Assembly (NCBI RefSeq): GCF_947498805.1
Contig: NZ_CANMLT010000012.1
Coordinates: 181-64,180 of the forward strand
From: an uncultured Tenacibaculum sp.
GTDB taxonomy: Bacteria > Bacteroidota > Bacteroidia > Flavobacteriales > Flavobacteriaceae
Length of the DNA: 64,000 nucleotides
Direction of reading: 5' to 3'
Shown here: piece after piece, positions 1 to 64,000 of the stretch
Position numbering within the stretch: position 1 is the stretch's first letter
Layout of the letters: each line of letters starts with the position of its first letter
Made by a program: the position numbers and the translations under genes
Notes under the pieces: generated by a model
The model's database searches: none
Seen by the model: only the letters and a program-made list of their open reading frames with translations
Told to the model about the DNA's origin: nothing

Positions 1-2172
1 AAAAGAGAGGGCGATATATGGTACAATAAACAAACAGATATTATAAAGAAGTTCTTAGAAAACAAGTACCACAAACAGTTTTCATCTTACAATGAAGCAA
101 AAGACCATGCTTTTTTAGATCATGAAAGGAAGAACAGAAGTAACTATGTAACTCCTGTTATTAATAGTAAAAGAGAAGATAGAAATAGAAGATCTTTAAA
201 AACTAGAACCAATGTTAAAGGGCTAAGAGCTTTAAAAATAAGAGAAACTGAAATAAAAAATGGTATCATTAATTATTCAGCATACCCTACTTATGAAGTT
301 AATGGAGTTCCTTTAAAAGACATAAAGGATATTAACGCACTAAATAATGCCTATAGCAATTTATTAGGGCAATTTATAGATAATAAATGGAGAGAGTTTG
401 AAAGTGATTATATTACAAAAATACTAGGAGCTTCTTTTGATAATAGTCTTTTAAAAACAAAAAATAGCATTTACCAGAGTTTAAACAAGTGGGATCGTTT
501 AGATTTTATGCAGTTTTATATTTACTATGATCAACTTATTAATAGACCTACTCCGATTCCTATGAATCCTCAAGAGGCAAAATTGTTTGAAGAATATTTA
601 GATAAGATAAACTCTATTACTTCAGCCTATGTAACTAACTATGTAAATGCAAACAAGAATAATGATGTATCATTGTTTCATGCAGATCATTGGAAAATAA
701 TTTGGAAAAGAGACTATGGTAATTCTCTTTTTCACATAAATACTGCAAAAAACAAACACAAAGAATTAAAAGAGAAAGAGCTGAATAGACTTATTAACAC
801 AACTTCTATACACGCTACAACTACTATAGACAAACTAGTATCTTTATTAAGAATTACCAATTTAGATGAATTGCAATGGTTAAATGATCACCCACATAAA
901 GGAGATGAATTTGATAAACGATATAGCAATGCAAAATTAAGAGACGTCAACAATCCGCAAGACCCGTCAAAAGGAAAAATATTACCACCAGACTATTACG
1001 AACAACTAGCTATTTCGAGTATTAGAATAGAACTAGCCAATGGAGCTATTGCTGGAGGCGTAATTCGTAAACTTGAACTTACAGATATTAAAATAAAAGA
1101 CTGGTTATATGAAAATCTAAGTCAAGCACAAAAAATTACTTCATTTTTACATGAGAATAGTATCAGCGGTACAATTAACAAAGAGATAAAAGGCATGACT
1201 AATGAATTCTTAACTATTACCAAAGAGATACCTAATGCAAAATTTGAAAGATATAAAGAGCTATTGAATTTAATAAAAGAAAACCCATTTGCTTTAATTC
1301 AAGATTGCATTGAGAACAACGGATTAGCCATTGAGCACTATACATATCTTTACGAACATACGTTGCCTAATGAATGTCTCAATAGGCTAAATGAGTTAGG
1401 TAGCGCATTTAAAGACCAACCTTTAAACGAAGGCAATGCAGCTGCGGCAAATGTAGACTATTACGGTGTCGAAGTAACTAAAAATCCAGATTTTAATAAA
1501 GATGGAATTCCAGATTCAGATGAAGAAATTTTTCTAAAGTATAGGGAAAATTTTGCTACTTTAGCAAGTGGTGGTAAGAAAGATTTTCAATTTTCTTGTG
1601 ATATTCCAGGAGATAGCGATGATAAAGCTGATGTCAGTTGGAAGTTTATCCCTTATTTTCCTTGGGAGCTTACTAAATGGAATTCTTACAACCCATTAAC
1701 TACAATATTTAAAATTGATGCAAATGCTGATGTTTTTATGAGTTCTACAATCGCCGATGATGGAGCTATTATGATTTCAGAATATACATCGAGTTACTGG
1801 ATTGGCTCTACAATTGCTACGGAATTTTCAGGAACCCAACCTTTTTCTGGAAATCGACAATGGGGTTATATAAGGAATCAAAGTGGAAATTTAGAGTTGT
1901 TCGCCAGGGCTGTAGATATTGCAAGACTTTCCAATGTAATGACATACTCGAGTTTTATTGGTTTAGGCGGTAATTTTGAATGTAAAGAAGACACCTATTA
2001 TAACATCGGTGAAGCAACTTGGTCAAATTTACAAGAACAAATTAAGAATTGGGTTGTAAAAAATGGTGGAGAAGCAAGTGTTATACCAAAAACAGCCATT
2101 CGGTTCGATAAAAATAAATTGAAAGAGATGTTAGAAAAAAATGAAGCTATAGATAAAATAAAATGTAATTAA
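1..2172 (+). CDS. large hypothetical protein, 5'-partial (continues upstream of the window)
   Basis: I translated frame 1 from base 1 and it has no stop before the ORF-track Met at 508, so at least 723 codons are present. No family motif recognised. Its stop (2170-2172) is 1 nt from the next ATG (2174), which suggests coupling. Confidence 0.6.
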   Translation, partial: KREGDIWYNKQTDIIKKFLENKYHKQFSSYNEAKDHAFLDHERKNRSNYVTPVINSKREDRNRRSLKTRTNVKGLRALKIRETEIKNGIINYSAYPTYEVNGVPLKDIKDINALNNAYSNLLGQFIDNKWREFESDYITKILGASFDNSLLKTKNSIYQSLNKWDRLDFMQFYIYYDQLINRPTPIPMNPQEAKLFEEYLDKINSITSAYVTNYVNANKNNDVSLFHADHWKIIWKRDYGNSLFHINTAKNKHKELKEKELNRLINTTSIHATTTIDKLVSLLRITNLDELQWLNDHPHKGDEFDKRYSNAKLRDVNNPQDPSKGKILPPDYYEQLAISSIRIELANGAIAGGVIRKLELTDIKIKDWLYENLSQAQKITSFLHENSISGTINKEIKGMTNEFLTITKEIPNAKFERYKELLNLIKENPFALIQDCIENNGLAIEHYTYLYEHTLPNECLNRLNELGSAFKDQPLNEGNAAAANVDYYGVEVTKNPDFNKDGIPDSDEEIFLKYRENFATLASGGKKDFQFSCDIPGDSDDKADVSWKFIPYFPWELTKWNSYNPLTTIFKIDANADVFMSSTIADDGAIMISEYTSSYWIGSTIATEFSGTQPFSGNRQWGYIRNQSGNLELFARAVDIARLSNVMTYSSFIGLGGNFECKEDTYYNIGEATWSNLQEQIKNWVVKNGGEASVIPKTAIRFDKNKLKEMLEKNEAIDKIKCN

Positions 2173-2173
2173 A

Positions 2174-2728
2174 ATGAAAAAATCATTATCTAATTTTGTT
2201 GTTAGAATATTATTAGCTCCTTTATTATGTTCTATAGGTCTATATTTTTTCAATTTAGATTTGTTTTTATATCCTCTGGTGTTTGGAATAGTAATAGGTA
2301 TTTTAAATTTTGATAAATATAAAACTAAGCCATTAATAGGTTTACTCTATGGTCTAGTAGGAGGATATTTAGCTTTTTTTCTATCCTATTTTTCGTTTTT
2401 TTTATTATTACATCTAAAAACTACTATTGGAGAAGACAAAGCCAATCTTATTGCGATTATTACTGCACCTAATTTACTAGCTCCTATGTTAGTCTTTTCG
2501 GTTTATTGGTTCGTTTTCAAATTTAAAAAATCAAAATTTACATTCTTGATAATGGCATTGTCTATTATCGTTTTAATGTTATCATGTATTACAATATATT
2601 TAAACATTAATCTTTTAGGCAGGAACTCTATTAATACAAATTTAATTTGGCAAGTTATTATGGCATTAGCCATTCAACTAATAATTTATCAAAAGGAGAT
2701 GTTTCCTAAACATAAAATCAATTCTTAA
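2174..2728 (+). CDS. multi-pass membrane protein, unknown function
   Basis: 184 aa made almost entirely of hydrophobic helices (LLAPLLCSIGLYFF, LVFGIVIGIL, LIGLLYGLVGGYLAFF and others). Tightly coupled to the upstream ORF. Confidence 0.55.
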   Translation: MKKSLSNFVVRILLAPLLCSIGLYFFNLDLFLYPLVFGIVIGILNFDKYKTKPLIGLLYGLVGGYLAFFLSYFSFFLLLHLKTTIGEDKANLIAIITAPNLLAPMLVFSVYWFVFKFKKSKFTFLIMALSIIVLMLSCITIYLNINLLGRNSINTNLIWQVIMALAIQLIIYQKEMFPKHKINS

Positions 2729-2745
2729 TTTAAATAACAAACGAA

Positions 2746-4002
2746 ATGAAAAAGAACTTTTTTTTTGCAGCTTTAATCTATTGTTTTCTTAGCTCAGAAA
2801 ATATAGAAGCCCAGAAAGAGATAGCTCCAAGTATTGATATTATGCTATACTTAGGGAGAACACCTGGTAAAGCAGAAAGTAAAACTCTTTATGATAACTT
2901 ATTAAGAAAGTTATATTACGAGAAAAAATCAGATGGGTTTAATAAGATTAGTTTTTTAAACAGTAAAGGAGATTATATTACCTCTAAAAAATTTAATATG
3001 GCTTCTGATTTTTATGGTGATTATGCCAATATTATTAAAGATTCTGTCTATGGATATATAGATAAAAAAGGAAAACAAACTCTTTTTAAAAACTATGATT
3101 TTGTGTTTTTCTATTATGGAGATATTGGTATAGCTAAAAAAGGAAGAAAAGAAGGTTTAATTGATAGGGAAGGGAATATTATTAGAGATTTTGATAATGT
3201 ATTTTATGATTTTTTTGGTTATAATCATTTCATGGTTACTAATAATAGAAAAAGTCAAATTATAACCCAAAAAGGGAAAGTTGTTTTTTCAAATGAATTA
3301 AACTATTATATCAAAAGCCATTTTTTCACGCCAGATTCTTTAATCGTTTATCAAAAAAAAATAAACGAAAAGAAAATGAACGGGTTAATCAATTTGCAGA
3401 ACCAATTAATATCAGATAAACTATATGAAGAAGTGTATTATGTTGGGGATGAAGAATATCGTTATTATGCTGTAAAAAACAATAATAAATGGGGGTATAT
3501 TAACAAGAATGGAGAAGAAGTAATCCCTTTAATATATGATAAAATTAGCTTCAATATAAATGAAGGACTTATACCTGTTCAAAAAAATGGTAAATGGGGA
3601 TATATTGATGTAAACAATAACATTAAAATCCCTTTTGAATATGATAAAGCATTTGCCTTTACAAATAAACTTGCTTACGTAAAAAAAGGTAAGTTTTATG
3701 GTTGCATTAATAAGAAAAACAAAGTAAAAATAGATTTTAAATTAGAAAATAATAGTTTTCCTTTTTTCACAGATAAACTATCTGTATTTAGAAAAAATAA
3801 TAAATACGGATTCATAAATAAAAAAGGAAAAGTAATTATCCCACCAAAATTTGATAATGTATATCCTTTTGTTGATGGTTTAGCATATGTGAAAATTGGA
3901 AAAAAAATTGGGTATATTAATAAAAAAGGAAAGTTTATTGTTCCTCTAAAAGAAAGACAGATGTGGTTTCCTAGTGATGGGATTATTAGAATTGCTGAAT
4001 AA
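2746..4002 (+). CDS. secreted WG-repeat (KWGYI-type beta-repeat) protein
   Basis: N-terminal signal peptide (MKKNFFFAALIYCFLSSENIEA). Repeated motifs KWGYINKNGEEVIPLIYD, KWGYIDVNNNIKIPFEYD, KYGFINKKGKVIIPPKFD and IGYINKKGKFIVP are typical of the WG_beta_rep family. Confidence 0.75.
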   Translation: MKKNFFFAALIYCFLSSENIEAQKEIAPSIDIMLYLGRTPGKAESKTLYDNLLRKLYYEKKSDGFNKISFLNSKGDYITSKKFNMASDFYGDYANIIKDSVYGYIDKKGKQTLFKNYDFVFFYYGDIGIAKKGRKEGLIDREGNIIRDFDNVFYDFFGYNHFMVTNNRKSQIITQKGKVVFSNELNYYIKSHFFTPDSLIVYQKKINEKKMNGLINLQNQLISDKLYEEVYYVGDEEYRYYAVKNNNKWGYINKNGEEVIPLIYDKISFNINEGLIPVQKNGKWGYIDVNNNIKIPFEYDKAFAFTNKLAYVKKGKFYGCINKKNKVKIDFKLENNSFPFFTDKLSVFRKNNKYGFINKKGKVIIPPKFDNVYPFVDGLAYVKIGKKIGYINKKGKFIVPLKERQMWFPSDGIIRIAE

Positions 4003-4212
4003 TATTTGCTCAATTTTTTAGTAATAGAACAACTTGTAATAAAATCTATATATACTTAGATTTAATATGGAGTATCGAAAACGGAAAAGCATTTAGTAAA
4101 TATGGGGATTATCAATACTAAAGATTAATTTGACAAAAATTAGCAAAAAAATCAAAAGCTTAATCATCTATAGAACAAGGTTAAATTTAATGTTTTAGTA
4201 AAAACCTAAAAA

Positions 4213-4515
4213 ATGAATATTTATAAACATTTAAAAGTAAGTGCTATAAATTTAGCGCTTACTTTATTATTTATTTTACTGTTAATCTACAACAGTAAAG
4301 AAGAGAGTCCAGTATTAATTATTATATTGCTTTTCTTAGTTGTTTTAATACTTACTTTAAGTTTTAGAGCGCTTTTTTTAAACATAAAAGCAATAAGAAA
4401 TAAAACTATTTCAAAACTCACTTTTCTTCTGTGTTTTGGTTTTAATCTTCTATTTCCGATAACGTTTTTTGGATTGATTATCATAAATCTAAAAGATATT
4501 TTAAAACTATTATAA
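4213..4515 (+). CDS. small hypothetical membrane protein
   Basis: 100-aa ORF with three hydrophobic segments. No homology recognised, and coding potential is uncertain in such AT-rich DNA. Confidence 0.3.
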   Translation: MNIYKHLKVSAINLALTLLFILLLIYNSKEESPVLIIILLFLVVLILTLSFRALFLNIKAIRNKTISKLTFLLCFGFNLLFPITFFGLIIINLKDILKLL

Positions 4516-4581
4516 AAGCATATTAAAAAATATAGAGGTATATTTAATGAGTTAAAGAAATATACGTTCTCCACAAACAAC

Positions 4582-4621
4582 AAACCCTTTTAAGTTGAGT
4601 GCTTAAAAGGGTTTGTTTTTT
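4582..4621. terminator. rho-independent terminator hairpin (bidirectional)
   Basis: aaacccttttaag / cttaaaagggttt gives a 13-bp stem with a 7-nt loop, followed by a T-run. A-rich on the other side. Confidence 0.6.
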
Positions 4622-4664
4622 AATGATAGTTCAGTTCTTTTGTTTTTATATTCTTGAAAACTTC
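4613..4664. repeat. left copy of a perfect 52-bp direct repeat (orphan copy of the kinase 3' end)
   Basis: ttgttttttaatgatagttcagttcttttgtttttatattcttgaaaacttc is identical to 7310-7361. Its reverse complement encodes EVFKNIKTKELNYH*, the C-terminus of the ORF at 7317-8213. Confidence 0.9.
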
Positions 4665-4769
4665 AGCACGAGAAAAAGTGTATCAAAAAATTCCTAACTA
4701 AATTAGTTAAGGATTTTACTTTTTAGAATTAGTGAGCTATATTTACACTTTTTACTTTAAATTTTAATA

Positions 4770-5291
4770 TTATTCAACCCAAACAGATCTACTACAAATT
4801 ACATCCCATTTTCCATTATTTTTTTGCATTAGAGTAAATTCACCTCCGTATGTTTGCAAGTTATAATAAAGAGCCATTGTATTATTACGAAATAGAACGG
4901 GTATTGAAATATATTGTGTTTTTAATTTTTCTTCTTTATTACTCAATTTATCTTTTAGTTTTGGTAAAAATTTATCAAGCTTAAGAACCTTATGAGTTTT
5001 AAATTTTTCTTTAATAAATTTAATTTCATTTTTAGGTATTTTGACAACTGAATCTATTCCATTTTTACACAAATAAAACTCAAGATATTCTTGATTAACA
5101 TACGATACAATTGGTTTATCTCCATCTAGAGTAATTGTTTTATAATAAACCTTATTGGGATTATTTTTTACAATATTTCGTAGTATTCTTTTTGTTTCAG
5201 CATCTTTTAGAGCGATTTGCTCAATAGAAGAACAACTTGATAAAATAATTGATAAAAGTATAATCTTAAGGACATCTAGTACTTTTAGCAT
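4770..5291 (-). CDS. hypothetical lipoprotein
   Basis: Signal peptide plus lipobox (LLSIILSSCSS). 173 aa, no recognised family. Confidence 0.55.
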   Translation of the reverse strand: MLKVLDVLKIILLSIILSSCSSIEQIALKDAETKRILRNIVKNNPNKVYYKTITLDGDKPIVSYVNQEYLEFYLCKNGIDSVVKIPKNEIKFIKEKFKTHKVLKLDKFLPKLKDKLSNKEEKLKTQYISIPVLFRNNTMALYYNLQTYGGEFTLMQKNNGKWDVICSRSVWVE

Positions 5292-5374
5292 CTTGTTTGC
5301 TTTTTTACGTTTTTATTTCAATTTTATTGTTTTACTTTCTTAAGCTTCTTAAGATGTCCTATTAATATTATTTT

Positions 5375-5791
5375 TTAATCAATAAGGTTAGCATTTTTTA
5401 AAAACGTTTTAATAACTATTGAATCATTTACGTTAACTTTCAATCTTTTAATTTCAACTGTTTTCTTACCAATAAAAGCTATTTTTATGTTATGAGTCCC
5501 TTTACTTAAAGAAAACGTTTTTCCTTCTAAATTAACTTTGTTTATCTGAATTAGAGCATCTATATTACCTAAGGAATCATGTGTATTAAAATGAACCCCA
5601 GTAAATAAACCGCTCTTAGATTTAAACTTTTTTATTGTATAAGTGCTAGTAATTGAGGAATTAGCCCTTTCATATATTCTTTCATATGACGACTTACATG
5701 CAGTTAATACAATTATTGATATAACGAATAATATTACAATATTATGAGTCGCACGGGGCGCTTTTCGCACTTCTTCTAGAGTCTCTTTCAT
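5375..5791 (-). CDS. hypothetical lipoprotein (possible cognate partner of the upstream HExxH protein)
   Basis: Hydrophobic segment plus lipobox (IVILFVISIIVLTACKSS). Overlaps the 3' end of the upstream ORF by 50 nt in another frame. Confidence 0.5.
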   Translation of the reverse strand: MKETLEEVRKAPRATHNIVILFVISIIVLTACKSSYERIYERANSSITSTYTIKKFKSKSGLFTGVHFNTHDSLGNIDALIQINKVNLEGKTFSLSKGTHNIKIAFIGKKTVEIKRLKVNVNDSIVIKTFLKNANLID

Positions 5792-7174
5792 TTTTAATAA
5801 TTCTTTGAATTTCTGTTTTATTTGTTAAGGACTTATAACTGCTACTAGATTCTAATCCTGCCCAAGAAAGAGCTTTATAATAATCAATGTTTTGCCTATG
5901 ATTATCATATGCAGATAAAGAATAAGCGAGAGCCTCAACATATTCCCCCATAAATTGATGTTCTGTTAGGTTAGATTTGTAGTTATTTAGCTTATGATAC
6001 ATCTTTAAAACACTCGTTATTGTTGAGTTTTGTTTGGATCTTGTAATATAATGTAAATAAGCGTGTAAACTCTCATGAATTATTGTTTTCGCTATAAATA
6101 ATCTAGTAGCTTCGTCTATCATGTCAGTATCTAAAGTTACATGAAAACCATTAGTATTACCATTTACCCCCTCTCCGATATCGTCCAATTGTACGATAGA
6201 AAACTTTAAATTATATTCTCTAGAGCTATTAAATAACTCTAATATCATTTGTGATAAATGAGTTTTCCCTCCTAAATTAGGTATTAAAGTCCCATTTAAA
6301 TCTTTTTGCTTTAACGTGTTAATAATTTCACTAACACAAGGATTATTTGTGTTGTCAATAATACCATCTTCTGCCCACCAAGGTTTAATATCTTCGGTAT
6401 TAAGTTCATTCGTATTATCCCCATTAGAACCTGAATTACCATTACTATTTGAACCTGCACCACTTCCTAAATTATTATTATGACCTAAACTCCAATCAAT
6501 CGGGTTTTTTATATTATTACTAGGAGTACTCCAATCTTCATAAGTATCTGAACTACTTCCTCCACTAGTTCCACCAACACAAACACAATCCAATAATGTC
6601 CCTACATCCCATCCATCTATTAACAATTCTACAACTTCCAATGCAGATGTATCGCAGGAACACCCACGACTAGAAAGACTATTAGATAAATTTAAATCTT
6701 TTAACGTTTGAATGTAATCTCCTTTTTTATACTGATAAACTTCTATAAATATGCCATTACTATCATGTTTAAAAATATAACCAGAAAATTCTTGATCATC
6801 AGAATCTTTATCATAAACTAAAGTTAAGATAAATGATTCTATTTGGTTATTTTTTTTACCGAAGCAACCAGAGATTTTAAACGTTTATCTGTGTTTAAAT
6901 TTATAGGTGTATACAAAAAATTTATATTTTCTTTAAATTCTTTAATTTTAGAAGCTTTCCACACAATATCTAGGTCTTTTCCAGATTTTAAACGAGTGTT
7001 TTTAGAAAATATAGTTTGTTCAAAAACTTCTTTGGTTTGTTTTACAGCAGGAATAGAATATTTTTGCTGTACTGTCGAGATTTCGATAGAATCATTGTTA
7101 TTTTCATAATTAAATAACAATATTGAGACAGTAAGTAATAATAAAACCGATAATAAATACTTTAATTTTTACAT
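5742..7174 (-). pseudogene. disrupted gene for a secreted Cys/Gly-Ser-Asn-rich protein with an HExxH (zinc-metallopeptidase-like) C-terminal domain
   Basis: ATG (7174-7172) is followed immediately by TAA (7171-7169), then by an in-frame signal-peptide-like KLKYLLSVLLLLTVSILL. The ORF-track pieces 6839-7120 and 5742-6641 lie in different frames. They would join if one base were removed from the A8 run (coding strand, 6850-6857). The sequence between them (ESFILTLVYDKD...CSCDTSA) is open in the downstream frame. HExxH motif: TIIHESLHAYLH. Confidence 0.55.
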
Positions 7175-7309
7175 TCTTTTTTAACTTTTCACAAAACTAA
7201 TTATTAGAAAATAAAAAAAGTAGATTTTTCAATTACTAAAAGTAATTGAATCACCTACCGTTCAAAAAAAACACAAATGGTGTTTTTTAAAAGCCTTAAT
7301 TGTAAGAGA

Positions 7310-7361
7310 TTGTTTTTTAATGATAGTTCAGTTCTTTTGTTTTTATATTCTTGAAAACTTC
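7310..7361. repeat. right copy of the 52-bp direct repeat (functional 3' end of the kinase gene)
   Basis: Identical to 4613-4664. Confidence 0.9.
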
Positions 7362-8213
7362 TTCTCCATTTTTTATTCGTTGTATAAAACTTTGCAAGGG
7401 TCTTCTTACAAATCTCTTAGATGGCTTTATGTTTTTGTCTTGGAGTTTTTCATTGATAAGGTTTTGAGAGAAATAGGCAACAGATCCTATAAAATATACT
7501 GGATAAGAAGCCAATTCTTCTCGATACTCTTTTAATTGATTCTCTACAAATTCGTTTATGGACTTGTTTATAATTTCCTGACAAAATGGATGCTCTATAT
7601 TTTCAAACAAAAATCGCGCATGTTTAGCCAAATATTTATTAGGTGCTTTGGAGGTATATAATTTAGATATTACTTTTTGCGGATTCAATTTAAATTCTTT
7701 TTCAAATGAAAATTGTAAATCCTGTGGCATTTTGTTATAGAAATATTTTTTTAATAGCTCTTTACCCAAATGATTTCCACTTCCTTCATCCATAAGTAAA
7801 TAACCCATAGCCAAATTTTTCTGAAGCACTTCTTCTCCATTAAAAAAACAACAGTTCGACCCCGTTCCTAAGATACACACCACAGCCGGTTTGGAGGTAA
7901 TTGACAAAGCTGCCAACATTAGATCTTCGTTTACATAAAACTTTGTTGTATTTGTAAATTGCGATAATAATACTTTTGAGATACTACTTTTACTCTTTTC
8001 TGTATTACATCCTGCTCCAAAAAAGTATACTTGTTCAATACTCGTTTTATACTTTCTTAAGGTTTCATTTTTCTCTATAATCTTTACAAGATCTTCTTCT
8101 TTAAGAATAGCTGGATTTAAACCTTTTGTTCTAACCCTCTTTATTTTCTTTTTATTCTTCCCTATTAAAACCCAATCACATTTCGTTGACCCACTATCTG
8201 CTACTAAAATCAT
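7317..8213 (-). CDS. BadF/BadG/BcrA/BcrD-type ATPase, N-acetylglucosamine kinase-like
   Basis: N-terminal MILVADSGSTKCDWVL and GAGC / ILGTGSN phosphate-binding motifs of the ASKHA sugar-kinase group. Last gene of the GlcNAc locus. Confidence 0.8.
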   Translation of the reverse strand: MILVADSGSTKCDWVLIGKNKKKIKRVRTKGLNPAILKEEDLVKIIEKNETLRKYKTSIEQVYFFGAGCNTEKSKSSISKVLLSQFTNTTKFYVNEDLMLAALSITSKPAVVCILGTGSNCCFFNGEEVLQKNLAMGYLLMDEGSGNHLGKELLKKYFYNKMPQDLQFSFEKEFKLNPQKVISKLYTSKAPNKYLAKHARFLFENIEHPFCQEIINKSINEFVENQLKEYREELASYPVYFIGSVAYFSQNLINEKLQDKNIKPSKRFVRRPLQSFIQRIKNGEEVFKNIKTKELNYH

Positions 8214-8216
8214 ATA

Positions 8217-8795
8217 CTAATAGTTTATTCTATCTATTATTTTATTCACTAATTCTTTTCCTAAATCAACTTCTTTAATTGACCTTATTTGTTCTAATTC
8301 TTTGAAGCTTTTATTTCTTTTTCTATCAATCAATTCAATGGGTAACATTCCCTCTTTTAATAGTTTTGCTAAATAGGTGTTTTCTTCCTTTTTAGAATTG
8401 GATGAAAAAATTAATCCGTCAATGATATCTCCAGAAAGTAACCTGATATAAGAAATTTCTTTTTCCAAAGCGTTCTCTGTTGGATATGCCATTATTAGGT
8501 GTCCATGTTTATAAGACTCTTCGGTGATTCCTGTTAATAGGTTCAAATAAAATTCATCTTTTAAAGAAGGGAGAATAACTCCAATAATTAGCTTTTCTCT
8601 TTTCTTTAAATTCCTAGCATAAAAATTAGGTTTGTAGTTAAGTACTTTCGCTGCTGCTATTATTCTTTCCTTTGTATCACTACTTATCTCATAACTATCA
8701 TTCAATGCTTTTGACACAGTAGATATGGATACTCCTAACTTTGACGCTATATTTTTAAGTGTTACTGTGTTTTGCATTGGTTTGTATTTAATCAT
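8217..8795 (-). CDS. LacI-family HTH regulator, unusually short (192 aa)
   Basis: VTLKNIASKLGVSISTVSKALNDSYEISSDTKERIIAAAKVLNYKPNFYARNLKK is a LacI-type HTH. Only part of the periplasmic-binding-like effector domain follows. Confidence 0.7.
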   Translation of the reverse strand: MIKYKPMQNTVTLKNIASKLGVSISTVSKALNDSYEISSDTKERIIAAAKVLNYKPNFYARNLKKREKLIIGVILPSLKDEFYLNLLTGITEESYKHGHLIMAYPTENALEKEISYIRLLSGDIIDGLIFSSNSKKEENTYLAKLLKEGMLPIELIDRKRNKSFKELEQIRSIKEVDLGKELVNKIIDRINY

Positions 8796-8892
8796 TTTGT
8801 ACCCAAAACCTCATTGGATTCCTCCAAAGACTGTGTATCAAAATATGTATTATAAATAATTCTTTTAGATATAATAGATGTGTTTTTAAACT

Positions 8893-10938
8893 TTACTTTG
8901 CTTCATTCAAGTTTAAATGCTTCATCAATGTATGTAATGAGGAGAGAATCATTAGTTCTGTATCTTCCATTGGTTCTTTTAATTTTTCGAAGCTCTCTTC
9001 TAATTGAGCTTCTTCTTTTTTACTGAGTTTATTTCCTTTCAAACGTTGTATGAACGCTACCGAAAGTGTATTTAAACTTGCATAAAAGGGTTTTAATTTT
9101 TCCAATAGAGGATTTGTTTCTAGCCTTAAAAAAGCTTCATAATTATAATGCCATTTTTCTAATAGGCCTACTAATCTTTCTTTACTCTTTACAGAAGAGG
9201 TTTTTAAAAATTCATTTACAGCCTTATTAAATATCCTTGCATCTGGTGCATCTGTAGTACAAGCATCTGCAAATAGTGTAAATGGAGAAAACGATTTGTA
9301 CTCGGTACCTCCTTTATTACGTGAATATATTTTTAAAGGTTCGTAAATTTTTGTCAATGCTTTTAACGAACTAATTTCTTGTCCTTTTGTAAGATTCCTT
9401 AAAATAGCTTCTTGGTTTTTTAGATGTGTAATACCTAATTCTTCTAATTGCCTACTTATTTTTTGCAATCTCTTATGCATATAATCTACATCTCTAACGT
9501 TTTTTGGCGACCAAAATCTTTCTGCGATTGCAGCTGTTCGTGGCCAAATACGACTATCGATGGTTAATGGAGTCACTAATTCACTCCACATAGTTGCTTC
9601 ACCTCCTAAAATTAAGCGCTCTTCTTTAGCACTTAGTGTTACATCATTTGTTGGTTCAATAAGGTAATGCTCCGCTACGGGTTGCATTCTATCAATATAA
9701 TACCCATTAGAAAGTATGGTTTGATATCCTTTTTTTACCGCTTCAATTAAGGTTCCTTGTTCAAAGCCTTCATGTTCACCTCTCCAAGAATGGATTATGG
9801 CAGTTTTAGGCATGTTAGGAGTCATTATTTCATCCCAACCTACGAGCTTTTTGCCATGCTTTTTTAATATTTTTTCAAGTTTAATATTAAAGTAGGTTTG
9901 TAAATCATGGTTTGTTTTTAATTCATGTTTTTTCTTAAATGCTTGAATCTCTGGATTAGCATCCCAATGTTTACCTTCATTTTCATCTCCTCCAATATGG
10001 AAATATACATCTGGAAATAAAGAGGCTACTTCACCAAATAAATTATCTAGAAATACATATACCTCAGAATTCGTAGGATCTAAAGTAGGATCAAAAACTC
10101 CTGCAAATCTTTCTATTTGATAATCGTACCCTTTTTTACTTCCTAATGCTGGATAGGCTGTTAAAATAGCTGTAGCATGTCCTGGAACATCTATTTCTGG
10201 AATTACACGAATTCCTAATCTATCTGCATAACGAACAACTTCTTTAATTTCCTCTTGGGTATAATATTGTCCGTCTGACCCTAATTCATGTAATTTAGGG
10301 TACACTTTAGACTCTACTCTAAACCCTTGATCATCTGATAAATGCCAATGAAATACATTCATTTTTACAGATGCCATGGCATCTAAATTTCTTTTAAGAA
10401 CAGCTACTGGTTGAAAATGACGTGCAACATCAATCATGAGTCCCCTCCATTTAAATCGAGGAGTATCTTTAATGGAAACACTATAAAAAAAACATTTATA
10501 CCTATTAAATTCAACTAATTGTTGTAATGTTTCCAAGCCATGAAGTGCACCAATGTCAGTTTCAGATTCAATAGTAATTCCCTTAGAATTTACCTCTAAA
10601 GTATATGCTTCTTCAACTTTTAAGTTTAAATCTGCTACTTTTCTAAAACGAACTTTTACCGTTGCTTCTTTATTAGTTTTAACGGGAAACCCTTCTTCTA
10701 TAAACACTCCCGTACTATTTGACAACCGTCTAATGAATTGCGTAGCTGCTCTGTATACTCTTTCACTTTGATTATTTATGGATATGGTGAAATTTTCATC
10801 GATAACAAGTTTCCCTGTACCTGCCTTAATTTCTTTAGGCCAAGGCATTAAATGAAACTTCTCCTTCTCCGTTTCTTGTGAGTACAATGAAAAAACAGTA
10901 CTCAATAGTATTATTATTAAATAAAACTCTTTTCTCAT
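8893..10938 (-). CDS. GH20 beta-N-acetylhexosaminidase
   Basis: Signal peptide. Motifs RGLMIDVARHF, NVFHWHLSDDQGFR and YFHIGGDE (the catalytic D-E pair) are characteristic of GH20. Confidence 0.9.
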   Translation of the reverse strand: MRKEFYLIIILLSTVFSLYSQETEKEKFHLMPWPKEIKAGTGKLVIDENFTISINNQSERVYRAATQFIRRLSNSTGVFIEEGFPVKTNKEATVKVRFRKVADLNLKVEEAYTLEVNSKGITIESETDIGALHGLETLQQLVEFNRYKCFFYSVSIKDTPRFKWRGLMIDVARHFQPVAVLKRNLDAMASVKMNVFHWHLSDDQGFRVESKVYPKLHELGSDGQYYTQEEIKEVVRYADRLGIRVIPEIDVPGHATAILTAYPALGSKKGYDYQIERFAGVFDPTLDPTNSEVYVFLDNLFGEVASLFPDVYFHIGGDENEGKHWDANPEIQAFKKKHELKTNHDLQTYFNIKLEKILKKHGKKLVGWDEIMTPNMPKTAIIHSWRGEHEGFEQGTLIEAVKKGYQTILSNGYYIDRMQPVAEHYLIEPTNDVTLSAKEERLILGGEATMWSELVTPLTIDSRIWPRTAAIAERFWSPKNVRDVDYMHKRLQKISRQLEELGITHLKNQEAILRNLTKGQEISSLKALTKIYEPLKIYSRNKGGTEYKSFSPFTLFADACTTDAPDARIFNKAVNEFLKTSSVKSKERLVGLLEKWHYNYEAFLRLETNPLLEKLKPFYASLNTLSVAFIQRLKGNKLSKKEEAQLEESFEKLKEPMEDTELMILSSLHTLMKHLNLNEAK

Positions 10939-10941
10939 CTA

Positions 10942-12876
10942 TTAAAAATAATATCGTTTAAAAGCTTCAATGGCTGCGTAATCTGCCATACCTAAGCTGT
11001 GGTATTTTTCTGCAGTTAATCGGTTTCTATCTTCTGCTCTCACCCAAAATTCTCTCGCATCATCTCCTCTAAACATTACTTTGTCTTTTTGTGATTGATG
11101 GAAGAAAATTGCATGTCGCTTTTTTATAACTTGATCAGGACTCATAGGTACTGCCATATCTATTTCATGTGGTTCCCATTCAAACCATGCTCCACGATAT
11201 AACCATACCCAACAATCTTTCATGTATGGTTCTTCTTTTAGCGTTTCTAACGATTCAAACAAAGCATCTAAACATACCTTATGTGTACCATGTGGGTCAG
11301 CTAAATCTCCTGCTGCATAAATTTGATGTGGTTGAATTTTTGTGATTAAATCACTCATTATCTTAATATCTTCTTCTGATAGGTTCTTTTTCTTTACCGT
11401 ACCTGTTTCATAGAACGGAAGGTTTAAAAAGTGAACATTCACATCTGGCAATCCTAAATATCTAGTTGCAGCTAATGATTCTGCTTTTCGTATGGCTCCT
11501 TTTAGCAATCGTACTTCTAAAGAGTCGATACTATTGTTCTTTTTTGTTTGAATCTTATTCACCATGTCACTTATAGCTGAAGAATTTGGCATTAATCCTC
11601 CTGCTACTTCAATAAACTTTAGCGCATCTTCATCGGTTACCGCTATGTTTCCAGAGGTTTGATAAGCGATATGAACTTCATGACCTTGTTCTACCAATCG
11701 ATCAAACGTTCCTCCCATAGAGATAACATCATCATCGGGATGCGGACTAAATATGATGACACGTTTTTTAGATGGATTTGCTCTTTCTGGACGATTACTA
11801 TCATCTGCTACTGGTTTTCCACCTGGCCAACCTGTAATAGTGTGTTGTAGTTTATTAAAGATTTTTATGTTCAAATCATACGCGCTTCCTTCCTCTGCTA
11901 ATAACCCAGACATTCCGTGCTCGTTATAATCTTTATCAGTAAGCTTTAAGATTGATTTTTGTAGTTTTTCACTCAACCAAAAAACGGCCTTCTTTTTAAG
12001 TTCATCTTTCCAAACACAAGAAGATACCAGCCAAGGTGTTTTGATTCTTGTTAATTCTGATGAAGCCTCTATATCTAAAATAAAGGTGGCGTTTTTATGA
12101 TTTTGTAAATAGGTAGCCGGTACCTGAGCACTGATGTTTCCTTCAATGGTTTCTTTTATAATTTGGGCTTTGTTCACTCCCCAAGCTAAAAGCACCACTC
12201 GTCTTGCTTTTTTAATGGTATTTACTCCCATTGTTATAGCACGTTTAGGAACATTATCTATTCCTAAAAAACTAGAAGCTGCATCTACTCTTGTAATATG
12301 GTTTAAGGTAATACTTCTTGTTCCTGAATTTTGGTGAGACCCTGGTTCATTAAATCCAATGTGTCCAGTTCTTCCTATTCCAAGTAATTGGAAATCTAAC
12401 CCACCAGCTTCTTTAATCTTTAGTTCATAATCGATACAATATTGATATATTTCTTCTGTTGAAATTGTACCGTCTGGTATATGGATATTCTCAGGTAAAA
12501 TATCTACATGGTTAAACAAATGATCATGCATGAAGTGATGATAACTTTGCATATCATTTGGTTGTATTGGTAAATATTCATCTAAGTTAAATGTTATCAC
12601 ATTGGTAAAACTCAAGCCTTCTTCTCTATGCAAACGAACTAACTCCTCATATACTTTGATTGGAGAAGACCCCGTAGCCAATCCTAAAATGCACATTTTA
12701 CCTTCTTCAGCTTTCTGCTTGATTAAATCTGCAATCTCTTTTGCTACCACTTTAGATGCCTCTAAAGAGTTATTGAAAATAATATTATGGATTTTTTCAA
12801 ATCGGGTTTCTTCAAACTGTCCTGCAGGCTTGTAAACTATTTCTTGTGGGTTATACATATGTATATCTCTGACCAT
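10942..12876 (-). CDS. nagB: glucosamine-6-phosphate deaminase (NagB) fused to a C-terminal PIG-L/LmbE-like deacetylase domain
   Basis: The N-terminal half has GLATGSSP, NLDEY and GIGRTGHIGFNEPGS (NagB motifs). The C-terminal half has VIIFSPHPDDDVISMGG (PIG-L/LmbE metal-site motif). Confidence 0.85.
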   Translation of the reverse strand: MVRDIHMYNPQEIVYKPAGQFEETRFEKIHNIIFNNSLEASKVVAKEIADLIKQKAEEGKMCILGLATGSSPIKVYEELVRLHREEGLSFTNVITFNLDEYLPIQPNDMQSYHHFMHDHLFNHVDILPENIHIPDGTISTEEIYQYCIDYELKIKEAGGLDFQLLGIGRTGHIGFNEPGSHQNSGTRSITLNHITRVDAASSFLGIDNVPKRAITMGVNTIKKARRVVLLAWGVNKAQIIKETIEGNISAQVPATYLQNHKNATFILDIEASSELTRIKTPWLVSSCVWKDELKKKAVFWLSEKLQKSILKLTDKDYNEHGMSGLLAEEGSAYDLNIKIFNKLQHTITGWPGGKPVADDSNRPERANPSKKRVIIFSPHPDDDVISMGGTFDRLVEQGHEVHIAYQTSGNIAVTDEDALKFIEVAGGLMPNSSAISDMVNKIQTKKNNSIDSLEVRLLKGAIRKAESLAATRYLGLPDVNVHFLNLPFYETGTVKKKNLSEEDIKIMSDLITKIQPHQIYAAGDLADPHGTHKVCLDALFESLETLKEEPYMKDCWVWLYRGAWFEWEPHEIDMAVPMSPDQVIKKRHAIFFHQSQKDKVMFRGDDAREFWVRAEDRNRLTAEKYHSLGMADYAAIEAFKRYYF

Positions 12877-13025
12877 TACTTTAATTTTTTAATAAAATTA
12901 TCTCTAGAAATATTAGCTAACTAATTTTTTCGACTAACCACTTTAAAAGGGGCATTAAAAACAAACGAGAGTGCATCTATATATGCCTTCATACACTCCC
13001 GATTGTTCAAACAAAGTTTATTTTA

Positions 13026-14618
13026 TTAAAAGTTACTTCCTCCAGTATCCCACCAAAGTCTAGTTCCTCCATTATCTGGTCCGCTCAAAAAGCCTACTGC
13101 TTGTTGTACGTTTGCTGCATTCGTGTTCTTCTCACTGTCAACAAAATTTATACGACGAATTTGAATGTTGGTATCAATATCACCTCCACTGTTATTTACA
13201 ACTACAGGGAAAATTCTTGGATACCCAGTTCTTCTAAACTCACTCCAAGCTTCTTGTCCATCAGGGAACATTGCAATCCACTTTTGAGTTATAATTTGCT
13301 CTAACTGCTCTTCATTGGTTCCTGCTGCATTGTAAGCGATTTTTACATCACTTGCATAAGCCACATTATTTACGGCGTTAATTGCATCTACAAAATCGTT
13401 TGGTGTACTTGTGTTATCTGCTAAATAGGTATCTGCTCCAGCAACTCCATGCTGTGTAAAAGAAGCTTTTACTCCTGATTCATAATTATCTTGAGCACTT
13501 CCAGCACCAGCCCAACCTCTCAATGCTGCTTCAGCTTTTAAGAAATAAGCTTCAGCAACGGTAAACCATACTTTTCTTTCTGCAGTCATTACCACGTCTC
13601 CAATCAAAGAATGACTTGCGTATTGTGACTTTGCAGTAATATCAATTCCCATACGCACTCCTTTATAGTCACCTAAACTAGCGTCTGCAGGTGCATTAAA
13701 ATACTTTGCTATTCTACCATCATCAAATCCTTTTAAGATAGCTTCCATTTCTGCACTCATACATACGTCATTCCAAGTACCACTTATAGTTGCTATTGGA
13801 TGTACGAAACCTCCCATGTCCACTGTTACATCAGTTGATAAAAAGCCTGCATCACTGCTCAACGCTTTTTCTCCTTCTGTTTTAGCCAAAGCTGCATCTA
13901 CTTTTGATACTCTTATTGCTAATCGTAAACGTAAGGTATTTGCAAAGGCTCTCCATGCAGCAATATCTCCTTGTAAGTTCGATAAATCCATTGAAACAAA
14001 CTGCGTATTTCCTTCATACTGCTTTAATCCAGCTATTGCCTCATCTAACTCTGCAAAGAAGGTTTTGTAAGCAGTTTCTTGAGAGTCGTATTCACCTGTA
14101 GTTTCATAGTTGTCATACTTTGAATAACGAATTGGTCCGAATACATCAGATACTCTGTGCATTCCCATTACTTTAATAATGTTTGCTAAAAAAACAAACT
14201 TCTCTCCTCCATCAATATCACTTAAACCTATTTGTTCTTTTACACCTCTTGCATGAGGTATTACACCATTACCTTGATCTCCATTATAAGCATCACTCCA
14301 TATAAAACCATTCCATCCATTAACAAGACTATAGGTTTGGTTGTTTATATTCCCAGCAAAAGGTGTTGGCGCCGTCATATAACCTGAAAACACATCTGAA
14401 TTCAAACCATGTTGTAACTGATAGTTCCAAGCTGGGTTAACTCTTATAATGTTCGAAAACATCGGAGAAAACTTAGTTCTTATATGATTGAATTGCTGCG
14501 ATATACTCTCTTGAGATATACCATTAGGATTGGTGTTTATGTCTTTAAAATCTTCCGTGCATGCACTAACAATAATCAAAATTATTAGGGCATATATATA
14601 TTTTATTTGCTGTTTCAT
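13026..14618 (-). CDS. SusD/RagB-family nutrient-binding outer-membrane lipoprotein
   Basis: Lipobox (LIIVSAC). Lies immediately downstream of a SusC-like gene (5-nt gap). Helical, TPR-like composition. The family call is by context and general resemblance. Confidence 0.8.
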   Translation of the reverse strand: MKQQIKYIYALIILIIVSACTEDFKDINTNPNGISQESISQQFNHIRTKFSPMFSNIIRVNPAWNYQLQHGLNSDVFSGYMTAPTPFAGNINNQTYSLVNGWNGFIWSDAYNGDQGNGVIPHARGVKEQIGLSDIDGGEKFVFLANIIKVMGMHRVSDVFGPIRYSKYDNYETTGEYDSQETAYKTFFAELDEAIAGLKQYEGNTQFVSMDLSNLQGDIAAWRAFANTLRLRLAIRVSKVDAALAKTEGEKALSSDAGFLSTDVTVDMGGFVHPIATISGTWNDVCMSAEMEAILKGFDDGRIAKYFNAPADASLGDYKGVRMGIDITAKSQYASHSLIGDVVMTAERKVWFTVAEAYFLKAEAALRGWAGAGSAQDNYESGVKASFTQHGVAGADTYLADNTSTPNDFVDAINAVNNVAYASDVKIAYNAAGTNEEQLEQIITQKWIAMFPDGQEAWSEFRRTGYPRIFPVVVNNSGGDIDTNIQIRRINFVDSEKNTNAANVQQAVGFLSGPDNGGTRLWWDTGGSNF

Positions 14619-14623
14619 TTTGT

Positions 14624-17600
14624 TTAAAAGTTAATGTTTACATTAAATCCTATACTTCTAGTAGAAGGTTGATTGTAGATATCAACTCCTTGTAATCCTA
14701 ATCCAGTACTTGCTGCAATATTAGGATCGAATGGAGCTTCTTTATATATGAAAAACAAATTGTTTGCTATCAATGATAACTTAATGCTTTCAAATAAGTT
14801 CGACTTTACAGGTAATTTATATCCTATGGCAACCTCTCGTAAACTAACATTGGTTGCATCGTATACATATTCTCCTAGTACTCCTGCTCTTCCTCCTATT
14901 TTATTGTAATAAGCTTGCGCTGTTATTTGCGATGGAGTACCACTTTCGTCTACAACATTAATCATTCCTCCATTTCTATTTCTTGCATCGGCAGTAGCTT
15001 GTGACACTCCATATTGATCGTTTACGGCTTCTGTTACACTTACTACGTCTCCTCCAAACTTACCATCGATTAAAAAGCTAAAACTAAAATCTTTGTAATT
15101 GAAGGTGTTGTTCCATCCTAAAGTAAAATCTGGTTGTGCATGTGCAACTGTAGTAAAATCATCATTCACTAACAAGTCTCCTGAAGAATTTACAACTGGA
15201 GTTCCGTTAGCATCTCTTACCAAAGTTTTTGCTCGAATACTTCCAAAATCTTCTCCTTCTACTAAAGAATATCTATATCCGTTAACTCCTTCAGCAGTAA
15301 TTACCGCTTCTCCATTATTTAAACCAGGATGTACCGAAACCACTTTGTTTTCATTTTGTGCAAAGTTGATTGCTGAATCCCATGTAAAATCATCTGTTCT
15401 AATTGGTTTTACATTCAACATTAACTCGATTCCTTTATTGGTAATTTCTCCAGCATTTACAATATTTTGTGGAAAACCATTAATATTTGGAAGTGCTTGT
15501 ATAAAGAAGATTTGGTTTAATGTTTTAGTACTATAGTAGGTAAATTCTAACCCTACTCTATTGTCAAACATTCTTAATTCTGTACCAATTTCGAATGATT
15601 TTTGTTTTTCCGGCTCTAAAGTTTCTAATGGAGCAAATGAAGCTTGACTAATGTTAGGGTCTGTACTGTTTATTGTACTTAATGGTACTGTTGCATAAGC
15701 TGGAATATCTTTCCCTACTTCTGCATAAGACGCTCTAATTTTAGCAAAACTAATTGCCTCAGGTAACTCAAACATTTCAGATAACACCCCTGTTAAACCA
15801 ACAGATGGATAAAAGAATGATTTTGAATTTGTATTTACTAACGTAGAAGACCAGTCTGTTCTACCTGTAATTTCTAAGTACAACATTTTTTTGTAGCCTA
15901 AGTTTAATGATCCAAAAATTGATTGTACTTCTCTATTAGTTACCGATTGACTGATATTATTTGTTGTTTGAAAGTTAGCAATAGTAAAAACATTTGGAAA
16001 GTTTAATCCGTTTCCATCTCTTCCTGAGTCTAATAAAATTTGATCTCCAATTGAAAACTTCGTCAAACTTGTTCCTAACAACCCGGTAAAAGAAAAATCT
16101 TCAGAAAGGTCTTTAGAATAGTTTGCGATTAAATCAATATACTGTTGTGTATTTTCTGTCTTCTCTAAAATATATCTTCCATTATTTCCAGAGTTTACAG
16201 GATCTGTTCCTGCATATTGTCTTTTATCAAACTTAAAAAATGACTTGTCGTAGCTTAATCTTGATTGTAATGAGAAATTATCGGTTACTTGATATTTTAC
16301 AGATAAGTTTGCCAATACTCTTTGCGCTACATCTTGACTCGGATTTCTATAGATTAACCAATATGGATTTTGCTGAATATTTTCATCAAAAGAAGATGCA
16401 TATTGATCCATCATGTTTAAAGATGCATTGAAATATTCAAATTGATTTTTATAAATATTTCTATCTATCCCAACCGGATTTAAGTAAACACCTGTTAATG
16501 GATTTGAATACAATCCATTGGTTGGTCTATTGGTTATTCTTTGATCAGATAAATTAATACTTGCTGAAACATCTATTTTATCCTTAAAGAATTTAGAAGT
16601 CCCTCTTAAAGTAACATTGTTTCTAATTAATTTATTTTCTGGAATCACTCCACCTCCTAAAGTATTTGCAAAAGAGAAATAGGTTTGAGATTTTGCGTTT
16701 CCTGCTGTTAAGTTAATCGAATTAATTGCCGTATATCCTGTATTAAAAAAGTCTTCAGCATCATTTCTTAATCCAGAAGCTTTAGCTCCCCAAGATTTAG
16801 GATCTGTAACCCTACCATTTTCAGTAAGTGGATTTCCTACAGAAGCAGATTGATAATCTGATTGTAATTTTGGTAATGAGATTACATTTTCAATGGTAAA
16901 ACTTGAAGACATGTTCACAGAAAGCTTTCCTTCTTTTCCTTTTTTGGTAGTGATTAAAATAACTCCATTCGCACCTTGACTTCCATATAACGCCGATGCT
17001 GATGCTCCTTTTAATACTGTTAAAGATTCAATATCATCTGGATTAATCAACGACATGATATCTCCTCCATCTCTGTTTCCTGTTTGACTTCCAAAAATAT
17101 CTGTTCCTGGCTCCGAACCATTAGAACCGTTTCCATTATTAGACATCGGAATTCCATCTACCACATATAACGGATCGTTATTACTCGTAGAAGAATTACC
17201 CCTTAGTACTACTTTTGCAGCACCTCCAAGTCCAGAAGAACTTCTCGTAATGGTAACTCCCGCCGATTTACCAGACAAACTGTTAATCGGGTTTGTTTGT
17301 TTAACCTTCGTAAGTTCATCTCCATTTACTTCTTGTGCCGAATAGGTTAAGGCTTTTTTCTCTTTCTTAATACCTAAAGCGGTTACTACCACTTCATCTA
17401 AAAGATCTCCTTCTTCTAATCGGACATTGATTGTATTTTGATTTCCTACAGTAACCTCTTTGCTTGTCATTCCAACAAAAGAAAACACTAAAACATCTCC
17501 TGAAGAAGCGTTTATCGTATACTTTCCATCAAAATCAGTTTCTGTTCCTTTAGTCGCTCCTTTAATTATAATGTTAACTCCTGGTAAAGGATCTCCATTT

Positions 17601-17704
17601 GTGGCTGATGTTACCACCCCGACTACTCTCTTTTCTTGTCCCATAGATACTCCTATAAGAAGTATACAAAAACAGAAAAATAGTAGAATTTTATTTTTTT
17701 TCAT
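14624..17704 (-). CDS. SusC-like TonB-dependent outer-membrane transporter
   Basis: N-terminal carboxypeptidase-regulatory-like domain (VVGVVTSATNGDPLPGVNIIIKGATKGTETDFDGKYTI). Plug motifs (TALGI, SLTVLKGASASALYGSQGANGVILITTKKG). C-terminal barrel ending in F. Confidence 0.9.
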   Translation of the reverse strand: MKKNKILLFFCFCILLIGVSMGQEKRVVGVVTSATNGDPLPGVNIIIKGATKGTETDFDGKYTINASSGDVLVFSFVGMTSKEVTVGNQNTINVRLEEGDLLDEVVVTALGIKKEKKALTYSAQEVNGDELTKVKQTNPINSLSGKSAGVTITRSSSGLGGAAKVVLRGNSSTSNNDPLYVVDGIPMSNNGNGSNGSEPGTDIFGSQTGNRDGGDIMSLINPDDIESLTVLKGASASALYGSQGANGVILITTKKGKEGKLSVNMSSSFTIENVISLPKLQSDYQSASVGNPLTENGRVTDPKSWGAKASGLRNDAEDFFNTGYTAINSINLTAGNAKSQTYFSFANTLGGGVIPENKLIRNNVTLRGTSKFFKDKIDVSASINLSDQRITNRPTNGLYSNPLTGVYLNPVGIDRNIYKNQFEYFNASLNMMDQYASSFDENIQQNPYWLIYRNPSQDVAQRVLANLSVKYQVTDNFSLQSRLSYDKSFFKFDKRQYAGTDPVNSGNNGRYILEKTENTQQYIDLIANYSKDLSEDFSFTGLLGTSLTKFSIGDQILLDSGRDGNGLNFPNVFTIANFQTTNNISQSVTNREVQSIFGSLNLGYKKMLYLEITGRTDWSSTLVNTNSKSFFYPSVGLTGVLSEMFELPEAISFAKIRASYAEVGKDIPAYATVPLSTINSTDPNISQASFAPLETLEPEKQKSFEIGTELRMFDNRVGLEFTYYSTKTLNQIFFIQALPNINGFPQNIVNAGEITNKGIELMLNVKPIRTDDFTWDSAINFAQNENKVVSVHPGLNNGEAVITAEGVNGYRYSLVEGEDFGSIRAKTLVRDANGTPVVNSSGDLLVNDDFTTVAHAQPDFTLGWNNTFNYKDFSFSFLIDGKFGGDVVSVTEAVNDQYGVSQATADARNRNGGMINVVDESGTPSQITAQAYYNKIGGRAGVLGEYVYDATNVSLREVAIGYKLPVKSNLFESIKLSLIANNLFFIYKEAPFDPNIAASTGLGLQGVDIYNQPSTRSIGFNVNINF

Positions 17705-17911
17705 TTTAAGTAAAAATTAGAATATAGTTAGGTTAAATGTAGAAACAGAATAAACTTTTAAAAAAATATTATCTACTAACAACGTCAAATTGGGAACGAA
17801 CAACACTCCTGCGTAGATAATTGAAAAAACGACTGTTATATTAATAAAAATCAAGTTTATTTTTTCATACTAATATATTAAATTGCTGTGTTTTTTATCA
17901 AATTAATATTG

Positions 17912-18991
17912 ATGGTCAGCTTTAAATTATACGACAATAACACTTCTATTAGAACGATTTCTAGAAAGTATCACATTCTTTTCTGGATTAGCTATTTTGG
18001 CTTTAACGTGATACGGTGGGGAAGTTATTTTGACGATTATTGGTATTCTCTAAAATCCAATTTGGTGGAATTTCCACTACATATTGTTTTGGTATACCTC
18101 AACTTGTATTTTTTCATTCCAAAGTTTTTACTAGCCAAAAAGTACAAACGTTATATTTCTTTAGTATTTGTTTCTTTAAGTCTTTTATACATTGTTAGAA
18201 CACTTCTTAATTATGTACTGGTTACCGAAAACATTTGGCCAGAAGCAGAAGGCTATCAAGAAGCCTTTACATTTAATCATATTGTGGCAGTAACTCTTGG
18301 AGAGTTATACGTTTTAGCCTTGGCTACAGCCATAAAACTCACTGTAGATTGGGTAAGTCAACGCAATAGAATAGAGAACTTAAAGAAAGAACATTTAAAA
18401 AGTGAACTTAACTTTTTAAAAACTCAAATACAACCACACTTCTTCTTTAATACTTTAAATAATCTATATGCATTGACCTTGGAAAAATCCGACTTGGCAC
18501 CATCTGTTGTATTAAAGCTTTCTGATATTATGCAATATGTTATTTACGATATCAAAGCACCTAAAGTAAGTTTGTTAAAAGAAATAGAATACATTCAAAA
18601 TTATATAGAGCTCGAATTATTACGTTGTAATAAAAATGCAAATATTGATTTAAAAATACATGGAGATATTGGCCAAGCAAACGTACCTCCGCTGTTGTTT
18701 TTACCTTATATAGAGAACTGTTTTAAACATGGAAATAAAAACAGTGACGATTTTTATATCTATATTAGTTTCAAAATCAATGCTGAAAACAATTTAGTTT
18801 TCAGTCTAAAAAACAGTTTTACACCCTCTTTTGATAATGATCGGAAAAAAGGAATTGGGAATGCAAATACAAAAAGAAGATTAGATTTAATTTTTAAGGA
18901 TAATTACCAACTTGATATTTCGAAAGAAGAGAATATTTTTTCCGTTAACTTAAACATTCCATTAACTAAAAAAGAATACAATGAAAATTAA
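17912..18991 (+). CDS. LytS-type sensor histidine kinase (membrane, His_kinase/PF06580-like)
   Basis: Multi-TM N-terminus followed by LNFLKTQIQPHFFFNTLNNLYAL. I prefer the ATG at 17912 over the GTG at 17888 given in the ORF track. Confidence 0.8.
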   Translation: MVSFKLYDNNTSIRTISRKYHILFWISYFGFNVIRWGSYFDDYWYSLKSNLVEFPLHIVLVYLNLYFFIPKFLLAKKYKRYISLVFVSLSLLYIVRTLLNYVLVTENIWPEAEGYQEAFTFNHIVAVTLGELYVLALATAIKLTVDWVSQRNRIENLKKEHLKSELNFLKTQIQPHFFFNTLNNLYALTLEKSDLAPSVVLKLSDIMQYVIYDIKAPKVSLLKEIEYIQNYIELELLRCNKNANIDLKIHGDIGQANVPPLLFLPYIENCFKHGNKNSDDFYIYISFKINAENNLVFSLKNSFTPSFDNDRKKGIGNANTKRRLDLIFKDNYQLDISKEENIFSVNLNIPLTKKEYNEN

Positions 18992-19688
18992 TTGTATTAT
19001 AATCGATGATGAACCTTTAGCTATTAAGGTTATTGAAAATCACTTAACCGAGTTTAAAAACATAGAGGTTGTGGGTAAATTCAATGACCCAATGAGCGCA
19101 CTACCTACTATTGAAGAACACCAGATTGATGTTGTTTTTCTTGATATTAATATGCCTAAAATAAATGGTTTAGATTTTCTTAAAAACGTAAGTATAAAGC
19201 CCTACATTATTATTACTACTGCTTATCGTGAGTATGCAGTGGATAGTTATGATTTAGACGTACTTGACTATTTAGTAAAACCCATCCCATTTTCTAGGTT
19301 TATAAAGTCTATCAACAAACTCACCCAACAACTCTACTTAACGCAAAATTTAGATCCTACACCTAATCAAGCAGATTCATATATCTTTTTAAAAGTAGAT
19401 AAGAAGTTGGTAAAGATTAAGTATAAAGACATCTTATTTATAGAAAGTTTGAAAGATTATATTCGAATTCAAACCAGTGGTGATAAATATATTGTTCATA
19501 AATCGCTTACGAGTATTACCGAAGAATTACCTAGTGAAAAATTTCTTCGTATACATAGATCCTATACAATTGCGGTAGATAAAATTGATTCTATCGAAGG
19601 AAATTTAATTGAAATTGGAGCGAAGCGAATTCCCATAGGGAGAAAATATATCAACCTTACTAAACAGATAATTCTAAATAGAGAATAA
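18981..19688 (+). CDS. LytTR-family response regulator
   Basis: Receiver domain (IIIDDEPLA, FLDINMP) plus a C-terminal LytTR DNA-binding region (FLRIHRSYTIAVDKI). Overlaps the kinase gene by 11 nt. Confidence 0.9.
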   Translation: MKINCIIIDDEPLAIKVIENHLTEFKNIEVVGKFNDPMSALPTIEEHQIDVVFLDINMPKINGLDFLKNVSIKPYIIITTAYREYAVDSYDLDVLDYLVKPIPFSRFIKSINKLTQQLYLTQNLDPTPNQADSYIFLKVDKKLVKIKYKDILFIESLKDYIRIQTSGDKYIVHKSLTSITEELPSEKFLRIHRSYTIAVDKIDSIEGNLIEIGAKRIPIGRKYINLTKQIILNRE

Positions 19689-19803
19689 AATAGCCTTGTA
19701 TGTAAAATTGGTCTGTTTAGCGCATTTTTTGTGTTACAGGTAGAAAAAATTTAACCATGGCTTAATTAATTGTTTACTTCATTTTTCATTGTAATAAAGA
19801 AAG

Positions 19804-21114
19804 ATGAACAAAAAAACAAACAAGCAACAGCTTACGGCAATAGTAATCATAGCCAGCTTATTCTTTATTTTTGGTTTTGTTACTTGGGTAAATGGCGCCT
19901 TGATTCCATTTATGAAAACCATTAATGAGCTTACCGAATCTCAATCGTATTTAGTAGCTTCTGCTTCTTATATTTCTTTTGTATTAATGGCATTACCTGC
20001 CTCCTATTTACTTAACAAAATAGGGTATCAAAAAGGAATGTCTGTCGGTTTAATTATCATGGGAATTGGTGCCTTAGTCTTTATCCCTGCTGCCAATGCA
20101 AGAACCTACTCTTTATTTCTTTTAGGTATTTTTATTCAAGGTACAGGAATGACGATCTTACAAACCGCAGCCAACCCTTATATTACCATTTTAGGTCCTT
20201 TAGAAAGTGGTGCAAAACGTATTGCTATTATGGGAATTTCTAATAAAGTAGCCGGCGCTTTAGGTTCTTTAATTTTTGGTTCTTTGTTACTTTCTGGAAT
20301 TGATGAAATCAATGCACAGCTGTTACATATAAGTGATGATGAAAAGGCTGATGTACTCAATACTATGGCCAACAGTGTAATTACTCCTTATGTGGTAATG
20401 GCTATTGTTCTTTTTGTACTAGGTATTTTAATTCGTTGGGCTCCTTTACCAGAAGTACATCCACAAGAAAGTGAAGAAACGGAAACTAGTACAAATCAAA
20501 AAACTTCTATTTTTCAGTTCCCTCATTTATGGTTAGGAGTTATTACCTTATTCTTATATGTAGGTGCAGAGGTTATTGCTGGAGATACGATTATTGCGTA
20601 CGGAATCTCACTAGGAATCTCAGCTTCAGAAGCTAAATTCTTTACCACATTTACCTTAATGGCCATGGTAGCTACTTATATTTTAGGTGTTATTTTAATT
20701 CCAAAATACCTCAAACAACAAACTGCCTTAAAAATAAGTGCCGTGTTAGGAATTGTTTTTACCCTTTTAATAATGAATACAACAGGGTTTACTTCTATCT
20801 TATTTGTTGCTGCTTTGGGTATTGCCAATGCTTTGGTATGGCCCGCTGTATGGCCTTTGACATTAAACGGATTAGGTAAATTTACCAAAACCGCTTCTGC
20901 CTTATTAATTATGGCCATTGCAGGAGGAGCCGTTATTCCTCCGTTATTTGGTAGACTTATAGATCATTATAAAGAACATTATATAACAACAGGAATCTCT
21001 GAAGTAACTGCTTTGGCGAAAGCCTCTACCGAGAGTTACTGGATTTTAATTCCGTGTTATGTTTTTATTCTATTTTATGCGGTTTACGGACATAAATTAG
21101 GATTAAAAAAATAA
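19804..21114 (+). CDS. MFS sugar transporter of the glucose/galactose (FHS, NagP-like) family
   Basis: 12-TM profile. Motifs FFIFGFVTWVNGALIPF and TAANPYITILGP are typical of GluP/NagP-type permeases. Sits in a GlcNAc locus. Confidence 0.8.
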   Translation: MNKKTNKQQLTAIVIIASLFFIFGFVTWVNGALIPFMKTINELTESQSYLVASASYISFVLMALPASYLLNKIGYQKGMSVGLIIMGIGALVFIPAANARTYSLFLLGIFIQGTGMTILQTAANPYITILGPLESGAKRIAIMGISNKVAGALGSLIFGSLLLSGIDEINAQLLHISDDEKADVLNTMANSVITPYVVMAIVLFVLGILIRWAPLPEVHPQESEETETSTNQKTSIFQFPHLWLGVITLFLYVGAEVIAGDTIIAYGISLGISASEAKFFTTFTLMAMVATYILGVILIPKYLKQQTALKISAVLGIVFTLLIMNTTGFTSILFVAALGIANALVWPAVWPLTLNGLGKFTKTASALLIMAIAGGAVIPPLFGRLIDHYKEHYITTGISEVTALAKASTESYWILIPCYVFILFYAVYGHKLGLKK

Positions 21115-21119
21115 GAGAT

Positions 21120-22211
21120 ATGCAACGCATTCAATCAGTAGATATATTAAGAGGACTTACCATTTTAGCAATGATATTGGTGAACAACCCTGGTGATTGG
21201 GGACATGTATTTGTCCCATTGCTGCATGCCGAATGGCATGGATTAACCCCCACAGATTTAATCTTTCCTTTTTTTATTTTTATTGTTGGTGTTTCTATTG
21301 CTTTAGCGTATCAACATAAAACCCCCTCCAAAGCTATTTATAAAAAAACACTCATTCGTAGTGTTAAGCTCATAGCCCTTGGACTATTTTTAAATTGGTT
21401 TATTCCCTATTTCCCCTTTTTAGAAAGTTATAAAACTGTTAGACTTCCTGGTGTATTACAACGAATAGGAATTGTGTTTTTTATCACATCACTTTTATAT
21501 CTAAATTGTAATAATAAAACATTATTGCATATTTCGTTCTGGGGGCTTGTGAGCTATTTTATACTATTAGCTTATATACCATTACCAAATGGAGAATTAC
21601 CTAGCTTAGAAAGAGTGCCTAACAATTGGGCAAATTATGTTGATGTACAGCTATTAGGAAATCACTTATGGAAACCCGATTATGATCCTGAAGGTTTGCT
21701 TAGTACCATTCCTGTCGTTATCAGTTGTATCATTGGAGTATTGATAGGAAAAGTACTGCTCTTAAAAAACACCAACACCAAACTAAAATACTTGTTAGCT
21801 AGTGGAAGCGCAGCCTTATTGATAGGATATGTATGGAATATATTCTTCCCTATAAACAAAGCTATCTGGAGTAGTAGTTTTGTTTTGGTTACTGCTGGTT
21901 GGGCTATTTTATTGCTATTGATTTTTTATTATATCGCAGATGTGCAACAAAAGACATTTGGTAAATTGTGTATCTATGTAGGTACCAATGCCATTACTAT
22001 TTATTTCTTGTCTTCATTAATTGCCAAAGTTTTTTACTTGGTTAAGGTAAACGAGCAGCAAAACATACATAGCTTTTTATACGAACATTTGTATACCAGC
22101 ATCATTTCTCATCATAAACTAGCCTCTCTGTTATATGCATTCACTGTAATGCTATGTTATATCCTTTTAGGGTTTATTTTATTTAAAAGACGAATTTTTA
22201 TTAAAGTATAA
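21120..22211 (+). CDS. HGSNAT/DUF1624-DUF5009-like membrane protein (NagX-like)
   Basis: N-terminus RIQSVDILRGLTILAMILVNNPGDWG followed by about 10 TM segments. This family is often linked to nagP. Confidence 0.7.
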   Translation: MQRIQSVDILRGLTILAMILVNNPGDWGHVFVPLLHAEWHGLTPTDLIFPFFIFIVGVSIALAYQHKTPSKAIYKKTLIRSVKLIALGLFLNWFIPYFPFLESYKTVRLPGVLQRIGIVFFITSLLYLNCNNKTLLHISFWGLVSYFILLAYIPLPNGELPSLERVPNNWANYVDVQLLGNHLWKPDYDPEGLLSTIPVVISCIIGVLIGKVLLLKNTNTKLKYLLASGSAALLIGYVWNIFFPINKAIWSSSFVLVTAGWAILLLLIFYYIADVQQKTFGKLCIYVGTNAITIYFLSSLIAKVFYLVKVNEQQNIHSFLYEHLYTSIISHHKLASLLYAFTVMLCYILLGFILFKRRIFIKV

Positions 22212-22558
22212 TGAAAAGCAACATCCATATTACCTACTATAATTCCTATTACCACATGGAGTTGAAAGAAAAACAATCCTTTGCATTTTTCAATAGGTTC
22301 ACCAACTGGTTAAGTGCAGAGTTTGATTTGTTGTTACAGGAACAGTTAAAAAATGAGCTAATCATTTACTACCCAAATGGTAGTATTGTAATCAAATATC
22401 ATAACAATTCACAAACGCTTACCATGAGCGTTAAAAACAAAATTGAAAAAGACTGTATTCGCATAGCTGATACTGTAATGAATAGCTATTCTTTTTTACA
22501 AAGCAGTATTCACCTTTTTCATGAACCACAACTAGCATCAAAATATATTAACTGCTAA
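22211..22558 (+). CDS. hypothetical protein
   Basis: 115-aa ORF whose ATG overlaps the upstream stop (TAATG). No motif recognised. Confidence 0.4.
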   Translation: MKSNIHITYYNSYYHMELKEKQSFAFFNRFTNWLSAEFDLLLQEQLKNELIIYYPNGSIVIKYHNNSQTLTMSVKNKIEKDCIRIADTVMNSYSFLQSSIHLFHEPQLASKYINC

Positions 22559-22560
22559 AA

Positions 22561-22586
22561 AGCCCCAACTAATTTTAGTTGAGGCT
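22561..22586. terminator. bidirectional terminator hairpin
   Basis: agccccaact / agttgaggct stem with one mismatch. A-run on the left, so it reads as a hairpin plus T-run for the minus-strand protease gene. Confidence 0.55.
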
Positions 22587-22652
22587 TATGATTTAAAAAA
22601 TAAAACTATTGACTAAAACATGTTTTGTCAATTCTTGGTAATTCAATATTGC

Positions 22653-25199
22653 TTACTCTTTTATAAACTTAAGTACCTTTTGTTCTTTTTCAGTTTTTAA
22701 CTCAAAGAAGTAAACTCCGTTTGGTAATCTTGAAACATCAATGTTTTTGGTTGCTTTTCCAAATTGCACTACGCTACCTACCACATTAACAATACGATAT
22801 TTAGCATTTGACAATGATGCTGTTTTAATGTTTAAAAAGTTTGATGTTGGATTAGGGAAAACTGTAATTTTCGAGATGTTACTATTGATTGAGAATCCTC
22901 CCCAATCGTCACCCCAATCATCTCCCCAGTCGTCGCCCCAGTCATCACCCCAATCTGATTTGGTGGTTACACTGATTTCATTACTACTAGAAGAAACATT
23001 ACCTGCTGCATCTTTTGCTTTTACAGAAAACTTATACGCTGTATCAGCTGTTAAACCTGTTACGTTATAGTTGGTAGCTGTTACCGTTGTTAACTTTGTA
23101 GTTCCTCTATATACATCATACCCTGTTACAGCAACATTATCGGTTGAAGCTGTCCAGTTTAAAGCTAAAGTAGTTTTCTCAACATTGGTTGCTTTTAAGC
23201 TTGTTGGTGCTGTTGGTGCTTGTGTATCTTTAGCAGCTTCTTTCTTAGTGGTAAAGTTAATTGAAGTGCCATATGCAGAGTTTTTAGTAGCACATTTACT
23301 ACGCACTTGTACGTCATACTTTGTTTCTGCTGTTAAGCCTTCAATTGTATAACTATTTGTAGTTGCTTCTTTAGTTGTCCAATTTGTAGTTCCAGATTTA
23401 CGGTATTGTACATCGTATTTTGCTCCAGCTACCGCAGTCCATTCTACCTTAGCTTCCGTTTCCGTTACGTTATTTGCAACTACATTTGTTGGTACTGTTG
23501 CATTACATACTACTGGTGCTCCTTTTAATCCTGTTACGATTAAAGAAAAGTTCTGACTATTTCCTGTTAAAGTTCCTTTATGAGTAACTGTGATTGTATA
23601 GGTTCCTGATGCATTTGCAACATCTACTCTTTCGTAAGGATCTACTTTATTGTCTCCTTTGGTATTGGTGCTTACTCCTGTTAATTTCCAAGGATTGTAA
23701 GTTGTAGTTCCTTTTTTAACTCTAATATCTAAATCATTTACTAAAACAGCCGTTGATTGATTTGCTTTTTCTGTAGCCGTACCTGGTCTATCTGTCCAAG
23801 AAATTGATGCTAATAATGGACTTTTCCCATCAGACTCTACCGTTAAGGTATACGATTTTCCTGATGCTAATGTTAACTCTTTAATTTGAGCCTCTTTACC
23901 TGCTTGCGTAATGGCTACAGCCGCTGCTTTCGAATTCAACAATCCCCATCCAAAAATGGCATCTGGTCCAGTTGAACCTGCATCATCAGCAGTATGTAAA
24001 GCCAAACCTTTTAAGGTAGCTGCTTTCATAAAGTTATTGTTCTTATTCTTATAATGTTGTTGTAATAACAATAAAGAACCCGTTACATTTGGTGCTGCCA
24101 TCGATGTTCCTGTCATTTCAACATAATCATCGTTAACATTTCCGTCACTATTGTTTTGTCCAGATGCCTTGTCGTAACTAGGAAAGTGAGTAGCTGAGTA
24201 TACTCCTGCTCCGTTTCCTGCAATATCTGGTTTGATACGTAAATCATCTGTTGGCCCTTCACTACTTGAGTTGTGAATTTGCACTGAGATTAACTTTCCA
24301 CTTGCGTCAACATTTGCATCTTTTGCATTGGCCACTACTAAATTATTCTTACAAGTAGCATGACCAGATAATTTATCATAAGCTTTGTTTCCATTTAATG
24401 GTTCTGCATTCGAGCTTTCATCCTGTCCATCATTACCAGCTGCTACTACCATTAAATAATTTGGTGTATTAAACATCAATTCATCCCAATCACGAGAAAC
24501 TTTAATGTATGCTCCAAAATAATAATCTGGAATTTGTTGTGCTCCATAACCATATGAGTGGTTCGAGAGTATCATTCCATTAGATGCTGCATTTGTTGCT
24601 TCCGACTTATCATTGTTCCAATCATTTCCAATGGCAGATGCATAAGGAGCCATTCCTTTTGCTTTCGCCACTTTTCCTGACGCTACAATAGTAGCTGTTA
24701 CATGCTCTGCGTGAAAGTTTAATGTAGAAGATCCATCACCTACAGATACTCTATTGTTTCCTCCTGTTCCGTCATATTCTTGATGGTCTTTATTGGGTAC
24801 TCCTCCATCCCATACATAGGCTTTCATTCCTTGACCTAATAAATTTAAGCCTAAGGAACCTCCATTATGTAAGTGATTTGTTCTTGTTGATTTTGCCGCG
24901 TCTACATTAAATGTTGTATAATAAATAGGTTTACCATCTACAACTTCTTGAAGTTCCATATAGGTACCATCCTTTTTAAAAATGGTAGTTTCCCATCCTT
25001 TTTGCTTAGCTATTTTATAAGCTTCTTCTTTTTTATTGTTGCTTTCTTTTTGAAAATTACTACTTAATCTTTGTAGTTTTTTTAAATCATAACTGCCACG
25101 TATAGATTCTACTTCTTGTTTGTTCTGTGCTTGTACTTGATAACTCGTTCCTAGAAGAACAGACGATAGGACCATCGCCTTTAAATAATTGTTTTTCAT
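22653..25199 (-). CDS. secreted subtilisin-family (S8) serine protease with two FN3 domains, a DWGD repeat linker and a T9SS C-terminal sorting domain
   Basis: Signal peptide. Catalytic D (VWDGGV), H (HAEHVTATI) and S (TGTSMAAPNVTGS). FN3-like EAKVEWTAV...YDVQVRS and LALNWTAS...YKFSVKA. C-terminus ITVFPNPTSNFLNIK...GVYFFELKT is a Por/T9SS CTD. Confidence 0.9.
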   Translation of the reverse strand: MKNNYLKAMVLSSVLLGTSYQVQAQNKQEVESIRGSYDLKKLQRLSSNFQKESNNKKEEAYKIAKQKGWETTIFKKDGTYMELQEVVDGKPIYYTTFNVDAAKSTRTNHLHNGGSLGLNLLGQGMKAYVWDGGVPNKDHQEYDGTGGNNRVSVGDGSSTLNFHAEHVTATIVASGKVAKAKGMAPYASAIGNDWNNDKSEATNAASNGMILSNHSYGYGAQQIPDYYFGAYIKVSRDWDELMFNTPNYLMVVAAGNDGQDESSNAEPLNGNKAYDKLSGHATCKNNLVVANAKDANVDASGKLISVQIHNSSSEGPTDDLRIKPDIAGNGAGVYSATHFPSYDKASGQNNSDGNVNDDYVEMTGTSMAAPNVTGSLLLLQQHYKNKNNNFMKAATLKGLALHTADDAGSTGPDAIFGWGLLNSKAAAVAITQAGKEAQIKELTLASGKSYTLTVESDGKSPLLASISWTDRPGTATEKANQSTAVLVNDLDIRVKKGTTTYNPWKLTGVSTNTKGDNKVDPYERVDVANASGTYTITVTHKGTLTGNSQNFSLIVTGLKGAPVVCNATVPTNVVANNVTETEAKVEWTAVAGAKYDVQYRKSGTTNWTTKEATTNSYTIEGLTAETKYDVQVRSKCATKNSAYGTSINFTTKKEAAKDTQAPTAPTSLKATNVEKTTLALNWTASTDNVAVTGYDVYRGTTKLTTVTATNYNVTGLTADTAYKFSVKAKDAAGNVSSSSNEISVTTKSDWGDDWGDDWGDDWGDDWGGFSINSNISKITVFPNPTSNFLNIKTASLSNAKYRIVNVVGSVVQFGKATKNIDVSRLPNGVYFFELKTEKEQKVLKFIKE
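22897..22955 (-). repeat. five tandem 12-bp units encoding (DWGD)n
   Basis: The protein reads SDWGDDWGDDWGDDWGDDWGG. The DNA units differ at synonymous positions (gtcacc, atctcc, gtcgcc, atcacc). Confidence 0.85.
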
Positions 25200-25641
25200 T
25201 TCTGAAGGGTTAATTTATTATTAAATAATTTCGGATTAAAATTAGATTCCCTTCTTTAATAAAAAGTTCAGTTTTACAATACTAACACAAAAAATAAGTT
25301 CATTTTTATAATTGTTTACACTTAACAAATTACCAACAAACCCGCATAAAAACAGTTAATTGAGGTCTTATTACTATAGAAAGATGTAGTCATTTAAATA
25401 GTCTCATTTTATTTCCGTTTTCTGGTATCTAAGTAGCTATTCTCTTCATTCCTCCTTCAAAAAACCATCAACAAAAGGTTTCTAAAACATTAATTAAGAG
25501 AGTGAATTGATTTTTTTTTTTAAGAAAGAATAAGTTTATGATATCTCATTCCCATAGGAATAGGAATTTATTGAAGTTTCATAGGAAGCACTAGTTTTGT
25601 AAAAAACTAAGACTTTATTAGCCATGAAGTAAGGTACTCAA

Positions 25642-26790
25642 TTAAGCGTCCTTTTCTTTTCTAAATTGCTTTCTATATTGTGTAGGCGTCATGTCCGTAT
25701 ACTTTTTAAATGCATTGTAAAAAGTAGTCTTATTGTTAAAACCTATGTCTATAGCAATAGCAAAAATGGTATCAGGATTCTCCACTAACAGTTTCTTCTT
25801 GGCTTCTTCTATTCTAAAAGAATTGATATAATCTGGAAAACTATTCTGTGTGTTCTCATTAATAGCTTGGGAGATATGCGGAATTGGTCTTGCTAGTTTT
25901 TTAGAAACCTTATCCATCTTTAGTTCAGAATCAAGGTATAATTTTTCATCTCGAACTAAAGTATCTATCTCATTAAAAAGTGCTAGTGAATCAATTAAAG
26001 TAGATCCTTTGTACTTTTCTTTATCTACTTCATACAAAGATGGTAAATCTTCATATTTACCTGAATAAGCAAACACAGGAAAATACATCATCGATATAAT
26101 TAGAAAAATAAAAAATATCGATTTTAATATCTTTTCTACAAATAAAATATGCGTTAAATTATCTCTATTAAAAGACAACAACACTGTATTTAAAAGTACA
26201 ATGGTATAGAGCACTATTGAAAAAACCAAGATAATCTTTCCCCATTTATAATACAGTGCTTTACTCGAACCTAAATCGACAATTAACGGCGCCTTTTTTA
26301 ATGTTCCATAGGCTATAATTGTTAATATCAAATTGAAAGCCGCCATAATAAACTCATCTGTATTGGCAAGTATTATTGAGAGCTTAGCATTGGCTTCTGC
26401 CAAATTATCAATATTAGATGTATCTTGTTTTATAAGAAACCCTGTAATCAAAGAATAAATAAGCAATGCTCTTACTACGGTAACTCCAAGAGCAGTAATT
26501 ATAATGGTTTTAAGATGGTTGGTTTGACCAGTAATGGCAGAGACAAATAGTAATAAAAAAAATCCTATCAAATGCGATACTAACAATGCTATATAGGTAA
26601 ATATGCTGTAACGAGGAGTAGCACCTAACGTCATGAGATAATCAGACAACGCCGATAAGGTAAAAATACTAATCACCCCTATGATAGCAAGTTTAGCGTA
26701 TACGTTTTTACCTAAATTATGCTTATTGAAAAAAATAAAAATAATAAGAGCTATACCAATAATAATATTGATAAAAGACAGGTTGTCCAT
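25642..26790 (-). CDS. membrane-anchored AraC-family transcriptional regulator
   Basis: About 250 aa of TM helices followed by an AraC HTH region (KVSKKLARPIPHISQAINE...FNNKTTFYNAFKKYTDMTPTQYRK). Confidence 0.75.
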   Translation of the reverse strand: MDNLSFINIIIGIALIIFIFFNKHNLGKNVYAKLAIIGVISIFTLSALSDYLMTLGATPRYSIFTYIALLVSHLIGFFLLLFVSAITGQTNHLKTIIITALGVTVVRALLIYSLITGFLIKQDTSNIDNLAEANAKLSIILANTDEFIMAAFNLILTIIAYGTLKKAPLIVDLGSSKALYYKWGKIILVFSIVLYTIVLLNTVLLSFNRDNLTHILFVEKILKSIFFIFLIISMMYFPVFAYSGKYEDLPSLYEVDKEKYKGSTLIDSLALFNEIDTLVRDEKLYLDSELKMDKVSKKLARPIPHISQAINENTQNSFPDYINSFRIEEAKKKLLVENPDTIFAIAIDIGFNNKTTFYNAFKKYTDMTPTQYRKQFRKEKDA

Positions 26791-26967
26791 AGTTGTGCGT
26801 TGCTTTTTAAGATTGGTAAATATAAAGAAAGAATAATATCAAATCACTTACTTCCAAACAATTAAAACCGAAGTTTTCAACCATGTCTAAACTATTTTTG
26901 AATTCAATAGTTGGTACGCTTTTCTTTACTAACAGCTCGTAAACGTCCAAAAAACAAGGTCTCTATG

Positions 26968-27837
26968 TTAATAACGTTTTCTAAAAGCAGTTGGACTTTC
27001 ACCTGTTTTAAGTTTAAAAAACTTAGAAAAATGCGAATAGTTTTCAAAGCCTAATTCATAAGCAATATCGGTTAGTTGTTGTTTTGAATGTACCAATAAT
27101 CGTTTTGCTTCCAACACTACTTTCTCATACAGCAAATCCGTAACAGTTTTGTCTAAAACTTCCTTAGAAATTCTGTTTAAATGTCTTACCGACATATGTA
27201 ATTTATCGGCATAAAATGCGGCTTTTTTATGTTCCTTAAAATGTCTAGTTATCAAGTCATCTAGCTTGTGAATAACGATAATGTTGTTCACCGTTTGTTT
27301 GGGCTGTGGTGTATTTTCTTGATTATACAATCGTATAAAATCTATATAGAGCAGATTTACCAAGCTCAATAAGGAAGCTCTTTTTAAAATTTCATCGGTA
27401 TGATACTCTTCATTAATTCTTTGAAAAGAGGTACTAAAGGAAGCTATTTTGTCTTTGGGTAAATCAATTAAAGACTCATGTAAGGTATAAAAAGGAAACT
27501 CATTTAAATTCAATTCACTCATACTGAGTCTAAAAAACTCTAGGGTATGGAAAAAGATAAAACCTTTTACCGAAGATGTAAAACTCCAAAAGTGAGATTG
27601 CCCTGGTTTTAAGAAAAACACCCGTCCTGGTTTTACTTCATAAGTGGTAAAATCTATTTCATGCTTCCCTTTCCCTTCAATAATCAATACACATAAATAA
27701 AAACTATGCTTATGTGGCTGACTAAAATAGCGTTCGTTTCTTTTTAAATGGACATCTAATTCATTGCTATAAAAGTAATCTTCAACTGCTATTGAAGGCT
27801 GAAAATTTTCAATGTTTAAAATCGGAATCATACACAA
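26968..27837 (-). CDS. AraC-family transcriptional regulator (cupin plus HTH)
   Basis: Cupin-like N-terminus (HKHSFYLCVLIIEGKG). C-terminal AraC HTH (LHMSVRHLNRISKE...GFENYSHFSKFFKLKTGESPTAFRK). Confidence 0.85.
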   Translation of the reverse strand: MCMIPILNIENFQPSIAVEDYFYSNELDVHLKRNERYFSQPHKHSFYLCVLIIEGKGKHEIDFTTYEVKPGRVFFLKPGQSHFWSFTSSVKGFIFFHTLEFFRLSMSELNLNEFPFYTLHESLIDLPKDKIASFSTSFQRINEEYHTDEILKRASLLSLVNLLYIDFIRLYNQENTPQPKQTVNNIIVIHKLDDLITRHFKEHKKAAFYADKLHMSVRHLNRISKEVLDKTVTDLLYEKVVLEAKRLLVHSKQQLTDIAYELGFENYSHFSKFFKLKTGESPTAFRKRY

Positions 27838-27922
27838 ATGTCTTAATTAGACAAATTTAAGCAACTTATAGATAACATTTCTCTAAACGAAGCACTATAC
27901 TTTTGCAGCAAATTTATATCGT

Positions 27923-28276
27923 ATGAAATCAGTTATAGCAATACTTTCTAATAAATGTCCGAGGTGTAACAAAGGAAAAGTGTTTAAAAACGCTGTTTTT
28001 AATTTGTTTAAAATTGGAAAAATGGAAAAGAGCTGTTCTCATTGCGATTTTGTCTATGAAAAAGAGCCTGGTTTCTTCTTTGGAGCCATGTATGTAAGCT
28101 ATGGTTTAATTGTAGCCGAGAGTATTGCTGCTTTTATCATTTTTAGGCTGTTTTTAAAGTTAGATTGGTTTCTTAGTTTTGGTTTAATTGTGCTGTTATC
28201 ATTGCTATTGGTAGGTGTAAACTTTAAACTGTCTCGTTTGATCTGGATTTATTTGTTTGCTCCTAAAAAAGTATAA
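27923..28276 (+). CDS. DUF983-like small membrane protein
   Basis: CPRC...CSHC zinc-ribbon-like N-terminus followed by two TM helices. Confidence 0.7.
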   Translation: MKSVIAILSNKCPRCNKGKVFKNAVFNLFKIGKMEKSCSHCDFVYEKEPGFFFGAMYVSYGLIVAESIAAFIIFRLFLKLDWFLSFGLIVLLSLLLVGVNFKLSRLIWIYLFAPKKV

Positions 28277-28286
28277 ATACTTTTAG

Positions 28287-28401
28287 ACTATAATGCAAAT
28301 GCCTTTAGCATTATAATGGGAATGTCTTTAACACTATAAGGGAAACGCCTTTAACACTATAATGGGAATGCCTTTAAGACTATAATGGAAATGTCTTTAA
28401 G
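28287..28401. repeat. tandem array, 5 x 23 bp
   Basis: Units are actataatgcaaatgcctttagc, attataatgggaatgtctttaac, actataagggaaacgcctttaac, actataatgggaatgcctttaag and actataatggaaatgtctttaag. They are head-to-tail with no spacers. Confidence 0.9.
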
Positions 28402-28440
28402 ATTATTAGGCTATTAGTTTATGGCCTTTTTTATAAAAAC

Positions 28441-28468
28441 AAAAAGATGAACAGAAGTCCATCTTTTT
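28441..28468. terminator. AT-rich hairpin, possible bidirectional terminator
   Basis: aaaaagatg / catcttttt stem with a 10-nt loop. Confidence 0.4.
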
Positions 28469-28485
28469 ATGTGTTTTGGTTATGC

Positions 28486-28551
28486 TATGCTTGATTTTCT
28501 TGTTTTATCACGCGATACAATCGCGCGGGAGCAGGGGATACAATCGCGCGG
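28486..28551. repeat. copy 1 of a gene-trailing repeat element containing the palindrome CGCGAT-ACA-ATCGCG (with an internal 23-bp partial duplication)
   Basis: The 39-bp core 28486-28524 aligns without gaps to 29566-29604 (offset exactly 1080 bp, 36 of 39 identical), and weaker similarity continues to about 28537. gatacaatcgcgcgg recurs at 28514 and 28537. Confidence 0.85.
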
Positions 28552-28570
28552 AAGCAGTAACAAATATCTT

Positions 28571-29494
28571 TTAGTTTTTCATTATTTCAATTTCATTCGA
28601 TTTAAAATCAAATTCCACAAAAGTCGATTCTGTAGCAACCTTACATTTTATATTAAACTCATTTTCAAAAAACCGTTTACTAACACGAATCTTTCCCAGT
28701 GTTTTATAAACTAATGGCAATAATGGATCATAAAAACCGGGCAACGTTACAGATTGCTCTCCAACTTTAAACTGTTGTTCTTCTCTATTACTAAATATTA
28801 CTTGAATATAATCTTGATAAATTGTTGGTTCAGGAGTTCTAATATATCTTTTAGCCTCTTTGTCAATCTCAATAAAGCAGTTGATATAGTTTGCACTAAC
28901 CATACCTAAATTATGTATCATTAAGCTTATCTCAAAATTGTTTGTTTTAATGCTATTTAATAGAACAGATTCGGGATAAGCGGAAAGTACAATATTAATC
29001 TTAGGTTTTGATGCTCGATTAATCACATCTTTAACCTCCCAATCATCCATCGCAATAGCTTGAAAATTATATCTTTTATAATACTTCTTGTCTTGGGCTT
29101 GATGAGCAGTATTACTTTTGGGAATATCCAATACAAAAACACATTCTGTATCACTAAAATCTACTTTTATAATCTCAACGTTATCAATTCTTGGGGTAAT
29201 TCTTGAATTAATTACTTGCTCTATCCACTCCTCCGAAACCTTATTAGAATCAACGTAGTCAATACACTCAGCTTTACATTTATTAGACCCCGAATTAAAC
29301 TCTTGGATTCCATAAATTATAATACCTCCATTTGAATTTGCCATTGCTGAAACATCTTTAGAAAGATCATCTGACTTTGAACCAGCTTTATTCATGGAAT
29401 TATACAATGAAGCTGCACGTTTAAACTCAAGTGAATTACTTTCTTTTGCCTCGGTTCTTATATATTCATTTATCGCTTTAATATTCCATTCCAT
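28571..29494 (-). CDS. AlbA_2 (Schlafen-like, 'divergent AAA') domain protein with an unknown beta-rich C-terminal half
   Basis: ESNSLEFKRAAS...LSKDVSAMANSNGGIIIYGI matches the hallmark E-x4-EFK ... aFAN-x-GG-x-ll-G signature of PF04326. The last 150 aa or so show no recognised motif. Confidence 0.7.
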   Translation of the reverse strand: MEWNIKAINEYIRTEAKESNSLEFKRAASLYNSMNKAGSKSDDLSKDVSAMANSNGGIIIYGIQEFNSGSNKCKAECIDYVDSNKVSEEWIEQVINSRITPRIDNVEIIKVDFSDTECVFVLDIPKSNTAHQAQDKKYYKRYNFQAIAMDDWEVKDVINRASKPKINIVLSAYPESVLLNSIKTNNFEISLMIHNLGMVSANYINCFIEIDKEAKRYIRTPEPTIYQDYIQVIFSNREEQQFKVGEQSVTLPGFYDPLLPLVYKTLGKIRVSKRFFENEFNIKCKVATESTFVEFDFKSNEIEIMKN

Positions 29495-29557
29495 TTGTTA
29501 TACTTTGTTTAAATAATACTCTATCAATGTATTCCAATTACCTCAGAGGATCCAATC

Positions 29558-29616
29558 GTGTTTTATATGCTTGGTTTTCTTGTTTTACGACGCGATACAA
29601 TCGCACAAAAGCGGGG
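29558..29616. repeat. copy 2 of the gene-trailing repeat element with CGCGAT-ACA-ATCGCG
   Basis: tatgcttggttttcttgttttacgacgcgatacaatcgca. Lies between the stop of the KAP gene and the start of the AlbA_2 gene. Confidence 0.85.
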
Positions 29617-29622
29617 TTATGT

Positions 29623-31392
29623 CTACTTCATTAGTTTCCCCTTAATTTCATCAACCCAAGTTAAAAATTCTCCATATAATAGTCTTTTAGGTTGTTTAAT
29701 ATCATTACTAGCAATATATTCTTTTAATATCTTCTCAAAATCAACAAAAAACTTATATTCAGATTCACAATAATTATTTAAATACATTTTATAACCTTGT
29801 TTAAGGTTAAAATTAAGATTCAACATTTCTTTATTACTTAATTCTATTATTTTTTGGAAAAATTCTTGGGGATTTAAGCAACCAAATAAGCACTTATACA
29901 CCATTGAAGTATTTAAGAAGTCGCTAAGTTCATTTCCTATAACGTTTAAATATTTATAAATATTTATTGCATTATTTCTGTTTGAATCTTTAATTTTGTC
30001 ATAGTGAAATTCTATTAATTTCTGATCTAAGAGACTGGGTTCTTCCTCTAAATTTTCAATCAGTAAAAAATTAACTTCTGACGTTTCTTTTGCTTTTTGA
30101 ATACCTTCAAATAACACATCTTCAATTTCCTTTATATCCTTAATTAATATTAAATTAGTTACGAAATATTGAAAAGTTTTATAAAAAGAAGGGTAATGAT
30201 ACATACTATATTTGCCTTCCTTTATATAACCTAAAAACTTCTTTACACTTTCTTCAAACTCTTCATTTTCTAAAGTCTTGAAATTATACCCCATTAATGA
30301 GTTAAGTACTTTTTCTTCTTCTGATGTTTCTTTTTCTTTTCTATTCTCTATCTCTTTAGTTATTTTCTGCTCAGCTAAAACACCAGTTAAAACATAATCA
30401 TATAACCCTTCTGAAAATGTAAACAGCTCTTGTTTTTCTTGGTTATTTAAATATTTTTCTACAAACTTTTCTCTATCACTTTTATCCTCTCCGACACTCT
30501 TTTTTCCGATTCTCAGTAAATTTTCATTAAATATAAAAGGGCTATCATACCCCTTATAATCACCACTATCTAAACAAGTTAACCTACCTTCCTTAAACTC
30601 ATTTGATATTATCAGCATAAAAAACAGCATGCTATTAATAATTCCTGCGTCCTGATTTTTTAACATAGGAAACACTTCATGAACACAGTTCAGATAAAAA
30701 TTAAATGTCCTGAGGTTTTGAATATCATGCTCATAAAAAAAAGACACTATCATATCTTTTCTTTCAATTAAAAAAGTTTTAAACTCAACTTCATCTAAAA
30801 CATCTAAACTAGAATCAAAAAAATCTTGATAGTTTGCCTTATAGTTAAGCGTTCTTCCTATTACTTTTTCCTTAATTCTTTTATACTCGTCATCATTTAT
30901 TTCTTCCTCATAAGCACAAATTACAACCTTGAGTCCCTTATGTTCAACATAATCATTTATTAAACCTAATATATCTTTAATAGGAATTGAACATCTTTCT
31001 AAATCATCAAAACAAATAATCAATTTTGAGTAATCAAGATTAATCTCTACGCCATCTGTAAGATCTGAAAGTTTAATACCACCAGCAAAAACAGTTCCTA
31101 AGGCATTAAGTCCATTTCTTAAGACATTCATAGACCCTTTAACAAATTTATTATTCATAGAGTCTGGAAGTAAATTGACCAATAAAATTCCTTCTACTTC
31201 TTTAACATTACTTATCCCATTCAATGATACATATACTGGTTTGAGCTCTTTTTCTTTTACTTTTTGAGACAAAACATTTTTCCATAAATAGGTTTTACCA
31301 CTCCCCCATTTCCCAGAAACTAGTAAAGCATAATTGACTTGTTTCTTTTCAATATAACTTTCAAATATAGATGTAACACTCTCTAAATTCAT
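29623..31392 (-). CDS. KAP-family P-loop NTPase (soluble form)
   Basis: Walker A LLVSGKWGSGKTYLW and Walker B plus signature LIICFDDLERCSIPIKDILGLIN match the KAP family (G-x-WGSGKT, DDLDRC). Followed by a long helical C-terminal region. Confidence 0.75.
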   Translation of the reverse strand: MNLESVTSIFESYIEKKQVNYALLVSGKWGSGKTYLWKNVLSQKVKEKELKPVYVSLNGISNVKEVEGILLVNLLPDSMNNKFVKGSMNVLRNGLNALGTVFAGGIKLSDLTDGVEINLDYSKLIICFDDLERCSIPIKDILGLINDYVEHKGLKVVICAYEEEINDDEYKRIKEKVIGRTLNYKANYQDFFDSSLDVLDEVEFKTFLIERKDMIVSFFYEHDIQNLRTFNFYLNCVHEVFPMLKNQDAGIINSMLFFMLIISNEFKEGRLTCLDSGDYKGYDSPFIFNENLLRIGKKSVGEDKSDREKFVEKYLNNQEKQELFTFSEGLYDYVLTGVLAEQKITKEIENRKEKETSEEEKVLNSLMGYNFKTLENEEFEESVKKFLGYIKEGKYSMYHYPSFYKTFQYFVTNLILIKDIKEIEDVLFEGIQKAKETSEVNFLLIENLEEEPSLLDQKLIEFHYDKIKDSNRNNAINIYKYLNVIGNELSDFLNTSMVYKCLFGCLNPQEFFQKIIELSNKEMLNLNFNLKQGYKMYLNNYCESEYKFFVDFEKILKEYIASNDIKQPKRLLYGEFLTWVDEIKGKLMK

Positions 31393-31593
31393 GATTCTTT
31401 TTTTGCTTTTTGATATACCTTTTTGCTTCAGAAAAGAATATTTACTTATTATCTTAAAAGGGCTATCAATCTATTATGTAACTTTAAAATTTAAAATCTA
31501 TTAATCGTAAATATAAAAAGCTCAAAAAAAACACACCTACGGAAAACCGTAAACAAAGTAAGGTTTTACCTTATTCTTTAACATCCAAACAAA

Positions 31594-31628
31594 AACCCCA
31601 ACATCTAACTAGATGTCGAGGTTTTTTT
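31594..31628. terminator. bidirectional terminator downstream of uspA
   Basis: ccccaacatcta / tagatgtcgagg imperfect stem flanked by an A-run and a T-run. Confidence 0.5.
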
Positions 31629-31649
31629 GAATTAAGAGGAAACCTATTT

Positions 31650-32483
31650 TTAAATCTTAAAGGTCAATACGGGTAAGGTAGCATGGTTGGCTACGTCTTC
31701 AGAGATACTTCCTTCAATAAAGTGTTGTAGACCTCTGCGTCCGTGTGTTGCCATGATAATCACATCTTTTCCATGTACATTCGAAAACTCTAAAATTCCG
31801 TCTTCAATGGTATAATCTGCTACATAGTGCACCTTGTCCATATTGGCAATGCTACCTTCTGCTTTTTGTAAGAAATTGGCTACTTTTTCTTGCATTTCTT
31901 TGGTACTTCTAAATTTTGAATTAGGGGTATTTACATGCAATAAATCAACCGCACAGCTAAAGTTACTTAATAGGTCTTTTGCTTTTTGATAGGGTGCTAC
32001 ATCTTCATCTGAAAAATCGCAAGCAAATACTGCCGATTTAAAAGAGGTAGTGACAGCTTCGTTTTTAATCACCAATACAGGAATCTCAGCATTTCTCACT
32101 ACTTTTTCGGTATTAGAGCCTACAAAGAATTCTTTAGCTCCTGTAGCTCCATGAGACCCCATAATAATCATATCAGCATTTTCTTCTCTAGCCAATGCAT
32201 TGAGCTCACTAAACACTTTAAAATGCTTGATAATTGGAGTAAGCTTTACTTCTTGTAAATAGTCTTTATCTAAAAACTCTTTGAATCGTTTTTCTGCTAA
32301 TTTATAATAGAAAATTGTTTGTTCGTTTACAGCATTTTCAGATCTTGTAATTAAGGCATTTGATAACTCTAACATATGCACTGGTAACACCTCAGCATCA
32401 AAGGTTTTTGCTAAATAGCTCGCGGTTTGCAATGCGCGGTCTGAATATTCCGAAAAATCAACGGGTACAATAATTTTTTTCAT
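31650..32483 (-). CDS. tandem-domain universal stress protein (UspA family)
   Basis: Two Usp halves, each with the MKKIIVPVDFS / GSHG...GS...V pattern (IMGSHGATGAKEFFVGSNTEKVV and IMATHGRRGLQHFIEGSISEDV). Confidence 0.85.
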   Translation of the reverse strand: MKKIIVPVDFSEYSDRALQTASYLAKTFDAEVLPVHMLELSNALITRSENAVNEQTIFYYKLAEKRFKEFLDKDYLQEVKLTPIIKHFKVFSELNALAREENADMIIMGSHGATGAKEFFVGSNTEKVVRNAEIPVLVIKNEAVTTSFKSAVFACDFSDEDVAPYQKAKDLLSNFSCAVDLLHVNTPNSKFRSTKEMQEKVANFLQKAEGSIANMDKVHYVADYTIEDGILEFSNVHGKDVIIMATHGRRGLQHFIEGSISEDVANHATLPVLTFKI

Positions 32484-32539
32484 AAGAGATTGGTTTAAAT
32501 TTCTACATTAAAAGTACCTCTCTTTTTTACGAAAAAATA

Positions 32540-32551
32540 TGATTTTTGTCA
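32540..32551 (-). promoter_or_regulatory. Crp/Fnr-type box TGA-N6-TCA upstream of uspA
   Basis: tgatttttgtca. On the coding strand it lies exactly 23 nt upstream of a -7-like box TACTTTTA (32509-32516). Confidence 0.6.
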
Positions 32552-32572
32552 GGTTACAAATACAAACAATTG

Positions 32573-33415
32573 TTATTCTAAAAACTTAGTTCCCAGCATT
32601 TCTGTAGCATCCATTACCATCATTTTTGCCGATTTATCTTCGGCATAAACGAGTTGTTTTAAGGCGTTCAATCGGTTGACTGGTACGGTAACGAAAATGA
32701 TGTATTTATCTCTATTTACACTCAAGTTGTTTCCTGCTACCAAGGTTCCGTTTACCCCAATTTTTTCATTGATGAGTTTACCTATAGGTTCTAAATCATT
32801 TGCCGAAGAGATGTGTACCACACGTCCGTTAGGTCGACCTGATAAGACCACATCAATCATTTTAGTAGTAATAAAAATACTGATCATACTCCATAGAGCT
32901 AATTCTACATTGTTAAACACAATGGCCGTACATACTACTACAATGGCATCTAATATTAAAATAACGGTTCCTGTTTTTAAAGAGGTTTTAGAAGTAATGA
33001 TTCGCGCAATGATGGTTCCTCCTCCGGCAGATCCTCCTCCTTTAAAAATAAACCCGATTCCAAGTCCGACAGCTATTCCACCATACAAAGTAGCTAGTAA
33101 AGGTTCGTTACTCAAAGCAGGTAATCCTATATATTCAGAAATAATATCAATAAACAAACTCACGGTAAGAATTGCTACGGTACTTTTTAAAGCAAAGTAT
33201 TTTCCTAAAAATCGAATACTAATGATTAATAAGGGAATATTAATTAAGGCAAACAACACCCCAATTGGCAGGCTAAATAGGTAATTAAAAATAATGGCTA
33301 ATCCTCCGGTTCCTCCCATGGCTACTTTATTCGGACTTAAAAATCCGACAACTCCAAATGCCATGAGTAAACATCCGATAATAATAAAACTGTAGTTTAA
33401 AACTTCTTTCTTCAT
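32573..33415 (-). CDS. YitT-family membrane protein (DUF2179 C-terminal domain)
   Basis: Five or six TM helices with Gly-rich GGTGG/GGSAGGG segments and a soluble C-terminal domain. Resembles the YitT/YczE class. Confidence 0.7.
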   Translation of the reverse strand: MKKEVLNYSFIIIGCLLMAFGVVGFLSPNKVAMGGTGGLAIIFNYLFSLPIGVLFALINIPLLIISIRFLGKYFALKSTVAILTVSLFIDIISEYIGLPALSNEPLLATLYGGIAVGLGIGFIFKGGGSAGGGTIIARIITSKTSLKTGTVILILDAIVVVCTAIVFNNVELALWSMISIFITTKMIDVVLSGRPNGRVVHISSANDLEPIGKLINEKIGVNGTLVAGNNLSVNRDKYIIFVTVPVNRLNALKQLVYAEDKSAKMMVMDATEMLGTKFLE

Positions 33416-33523
33416 AAGATTCTTCTTAGAAGTACAAAGCTATAACAATATGATTTCTTAGCACAAGGAAGTCTGCATTCATTTGCTGTAAATCTTAACA
33501 ATGAACGCCAAAATATTATCCAC

Positions 33524-34219
33524 TTAATGACAACCTACTACGGTTTCTCCTGCACCTTGTAAGACAGGCGACACATAAGGAATTCCTAGTCCTAATCCAC
33601 GAAGAATAAATAATACACCAATAAAAACCACTACGTATGGAATGGCTTGTTGTATTCTTCTTCGTATCAATCCATTGGCAAAGTTTCCTACATAGACTAC
33701 GGTTGTCATAAGTGGAATGGTACCCAACCCGAATATCGCCATATAAATGCTTCCCGAAAAAGCATTTGAGGCGGTTAAGGCACCAAATACTGCCATGTAT
33801 ACCAATCCGCACGGAAGAAATCCGTTTAGAAATCCGATGGTAAAAAATGTATCGTTTCCTTTCTTTTTTAATTCTTTTCCTAAAGCGGATTTTACCTTCA
33901 TCACTAATCGATTGATGCTTTTTGAAAAGTTATATTTCTGAAAGGTCTTTGGTAATAAAACAACTACAATCATTAAAATCCCAACAATGATAGAAAGTTG
34001 TTGTTGAAATCCGAAGAAATAGAAACTCTTCCCGAGTAAGCCAAATAGTAGTCCTATTAAGCTATAGGTAAACAAACGCCCTAAATGATAGCTTGTTATT
34101 TGAAAGAACTGTTTTACTTTATTGGTTCTATCAACAGGTAACATAAAGGCTATTGGGCCACACATTCCTATACAATGGAAGCTTCCTAATAATCCTAATA
34201 TGAGTGCAGATATATACAT
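33524..34219 (-). CDS. TauE/SafE-like (HCxxMCGP-motif) membrane protein of the cbb3 maturation neighbourhood
   Basis: N-terminal LLGSFHCIGMCGPIAF motif and 6 TM helices. The start overlaps the fixH stop. Confidence 0.7.
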   Translation of the reverse strand: MYISALILGLLGSFHCIGMCGPIAFMLPVDRTNKVKQFFQITSYHLGRLFTYSLIGLLFGLLGKSFYFFGFQQQLSIIVGILMIVVVLLPKTFQKYNFSKSINRLVMKVKSALGKELKKKGNDTFFTIGFLNGFLPCGLVYMAVFGALTASNAFSGSIYMAIFGLGTIPLMTTVVYVGNFANGLIRRRIQQAIPYVVVFIGVLFILRGLGLGIPYVSPVLQGAGETVVGCH

Positions 34220-34665
34220 TAGTAAATCAACTCTTTCTGATATAAATAATCTTTATTTTTGTAGTTCCAGGATACTGTGATGTTCCAGCGACCACCTAAC
34301 AAACGGTTCTCAGGCACGAGCAAATATGTATTGGAAAGTGAAATTGGGATTTCGAAGTCCAATTGCTTATTAGATGGTCTGTATAGGAACACTTTTCCTG
34401 AAATTTCTTTAGGATTAAACTCCGTTGGAAAATGGATGTTTAATCCTTCAGTTGTTTTTTCAACCTTTATATTTTCTTTTAATGCCTTTGCATTTTTTGT
34501 AGCATTAATACTGTTCTGATATTCTAGTTCTTTCTGATAATATTTTTCAGATACTAAATCGTGATTATATCCTTTACCTGTACTCATGGTGATTACGAAA
34601 TACATGATAAATCCTATAAATCCAATAATCGCGATTACTATGCCCGTGCCCCAGTTTAGTTTCAT
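34219..34665 (-). CDS. FixH/CcoH-like protein
   Basis: Single N-terminal TM (WGTGIVIAIIGFIGFIMYFVI) plus a periplasmic beta domain. Conserved position after ccoG. Confidence 0.7.
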   Translation of the reverse strand: MKLNWGTGIVIAIIGFIGFIMYFVITMSTGKGYNHDLVSEKYYQKELEYQNSINATKNAKALKENIKVEKTTEGLNIHFPTEFNPKEISGKVFLYRPSNKQLDFEIPISLSNTYLLVPENRLLGGRWNITVSWNYKNKDYLYQKELIY

Positions 34666-34790
34666 TTTTATTGTTTTTGTGTCATTAGGAATGAAGTATT
34701 CTGTTTATTGATTAAGAGACTACTTCGTCATTCTTCCTCGTAATGACGGTTAATATTTAATTTCTTGTTTCTTTTCTCTTTTGTCTCGTT

Positions 34791-34880
<90 letters not shown>

Positions 34881-34901
34881 CAACTTAAAACTCAAAACTA
34901 T

Positions 34902-36329
34902 TTATCGATAGCTTCTAGGTCCTAAGAAATTGGTTTTTGCTGTTTCAATCAATCGATCTCCGCTATATACCCCTATTCTTAAGGTGACCTTTTCTTTTTT
35001 CATTTCAGATTGGTGTAATTCTATAAACAATGTTCCTTCTGCCAATCCTTGTTTTGGAACTTCAAAATTTTGATGTGTAACCGTTTCTATTTTTCCTTTG
35101 TGTGATAGTAACTTATAGCTTACATCATCTATTTGCTTGGTTGTTTTATTAATTACCTTATAGGTATAAATATTACTAATGATTCCGTTTTCTTTGTGCT
35201 GATATAATTGTCCTGGTAATCGTAAAATGGTTGCTTCTACATCATTTCTTAAGAACAACATTCCTATTAATACTGCTATTAAGATTCCTAATACTGCAGA
35301 GTACCCTTTCATTCTTGCTGAGAATTTAAAAGGAGCTTTCTTTACAATATTCTCTTCACTTGCATATCGTATCAATCCTTTTGGCAATCCTACTTTTTCC
35401 ATCATATGATCACACTCATCGATACAAGCGGTACAGTTCACACATTCTAACTGTGTTCCGTTTCGAATATCAATTCCAGTCGGACATACATTTACACATT
35501 GAAAACAGTCAATACAATCTCCTTTTCCAGAGGCTGCCCTGTCTTCTTTTCTATTGAATTTTGCTCTTCCTTTTTCTCCTTCTCCTCTTACATGATCATA
35601 AGCTACATTGATGGTTTTATTATCTAATAACACTCCTTGCAACCTTCCGTATGGACAAGCGATGATACACACTTGTTCTCTAAACCATGCAAATACAAAA
35701 TAGAATACACCTGTAAATATTAACAGCGATATCAGTGTACTAATGTTATCTAACGGATTCCCTGTTACATACGTAATCACTGTATCTCCTCCTATCAAAT
35801 AGGCTAAGAATACATTTGCTATTAAAAAGGAGATGATAAAAAAGATGAACCACTTTAAAACTCTCTTTTTAATTTTCTCTGCATTCCATTTTTGTTTTTT
35901 TAAACGGATTTGTTTTCCTCTATCTCCTTCTATCCAATATTCTATTTTTCTGAAAACCATTTCCATAAAAATGGTTTGTGGACAAATCCACCCGCAGAAA
36001 ATCCTACCAAATACTACTGTAAAGAGAATGATAAACACCACCCCAATAATCATAGACACTACCAATAAATGGAAGTCTTGTGGCCAAAAGGGAAATCCGA
36101 AAATATTAAACCTTCTTTCTAAGACATTGAATAGTAAAAACTGATTACCGTCTATTTTTATAAAAGGTGCGGATAATAAAAACAGTAATAAAAAATAGCT
36201 GACATAGGTTCTGTACTTATAAAACCTTCCGCTTGGTTTTTTAGGAAACACCCAAGCACGCTTACCTTCCTCATTTATCGTACCGATACTATCTCTAAAT
36301 TGTTCGTTCTTGGGAGTTTCCATAATCAA
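34902..36329 (-). CDS. ccoG: cytochrome c oxidase accessory protein CcoG (4Fe-4S ferredoxin-type)
   Basis: TM segments plus CIDCFQCVNVCPTGIDIR and CVNCTACIDECD cluster motifs. Confidence 0.9.
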   Translation of the reverse strand: MIMETPKNEQFRDSIGTINEEGKRAWVFPKKPSGRFYKYRTYVSYFLLLFLLSAPFIKIDGNQFLLFNVLERRFNIFGFPFWPQDFHLLVVSMIIGVVFIILFTVVFGRIFCGWICPQTIFMEMVFRKIEYWIEGDRGKQIRLKKQKWNAEKIKKRVLKWFIFFIISFLIANVFLAYLIGGDTVITYVTGNPLDNISTLISLLIFTGVFYFVFAWFREQVCIIACPYGRLQGVLLDNKTINVAYDHVRGEGEKGRAKFNRKEDRAASGKGDCIDCFQCVNVCPTGIDIRNGTQLECVNCTACIDECDHMMEKVGLPKGLIRYASEENIVKKAPFKFSARMKGYSAVLGILIAVLIGMLFLRNDVEATILRLPGQLYQHKENGIISNIYTYKVINKTTKQIDDVSYKLLSHKGKIETVTHQNFEVPKQGLAEGTLFIELHQSEMKKEKVTLRIGVYSGDRLIETAKTNFLGPRSYR

Positions 36330-36359
36330 CTATTAAAAACTAACTAGTAGTAATACTAA

Positions 36360-37283
36360 TTACTGCACACTATCTTTTACTTGCTCTGTTCCTTCTTCTT
36401 TGACCTCTTTTGGAGCTGACTCATCTTTATACAATTCTCCTTGAGGTGCTTTTGGTTTTCCTGGAGTAGTTCCTTGGAAAGTCATAATATAACTTGCCAC
36501 CTTTTGAATATCTTTTGGTTTTAAGGTTTTTCCCCAAGCTACCATACCTTTTCCATCTCTACCTCCGTTGGTAATTGTGGTAAATATGTTCTTGATTCCT
36601 CCTCCTAAAATCCAATACTCATCAGTTAAGTTAGGCCCAATACCTCCACCACCGTCTGCAATGTGACATGCAGCACAGTTTAAGTTATATACTGCTCTAC
36701 CTCTACTTAAATCACTATCTGAAGTTAATACCGTTACGGTTTCTGCATCCACTACTGCTTCTTTTGAAGTAGATCTAAAAGCTGCCAATTCTCTTTTTGC
36801 CAAGGCAACTTCTTTGTTATATTCTGTTGTTTGATTGTCACCATCTAATACATGATACTTCACCAAATACACCACACCAAAAATGATGGTTGCATAGAAC
36901 ATATATAGCCACCATGGTGGTAAGTTGTTATCTAACTCTTTAATACCATCATAGTTATGGTCTAAGATAATTTCATCTTCTTCTTCAACGGCTTTCGTGT
37001 CTGTCCATTTCTTAATTAATCGCTTTGCCCAAGCCCAGTGATCAACCTCTTCTGGATTTACACCATCTTTTTCCATTTGAAGTGTTTCTGCTTTTTGCTG
37101 CGCAACAATGTTTAATAATTCCTTCATTAGAATTACTAAAATCAATGCTACAATAGCAATCCATACTAGTGGATTCTCATACAAACTAAATGGATTTTCG
37201 TATGATTGTATTGCAGTCATAATAGCAAAAAGTGTAACTGCAATGAACGTGATATATGCTATAGATTGAAAATACTTTTTCAT
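36360..37283 (-). CDS. ccoP: cbb3-type cytochrome c oxidase subunit III (CcoP-like, single CxxCH seen)
   Basis: FixP_N-like N-terminus (LDHNYDGIKELDNNLPPWW) and heme-c site CAACH with a downstream M. Confidence 0.85.
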   Translation of the reverse strand: MKKYFQSIAYITFIAVTLFAIMTAIQSYENPFSLYENPLVWIAIVALILVILMKELLNIVAQQKAETLQMEKDGVNPEEVDHWAWAKRLIKKWTDTKAVEEEDEIILDHNYDGIKELDNNLPPWWLYMFYATIIFGVVYLVKYHVLDGDNQTTEYNKEVALAKRELAAFRSTSKEAVVDAETVTVLTSDSDLSRGRAVYNLNCAACHIADGGGGIGPNLTDEYWILGGGIKNIFTTITNGGRDGKGMVAWGKTLKPKDIQKVASYIMTFQGTTPGKPKAPQGELYKDESAPKEVKEEGTEQVKDSVQ

Positions 37284-37297
37284 CTTACTTTTGTTTA

Positions 37298-37465
37298 CTA
37301 GTTATCTAATGGTAATTCACTTACCTTACTTATATACTCCTTTTTGGCTGTAAATACCCACCAAAACAACACTACGAAGAATGTAAAGAAGATGGTTAAT
37401 GAGATAATTGGGTAGATTTCAATACCTGCAATGCTCTCCATATGATTTTTTACGAACTTTAACAT
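37298..37465 (-). CDS. ccoQ: CcoQ/FixQ-like small membrane subunit (55 aa, below the ORF-track cutoff)
   Basis: Hand translation gives MLKFVKNHMESIAGIEIYPIISLTIFFTFFVVLFWWVFTAKKEYISKVSELPLDN*. Single TM. Sits between ccoNO and ccoP. Confidence 0.7.
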   Translation of the reverse strand: MLKFVKNHMESIAGIEIYPIISLTIFFTFFVVLFWWVFTAKKEYISKVSELPLDN

Positions 37466-37470
37466 CTTTC

Positions 37471-39672
37471 TTAATTTTTACTTCCTAATTGATCTTCTAT
37501 ATCTTTCACCTTAATATCGGTTCCTAAACGTTGTAGGTATGCAATTAACGCTACAATTTCTCTGTCCTTCATCTCGATAAACTTCTGTCCGTTTTGTGCT
37601 GCATAATTTTTATCATCTGCATAACTCTTGGCAAAATCTGGATCTTGATGTAAGTTCTCTTGAATTTTAGCTCCTTGCGCTTCCATACTTGCTTGCGCAT
37701 TAGCTATATCTTCTTCTGTATATGGAACTCCTAAGCTTACCATGGCTCTCATTTTAGCTTCGGTATCGCTCTTATCAAGTTCATTTCTTACCAACCATTG
37801 ATATGCTGGCATAATAGAACCTGGTGAAGTACTTTGTGGATCGTACATGTGATTTAAGTGCCAACTGTCAGAATACTTTCCTCCAACTCTTAATAAGTCT
37901 GGCCCTGTACGTTTAGAACCCCATAAGAATGGATGGTCATATACAAATTCTCCTGCTTTGGCATATTCTCCGTAACGTTCTACCTCACTTCTAAATGGAC
38001 GTACCATTTGTGAGTGACATCCAACACATCCTTCTCTAATGTATAAGTCTCTACCTTCTAATTCTAATGCCGAATATGGTTTTACACTGGTAATGGTTGG
38101 TATATTAGATTTTACTAATAAGGTTGGTACAATTTGTACAATACCTCCAATTAATATTGCTACAGTTGCATAGATGGTTAATTTGATTGGTCTTCTTTCT
38201 AACCAAGTATGCCAACCTTCTTTAGATGTTCTGTATTTAGATACTTTTGTTAATGCTGGTGCTTCTGCTAACTCATCTGTTACATCGCTTCCAGATTTTA
38301 CTGTTTTTACAACATTGTATAACATTACAATGGCTCCAAGGATGAATAAACTTCCTCCTATAGCACGCATCCAATACATCGGAATAATTTCGTTTACAGT
38401 TTCTAAGAAGTTACCATAAGTTAAAGTTCCGTCTGGATTGAACTGCTTCCACATAGAAGCTTGTACAAATCCTGCTACATACATTGGTAAAGCATACATG
38501 ATAATACCTAAAGTACCAATCCAGAAATGGAAGTTTGCCAATGCTGTAGAGTATAATTTTGTTTTAAACATACGTGGTATTAACCAGTATAACATACCAA
38601 AGGTTAAGAAACCGTTCCATGCTAAGGCTCCAACGTGCACGTGTGCAATAATCCAGTCAGAGAAGTGCGCAATTGCATTTACATTCTTTAATGATAACAT
38701 TGGTCCTTCAAACGTAGCCATACCATAACCAGTAATTGCTACTACCATGAATTTTAATACTGGATCTACTCGAACCTTATCCCATGCTCCACGTAAGGTT
38801 AATAATCCATTGATCATACCTCCCCAAGATGGTGCAATTAACATTACAGAGAATGCTACTCCTAAATTTTGTGCCCAATCTGGTAAAGATGTATATAATA
38901 AGTGGTGCGGTCCTGCCCAGATATAGATAAAGATTAACGACCAGAAGTGTACAATAGATAATCTATAAGAGTATACCGGACGGTTTGCTGCCTTTGGAAC
39001 AAAATAGTACATCAATCCTAAGAACGGTGTTGTAAGGAAGAATGCTACTGCATTATGTCCGTACCACCATTGTACTAGGGCATCTTGTACTCCTGCATAC
39101 ACTGAGTATGATTTAAAGAAACTTACTGGTAATTCTAAACTATTAAATATATGTAATACAGCTACCGTTACAAAGGTTCCTAAATAGAACCAAATAGCTA
39201 CATATAAGTGACGTTGTCTTCTTTTAAGAATTGTCCAAATCATGTTGGCTCCAAACGCTACCCATACTAAAGCTATGGCAATATCAATAGGCCATTCTAG
39301 CTCTGCGTATTCTTTAGAAGTGGTAATTCCTAAAGGTAAGGTTATCGCCGCAGCAACAATTATTAACTGCCATCCCCAGAAGTTGAAATTACTTAAAAAG
39401 TCACTCGCCATACGGGTTTTTAACAAACGTTGAAGCGAGTAATAGACTCCTGCGTAAATTGCGTTTCCTACGAATGCAAAAATTACTGCGTTGGTATGAA
39501 GTGGACGTAAACGACCAAAGCTTAACCATGAAATTCCGTCAGTAATATTTGGGAATAAAAACATAAAAGCCAACAGTAGTCCTACTGAGAAACCAACGAT
39601 CCCCCAGAGTAACGTGGCGTAAATGAACTTTTTTACGATTTTGTTATCGTAATAAAATTGCTGCATTTCCAT
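37471..39672 (-). CDS. ccoNO: fused cbb3-type cytochrome c oxidase subunits I and II (CcoNO)
   Basis: 12-TM heme-copper core with conserved His residues ([18 protein letters not shown]). The C-terminal CcoO part carries [12 protein letters not shown]. Confidence 0.92.
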
Positions 39673-39709
39673 AATCTAATTTGAATTTAATATCTATTTT
39701 GTTAGTTTT

Positions 39710-39868
39710 CTATTTATCTTCTTTCACCAGTTCGTCATCAAACAACATACGAACAGAAGGTGTGTACGAATCATCGTACTGCCCTTTTTTTACCGAAACG
39801 ATAAATGCAATAAAAAAAACAATTGCCACTAGAATACTTAGTGTAAGTAGTAAGTAAATAACGCTCAT
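39710..39868 (-). CDS. ccoS: CcoS/FixS cbb3 oxidase maturation protein (52 aa, below the ORF-track cutoff)
   Basis: Hand translation gives MSVIYLLLTLSILVAIVFFIAFIVSVKKGQYDDSYTPSVRMLFDDELVKEDK*. The GQYDD...P..RML.DD signature is typical of CcoS. Confidence 0.8.
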   Translation of the reverse strand: MSVIYLLLTLSILVAIVFFIAFIVSVKKGQYDDSYTPSVRMLFDDELVKEDK

Positions 39869-39921
39869 ATCTTGCCTGATAATTATAGGTCAAAGGTAGA
39901 CTCGAAGCATTTCTTAAAATA

Positions 39922-39933
39922 TGATAAAAGTCA
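39922..39933 (-). promoter_or_regulatory. Crp/Fnr-type box upstream of ccoS-ccoNO
   Basis: tgataaaagtca. Lies 23 nt upstream (coding strand) of a consensus -7 box TACCTTTG (39891-39898). Confidence 0.65.
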
Positions 39934-40016
39934 TGTTTTGAGATTTTTTTTATACAGTAAACAAAAAATGAGTCTGCTATTAACAGACTCATTTTAAAAG
40001 ATTTATTTTGTGTTTT

Positions 40017-40355
40017 CTATTTCAGAACTTTTCTCAATCCTAACATTAAATTTCGTTCTAAAATCTCGTATTTCCCATCTGCGAGAAATAGGTCTTTCAT
40101 TTCTTCAAAAAGTACTTCAATCTCTGCATCAGAAATATTTAAATTAATCAATGATTCTTTTACTTTTTGAATACTTGCATAATCATTATCTGCATCAAAT
40201 TCTGAATGCATTCTTTGATAAGTATCATTGTCTACTTTTGAAGTTATTCTCTCAAGCTCTTCTGGAGCCTCTATAAAATCTGCATTCATGCAGTAAATAA
40301 AAAGATATGTATATAACTCCTTCTTCGTCCAATTTGTCTCAGTTATTGTTCCCAT
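40017..40355 (-). CDS. small acidic hypothetical protein (helical; possibly TerB-like)
   Basis: 112-aa ORF preceded by a perfect TGAT-N4-ATCA box. The family assignment is tentative. Confidence 0.5.
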   Translation of the reverse strand: MGTITETNWTKKELYTYLFIYCMNADFIEAPEELERITSKVDNDTYQRMHSEFDADNDYASIQKVKESLINLNISDAEIEVLFEEMKDLFLADGKYEILERNLMLGLRKVLK

Positions 40356-40410
40356 AATTCAAGAGTTTTTAAGTTTCCTTAAAGTTACCAATTATTAAGA
40401 CACAAAACCA

Positions 40411-40422
40411 TGATAAAAATCA
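40411..40422 (-). promoter_or_regulatory. Crp/Fnr-type box (perfect palindrome) upstream of 40017-40355
   Basis: tgataaaaatca. Lies 23 nt upstream of a -7-like box TAACTTTA (40380-40387). Confidence 0.6.
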
Positions 40423-40525
40423 TAATTATTTGAAATCCAATTAAATAACCCTAGAAAAACTCTTTAAAACAAACAAACTAGCCTATTAGATTGATTTTTT
40501 TATTTTTACCCTAAAAAATTTTCTG

Positions 40526-41236
40526 ATGAAGTGTATTTCATGTGGTTTTGAACACAACAACAATTTTTGTCCTAACTGTGGTGAAAAGAAGGATGTTAAA
40601 AAATTGAATTTTTCTTCCATTTTTGAATATACGTTCCTATCGATAACCAACATGGATAAAGGTTTTTTATTCAATTTAAAATCGTTAATAATTGATCCTA
40701 AAAAAATTGTTACAGAATATACACAAGGAAAACGAAAAAACATTCTTAACCCTATTTCCTTTTTAATTTTATCTGTTTCAATTTATATAATTACAGAACG
40801 ATTTTTTAAAGTCCCATATAAACCAGACAATACAACTGCTTTAGAAAATAGCATTATTTACAAGATGTCTTATTATGGAGGTAAATTTGTAAAAACCTAT
40901 TTCAACTTTTTCTGGATACTATCTATCTTTCCTTTAAGTCTATTAACCAAGGTGCTTTTTAGAAAGTTCAATTTTACAGAACATCTAGTAATTAACTCGT
41001 TTATTTTTGGTTTTGTTACTTTGTGCAGTACACTAAGCTACCCCATTTTTAAACAGCCACTACTTTTTGATTTTATCATGTATTTAAGTTTGATGATATT
41101 GATTTATCGAGTGTATAAAACTGATCATAATAAACTTGAAACCGCCCTACTTTCTTTTATCATCGTTTTTCTGTTTACCATTATTTTATTTATAATAGCT
41201 TTACTGCTCGGGTATATCTATTCGTCATTTAAGTAA
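40526..41236 (+). CDS. DUF3667-like protein (zinc ribbon plus membrane domain)
   Basis: N-terminal CISCGFEHNNNFCPNCG followed by several TM helices. Confidence 0.7.
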   Translation: MKCISCGFEHNNNFCPNCGEKKDVKKLNFSSIFEYTFLSITNMDKGFLFNLKSLIIDPKKIVTEYTQGKRKNILNPISFLILSVSIYIITERFFKVPYKPDNTTALENSIIYKMSYYGGKFVKTYFNFFWILSIFPLSLLTKVLFRKFNFTEHLVINSFIFGFVTLCSTLSYPIFKQPLLFDFIMYLSLMILIYRVYKTDHNKLETALLSFIIVFLFTIILFIIALLLGYIYSSFK

Positions 41237-41240
41237 TACG

Positions 41241-42602
41241 CTATATCGTCATTGAAAATAGTTTGGTTTCAGGTTGTTTCTCTTGAAGTTTCTTATCAAA
41301 AGCCATACAAATATTTCGTACATAAGGTCTTGCCTCTTCAGGAACCGTTAAATGATTCTTTTCAACACATACCAATCCATCATTAATCATTTCTTGTAGT
41401 TTATTGATATGGTTCTCCACATTTTCAATCTGTAATGTTTCTTCTTCCCAAGAAGTGGTAAAATGACACATAATGTTTAAGATATGCTTACGCATTACCA
41501 AATCTTCATCAGATAAAATATGTCCTCTAAACACAGGGATTTCACCTTCATTTACCAATTGCTGGTATTCTTTTACAGTCTTTACATTTTGTGCAAAACC
41601 ATACCAAGAATCTGATATTGCCGACATTCCTAAACCAACCATTAACTGGGTTTTGTTTGCCGTATATCCCATAAAATTTCGGTGCAATGTTTTAGTTTCT
41701 GTAGCAGTATATAAACTGTCTGTAGGCAAGGCAAAATGATCCATTCCAATTTCTATATACCCCATCTCTGCAAATAACTCCTTCCCTATTTCATACAATG
41801 CTCTTTTTTCGTCATTCTTAGGTAAGTCGTTTTCATTAAATCCACGTTGTCCAACACCTTTTACCCAAGGCACATGTGCATAGCTGTAAAATGAAATTCT
41901 ATCGGGTTGTAATTCTTTTGTTTTGGTAATGGTGTGAATTACATTTTCTTTGGTTTGAAAAGGAAGTCCGAATACTAAATCATGACTAATAGAAGTATAT
42001 CCTATCTCTTTTGCCCAATTATGCACTCTTTCTACATTTTCAAAAGGTTGTATACGATGAATGGCTTCTTGTACTTTCGGATTGTAATCTTGTACTCCAA
42101 AACTTACTCGAGTAAATCCTAAGTTATATAAACCTTGTAAGTGTTCTTTCGTGGTATTATTAGGATGCCCTTCAAAACTAAATTCATGCTCTGGATGTTT
42201 TTTGGCTCTTTTAAAAATTCCATTGATCAGTTTTTCTAGTTGTTCAATTGAAAAGAACGTAGGTGTTCCTCCTCCTAAATGCACTTCCTTTACCACAGGA
42301 ACCTCATCTACCAAATCAACATACAAGTCCCATTCTTTTAAAACGGTTACTATATAAGGTTCTTCTACCTCATGACGTTTTGTGATGTGTTTATGACATG
42401 CACAAAACGTACATAAACTTTCACAATAAGGTAAATGAATGTACAAACTGATTCCTTCAGAAGTATTACTTTCTTTAAAGGATTTTTGAAAGGTTTGAAT
42501 CCATTTTTGTTTCGAAAAAGTGCTTTCATCCCAATAAGGAACGGTTGGATAACTTGTATATCTCGGACCTGGAATATTGTATTTTTGAATAAGTGTGCTC
42601 AT
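41241..42602 (-). CDS. hemN: oxygen-independent coproporphyrinogen III oxidase (radical SAM, HemN)
   Basis: YIHLPYCESLCTFCAC is the CxxxCxxC motif. GGGTPT is present. Length and overall HemN layout fit. Confidence 0.9.
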   Translation of the reverse strand: MSTLIQKYNIPGPRYTSYPTVPYWDESTFSKQKWIQTFQKSFKESNTSEGISLYIHLPYCESLCTFCACHKHITKRHEVEEPYIVTVLKEWDLYVDLVDEVPVVKEVHLGGGTPTFFSIEQLEKLINGIFKRAKKHPEHEFSFEGHPNNTTKEHLQGLYNLGFTRVSFGVQDYNPKVQEAIHRIQPFENVERVHNWAKEIGYTSISHDLVFGLPFQTKENVIHTITKTKELQPDRISFYSYAHVPWVKGVGQRGFNENDLPKNDEKRALYEIGKELFAEMGYIEIGMDHFALPTDSLYTATETKTLHRNFMGYTANKTQLMVGLGMSAISDSWYGFAQNVKTVKEYQQLVNEGEIPVFRGHILSDEDLVMRKHILNIMCHFTTSWEEETLQIENVENHINKLQEMINDGLVCVEKNHLTVPEEARPYVRNICMAFDKKLQEKQPETKLFSMTI

Positions 42603-42654
42603 CTGCTTAATACCGTTTTATATCATACTACAAGGAAATCACTCCAACTAACCT

Positions 42655-43353
42655 TTATGCTAGTTCTAAAGCAATTTCAATCATTTCTTTAAAGGTTTGT
42701 TCTCTTTCATCGGCAGTTGTTCTTTCTCCTGTTACCAAACTATCAGAAATAGTTAAGATAGATAAGGCATTCACTTTATGCTTAGCAGCCACTGTATATA
42801 ATCCATTGGTTTCCATTTCTACGCACAGCACACCATAATCTGCCCATTTTTTATAGCTTTCAAATTCATCTGCATAAAACTCATCAGAGCTTAAAATGTT
42901 TCCTGCTTTTAAAGGGATTCCTTTTTCTTTAGCTATTTCAATTGCTTTTTGAAATAGTTCAAAACTAGCGGTTGGTGCATAGTCTGCTCCGTTAAATCGA
43001 ATGGTATTCAATCCTGAATTAGTAGAAGCAGCCATGGCTATTACAATATCACGAATCTTTACTTCTTTTTGATACGATCCTGCTGAGCCCACTCTAATTA
43101 AGTTTTTAACTCCGTATTCATTAATCAATTCATGTGCATAAATCAAAGCAGAAGGAATTCCCATTCCAGTTCCTTGTACCGAAATTCTTTTTCCTTGATA
43201 AGTTCCAGTAAAACCAAGCATACCACGTACGTCATTATAACAAACTGGATTTTCTAAAAATGTTTCTGCAATCCATTTTGCTCTCATAGGATCTCCTGGT
43301 AACAATACCGTTTCTGCTATTTCTCCTGGTTTGGCTTCTATATGTACACTCAT
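42655..43353 (-). CDS. deoD: purine nucleoside phosphorylase, DeoD type
   Basis: [35 protein letters not shown] and VEMETNGLY motifs. Confidence 0.9.
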
Positions 43354-43464
43354 TTTTTAATGATTTAATTTTGTTCTATAACTACCAAAGATTGTGCTCG
43401 ATACATTTTCTTTTATTCTTCAAGAAACCACTCGAACTAACATCTTTGTAATTACATTTTTATT

Positions 43465-44130
43465 CTAATACTGATTTTTATCTGAAACTCCTTTTGTAAC
43501 TAACGATACTCCAGAGGAAGTACCCAAACGAGTTACGCCCATTTTAATATACTTTTGTGCTGTTGCAGCGTCACGTACACCACCAGCAGCTTTTATTTGA
43601 GCCTTGTTTCCTACCACATCCTTCATCAATTGAACATCTTCAAAAGTCGCTCCACCGGTTCCAAATCCAGTTGATGTTTTTACATAGTCTGCACCAGCAT
43701 TTACCGCTAATTGACTTACCATTTTTATCTGCTCTTTACTCAAATAGCAGTTTTCAAAAATGACTTTTAACACATTTTCTCCAATAGCCTCTTTTATCTG
43801 TTTGATTTCATTTTCTACATAATCAAATTGACCATCTAATAATCTTCCAATATTGATTACCATATCAATTTCTGAAGCTCCTTTCTCAATACAATTTTTA
43901 GCTTCAAACACCTTCGCTTCTGTAGTCATAGCTCCCAAGGGAAACCCGATGACTGCGGCTACTTCTACTTCAGTTCCTTCCAATTCTTTCTTTGCCAATG
44001 CTACATAAGAACCATTCACACAAACAGCATAAAAGTTATACTCCTTCGCTTCTGAACATAATTTGATAATTTGCTCTTTAGTTGCGGTTGGTTTTAATAA
44101 GGTGTGATCTATATATTTATTGATTTCCAT
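43465..44130 (-). CDS. deoC: deoxyribose-phosphate aldolase
   Basis: IDHTLLKP, VIGFPLG and the Schiff-base Lys context DYVKTSTGF. Confidence 0.9.
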   Translation of the reverse strand: MEINKYIDHTLLKPTATKEQIIKLCSEAKEYNFYAVCVNGSYVALAKKELEGTEVEVAAVIGFPLGAMTTEAKVFEAKNCIEKGASEIDMVINIGRLLDGQFDYVENEIKQIKEAIGENVLKVIFENCYLSKEQIKMVSQLAVNAGADYVKTSTGFGTGGATFEDVQLMKDVVGNKAQIKAAGGVRDAATAQKYIKMGVTRLGTSSGVSLVTKGVSDKNQY

Positions 44131-44132
44131 AT

Positions 44133-46505
44133 TTACTTTATTTTTCTTCCTAATAAATTTGTTGCTATTGTTGTAAAAACAACAATACTAATTGAACTTA
44201 AGGGCATTAAAATAGCTGCTATTACTGGTTTTAACTGTCCTGTAGTAGCAAAATATAACCCAATTACATTATACAATAAAGACAATATAAAACAATATTT
44301 AATGATTTGAATTGCTTTTTTAGAAGCCTTTACATAATTGGCAATTTGATTAAACTTTGAAGCATCTAAAATAGCATCACAGGCCGGTGAAAACACATTG
44401 ATATTTTCTGAAATTGCAATTCCTACATCACTCTGTGCCAGAGCTCCTGCATCATTTAACCCATCTCCGATCATGGCCACGCGATTCCCTTTTTGTTGTA
44501 TTTCTTCTATATAGGATAACTTATTCTCTGGCTTTTGATTAAACAGCAAGTTGGTTCCTTTTGGTAGTACTTTTTCTAAATAAACTTTCTCACCCTCATT
44601 ATCTCCTGAAACAACTGCCATCTTATAATTCGTATTCAAATCGTAAAACAATGCTTTTACTCCTTTTCTATAGGCGTTTTTAAAAATGTACTTTCCTTTA
44701 TATTCATCATCTATACTTATATGCACAGAAGTATCTAAATTGTTTTGCTCTTTGGTATTTTTTACAAACGTAGAAGACCCCAATTTTAATCTGGTTTCTT
44801 CACAAACCGCTTCTATTCCTTTTCCTGTATACTCTATAAACTCATCTATCTTACCCGTGTTTTCAGACAATGAATCATACAACATTCTACTTAAAGGGTG
44901 ATTTGAACCTCTTAATGCACTTTTTAAAATTGATTTTTCCTTACCACTTAATTCAGTTCCTGTATACAATATTTCGTTTTCTTTGCTAGTGGTTAAGGTT
45001 CCGGTTTTATCAAAAATTATAGTATCTAAAGCAGCCAATTGCTCTATGACCGTTGCATTTTTTAAATAGAACTTCTTCTTTCCTAAAATACGTAGCATGT
45101 TTCCTAAGGTAAAAGGAGCTGCTAATGCTATTGCACACGGACAAGCAATAATTAATACTGCTGTAAAAACATTCAATGCCTTGCTTGAATCATAATACAT
45201 CCAAAACGCTGTGGCTACCAATGCTATTAGTAAAATGACAATGGTAAAATGTTGACTTATTTTATCGGTAATTGTTTTAAATGATGAGTGCTTGTCTTTT
45301 TTAAATACATCGTTACTCCATAATTGCGTTAAGTAACTTTGTGAAACCGATGTGAGTACTTCCATTTCTAAAATTCCAGACAATTGTTTTCCTCCTGCAA
45401 ATAGTTTATCTCCCGATTGTTTCGAAACGGGTACTGCTTCTCCAGTAACAAAACTGTAATCTATTTGAGCCTCTCCATTAATCAAGATACCATCTACAGG
45501 AATTAATTCTTGATTACGAATTAAGAGCCTGTCTCCTTTTTTTACATCATATATCTGGGTATTCTCTTCTTTTCCTTCAGTAGTAAGCTTGGTAACTGCT
45601 ATTGGAAAATACGATTTATAATCGCGTTCAAAAGACAAGAAATTATAGGTTTTTTGCTGAAAGAACTTCCCTAATAATAAAAAGAACACCAATCCGGTTA
45701 AAGAATCAAAGAATCCAGTTCCTAAATCAAAAATTATTTCAACAGAGCTTCTTATAAACAATACTGTTATTCCTAAAGCAATAGGAACATCAATATTTAA
45801 AATTTTAGAGCGTAATCCTTTATAAGCAGAGATAAAATAATCTTGCGATGCATAAAATACAACTGGTAAAGAAAATACAAACATTAACCATCTAAAAACT
45901 CCTTTGTACTGTTCTAACCAATATTCTGATACTTCGAAATACTCTGGAAAGGATAAAAACATCACATTTCCAAAGGCAAATCCGGCTATTCCTAATTTAT
46001 AAATTAAGCTTCGATCTACTTTCTTTTTCCCAACTTCATAATCTTCTAAAGAAATATAAGGTTCATACCCTATAGAACTCAATAACAATACAATTTCCTT
46101 TAAAGATGTTTCTTCTGAATTATAAGTAATTCGTACTGTTTTCTTCGGAAAATTAACTTGAGAAGCACTTACCTTCTCTTGTAGTTTGTGTAAGTTTTCT
46201 AATATCCAAATACACGAACTACAATGTATGTGCGGTATGTACAAGTTTACCACCTGAACATTACCATCGTTAAATTCTAATAGCTTTTCTACAATAGGTA
46301 TATTATCTAGAAAATCATACTTTCCTTTTATTTCTTGTGGAATTGCCCCTGGGTTATTTTGAAAATCGTAATAACAAGTTAAATCGTTTTCAGAAAAAAT
46401 CTCAAATACAGTTTTACATCCATTACAACAAAAAGATTTCTCTTCTATTTTAATGATTTCTGTATCGCATGGGTTACCACAATGAAAACATTTTGTGTTT
46501 TCCAT
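44133..46505 (-). CDS. ccoI: heavy-metal (copper) translocating P1B-type ATPase, CcoI/FixI-like
   Basis: CPC transmembrane motif (IIACPCAIALAAP), DKTGTLT and GDGLNDAG. N-terminal Cys-rich CFHCGNPC...CCNGC. Confidence 0.9.
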   Translation of the reverse strand: MENTKCFHCGNPCDTEIIKIEEKSFCCNGCKTVFEIFSENDLTCYYDFQNNPGAIPQEIKGKYDFLDNIPIVEKLLEFNDGNVQVVNLYIPHIHCSSCIWILENLHKLQEKVSASQVNFPKKTVRITYNSEETSLKEIVLLLSSIGYEPYISLEDYEVGKKKVDRSLIYKLGIAGFAFGNVMFLSFPEYFEVSEYWLEQYKGVFRWLMFVFSLPVVFYASQDYFISAYKGLRSKILNIDVPIALGITVLFIRSSVEIIFDLGTGFFDSLTGLVFFLLLGKFFQQKTYNFLSFERDYKSYFPIAVTKLTTEGKEENTQIYDVKKGDRLLIRNQELIPVDGILINGEAQIDYSFVTGEAVPVSKQSGDKLFAGGKQLSGILEMEVLTSVSQSYLTQLWSNDVFKKDKHSSFKTITDKISQHFTIVILLIALVATAFWMYYDSSKALNVFTAVLIIACPCAIALAAPFTLGNMLRILGKKKFYLKNATVIEQLAALDTIIFDKTGTLTTSKENEILYTGTELSGKEKSILKSALRGSNHPLSRMLYDSLSENTGKIDEFIEYTGKGIEAVCEETRLKLGSSTFVKNTKEQNNLDTSVHISIDDEYKGKYIFKNAYRKGVKALFYDLNTNYKMAVVSGDNEGEKVYLEKVLPKGTNLLFNQKPENKLSYIEEIQQKGNRVAMIGDGLNDAGALAQSDVGIAISENINVFSPACDAILDASKFNQIANYVKASKKAIQIIKYCFILSLLYNVIGLYFATTGQLKPVIAAILMPLSSISIVVFTTIATNLLGRKIK

Positions 46506-46556
46506 ATTTACTCATTTGCCTGGTACAAATATCCAATAAGAATGTAATTTAAAACA

Positions 46557-46568
46557 TGATATTTGTCA
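46557..46568. promoter_or_regulatory. Crp/Fnr-type box shared by the divergent ccoI and Crp/Fnr-regulator promoters
   Basis: tgatatttgtca. Toward ccoI it lies 23 nt upstream of GATATTTG (46526-46533). Toward the regulator gene it lies only 9 nt upstream of a perfect TATATTTG (46578-46585). Confidence 0.6.
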
Positions 46569-46608
46569 GGTTTTGAGTATATTTGAAATACTCTTAAAAA
46601 GCATTACT

Positions 46609-47295
46609 ATGAGCAAATGCGAACAGTGCATTATCCGACAATTTAATTCTCTAAAAGCTTTAACTAAAGATGAGTTAGTTAGAATTTCTGCTTGTAAAAC
46701 TTCTAAAACCATAAAAAAAGGAGAAGTTTTATTTGAAGAGGGAGAACACATTAATGGTGTTTTTTGTATTAAAGATGGTGTATGCAAGGTATCTAAAATG
46801 AGTGAAAATGGTAGAGATCAAATTATTCATTTAATTAAAAAAGGAGACCTGTTAGGTGAGCGTAGTTTAATTAATGATGAAGCGTCTAATTTAAAAGCTG
46901 TTGCTGTAAATGATATGGAGGTTTGTTTTATCCCTAAGGAAGAAATCGTAAGAGACTTAGAGAAAAACCCTAATTTCACCATGGATATTCTTAAAAACAT
47001 GGCCTCTTCTTTAAAAGAAGCTGATAATGTAATTGTTGACATGGCTCAAAAAACAGTTAAACAACGTTTGGCGGCTACTTTATTATATTTAAATGATAAG
47101 TTTCCTAAAAGAGAAAATGGTTCTATAGACGTTCATTTAACAAGAGAAGATGTTGCCAATATTATTGGTACTGCTACAGAAAGTGCCATTCGATTACTTG
47201 CCGAGTTTAAAAAGAAAGAATTTATTAAACTAAAAGGAAAAGAGATTTTTGTTATAGATACGACCAACCTTAAGCAGATTGCCCAAGGTTTATAA
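46609..47295 (+). CDS. Crp/Fnr-family transcriptional regulator with an N-terminal Cys cluster
   Basis: cNMP-binding-like fold and a C-terminal HTH (REDVANIIGTATESAIRLL). N-terminus MSKCEQCIIRQ...SAC. I prefer the ATG at 46609 over the TTG at 46573. Confidence 0.85.
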   Translation: MSKCEQCIIRQFNSLKALTKDELVRISACKTSKTIKKGEVLFEEGEHINGVFCIKDGVCKVSKMSENGRDQIIHLIKKGDLLGERSLINDEASNLKAVAVNDMEVCFIPKEEIVRDLEKNPNFTMDILKNMASSLKEADNVIVDMAQKTVKQRLAATLLYLNDKFPKRENGSIDVHLTREDVANIIGTATESAIRLLAEFKKKEFIKLKGKEIFVIDTTNLKQIAQGL

Positions 47296-47310
47296 TAGAT
47301 AAGTTAAAAT

Positions 47311-47344
47311 AAAAAAGAGTCACTATTAAGTAACTCTTTTTTTA
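47311..47344. terminator. bidirectional terminator between the Crp/Fnr gene and rpsU
   Basis: aaaaaagagtcac / gtaactcttttttt hairpin with one mismatch. Confidence 0.6.
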
Positions 47345-47533
47345 TTATTCTTGTTTAAAAAGCTGTTCTTTATAAGCAGCCTTCTTAACTTCTGCTCTTC
47401 TAGCTACTGATGGCTTTGTATATTGCTTTCGCTCTCTTAACTCTTGCAATATTTTTACGTTTCTGTACTTACGCTTATAACGCTTTAAGGCTCTATCTAT
47501 GTTTTCACCTTCTTTTACAATAATCTTTAACAT
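47345..47533 (-). CDS. rpsU: 30S ribosomal protein S21
   Basis: MLKIIVKEGENIDRALKRYKRKYRNVKILQELRERKQYTKPS is a classic bS21 sequence. Confidence 0.95.
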   Translation of the reverse strand: MLKIIVKEGENIDRALKRYKRKYRNVKILQELRERKQYTKPSVARRAEVKKAAYKEQLFKQE

Positions 47534-47961
47534 GGTTTATTCCGTTTTATTAATTAATACTAAGCCTAAATCTTATCATCTTTATAAATACCATTTATAT
47601 GCCTTATAAATGAAAATAAGAAATACAACTCCTAAATACGTGAAGTCCTATGTTATAAAAAGAGTTCGTTTTTACAAACTAAAAAATTAGGTATTACAGA
47701 ACTCAAAGAAAGTGAAATAAGTACCCCTTAAATAATTGTAGAATCCACCTTTATACAGAATAGAATATCAGTGCCGCGAATTTACCGCTTATTTAAAGAA
47801 CCCACAAATTATTATAAGCTATTCTCTTAAACATATAAAACAATACTTACTAAATTCGAATTTTGATTTTAAATATTTTTTACCTATCTTTAAATCAAGA
47901 AGTTAGGTTGATATGATTAATTAATCATTGTTATTGATTAGTTTTATCCCCTAATTTATCA

Positions 47962-47987
47962 CCGCACCCCTTGGGTGTGGTTTTTTT
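47962..47987 (+). terminator. strong plus-strand intrinsic terminator with no annotated plus-strand gene upstream
   Basis: ccgcaccc-ctt-gggtgtgg (8-bp stem with one G-U pair) followed by T7. Confidence 0.65.
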
Positions 47988-48007
47988 CTATTAACTAACT
48001 GTTTCAT

Positions 48008-48040
48008 AAAAAAAAAGCGACCCTTCTGGGTCGCTTTTTT
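48008..48040. terminator. terminator of prfA (bidirectional)
   Basis: A9-agcgaccc-ttct-gggtcgct-T5, abutting the prfA stop codon. Confidence 0.8.
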
Positions 48041-49115
48041 ATATTGTTTCTCCTAATTCTTTTAATTTAGAAGTATTCTCTGCGAGCATTAACTCATCAA
48101 TAATTTTTTGAATATCTCCGTTTACAATATTTTGTAAATCATATAGTGTTAATCCAATTCTATGATCAGTTACACGTCCTTGCGGATAGTTGTATGTTCT
48201 AATTTTTGCTGAACGGTCACCAGAAGTTACCATAGAACCACGTTTTGCAGCATCTTCTGCTTGTTTCTTAGCTAACTCTAAGTCATATAAACGTGAACGT
48301 AATACTCTAAATGCCTTTTCTTTATTTTTATGCTGAGATTTTTGATCCTGACATTGTGCTACTAAACCTGTTGGAATGTGCGTTAAACGTACTGCCGAAT
48401 AAGTGGTATTTACCGACTGACCTCCAGGACCTGAAGAACAGAAATAATCAATACGAACATCTTTTGGATTAATTTCTACATCAAACTCTTCTGCCTCTGG
48501 AAATACCATACAAGTAGCCGCTGATGTATGTACACGTCCTTGTGTTTCCGTTTGAGGAACACGCTGTACACGGTGTACTCCTGCTTCAAACTTTAAAACT
48601 CCATAAACATCCTCACCAGAAACTTCAAATTGGATTTCTTTAAACCCTCCATTCGTTCCTTCAGAGTAATCTACTACAGATACCTTCCATCCTCTACCTT
48701 CACAGTATTTTGTGTACATTCTATATAAGTCTCCTGCAAAAATACTTGCCTCATCTCCTCCTGTACCAGCACGTAATTCAACTACTGCATTCTTACCATC
48801 TTCTGGATCTTTAGGAATTAATAAAAACTTCATTTCTTCCTCTAAAACCGGAATACGGTTTTTAGCTTCGTCCATTTCCATTTTTGCCATTTCCACCATT
48901 TCCGCATCACTTCCGTCGGCAATGATTTCTTTAGCTTCTTCTATATTATTCAATAAAGTTTCATACTCGTTAGCTTTCTTTACTACCTTTCCTAAATCTT
49001 TATATTCTTTATTCAATTGTACATAACGTTTTTGATCAGAGATAATATCTGGTTGGATAATCAAATCAGAAACCTCATCAAAACGTTGTTTTACTATCTG
49101 TAACTTGTCTAACAT
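48039..49115 (-). CDS. prfA: peptide chain release factor 1
   Basis: GGQ motif ([12 protein letters not shown]). RF1-type length and N-terminus ([15 protein letters not shown]). No internal frameshift. Confidence 0.93.
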
Positions 49116-49197
49116 CTTACTCTTTTCTTGGAGTGCGAATTTACAATTTTTTATCGGATTTTAATTTGAGTATCTTTGAGAAAACTAACTTTTTGTT

Positions 49198-49629
49198 ATG
49201 AAATATATAACACTTCTACTTACCTGCCTGTTTATAGTAAACTGTACACCTAAAACAAGTGTTAAAAAACCTACTTGGTTAATTGGAAAATGGGAACGTT
49301 TAAATAATGAACCTAACAAGATTACCTATGAGTTTTGGAATAAAGACTTATCTGGAATCGGGTTTACTTTAAAAGAAAAAGACACCACCTTTAAGGAAGT
49401 ATTACATATTGTACATAAAAACGACTCATTATTCTTACAAGTTACCGGAGTTAATGAAACACCTACTTTATTTGCCTTTACACAACAAACAGATACTTCT
49501 TTTACTGCCAAAAATGATAAAAACGAATTTCCAACAATAATTAGGTATTGGAAAGCAAAAGACCAACTAAAAGCGAAGGTAGCAAACGACGAATTTTCTA
49601 TTGATTTTACTTTTAAAAGGATTGACTAG
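49198..49629 (+). CDS. hypothetical lipoprotein
   Basis: Signal peptide plus lipobox (LTCLFIVNCTP). No family recognised. Confidence 0.5.
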   Translation: MKYITLLLTCLFIVNCTPKTSVKKPTWLIGKWERLNNEPNKITYEFWNKDLSGIGFTLKEKDTTFKEVLHIVHKNDSLFLQVTGVNETPTLFAFTQQTDTSFTAKNDKNEFPTIIRYWKAKDQLKAKVANDEFSIDFTFKRID

Positions 49630-49719
49630 TGAATTCAACTTCAAATTTAAAACAATGACAGTCAACTAATTACCATAATTTTTCATTATCTTAGATACTG
49701 AACAACAACAACTTAAGAG

Positions 49720-50283
49720 ATGAAAAACTATATAACTTACTACTTCATTCTATTCTTAGTAGTTTTTTCAAGCTGTAGTAGTGATGACGAAGCTACTCCC
49801 GAGCAACCAGCTCAATTTCCTATGAAAGCTTTAATAGAAAGTGCTGTCTTAGACTTACAATCAACGATAAATAGTCCTAATACTTTTGAGGTTGGTTATC
49901 AATTTAAAACATTTAAAAACGGAAAAATTAAATCTGTAAGTATCAGGCTTCCTGCTAACGGCGATTTTCGTGTCTCTGTATGGAACTTTGATACGCAAGA
50001 AATACTCCTTACACAACAAGTTACTTCAAGTAATGGATTAATTTCTACGGAAACCATTACTCCTATTAACATAACATCGAGCGTGAACTATTTTGTTTCT
50101 GTAAATACAAGTGACTATTATGTATTCAATAAAGGAGGAGCTGTCATATTCCCATCTGACATAGGTGACGTTTTAGTTAAAGGATATGGAAGTTATTTAG
50201 GTACTTCTCAAATGCTTCCTAGTACATTCTCTACAACTTCTTATCTAGGTATGGTAGATATTGAGTTCGTACCAGATAATTAA
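49720..50283 (+). CDS. hypothetical lipoprotein (possibly DUF4082-like)
   Basis: Lipobox VVFSSCSSDDE. The beta-rich domain resemblance is tentative. Confidence 0.45.
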   Translation: MKNYITYYFILFLVVFSSCSSDDEATPEQPAQFPMKALIESAVLDLQSTINSPNTFEVGYQFKTFKNGKIKSVSIRLPANGDFRVSVWNFDTQEILLTQQVTSSNGLISTETITPINITSSVNYFVSVNTSDYYVFNKGGAVIFPSDIGDVLVKGYGSYLGTSQMLPSTFSTTSYLGMVDIEFVPDN

Positions 50284-50415
50284 ACAAGACATTTTAGAAG
50301 TGTAAAAGTGCTTTTTCTAATAAAATTTTACATCCATTCACACTTCTTTTGCATTCATTTGACACTTTCAAATGTTAACTAAAATAGTTTTACTCTGAAT
50401 TTAAAACTAAATCTC

Positions 50416-50979
50416 ATGAGAAAAATTATTATTGCATTTGTTTGTGTTTTTTGTCTGGCGACAAAAAATTATTCCCAAGAAAAACTACATATAAATACTG
50501 CCAAAAGTACTATTAAATGGATTGGGGCATATACTTTTTATTTTGGTGGACATGATGGATTTATCAATTTTAAAAATGGCCATTTTATTAAAACTGACAA
50601 TATGATTACTGGAGGAGAATTTATTATTGATATGAATTCAATAACCAATACTGATATTAAAGAACAAGAGGGAAAAGACAATCTAATTAATCATTTAAAA
50701 GACCCGGACTTTTTTGATGTAGAAAAATTCCCACTAGCTAAACTTGTAATCACAAAGGTTGAATATTCCGATGATACCCATGCTAGACTTGAAGCAGATC
50801 TTACTATGAAAGGAATTACAAAATCTATTAACTTTAGAGCCGAATTTAATTATGAACTAAAAGAAATGACCACACGATTTAAAATCGATAGAAGAGCATG
50901 GGAGGTGAACTATACAAGTAAATTTAAAGATGGTGCTATCTCTGACGGAATTGGTTTTGAAGTATCTGTAAAATTATAA
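50416..50979 (+). CDS. YceI-family periplasmic protein
   Basis: Signal peptide. STIKWIGAYTF..GGHDGFINFKNG...DMNSITN pattern of YceI-like domains. Confidence 0.75.
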   Translation: MRKIIIAFVCVFCLATKNYSQEKLHINTAKSTIKWIGAYTFYFGGHDGFINFKNGHFIKTDNMITGGEFIIDMNSITNTDIKEQEGKDNLINHLKDPDFFDVEKFPLAKLVITKVEYSDDTHARLEADLTMKGITKSINFRAEFNYELKEMTTRFKIDRRAWEVNYTSKFKDGAISDGIGFEVSVKL

Positions 50980-50982
50980 ATC

Positions 50983-52062
50983 ATGAAAAAAGTATTTTTA
51001 ACTTTTATTCTCATATTTCCTTTATTCTTAGGATTCTCACAAGAGAAGGAAGATATATCCATATTTAAAAACACTAAAAACTGGAAACAAGAAATTATTA
51101 AATTTCCTGTTAAATGGGCACCTAAACTAAAGCTAAAAGGTTTTGAGGAACTTTTGTTCACTCCTCATTGGTCAGATTCAAAACACAATGAATTTTGGTC
51201 TTTAATTATGGGATGGAAAATAGAGACATCGGCTCCTCTAAAACTAAAAGAAATAGAAAGTGGATTTAAGAGTTATTTCGATGGATTAATGATTCCCAAT
51301 CATTGGGCTACAAAATTTCCAGCTCCTAAAGTGAATCTAAAAAAAGGAGATAACGGCTTCATTGGAACCATGGTTCTTTTTGATGGCTTTCATACGGGAA
51401 AATTAATTAACATAAATATTCAGGGAGAGCAACAATTTTCTAAACAGCATAAAAAATCTATTGTTACGTTTCGTTTATCTCCAAAAGACTTTCATCATGA
51501 AGTTTGGAAGAATCTTAACGAAATTCAACTAAAGGAAAGCAACAATAGTATTATTCAATTAGACGCTTCATGGGGAAAAGAAATTTTTTCATTCCCAATC
51601 AGTTTTGCTAAAAATATTGATTACAAAGGAATTGCCGAAGTACGGTTTCCTCCAAAAGGTTGGAGAAATCCAGAACATGAAAACTTTTGGTCTTATACCT
51701 ATGCTTGGGATATTGAACTGGATAGAAAAATTACAGTTAAAGAATTGACTTCCGACTTAGAAAAATATTTTGATGGTTTAAATGGAGTTGGAAGAGATAA
51801 AGCAATGGACCAACACAAAACCGTTGCTACCATAACCAAAATTAAAAGCACAAAGTCAATCAATTTCTTTATAGGAACTGTCAAAACATATGATCGCTTT
51901 GCCACACACAAACCTATAACACTTAATGTATTTATTGAAAGTATTACTTGTGATAAACAGCAGAAAACGGTTTTATTTTTTAAACTTTCTCCGAAACCTT
52001 TTGAACACAAAACATGGAAAACACTGGGTGAAATTCATCTAACTTCACCTATTTGTAAATAA
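50983..52062 (+). CDS. secreted hypothetical protein made of two tandem homologous domains
   Basis: The two halves align: EIIKFPVKWAPKLKLKGFEELLFTPHWSDSKHNEFWSLIMGWKIE versus EIFSFPISFAKNIDYKGIAEVRFPPKGWRNPEHENFWSYTYAWDIE. Both end in F(R/K)LSPK(D/P)F(H/E)H(E/K)(V/T)WK. Confidence 0.6.
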   Translation: MKKVFLTFILIFPLFLGFSQEKEDISIFKNTKNWKQEIIKFPVKWAPKLKLKGFEELLFTPHWSDSKHNEFWSLIMGWKIETSAPLKLKEIESGFKSYFDGLMIPNHWATKFPAPKVNLKKGDNGFIGTMVLFDGFHTGKLININIQGEQQFSKQHKKSIVTFRLSPKDFHHEVWKNLNEIQLKESNNSIIQLDASWGKEIFSFPISFAKNIDYKGIAEVRFPPKGWRNPEHENFWSYTYAWDIELDRKITVKELTSDLEKYFDGLNGVGRDKAMDQHKTVATITKIKSTKSINFFIGTVKTYDRFATHKPITLNVFIESITCDKQQKTVLFFKLSPKPFEHKTWKTLGEIHLTSPICK

Positions 52063-52064
52063 CT

Positions 52065-52096
52065 AAAAAGCCTCAGGAATCCTGAGGCTTTTTTTT
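52065..52096. terminator. bidirectional terminator
   Basis: aaaaag-cctcagg-aat-cctgagg-ctttttttt. Confidence 0.85.
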
Positions 52097-52116
52097 ATAT
52101 CTAATGAATGTTTAAT

Positions 52117-53346
52117 TTAGTATTCAAACGTTCCGTATTCACTTTTAATAGTAAGCTTTTTAGTTTCAGAAGCTGCTACTTTACCTATAATCTGTGCATT
52201 TACATTATACGACTTAGAAATTGCAATAATATCTTCTGCCACTTCAGAAGAAACATATAATTCCATTCGATGACCACAATTAAATACTTGATACATTTCT
52301 TTCCAATCTGTTTTAGATTGCTCTTGTATTAATTTAAATAATGGTGGAACTGGAAACATATTATCTTTTACAATATGTAAGTTATCTACAAAATGTAAAA
52401 TTTTCGTTTGAGCACCTCCACTACAATGTACCATTCCATGTACATTATCTGAGTTGTATTTTGACAAAATCTCTTTAATAATTGGAGCATAAGTTCTTGT
52501 TGGTGAAAGCACTAATTTTCCTGCGTCAATTGGAGCATCTTCAACAGCATCTGTTAATTTAACACCTCCTGAATATACCAAATCAGAAGGAACAGCAGCA
52601 TCAAAACTTTCTGGGTATTTTTCTGCCAAATATTTATGAAAAACATCATGACGTGCAGAAGTTAATCCATTAGACCCCATACCTCCATTATATTCTTTTT
52701 CATATGAAGCTTGCCCAAAAGATTCTAAACCTACAATAACATCTCCTTCTTGAATATTAGCATTATCAATAACATCTGCTCTTTTCATACGAGCTGTTAC
52801 GGTTGAATCTACAATAATCGTACGAACTAAATCTCCTACATCAGCCGTTTCTCCTCCAGTAGAATGAATAGTTACTCCAAAGCTTTTCAATTCAGAAATT
52901 AACTCTTCAGTTCCATTAATAATTGCTGAAATAACTTCACCTGGAATCAAGTTTTTATTTCTTCCTATGGTAGACGATAACATGATGTTATCTGTAGCTC
53001 CTACACATAACAAATCGTCTATATTCATAATTAATGCATCTTGTGCAATCCCTTTCCAAACAGAAACATCTCCTGTTTCTTTCCAGTACATATAAGCTAA
53101 CGAACTTTTCGTTCCAGCCCCATCGGCATGCATTATTAAACAATATTCCTCGTCATTAGTTAAATAATCAGGAACGATTTTACAAAAAGCTTTAGGAAAC
53201 AATCCTTTATCAATGTTCTTAATAGCATTATGAACATCTTCTTTTGATGCAGAAACACCACGTTGTGCGTAGCGTTTAGAAATTTCTTGACTCATTTGTT
53301 GTGTTGTTGTTGAGTGCAAATTTAGTTTTTCTAATGTTGTAACCAT
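52117..53346 (-). CDS. purM: phosphoribosylformylglycinamidine cyclo-ligase (AIR synthase), Bacteroidetes long form
   Basis: RYAQRGVSASKEDVHNAI N-terminus, DGAGTK and GMVHCSGGAQTK motifs. The true start may be the internal Met (MSQEIS). Confidence 0.85.
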   Translation of the reverse strand: MVTTLEKLNLHSTTTQQMSQEISKRYAQRGVSASKEDVHNAIKNIDKGLFPKAFCKIVPDYLTNDEEYCLIMHADGAGTKSSLAYMYWKETGDVSVWKGIAQDALIMNIDDLLCVGATDNIMLSSTIGRNKNLIPGEVISAIINGTEELISELKSFGVTIHSTGGETADVGDLVRTIIVDSTVTARMKRADVIDNANIQEGDVIVGLESFGQASYEKEYNGGMGSNGLTSARHDVFHKYLAEKYPESFDAAVPSDLVYSGGVKLTDAVEDAPIDAGKLVLSPTRTYAPIIKEILSKYNSDNVHGMVHCSGGAQTKILHFVDNLHIVKDNMFPVPPLFKLIQEQSKTDWKEMYQVFNCGHRMELYVSSEVAEDIIAISKSYNVNAQIIGKVAASETKKLTIKSEYGTFEY

Positions 53347-53404
53347 AAAAAAACCGAATGATTTTTAAATTCACCCGGTTTCTTACAAAAATTCAAGTTT
53401 CACA

Positions 53405-54916
53405 TTATTCCCAATCTGGCATTGTAGCGTTTTCAAACAAAACAACTCGTAAAATATTACCAGTTAAATTCGTTTTAACCACATTCTTTTGAGAGATCCC
53501 ATCATTGGATGTATTCACAAAAATCACCTCTGCTTCATTTGGTGAGAATCGAGCATCCAAATCATTGGTTCCTCCTCCTTTTTGAGCTCCAGACACATCT
53601 GTATTACTCATCGATGTAAAGTCATATATAAATACTCTTGTATCTAACTGTCTATAATTTGTTGACTGGAAATTTGAGACATCTCTGGTATACAACAATC
53701 GATTACCCGATGCTGATAAGTTTAAACCTCCTAATGCTCCAACTGCTCCAGTAATTACTGTTTGTAGTACATTTCCGTTAATATCTATGGTAAAAATTGA
53801 TCCATTGTATCCGCTTGCATTGTTTGTTTTTAATGCTATTTTAGTCCCATCTTCACTCAAATCACATTCAGAAATCAAGCTTCCATCGGTAGTTTCATAA
53901 ATCATTTGTAATCCACTACCATCTTTATTAATCATATATAATTTCCCAAAATTTGGATAGATTAACTTGTTTCCATCTGGTGACCATGAAAAGTCTATTT
54001 CATTTAAATTAAAACCTTTTACCGGAACGGAAGAAGTTACCTTTTTAACATCATTGCCATTTACCTTCATCGTGTAAATATGTGCTTCATTGTTATCTGT
54101 TCTTAAAAAAGCTATTAAATTAGAGGTATTACTCTTACGAGGTCTCCACGAATTCATATTTTCTGAAGTTAATTTTATTTGATTTTCTGCACTACCATTT
54201 TGTTGATTAAAACTTCCAGAATAGATGACACTATTACCATTTTCATTTTTAACATAGAAAAAACGATTTCCAGGATCTTCTTTTACTGTAAAAGAAAAAA
54301 CAGAACTAGATACTGAGTCATTTATTCCATCGGAAGCTATCACCTGCCAAAAATATTTTACTCCAAATTTTAAATCGGTTAATTCTAACATCGCTTCCTT
54401 AATATCCTCATACTTCTTTATTTCACTATCTACATCATTTCTTAACTCTACAACAAAAGTTAGCGCATCTTGATCGGGATCTGTTGACTCCCACGTTAAA
54501 TTTATCGCATTTGTTAAATCTGTAGCTCCATCGGTTGGTGTCAATAAACTTGGTGTACTAGGAGGCTGATTTAACGCCGTAGAAATTTCCATTTCCAACA
54601 CCACATTCACCACATTTTCTTTATTTACTGTAGCTCCTTCAAACTTATCTAAATATCCATCTTTTTTGGCTTGAACAGAATAATCTTGTGCTTCAATGCC
54701 TTTAAACGAAAAATTACCTTCTGCATCTGTAAATGTGGTATTATTTGATGGTGATAAAGTGATTTTCACATTCTCTAAAGGTTCAAAATCTGATTTTTTT
54801 ACCACTTTCCCTGTCAAGTCTCCATACTGAACCAATCCTATTGAACTATCTTCTCCACACTGAATAAACAATGCAAAAATTAATAATAGTCCTATTTTTT
54901 GTAACTGTCTTTTCAT
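53405..54916 (-). CDS. lipoprotein with a carboxypeptidase-regulatory-like domain, an FN3-like domain and TolB/PD40-type beta-propeller repeats
   Basis: Lipobox FIQCG. GKVVKK...ENVKITL...FTDAEGNFSFKGI (CarboxypepD_reg-like). Repeated S.DG.KI.Y / SPDGNKLIY / S.SGNRLLY / FSPNEAEVIF motifs. Lies 11 nt downstream of csgG on the same strand. Confidence 0.65.
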   Translation of the reverse strand: MKRQLQKIGLLLIFALFIQCGEDSSIGLVQYGDLTGKVVKKSDFEPLENVKITLSPSNNTTFTDAEGNFSFKGIEAQDYSVQAKKDGYLDKFEGATVNKENVVNVVLEMEISTALNQPPSTPSLLTPTDGATDLTNAINLTWESTDPDQDALTFVVELRNDVDSEIKKYEDIKEAMLELTDLKFGVKYFWQVIASDGINDSVSSSVFSFTVKEDPGNRFFYVKNENGNSVIYSGSFNQQNGSAENQIKLTSENMNSWRPRKSNTSNLIAFLRTDNNEAHIYTMKVNGNDVKKVTSSVPVKGFNLNEIDFSWSPDGNKLIYPNFGKLYMINKDGSGLQMIYETTDGSLISECDLSEDGTKIALKTNNASGYNGSIFTIDINGNVLQTVITGAVGALGGLNLSASGNRLLYTRDVSNFQSTNYRQLDTRVFIYDFTSMSNTDVSGAQKGGGTNDLDARFSPNEAEVIFVNTSNDGISQKNVVKTNLTGNILRVVLFENATMPDWE

Positions 54917-54927
54917 ACTATTTAATT

Positions 54928-56274
54928 TTATAGATAGATATTAAAACCAAACCCAAAACGCCAAACCATATCATTTTTCTCTCCTACCGACTGCCTATCG
55001 AGATCATCTCTTGTTAGCATATTCCCTTCTCCATTTAAATAAATACCGAATTTATTGGTGATCAAATACTCGACACCAACTCCTCCTTGAATCTTAAAAA
55101 ATGTTTGGCTTAAATTTTTCCTAGAAATAGAACCTATTCCTGTATATATATAAGGTGTCAAACGCTCTCTTGGAAGTACTACATACTCAAAGTTTAACCC
55201 AGATGTTATAAAGGCTTCATGGAAACTCCCTTTGTTATTGAGTTCAAATCTTCCTATGGTTCCCCAAAAATTAAACCTTCTATTATCAAAAGTATATTTG
55301 GCTTTTAAATTGAATCCAAACTGATACGTTGCATTTGCATAATCTCCTTGGATTCTTGAAACTCCCATATCTGCCCCAGCAGCCAATCTTCCTCTTCTCT
55401 CTTCTTGTTTTCTATTATGTAGCAAGGTATTCTTAGCTTCAAATTTCTCCTTACTAACTTGTTCTTTAAATAAATTCCTAACCGACTTATCTCCATTCAC
55501 ATTCCATAAACCATCGGCTACACCTTCAATAATAAGTTGTTCAACCGCTTTGTCTATTGCCGATTTTACCGCTAGTTGCGTAGGTTCGGTTTTTGTAACT
55601 CCTGTTTCAACTTCTAACAATCTTCTCAAGGAAACAAATCTGTACAAATTCGCTGAAATTCCTTGTGATAAAATGGTTTTTGAAACATATACGTTTTTAA
55701 GAATTTCTCCATTAGATGTTGATACCGCTCTTAAATACACGGTAATCCTATCTTCTCTATATTGATTTGAACCTCCTACTCCAAAATATCGAAGACCAGA
55801 GCCTCCTGTAATTATATTTGAATCGTAAGAAACAACTCCTCCTTCTAAAATGATACCCGCAAACAATAGCGGTGGCATTTTTTTAGACTTGTTTCCTTCG
55901 TATTCTTGACGAGTAGATCTAATAATTTGTCTTTCGTTAAGTAGGTTTGCTATATTCTCTCTCTCAATGGGTTTGAACCATTTAGTTTCTTCTAATGACT
56001 TTAACAAAATAGCCGTTCCTCCTTGGGTTACTGCAGTGCTAAATGTAGATCCATTTTCCGCGGGTTTATATTGCCCCGTTTGATCTCTAAACTTATACAC
56101 ACCTACAATAATCTTATCTTTTGGAGTAAATTCTTTTACTAAATTGTTAAATGAAGAAGTGCTTTCACCGATCCGTGCCTTAGTTTGATTAAAAGGTTGA
56201 TTGAAATAAGCTCCACAACCCGTTAACATGAGCAATACAAAACTAAAACATGCTAATAATAGTGTTTTTCTCAT
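54928..56274 (-). CDS. csgG: CsgG-family curli secretion lipoprotein fused to a C-terminal outer-membrane beta-barrel-like extension
   Basis: Lipobox LMLTGCG, and I judged the first 270 aa or so CsgG-like (VGVYKFRDQTGQ, TQGGTAILLKSL, ERENIANLLNERQI). The last 170 aa or so alternate in amphipathic strands and end in FGFGFNIYL. Confidence 0.8.
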   Translation of the reverse strand: MRKTLLLACFSFVLLMLTGCGAYFNQPFNQTKARIGESTSSFNNLVKEFTPKDKIIVGVYKFRDQTGQYKPAENGSTFSTAVTQGGTAILLKSLEETKWFKPIERENIANLLNERQIIRSTRQEYEGNKSKKMPPLLFAGIILEGGVVSYDSNIITGGSGLRYFGVGGSNQYREDRITVYLRAVSTSNGEILKNVYVSKTILSQGISANLYRFVSLRRLLEVETGVTKTEPTQLAVKSAIDKAVEQLIIEGVADGLWNVNGDKSVRNLFKEQVSKEKFEAKNTLLHNRKQEERRGRLAAGADMGVSRIQGDYANATYQFGFNLKAKYTFDNRRFNFWGTIGRFELNNKGSFHEAFITSGLNFEYVVLPRERLTPYIYTGIGSISRKNLSQTFFKIQGGVGVEYLITNKFGIYLNGEGNMLTRDDLDRQSVGEKNDMVWRFGFGFNIYL

Positions 56275-56302
56275 AGAGGTTAATTTTAGTTGGTTTACGT
56301 TA

Positions 56303-56716
56303 TTAATTTCTAGGAATCACAATTTGAGTTTGCTCTCCTGTTTCTGTATTTAGAATTTTCACTAACAGTCCTCCTCTAGTAGGAGTAATTTCTATTGCTA
56401 ATGTTCCGAACACATAAGTTCCTACTGTTAATTCTTCATCTCCAAACTGCTCTTGAAAAAGGTTGTTTGAAAGAGAATTTAACAATTGTCTATTTAAGCT
56501 TTCAGTAAAATTATCTAAATCAGATTGTTGGTCTAATCCATCATTCGTTTCTTGAAAATCATTTTGCGCATTTGCAGATGCCAACAACTGTTGATATGCA
56601 AATGGATTGTTTCCTCCAAAAAACGGACTTATAGGTCTATAGGTTAATGTTTGTGACATTAAAGACACACTAAAAAACAACAATGGTATTAGCAAAAAGT
56701 ATATTTTTTTCCCCAT
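56303..56716 (-). CDS. csgF: curli assembly protein CsgF
   Basis: LTYRPISPFFGGNNPFAYQQLLASANAQN and LDNFTESLNRQLLNSL parallel E. coli CsgF ([44 protein letters not shown]). Confidence 0.85.
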   Translation of the reverse strand: MGKKIYFLLIPLLFFSVSLMSQTLTYRPISPFFGGNNPFAYQQLLASANAQNDFQETNDGLDQQSDLDNFTESLNRQLLNSLSNNLFQEQFGDEELTVGTYVFGTLAIEITPTRGGLLVKILNTETGEQTQIVIPRN

Positions 56717-56719
56717 ATC

Positions 56720-57451
56720 TTATATTTTTTGATTCTTTAAAACTCTTCGTTGTCTTGCGTAAATTCTCAATCTATTCATTGATACATTTACTACTTCTCT
56801 TAGAAAGTCTTCACTTGGATTCGATCTAAATTCGAAAATCATATTATCTTCTACTTCAACACTAATATTGGTTGTTCTCGTTAATCCAGGTCTTTCTTTT
56901 ATTTTTATGATGAAAGGATATTTTATTCCTGATAGTAAATACGATTGATAAAAAAAATCATAAAAGTCCTTTCCTATTTTCGTTATTGCCTCATCTATTA
57001 CTAAGCCTTTAATTATAAAGCTGGCTTCATCTATTTTAGTAGTCTTTTTCTTTACTTTTTTCACTCCTCCTAATGAAAAAGTATCTCTTGAAATAAGCTT
57101 CTCTTTATGCTTTACAAACAAGTAAGCTTTCAATTCTTCTCCTTTATTCATATTCAGCCTTATCAAGGCTAATTCTTTCTTTTCATTGGGTTTTACTGAA
57201 AATTCTCCCGACTGTTTATTGTTTGAATAATTTCCATTAACATCTTTCTTTAAAGCCACCAAATTGTAACTTAATTCATCTACAAATAAAACCCCATCAT
57301 TTACTACCTCTGCTTTTAAATTTATAAAATTGTCGCTCTTAACAACTTGTATTTTCCCTGAGATATTGGCACCTTCCTGCGCACAAACCATTGTAGAAAT
57401 ACAAAGCAGTAAAACGAAATATCTTTTATTTAAAAACATCATTTTTAGCAT
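56720..57451 (-). CDS. csgE: CsgE-like protein with an extra N-terminal domain of about 130 aa
   Basis: The C-terminal part GLVIDEAITKIGKDFYDFFY...IKERPGLTRTTNISVEVEDNMIFE parallels E. coli CsgE (GLLTDHTVSSIGHDFYRAF...[24 protein letters not shown]). Confidence 0.75.
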   Translation of the reverse strand: MLKMMFLNKRYFVLLLCISTMVCAQEGANISGKIQVVKSDNFINLKAEVVNDGVLFVDELSYNLVALKKDVNGNYSNNKQSGEFSVKPNEKKELALIRLNMNKGEELKAYLFVKHKEKLISRDTFSLGGVKKVKKKTTKIDEASFIIKGLVIDEAITKIGKDFYDFFYQSYLLSGIKYPFIIKIKERPGLTRTTNISVEVEDNMIFEFRSNPSEDFLREVVNVSMNRLRIYARQRRVLKNQKI

Positions 57452-57457
57452 ACTTTT

Positions 57458-57901
57458 TTAAAAGTTTCTAATGATTATTGATTTATAATCTGACTTTTGA
57501 TAAATCTTAATTTTATCTGTAAAAGAGTTGGTGCCATATATATGTAATGAATTAGCGGTACCTTCTTGTAAAACATTCATATTAGACTCTCTAGAGTTGT
57601 AATAATCAATAAAATTGTAATAATTTTTAGCTCCAGTTTGTCTTACTGTTTGAAAGTCATTTACTCCTGCTTTTATATTTAAAAGATTTCCTTCTCCAAT
57701 TTGTGAAATCACAAACTGACGATTATCTAAGCTTCTTCCTAAACTTAATCCATTCGTACTATTGTTATTATGAGTTAATGACTCTAAACTTATCTGCTGT
57801 ACAAACAATACTTCTCTATCTCTTTCTTTATCGGAAGTCTCTTGACTTAGCAACGTTCCGCTACTAAAGAAGAGTATCCCAAAAATTATTAGAAACCTCA
57901 T
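57458..57901 (-). CDS. minor curlin-repeat protein (CsgB-like candidate)
   Basis: Signal peptide. Degenerate Q-x-G-x-x-N units (ISQIGEGNLLNIK, VRQTGAKNYYNF, VLQEGTANSLHIY). Confidence 0.6.
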   Translation of the reverse strand: MRFLIIFGILFFSSGTLLSQETSDKERDREVLFVQQISLESLTHNNNSTNGLSLGRSLDNRQFVISQIGEGNLLNIKAGVNDFQTVRQTGAKNYYNFIDYYNSRESNMNVLQEGTANSLHIYGTNSFTDKIKIYQKSDYKSIIIRNF

Positions 57902-57981
57902 ATCTTTTATCTTTAGATTATTAAGAGAGGAGCTTGATTATTCAAGCTCTCTCTCTAAAATTGTTTAGTTAGTTATAAATT

Positions 57982-59697
57982 TTATAATCCTCCTCCTGAT
58001 ACTGGAGTTCCTGTTTGTTGAACACAAGCAGAATTACCTCTACCAGTTTGAGTAATACAACTTGAATTACTATAACCAGGTAATGAAGTTTGAACTACAG
58101 AAGCACTATTGAAAGATCCACTTTGAAGTATATCAGACTCATTAAATCCTCCACGAGCATTTTGGTCTACACAAGCTCTATTTCCGTATCCATCTTGATT
58201 TATTTCAGAAGTATTATCACCTCCTCTAGATGCACTTTGTAAAGTTGATGCGAAATTTCTTGTACCATCTTGCTCAATATCTGAATCATTATCTCCTCCT
58301 GAAGAAGCAGTTTGTTCTACTACAGCTCTATTTAATCTTCCATCTTGATCGATATCAGAATCATTATCACCATAGCTATAAGCAGTTTGCTTAACAGATG
58401 CATAGTTTGCTAATCCTTCTTGATCGATATCTGAATCATTATCAGCTGAACGACCTCTTGCATATTGATTTACTACCGCACTATTTCTATGTCCGTCTTG
58501 GTCAATATCTGAATCGTTATCTCCATAATAAGATGCTCTTTGCTTTACAGATGCATAGTTTCCATATCTTGAAGATTCTTGGTCAATATCTGAATCATTA
58601 TCACCTCTTGTTGAAGCTCTTTGATCAGCAACCGCTCTGTTTCTCCATCCTTCTTGATCAATATCAGAATCATTATCTCCTCCCGATGAAGCTACTTGTC
58701 TTGCAGATGCACGGTTTAAAGTACCATCTTGATCGATATCTGAATCATTATCTCCAAAATATCCTGTTTGCTCTACAGCCGCTTTGTTATATCTCCCATC
58801 TTGATCAATATCTGAATCGTTGTCAGCAAAACGTCCTCTAGACGATTGTTTTACAGACGCTCTATTTCTATATCCATCTTGATCGATATCTGAATCGTTA
58901 TCTCCTCCATAAGAAGCTACTTGATCTACACAAGCTAAATTTGCTCTACCATCTTGCTCGATATCTGAATCATTTTCTCCTCCAGATGAACTCTCTTGAT
59001 TCGTATGTGCCATATTATAGCTACCGTCTTGATCTACAACCGAATTGTTATCACTACCATTTTGAACTTGCTCAGACATATTTCTATATCCATCTTGAGT
59101 AGCACTTGCATAAGAACCTGCTACTCCATCAGCTCCAGAACTTTGGTATTGTCTAGCGTAGTTTTCTTCTCCATCTTGAGTTACATGTGCCTCATTATTG
59201 TCATAATACTGCTCTTGTAACGATGTATTTTTCTTTCCGCTTTGACGTGCTGTTGCGATATTATTTTCAGCATACCCTACACCAACTTTTTGTTCAGCAT
59301 AGTTCATTTCACCTAATTGAACAACTGTTCCGCTGTTCTTATCACCATTTTGGTCAATATAGGTTTCATTTTTAGTTCCTCTTTGGTATACTTCAACATC
59401 GTTGTCGTAACCTCCAGTAAAAGATTGGTTTTTACCATCTTGATCAACAGTAGACTTGTTCCCTAATCCTATTTGTAAGACACTAGCACTGTTATCCATT
59501 CCTGTTTGTGTTAGTTTATTGGTATTGACGTCGGCACCCCTTTCTTCTGGTCCCTTTTTCTCGATTTCACAATCTAAACAATCAACAGGTTGAGCTGTCA
59601 TAGCTCTTTTTGCTTTTTTAGCTTTAGCTGGCTGTCCTTGTCCATAAGCCATAGCTCCTACTAATAAAAAAGCTAATACAATAATTAATTTTTTCAT
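57982..59697 (-). CDS. major curlin-repeat protein (CsgA-like), about 24 Q-x-G-x-x-N-x-A units
   Basis: Signal peptide MKKLIIVLAFLLVGAMAYG (I prefer the ATG at 59697). Units such as SDIDQDGYRNRASVKQ match the curlin S-x-Q-x-G-x-N-x-A-x3-Q logic. Eleven near-identical (E/D)NDSDI(D/E)Q(D/E) repeats. Confidence 0.8.
   Translation of the reverse strand: MKKLIIVLAFLLVGAMAYGQGQPAKAKKAKRAMTAQPVDCLDCEIEKKGPEERGADVNTNKLTQTGMDNSASVLQIGLGNKSTVDQDGKNQSFTGGYDNDVEVYQRGTKNETYIDQNGDKNSGTVVQLGEMNYAEQKVGVGYAENNIATARQSGKKNTSLQEQYYDNNEAHVTQDGEENYARQYQSSGADGVAGSYASATQDGYRNMSEQVQNGSDNNSVVDQDGSYNMAHTNQESSSGGENDSDIEQDGRANLACVDQVASYGGDNDSDIDQDGYRNRASVKQSSRGRFADNDSDIDQDGRYNKAAVEQTGYFGDNDSDIDQDGTLNRASARQVASSGGDNDSDIDQEGWRNRAVADQRASTRGDNDSDIDQESSRYGNYASVKQRASYYGDNDSDIDQDGHRNSAVVNQYARGRSADNDSDIDQEGLANYASVKQTAYSYGDNDSDIDQDGRLNRAVVEQTASSGGDNDSDIEQDGTRNFASTLQSASRGGDNTSEINQDGYGNRACVDQNARGGFNESDILQSGSFNSASVVQTSLPGYSNSSCITQTGRGNSACVQQTGTPVSGGGL
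58150..58980 (-). repeat. in-frame tandem DNA repeats of about 72-75 bp encoding the DNDSDIDQDG-type curlin units
   Basis: gatcgatatctgaatc(a/g)ttatc recurs about every 72-75 nt. Confidence 0.85.
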
Positions 59698-60083
59698 GAT
59701 TAATAATTTTAAAATACAATAGTTAAAACAAAGCATGTCCTATGGTTAACATATCAACGTATGCTACCGACAGCTTTAAATAATTATAAGGGTATTTAAA
59801 ATTACAGGGAAAATGTAAAAGTAGTTTTGGGAGAGTTTGGCTTCTTTCACATTTCAACAACCTTAGGGCAGGTTGTAAGATTCACTTGTTTAAACGTTTA
59901 AGCATTGCTAATTTACAAAATTTATTATCTAATTCTTAAAAAAACGCATTCAACTCATCGAATTTTTACCTTAACAATTAGAAACACTGAGGTTTAGCCT
60001 TGTCTTAAAAAACAAAAAACAGGAAAATCCCCCTTTTTAAAAAAAAGAATTTCCCCGTTCAAAAACAGCTTTTTCTACAAAAA

Positions 60084-62270
60084 TCACCTAGTAAATAGTA
60101 GTTCTCTATATTTTGCTAATGGCCATAAATTATCATCTACCATTAACTCTAATTTATCACAATGATATCGTACCTCTTCAAAATATGGTTTTACCTTATT
60201 ACAATAATGAACAGCCTTTTTCTCAGATTTTTTCAATGTATTTCCTTTTTTTCTTTCTTCAATCATTAGGCTCACCAAATGATTAATTTTCTCTATATGT
60301 TCAGAAATAGACTCTATAATTACCATCTGTTCTTTGGCAATCGTCTTAAAAGTACTTCCATAAATTTCTTTTAAGCCTTTTACATTGTCTACCAAAATAT
60401 TCTGATACTTTATCGCCGTTGGCACCACATGGTTTCTAGCAACATCTGCCAAGACTCTAGATTCTATTTGTAAGCGTAAAGTATATTCTTCTATTTCTAT
60501 TTCATAACGAGCCTTGCATTCTACCTCATTCATTATATTCATTTCTTCATATAATGCAATAGTAGATTTAGATATTTTGGCTTGTAATGCTTCTGGTGTT
60601 GTTTTATGATTACTTAGTTTTCTCTTTTTTGCTTCTGCCTCCCATTCCTTACCATAACCATTTCCTTCAAAGCGAATTCTTTTAGATGCTTTAATATATT
60701 CTCTCAATACATTAAAAATAGCATCATCCTTTTTTACAGAATGTTTATCAATATACGCATCAACTTCAGTTTTAAACTGGGTTAATTGTTTTGCTACAAT
60801 AGTATTCAATACCGTCATAGCATTTGCACAGTTGGCGGTTGAACCTACTGCTCTAAACTCAAACTTATTTCCTGTAAAGGCAAAAGGAGAAGTTCTATTT
60901 CTATCGGTGTTATCTAATAAGATCTCCGGAATCTTCCCAACTACGTTTAACTTTAAATCAGTCATTTCTTTTGGAGAAATTTTTCCTTTCGTTACATTTT
61001 CCAGTTCATCTAGTACTGATGATAATTGAGAACCTATAAAAACTGAAATAATAGCCGGAGGTGCTTCATTAGCTCCTAAACGATGGTCGTTACTTGCACT
61101 TGCTATAGATGCTCTTAATAACTCTTCGTAATCATTTACCGCTTTTATAGTATTGATAAAGAAGGTTAAAAACTCTAAGTTTCTCATCGGGGTCTTTCCC
61201 GGACTTAATAAGTTTACACCTGTATTGGTTGCTAACGACCAGTTGTTATGTTTTCCAGATCCATTAACTCCTGCAAATGGTTTTTCATGAAACAATACCT
61301 TAAATGAGTGTCTTTCGGCTACCTTTTTCATCACATCCATTAATAAGGAGTTGTGATCTACGGCTAAATTTGCTTCTTCAAAAATAGGTGCTAATTCAAA
61401 TTGATTTGGAGCTACCTCGTTATGACGTGTTTTTACAGGAATACCTAACAGTAAACTTTCCTGCTCTAAATCACGCATAAAATTAAGTACTCGAGTTGGT
61501 ATGGTTCCAAAATAATGATCATCCAACTGTTGTCCTTTTGCAGAAGAATGTCCTAACAAAGTTCTTCCTGTTAAACTAATATCAGGTCTCGATTTCGCCA
61601 ATGCCGTATCTATCAAAAAATATTCTTGCTCCCAACCTAAGGTAGCATTTACCTTGTGTACATTTTTATCAAAATACTTAGCAACGGCGGTAGCTGCTTT
61701 ATCTACTTCGTGTAAAGCTCTTAATAGAGGTGTTTTATAATCTAACGCCTCTCCTGTATACGCTACAAATACTGTTGGAATACATAAAGTAGTACCATAT
61801 ACAAAAGCTGGTGAAGTTGGATCCCATGCTGTATACCCACGTGCTTCAAAAGTATTTCGAATTCCTCCATGCGGAAAACTTGAGGCATCTGGTTCTTGTT
61901 GTACCAATTGTCCACCGTCAAAACGTTCCATTGCTCCTCCTCCCTCAATTGGTTCAAAAAAGGCATCGTGTTTTTCGGCAGTTGCCCCTGTTAAAGGTTG
62001 AAACCAGTGTGTATAATGTGTGACTCCTTTAGACAAGGCCCACTCTTTCATACTCAAAGCAATCTGATCTGCAATACCTCTATCAATCTTAGCTCCTACT
62101 TCTATAGCATTTTGTACCGCATTATATGCCTCTTTTGTCATATGTCTACGCATTGCTTGTTCATTAAATACATTCTGCGCAAATAATTCTGACCTTCTTG
62201 CTTTTTCTTCAACCTGTATTGGTTTTCTATGCAAGGTTTGCTCTAAGGCTCTAAATCGGATAGTAGACAT
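60084..62270 (-). CDS. glnN: type III glutamine synthetase
   Basis: 728 aa, with N-terminus MSTIRFRALE...SELFAQNVFNE...MKEWALSKGVTHYTHWFQPLTG, both typical of GSIII. Confidence 0.88.
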   Translation of the reverse strand: MSTIRFRALEQTLHRKPIQVEEKARRSELFAQNVFNEQAMRRHMTKEAYNAVQNAIEVGAKIDRGIADQIALSMKEWALSKGVTHYTHWFQPLTGATAEKHDAFFEPIEGGGAMERFDGGQLVQQEPDASSFPHGGIRNTFEARGYTAWDPTSPAFVYGTTLCIPTVFVAYTGEALDYKTPLLRALHEVDKAATAVAKYFDKNVHKVNATLGWEQEYFLIDTALAKSRPDISLTGRTLLGHSSAKGQQLDDHYFGTIPTRVLNFMRDLEQESLLLGIPVKTRHNEVAPNQFELAPIFEEANLAVDHNSLLMDVMKKVAERHSFKVLFHEKPFAGVNGSGKHNNWSLATNTGVNLLSPGKTPMRNLEFLTFFINTIKAVNDYEELLRASIASASNDHRLGANEAPPAIISVFIGSQLSSVLDELENVTKGKISPKEMTDLKLNVVGKIPEILLDNTDRNRTSPFAFTGNKFEFRAVGSTANCANAMTVLNTIVAKQLTQFKTEVDAYIDKHSVKKDDAIFNVLREYIKASKRIRFEGNGYGKEWEAEAKKRKLSNHKTTPEALQAKISKSTIALYEEMNIMNEVECKARYEIEIEEYTLRLQIESRVLADVARNHVVPTAIKYQNILVDNVKGLKEIYGSTFKTIAKEQMVIIESISEHIEKINHLVSLMIEERKKGNTLKKSEKKAVHYCNKVKPYFEEVRYHCDKLELMVDDNLWPLAKYRELLFTR

Positions 62271-62317
62271 TTTATGTTTTTTACCATTAAACTACATCAA
62301 AAGTATTAAAAATAATT

Positions 62318-62342
62318 TTAACCCTATTTTTTTAGGGGTTAA
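62318..62342. promoter_or_regulatory. imperfect palindrome TTAACCCTA-N6-TAGGGGTTAA in the divergent GS promoter region
   Basis: Read directly. The arms differ by one C/G. Confidence 0.4.
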
Positions 62343-62370
62343 AATTAAATTAAGGTTAACAAACTTAAAA

Positions 62371-62394
62371 ATACCCCTAAAAATTTTAGGGTAT
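62371..62394. promoter_or_regulatory. imperfect palindrome ATACCCCTAAAA-A-TTTTAGGGTAT
   Basis: Read directly. Shares the CCC(C)TA / TAGGG(G) core with 62318-62342. Confidence 0.4.
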
Positions 62395-62454
62395 AAAAAA
62401 AATAACACATATTTGTACCGTAATTAATTCAAAAACAATAACAATACAAAAATC

Positions 62455-63465
62455 ATGACTAGATCTAAATTAGAATATATTTGGTTAGATGGATATTATC
62501 CAACACAAAACATGCGTAGTAAAACTAAGGTTGTTGCAGATTTTAGCGGAAAATTAGAAGACTGTCCTATTTGGTCTTTCGACGGTTCATCAACAAGACA
62601 GGCTGAAGGAGGAGACTCTGATTGTTTATTAAAGCCTGTAGCTATTTATCCTGACCCAGCTCGTGAGAACGGATTTTTAGTAATGACAGAAGTTTTAAAC
62701 GCTGATGGAACTCCACACGTATCAAACGGACGTGCGAATATTGATGATGATGACAATGATTTTTGGTTTGGTTTTGAACAAGAGTATTTCATTATGGATT
62801 CTCACACACAATTACCTTTAGGATTCCCTATCGGTGGTTATCCTGGACCACAAGGTATGTATTACTGTTCTGTAGGTGGTAAAAATACACACGGACGTGA
62901 TTTCGTTGAAGAGCATGCAGATTTATGTATCGCTGCTGGTTTAACGTTTGAAGGAATCAACCAAGAGGTTGCTTCTGGACAATGGGAATTCCAATTATTT
63001 GCTAAAGGAGCTAAAAAAGCTGGAGACGAAATTTGGGTTGCTAGATACTTATTAGACAGATTAACTGAAAAATACGGGTACTATATCGAATACCACCCTA
63101 AACCAGTAAAAGGAGATTGGAATGGTTCTGGTATGCACGCTAACTTCTCGAATACTTTATTAAGAACATGTGGTAGTCAAGAAACCTATGAAAAAGTATG
63201 TGAAGCTTTCAGACCTGTAACTAAAGAACACATTGCAATATATGGTGAATACAACGACCAACGTTTAACTGGATTACACGAAACAGCTTCTATCAACGAT
63301 TTTAGCTATGGTGTATCTGACCGTGGAGCTTCTATTAGAATTCCAATTATTACTGTTGAGCAAGGTTGGAAAGGTTGGTTAGAAGACAGAAGACCTGCTT
63401 CTAATGCTGACCCATACAAAGTAGCTGGAAGAATTATCGACACTGTAAAAAGCGCAAAAATCTAA
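62455..63465 (+). CDS. type II (eukaryote-like) glutamine synthetase, 336 aa
   Basis: LEYIWLDGYYPTQNMRSKTK, FGFEQEYF, NQEVASGQWEFQ, NGSGMHANFS and RGASIRIP motifs of GSII. Confidence 0.88.
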   Translation: MTRSKLEYIWLDGYYPTQNMRSKTKVVADFSGKLEDCPIWSFDGSSTRQAEGGDSDCLLKPVAIYPDPARENGFLVMTEVLNADGTPHVSNGRANIDDDDNDFWFGFEQEYFIMDSHTQLPLGFPIGGYPGPQGMYYCSVGGKNTHGRDFVEEHADLCIAAGLTFEGINQEVASGQWEFQLFAKGAKKAGDEIWVARYLLDRLTEKYGYYIEYHPKPVKGDWNGSGMHANFSNTLLRTCGSQETYEKVCEAFRPVTKEHIAIYGEYNDQRLTGLHETASINDFSYGVSDRGASIRIPIITVEQGWKGWLEDRRPASNADPYKVAGRIIDTVKSAKI

Positions 63466-63493
63466 TGATAATTTAGTTTTTGAATTCATAAAA

Positions 63494-63517
63494 AATCCCG
63501 CCAATGGCGGGATTTTT
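63494..63517. terminator. bidirectional terminator
   Basis: aaaaatcccgcc-aat-ggcgggattttt. Confidence 0.85.
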
Positions 63518-63520
63518 ATT

Positions 63521-64000
63521 TTATGTTAATGTTTGATATATAAAAAAGACATAGGCTCCTAATAATAGTATTCCATCTCTCCATCCCAATCGCAAACCTT
63601 TTGGTATAAATACTAAAGGTAGCACTGCAAATGAGATTGCCAACATCCAATAAATATCGTTATTAATTAAGCTCAAGGCATCTGGTTTCACCTCAACAGG
63701 AGTAATCATAGCAGTAATACCTAACACTGCTAAAATATTAAATACATTAGATCCTATTAAGTTTCCTAATGAAATTGCTTTTTCTTTCTTTAAAACAGCA
63801 ATGATAGAAGCTGCTAATTCTGGCACACTCGTTCCAACAGAAACCACCGTAACACCAATAACCGCATCACTCACTCCCATATTCTTTGCTAAACTTACAG
63901 AACCATCTATTAATAATTCTGATCCAGCCCATAATCCAAAACCTCCTACTGCTAAAAATAGCACCACTTTATACAAAGGTAACTCCTCGTCATCTTCTGG
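63521..64000 (-). CDS. CaCA-family (YrbG-like) sodium/calcium antiporter, C-terminal half; the gene continues beyond the window
   Basis: Alpha-2 repeat motif GNLIGSNVFNILAVLG. The frame stays open from 63977 to 64000 (PEDDEELP acidic loop), and the ORF-track start is a TTG. Confidence 0.8.
   Translation of the reverse strand, partial: PEDDEELPLYKVVLFLAVGGFGLWAGSELLIDGSVSLAKNMGVSDAVIGVTVVSVGTSVPELAASIIAVLKKEKAISLGNLIGSNVFNILAVLGITAMITPVEVKPDALSLINNDIYWMLAISFAVLPLVFIPKGLRLGWRDGILLLGAYVFFIYQTLT

What the first reader, a model, noticed from the sequence alone, without database searches (positions are those of the whole stretch)
28277..31650. Orphan two-gene islet: KAP-family P-loop NTPase plus AlbA_2/Schlafen-like protein (candidate novel defence-type system)
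Two co-oriented genes are wedged between a DUF983 gene and uspA, both housekeeping-type.
- The first (29623-31392) has the KAP NTPase signatures GKWGSGKT and CFDDLERC, but I see none of the inserted TM helices many KAP proteins carry.
- The second (28571-29494) opens with the AlbA_2 signature (ESNSLEFK ... AMANSNGGIIIYGI). This is the fold of the Schlafen N-terminal nuclease domain. A beta-rich domain of about 150 aa that I cannot place follows it.

An NTPase sensor or switch next to a putative nuclease effector is the logic of many anti-phage systems, and TM-containing KAP NTPases have been reported as a stand-alone defence gene. I do not recognise this soluble KAP plus AlbA_2 pairing as a named system.

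The islet is bounded by repeats and terminators. It contains no metabolic genes, no integrase and no methylase.
Basis: partly seen in the sequence, partly recalled or inferred. Interest (0 to 1): 0.72.

Follow-up and report, generated by a model that had tools for sequence, protein, structure and literature searches.

The report
Two unrelated single-gene phage-defence genes
Two neighbouring genes in a marine Tenacibaculum genome are real and look like anti-phage genes, but they are two independent, already described kinds of single-gene module that happen to sit side by side, not a new two-gene system.

Summary
Two co-oriented minus-strand ORFs lie at 29623-31392 (589 aa) and 28571-29494 (307 aa), with the stated motifs, between a DUF983 gene and a tandem-Usp gene.

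The interpretation as a novel KAP + AlbA_2 pair does not hold.
- The 589-aa protein matches PADLOC's single-gene candidate PDC-S49 over its full length (E 6e-68).
- The 307-aa protein has the architecture of the published prokaryotic Schlafen class pSlfn5: an N-terminal Ex4(E/D)xK nuclease plus a C-terminal Ig-like beta-sandwich. pSlfn5 is a one-gene defence.
- None of 80 genomic loci of NTPase relatives carries a member of the window's 307-aa family within 10 kb.
- Seven distinct contexts of 307-aa relatives (49-81% identity) have other upstream neighbours: HEPN/MNT, DUF3825, TIR/SEFIR, LRR-Roc-COR and unknowns.
- A close relative (flanks 88-92% identical) has a 198-aa lipoprotein-like gene in the same Usp-DUF983 gap. 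The 3.1-kb islet (28474-31587) is therefore strain-specific cargo.
- The 51-nt repeat behind each gene belongs to a REP family that clusters around IS200-like (RAYT-type) transposase genes elsewhere.

One modest new point: the beta-sandwich domain is a rare module that also occurs fused to a TIR domain.

Verdict: new members of known kinds; low-to-moderate interest.

The parts
29623..31392 (-). Soluble KAP-type P-loop NTPase, 589 aa. N-terminal NTPase domain (aa ~1-185) with a non-hydrophobic insert at aa ~63-120. All-helical C-terminal region of unknown function (aa ~190-589). Member of the PADLOC PDC-S49 family.
   Evidence: ORF. PADLOC PDLC05031 E 6e-68 over aa 6-564. Pfam KAP_NTPase 28.7 bits. 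Invariant G27, W29, G30, G32, K33, T34 and C127, D129, D130, E132, R133 in 61 relatives. AF2 model pLDDT 85.9. No TM segment. phrog_4740 E 7e-54.
28571..29494 (-). Prokaryotic Schlafen (pSlfn) protein, 307 aa. N-terminal AlbA_2/Slfn nuclease domain (aa 1-~160; E18-x4-E23-x-K25, E65). C-terminal Ig-like beta-sandwich (aa ~162-307), a putative phage sensor.
   Evidence: ORF. Pfam 63.8 bits. Motif conservation in 52 relatives. AF2 pLDDT 92.1. Foldseek places the N-domain with DIP2311 and SLFN5, and the C-domain with transglutaminase, integrin and Fab beta-sandwiches. Family profile hits Slfn13/5/14/12/11 at the active-site stretch.
28474..31587 (.). Strain-specific inserted segment (3114 bp) that carries both genes. 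It replaces 740 bp holding a 198-aa lipoprotein-like gene in a close relative.
   Evidence: blastn of L089 against the window. Gene order in L089. GC 0.286 against 0.321 for the window, 8th percentile.
28486..28559 (+). REP-type repeat just downstream of the pSlfn gene, with two tandem cores (GCGATACAATCGC and a degenerate copy).
   Evidence: The same core clusters in both orientations around Y1_Tnp (IS200-like) genes in L093 and L094.
29566..29616 (+). Second copy of the REP-type repeat (84% identical), in the 128-bp spacer just downstream of the NTPase gene.
28437..28473 (-). Conserved hairpin plus T-run (terminator-like) that marks the DUF983-side edge of the variable slot.
   Evidence: 28470-28439, 14 pairs. 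92% identical to L089 5815-5851.
31588..31649 (-). Conserved Usp 3' flank with a bidirectional hairpin terminator. It marks the Usp-side edge of the variable slot.
   Evidence: Sequence, the same element in L089, blastn edge at 31588.
31393..31587 (-). Islet-specific region upstream of the NTPase gene. It includes a terminator-like hairpin (31555-31534) that would insulate the gene from usp read-through. No promoter was mapped.
28280..28406 (.). 23-bp tandem repeat, 5.5 copies, between the DUF983 stop codon and the conserved hairpin. It is absent from the close relative and its function is unknown.

Best explanation
The 3.1-kb segment 28474-31587 is strain-specific accessory DNA lodged in a variable slot between usp and the DUF983 gene of an uncultured Tenacibaculum. 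It carries two independent one-gene modules of the anti-phage type.

(1) The 307-aa protein is a prokaryotic Schlafen of the pSlfn5-like architecture.
- Inferred mechanism, by analogy with RorSlfn5: the fast-evolving C-terminal Ig-like beta-sandwich binds a phage protein. That binding switches on the N-terminal Ex4(E/D)xK nuclease, which cuts tRNA and shuts down translation, so phage yield falls.

(2) The 589-aa protein is a soluble KAP-type P-loop NTPase of the PADLOC PDC-S49 family.
- Inferred mechanism, by analogy with the KAP-plus-unknown-region proteins shown to defend Enterococcus: NTP binding and hydrolysis by the intact Walker A/B site controls the ~400-aa helical C-terminal region, which carries out the still unknown antiviral activity.

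Shown here: domain identities, conserved catalytic residues, predicted folds, lack of conserved pairing, and presence/absence polymorphism of the islet.

Inferred only: defence function, trigger, substrates, and independence of action in this strain.
For: Not a pair:
- tblastn of the 307-aa protein finds nothing in 80 species-level loci (+-10 kb) of NTPase relatives.
- A family HMM finds only three distant AlbA_2 ORFs, in L072, L019 and L009.
- Relatives of the 307-aa protein at 49-81% identity sit behind HEPN/MNT, DUF3825, TIR/SEFIR, LRR-Roc-COR or unknown genes, never behind the NTPase.
- DNA homology to the closest relatives stops within 7 bp of the ORF ends.
- The nearest NTPase relatives (43-45% identity) stand alone among housekeeping genes.

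Accessory cargo:
- L089 has the same FixG-FixH-DsbD_2-YitT-Usp ... DUF983-AraC backbone at 88-92% nucleotide identity, but a different gene in the gap.

pSlfn:
- Pfam AlbA_2 at 63.8 bits.
- In 52 relatives: E18 in 50, position 23 always D or E, K25 and E65 in all 52.
- The family profile hits Slfn13/5/14/12/11 at the active site.
- AF2 pLDDT 92.1. Foldseek puts the C-domain with integrin, transglutaminase and Fab beta-sandwiches.
- Mean pairwise identity is 55% in the N-domain and 26% in the C-domain. The same pattern is reported for pSlfn5, along with experimental proof that the Ig-like domain sets phage specificity and that the nuclease cleaves tRNA (PMC13056530).
- The C-domain also occurs fused to a TIR domain in P0382, which is how a portable sensor would behave.

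NTPase:
- PDC-S49 at E 6e-68 and invariant Walker A/B residues.
- Neighbours in the Bacteroidota clade include DRT reverse transcriptases, AbiEii, AriA-like, LmuB-like and Eco57I genes.
- Relatives occur in phages (phrog_4740) and on plasmids.
Against: - No experiment exists on either gene or on any close relative. PDC-S49 is only a candidate, and no paper in the library mentions it.
- In the Clostridia clade of the NTPase family the gene occupies a conserved slot between a ComF-like PRTase and SpoVT in dozens of species. That looks core-like rather than defence-like.
- The validated EF_KAP has TM helices, and the window protein has none.
The paper reports 30% of pSlfn genes are not near known defence genes.
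- Three of 80 NTPase loci do have some AlbA_2 protein nearby, so a loose affinity between the two gene kinds cannot be fully dismissed.
- The contigs of the closest AlbA_2 relatives are short (2-8 kb).
Confidence: 0.68

Rival explanations
1. The KAP NTPase and the AlbA_2 protein form one two-gene defence system, with the NTPase sensing infection and licensing the Schlafen-type nuclease.
For: - The genes are adjacent, co-oriented and 128 bp apart, with no strong terminator between them.
- Each is followed by the same REP-type repeat.
- NTPase-nuclease pairs are a common defence logic (general knowledge; PMC13552941 cites such systems).
- 3 of 80 NTPase loci have a distant AlbA_2 protein within 10 kb. 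In L072 it is directly adjacent.
Against: - No member of the window's AlbA_2 family lies in any of 80 NTPase loci.
- AlbA_2 relatives have seven other upstream neighbours.
- The two genes have very different nearest relatives: 81% identity for the AlbA_2 protein against 45% for the NTPase.
- The AlbA_2 protein already carries its own sensor-like domain.
- PADLOC lists PDC-S49 under its single-gene ('S') candidate names.
- In L072 the AlbA_2 gene is divergent, belongs to another family (PDC-S50) and is not the window's family.
Confidence: 0.07
2. One or both genes are not immune genes. The AlbA_2 protein would be a nucleic-acid-binding or regulatory protein, as its database names suggest ('ATP-binding protein', 'AlbA family DNA-binding'). 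The NTPase would serve a cellular function.
For: - Source names.
- The Clostridia clade of the NTPase family sits in a conserved ComF-like/SpoVT neighbourhood.
- 30% of pSlfn genes are not near defence genes.
- The window's flanks are housekeeping genes.
Against: - The 307-aa protein has no HTH or HATPase domain, while its nuclease motif is fully conserved.
- The islet is absent from a close relative.
- Relatives sit among TA, DGR, TIR, ROCO and conjugative genes.
- The NTPase matches defence-candidate and phage families.
Confidence: 0.15
3. The islet is decaying cargo of a mobile element or prophage, carried along with REP sequences and without current function.
For: - phrog_4740 match.
- The REP-type repeats occur only inside the islet within the 64-kb window.
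- Lower GC.
- No integrase or transposase nearby.
Against: - Both ORFs are intact and full length against their family profiles, with all catalytic residues kept.
- Both models are well folded.
Confidence: 0.08

Closest known systems
pSlfn5 / RorSlfn5 (prokaryotic Schlafen fused to an Ig-like sensor; Perez Taboada et al., Nat Microbiol 2026, PMC13056530)
   Same: - One-gene architecture with the Slfn nuclease at the extreme N-terminus: catalytic Ex4(E/D)xK is E15/D20 in RorSlfn5 and E18/E23/K25 here.
- A C-terminal beta-sandwich with structural similarity to integrin ectodomains.
- A conserved nuclease domain and a divergent C-domain.

   Different: - Bacteroidota rather than Enterobacterales.
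- Sequence relation of the C-domain to RorSlfn5 is untested.
- The C-domain family is small (48 clusters at 50% identity) and is also found on a TIR protein.
- Trigger and RNA targets are unknown.
- No hit in PADLOC v2.
PADLOC PDC-S49 (phage defence candidate, single gene)
   Same: Full-length profile match, E 6e-68, aa 6-564 of a 624-position model. ~600-aa soluble KAP-type NTPase that stands alone in other genomes.
   Different: PDC-S49 is a computational candidate with no validation found. The window protein is only 45% identical to its nearest relative.
[quoted passage not shown]
   Same: KAP NTPase domain followed by a >300-aa region with no recognisable domain. A single gene. Walker B is essential in EF_KAP, and the same DD motif is invariant here.
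   Different: EF_KAP has two TM helices and the window protein has none. Sequence relatedness is untested. The hosts are Firmicutes.
PifA of the F plasmid (KAP NTPase that excludes phage T7)
   Same: KAP family, single-gene phage exclusion (as described in PMC13552941).
   Different: No direct comparison was made here. The mechanism of PifA is itself unknown.
REP elements and RAYT (IS200-like Y1) transposases
   Same: The 51-nt repeat has a short palindromic core (GCGAT-N3-ATCGC) and sits just 3' of genes. The same core occurs 6-7 times in both orientations around a 186-aa Y1_Tnp gene in L093 and L094.
   Different: The window has no RAYT-like gene. It has only three cores, all in one orientation and all inside the islet.

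Membership tests
KAP family P-loop NTPase (PF07693) | Profile match above Pfam's gathering score | tested here: met
   28.7 bits against a cut-off of 20, but the best stretch is only aa 17-49. Most ~600-aa relatives carry PF07693.
KAP family P-loop NTPase (PF07693) | Walker A of the GxWGxGK[ST] type with the family's Trp, and a Walker B hhhhDDL[ED]R | tested here: met
   GKWGSGKT at aa 27-34 and CFDDLERC at aa 127-134. G27, W29, G30, G32, K33, T34, C127, D129, D130, E132 and R133 are invariant in 61 sequences. The motif definition comes from general knowledge of the family.
KAP family P-loop NTPase (PF07693) | Transmembrane helices inserted in the NTPase domain (present in many members, not all) | tested here: not met
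   Best KD-19 window is 1.24, at aa 248. The insert between Walker A and B (aa ~63-120) is non-hydrophobic and of low confidence.
PADLOC PDC-S49 | Full-length match to the system's HMM | tested here: met
   PDLC05031 E 6e-68, PDLC05029 E 1e-54, PDLC05030 E 5e-38.
PADLOC PDC-S49 | Demonstrated anti-phage activity | not testable with these tools
   No paper in the library mentions PDC-S49. 'PDC' denotes candidate genes.
Prokaryotic Schlafen (pSlfn) | Slfn/AlbA_2 nuclease domain (PF04326) | tested here: met
   63.8 bits, aa 18-146. Foldseek to SLFN5 N-domain and DIP2311. Profile hits to Slfn13/5/14/12/11.
Prokaryotic Schlafen (pSlfn) | Conserved Ex4(E/D)xK catalytic motif | tested here: met
   E18 in 50/52, position 23 is D in 29 and E in 23, K25 in 52/52. 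E65 in 52/52 aligns with the Asp of SLFN5 'GVHD'. Motif definition from PMC13056530.
pSlfn5 (Slfn + Ig-like sensor) | [quoted passage not shown] | tested here: met
   aa 166-298 form 11 strands at pLDDT >90. Foldseek hits to transglutaminase beta-barrels, Fab, integrin alpha-V and CsgH. This is a prediction only.
pSlfn5 (Slfn + Ig-like sensor) | Sequence homology to RorSlfn5 and activation by a phage tail assembly chaperone | not testable with these tools
   The RorSlfn5 sequence and supplementary tables are not held.
   0 of 80 NTPase loci hold the window's AlbA_2 family. 7 of 7 distinct AlbA_2 contexts lack the NTPase.
REP/RAYT repeat family | Short palindromic extragenic repeat that clusters around a Y1 (IS200-like) transposase gene | tested here: inconclusive
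   Met in L093 and L094. The window has three cores but no RAYT gene. Only two outside loci were seen.

The most novel reading that the evidence does not exclude
The ~145-aa C-terminal beta-sandwich of the 307-aa protein would be a portable phage-protein sensor of a new sequence family.
- The family has only 48 clusters among 1.84 billion representatives.
- Bacteria have wired it to at least two different immune effectors: a Schlafen tRNase here and a TIR domain in P0382.
- Its trigger in Bacteroidota phages would be unknown and could differ from the tail assembly chaperone sensed by RorSlfn5.
- Separately, the soluble PDC-S49 NTPase would be a real defence gene with a new helical effector region.
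Probability: 0.3. Interest if true: 0.45.

Novelty: new member of a known kind. Interest (0 to 1): 0.27.

Why it matters
- It removes a false lead. A tidy NTPase-plus-nuclease neighbourhood is not a system unless the pairing recurs, and here it does not.
- It gives two untested Bacteroidota representatives of recently recognised one-gene defences: a Schlafen tRNase with an Ig-like sensor, and a KAP NTPase with an unknown C-terminal region. Phage defence in marine Flavobacteriia is little studied.
- The same beta-sandwich is attached to a TIR effector elsewhere. This is a small, testable hint that it is an exchangeable sensor.
- The Usp-DUF983 gap could serve as a marker slot for variable cargo in this Tenacibaculum lineage.

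Tried and rejected
- Exact-sequence look-up of the window's NTPase gave no record.
- NCBIfam gave nothing useful for either protein.
- PADLOC gave no hit for the 307-aa protein even at E <= 1, so it is not PDC-S50, unlike the AlbA_2 gene in L072.
- Structure searches for the NTPase gave only generic AAA+/ORC/RFC/DnaA and weak RdrA similarity. There was no PDB sequence relative, so the C-terminal 400 aa stays unplaced.
- I tested whether the TIR/SEFIR gene next to a pSlfn relative in L097 shares the beta-sandwich domain. It does not.
- I looked for conserved flanks that would define a mobile cassette around the pSlfn gene. Homology stops at the ORF ends.
- Rfam gave nothing above chance in the intergenic regions. 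The REP hairpins are not unusually stable.
- No RAYT-like gene was found in the window.
- The sigma-70-type promoter scan was no better than shuffles, and Bacteroidota promoters are not covered, so operon structure is unresolved.
- Supplementary tables of the Schlafen and KAP papers are not held, so no direct comparison with RorSlfn5 or EF_KAP was possible.


Full report
**1. Observation**

The window comes from an uncultured Tenacibaculum. Identical proteins are on record under that name (P0001, P0121).

The two ORFs are exactly as reported: 29623-31392(-), 589 aa, and 28571-29494(-), 307 aa. All four quoted motifs are present in the translations.

Pfam results:
- SLFN_AlbA_2 is well supported: 63.8 bits, aa 18-146.
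- KAP_NTPase is only marginal on this sequence: 28.7 bits against a cut-off of 20, best stretch aa 17-49.
- The flanks are DUF983 and a tandem-Usp protein.

The KAP call is rescued by the family. 288 relatives of about 600 aa were found, and most carry PF07693. The Walker A (G27, W29, G30, G32, K33, T34) and Walker B (C127, D129, D130, E132, R133) residues are invariant in 61 sequences.

Neither protein has a TM segment. The best 19-residue hydropathy is 1.24.

**2. Limits of the islet**

The Usp protein has a 92%-identical relative on a metagenomic contig, L089. That contig has the same backbone: FixG-FixH-DsbD_2-YitT-Usp, then a gap, then DUF983-AraC.

blastn gives these correspondences:

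| Window | L089 | Identity |
|---|---|---|
| 34800-31588 | 1868-5074 | 88% |
| 28473-28437 (hairpin terminator) | 5815-5851 | 92% |
| 28277-26968 | 5858-7166 | 92% |

Window 28474-31587 (3114 bp) therefore replaces 740 bp that encode one 198-aa lipoprotein-like ORF with no family match.

More distant Tenacibaculum genomes have other genes after usp. The gap is a variable slot and the islet is strain-specific.

Its GC content is 0.286 against 0.321 for the window, which puts it at the 8th percentile of 3.1-kb windows.

**3. Is it a pair?**

- I fetched 80 species-level genomic loci of NTPase relatives with 10 kb on each side.
- tblastn with the 307-aa protein found nothing.
- A family HMM, and an HMM of the N-domain alone, found only three distant AlbA_2 ORFs, in L072, L019 and L009. 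None belongs to the window's family. The L072 ORF matches a different PADLOC candidate, PDC-S50.
- In the other direction, relatives of the 307-aa protein at 49-81% identity lie behind a HEPN/MNT pair beside a DGR, DUF3825, an 884-aa unknown, a TraO-region unknown, a TIR/SEFIR protein, or a 1432-aa LRR-Roc-COR protein. No NTPase relative occurs on those contigs.
- DNA similarity to the closest relatives ends within 7 bp of the ORF.
- The two genes also have very different nearest relatives: 81% identity for the 307-aa protein against 45% for the NTPase.
- The closest NTPase relatives stand alone among housekeeping genes.

The pairing is local and fortuitous. At most it reflects the general tendency of defence genes to collect together.

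**4. The 307-aa protein**

- In an alignment of 52 relatives, E18 is present in 50, position 23 is always D or E, and K25 and E65 are invariant.
- This is the Ex4(E/D)xK motif that defines prokaryotic Schlafen nucleases (PMC13056530). E65 aligns with the Asp of the SLFN5 'GVHD' stretch.
- The family profile hits the active-site stretch of rat Slfn13 (deposited as Schlafen 8) and of SLFN5, SLFN14, SLFN12, SLFN11 and CbCash.
- The AlphaFold2 model is confident (pLDDT 92.1). It has an alpha/beta N-domain and an all-beta C-domain from about residue 166.
- Foldseek matches the N-domain to DIP2311 and to SLFN5 N-domains. It matches the C-domain to Ig-like beta-sandwiches: transglutaminase barrels, Fab chains, integrin alpha-V and CsgH.

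This is the architecture of pSlfn5. In that class the Ig-like domain, which was likewise noted to resemble integrin ectodomains, senses a phage tail assembly chaperone, and the nuclease then cuts tRNA anticodon arms.

As in pSlfn5, the nuclease domain is conserved and the C-domain is divergent: 55% against 26% mean pairwise identity.

A profile of the C-domain was searched against 1.84 billion representative proteins:
- Only 48 hits came back, and nearly all have the same ~300-aa architecture.
- One hit, P0382, carries a TIR domain (aa 249-385) followed by this domain (aa 414-548, E 2e-12).
- A domain shared by two different immune effectors behaves like an exchangeable sensor.

**5. The 589-aa protein**

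- It matches all three PDC-S49 models of PADLOC over its full length; the best is E 6e-68.
- It also matches phrog_4740, of unknown function, at E 7e-54.
- Distant relatives occur on Bacillus, Listeria and other plasmids.
- The model (pLDDT 85.9) shows a P-loop domain with a low-confidence, non-hydrophobic insert at the place where many KAP proteins carry TM helices. About 400 aa of helices follow.
- Fold searches give only generic AAA+ similarity (ORC/Cdc6, RFC, DnaA) and weak RdrA of RADAR. There is no solved relative by sequence.
- Among 112 neighbours (+-3 genes) of 19 Bacteroidota-clade loci there are DRT reverse transcriptases, AbiEii, AriA-like, LmuB-like, mad3/mad8, Eco57I, Zot and TraO, mixed with housekeeping genes.
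[quoted passage not shown] The protection needs Walker B and the C-terminal region (PMC13552941). The best-studied one, EF_KAP, has TM helices.

The analogy therefore supports the working model "NTPase switch controls an unknown C-terminal effector". It does not support membership in the same subfamily.

One caution applies. In the Clostridia clade (23-25% identity, still PDC-S49 at E 7e-83) the gene sits in a conserved slot between a ComF-like PRTase and SpoVT across dozens of species. That pattern is not typical of defence genes.

**6. Repeats**

- A 51-nt repeat follows each gene, at 28486-28559 (two cores) and 29566-29616. It occurs nowhere else in the 64 kb.
- A scan of metagenome contigs found its core, GCGAT-N3-ATCGC, 6-7 times in both orientations around a 186-aa IS200-like Y1 transposase gene in two contigs. 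This is the classic REP/RAYT arrangement. Both contigs are themselves rich in defence-type genes: nSTAND3-Mrr, ParE, AAA_15 and SLATT_5.
- The window has no such transposase.
- A separate 23-bp tandem array (28280-28406) lies outside the islet and is missing from L089. I have no explanation for it.

**7. Verdict**

- The defence-type reading is plausible for each gene separately.
- The two-gene-system and novelty claims are not supported.
- These are new members of known kinds: a pSlfn5-like Schlafen and a PDC-S49/KAP NTPase.
- The only modestly new element is the rare beta-sandwich domain shared with a TIR protein.

Noticed in passing
window 28280-28406: A 23-bp tandem repeat (consensus CTTTAAGACTATAATGGAAATGC, 5.5 copies, 80% matches) lies between the DUF983 stop codon and the conserved hairpin. 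The whole 159-bp stretch 28278-28436 is absent from the close relative L089. No function is known.
   Followed up: partly
window 28486-28559 and 29566-29616; L093 5005-6852; L094 447-2016: The repeat behind each islet gene belongs to a REP family (core GCGAT-N3-ATCGC). In two metagenomic contigs this core flanks a 186-aa IS200-like (RAYT-type) transposase gene in both orientations. Those contigs also carry nSTAND3-Mrr, ParE, AAA_15 and SLATT_5 genes.
   Followed up: partly
L027-L080 (e.g. L038 9335-12583): In uncultured Clostridia, the PDC-S49-type NTPase gene sits in a conserved slot. A ComF-like PRTase (DZR_2 + Pribosyltran) lies directly upstream and SpoVT often lies downstream, across dozens of species. 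This is unusual for a defence gene and is a caution for the PADLOC candidate label.
   Followed up: partly
P0382 (549 aa): A protein with an unknown N-terminal region, a TIR/SEFIR domain (aa 249-385) and the same C-terminal beta-sandwich as the window's Schlafen protein (aa 414-548, E 2e-12). The putative sensor is therefore shared between two effector types.
   Followed up: partly
L097 7563-9876; L098 4573-9795; L082 2540-4348; L084 96-2047: In all seven distinct contexts seen, relatives of the 307-aa Schlafen protein lie directly downstream of a co-oriented gene, with a 110-270 bp gap. Several of these upstream genes are of immune or toxin type: TIR/SEFIR, LRR-Roc-COR and HEPN/MNT. Others are DUF3825 or unknown. 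The sample is too small to tell a pattern from ordinary gene co-orientation.
   Followed up: partly
L072 4412-5299(-) and 5783-7786(+): In Bacillus sp. FJAT-29937, a 295-aa AlbA_2 protein that matches PADLOC PDC-S50 lies divergently next to the PDC-S49 NTPase relative. This is the only adjacent AlbA_2/KAP case among the 80 loci, and the AlbA_2 gene belongs to a different family.
   Followed up: partly
L089 5199-5795: The close relative carries a 198-aa lipoprotein-like ORF (signal peptide ending LMSC) in the same Usp-DUF983 slot. It has no Pfam or PADLOC match.
   Followed up: partly
window 34791-34871: A 7-bp tandem repeat (TCCTGTC, 11.6 copies) lies between the FixG-like and FixH-like genes and creates a spurious 'RRQETGD' ORF. 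The blastn alignment to L089 breaks here, so the copy number probably differs between the two strains.
   Followed up: no
window 22898-22955: A 12/24-bp tandem repeat inside the 848-aa peptidase-like gene (22653-25199, not scanned against Pfam) encodes a DWGD x4 linker ahead of its C-terminal domain.
   Followed up: no
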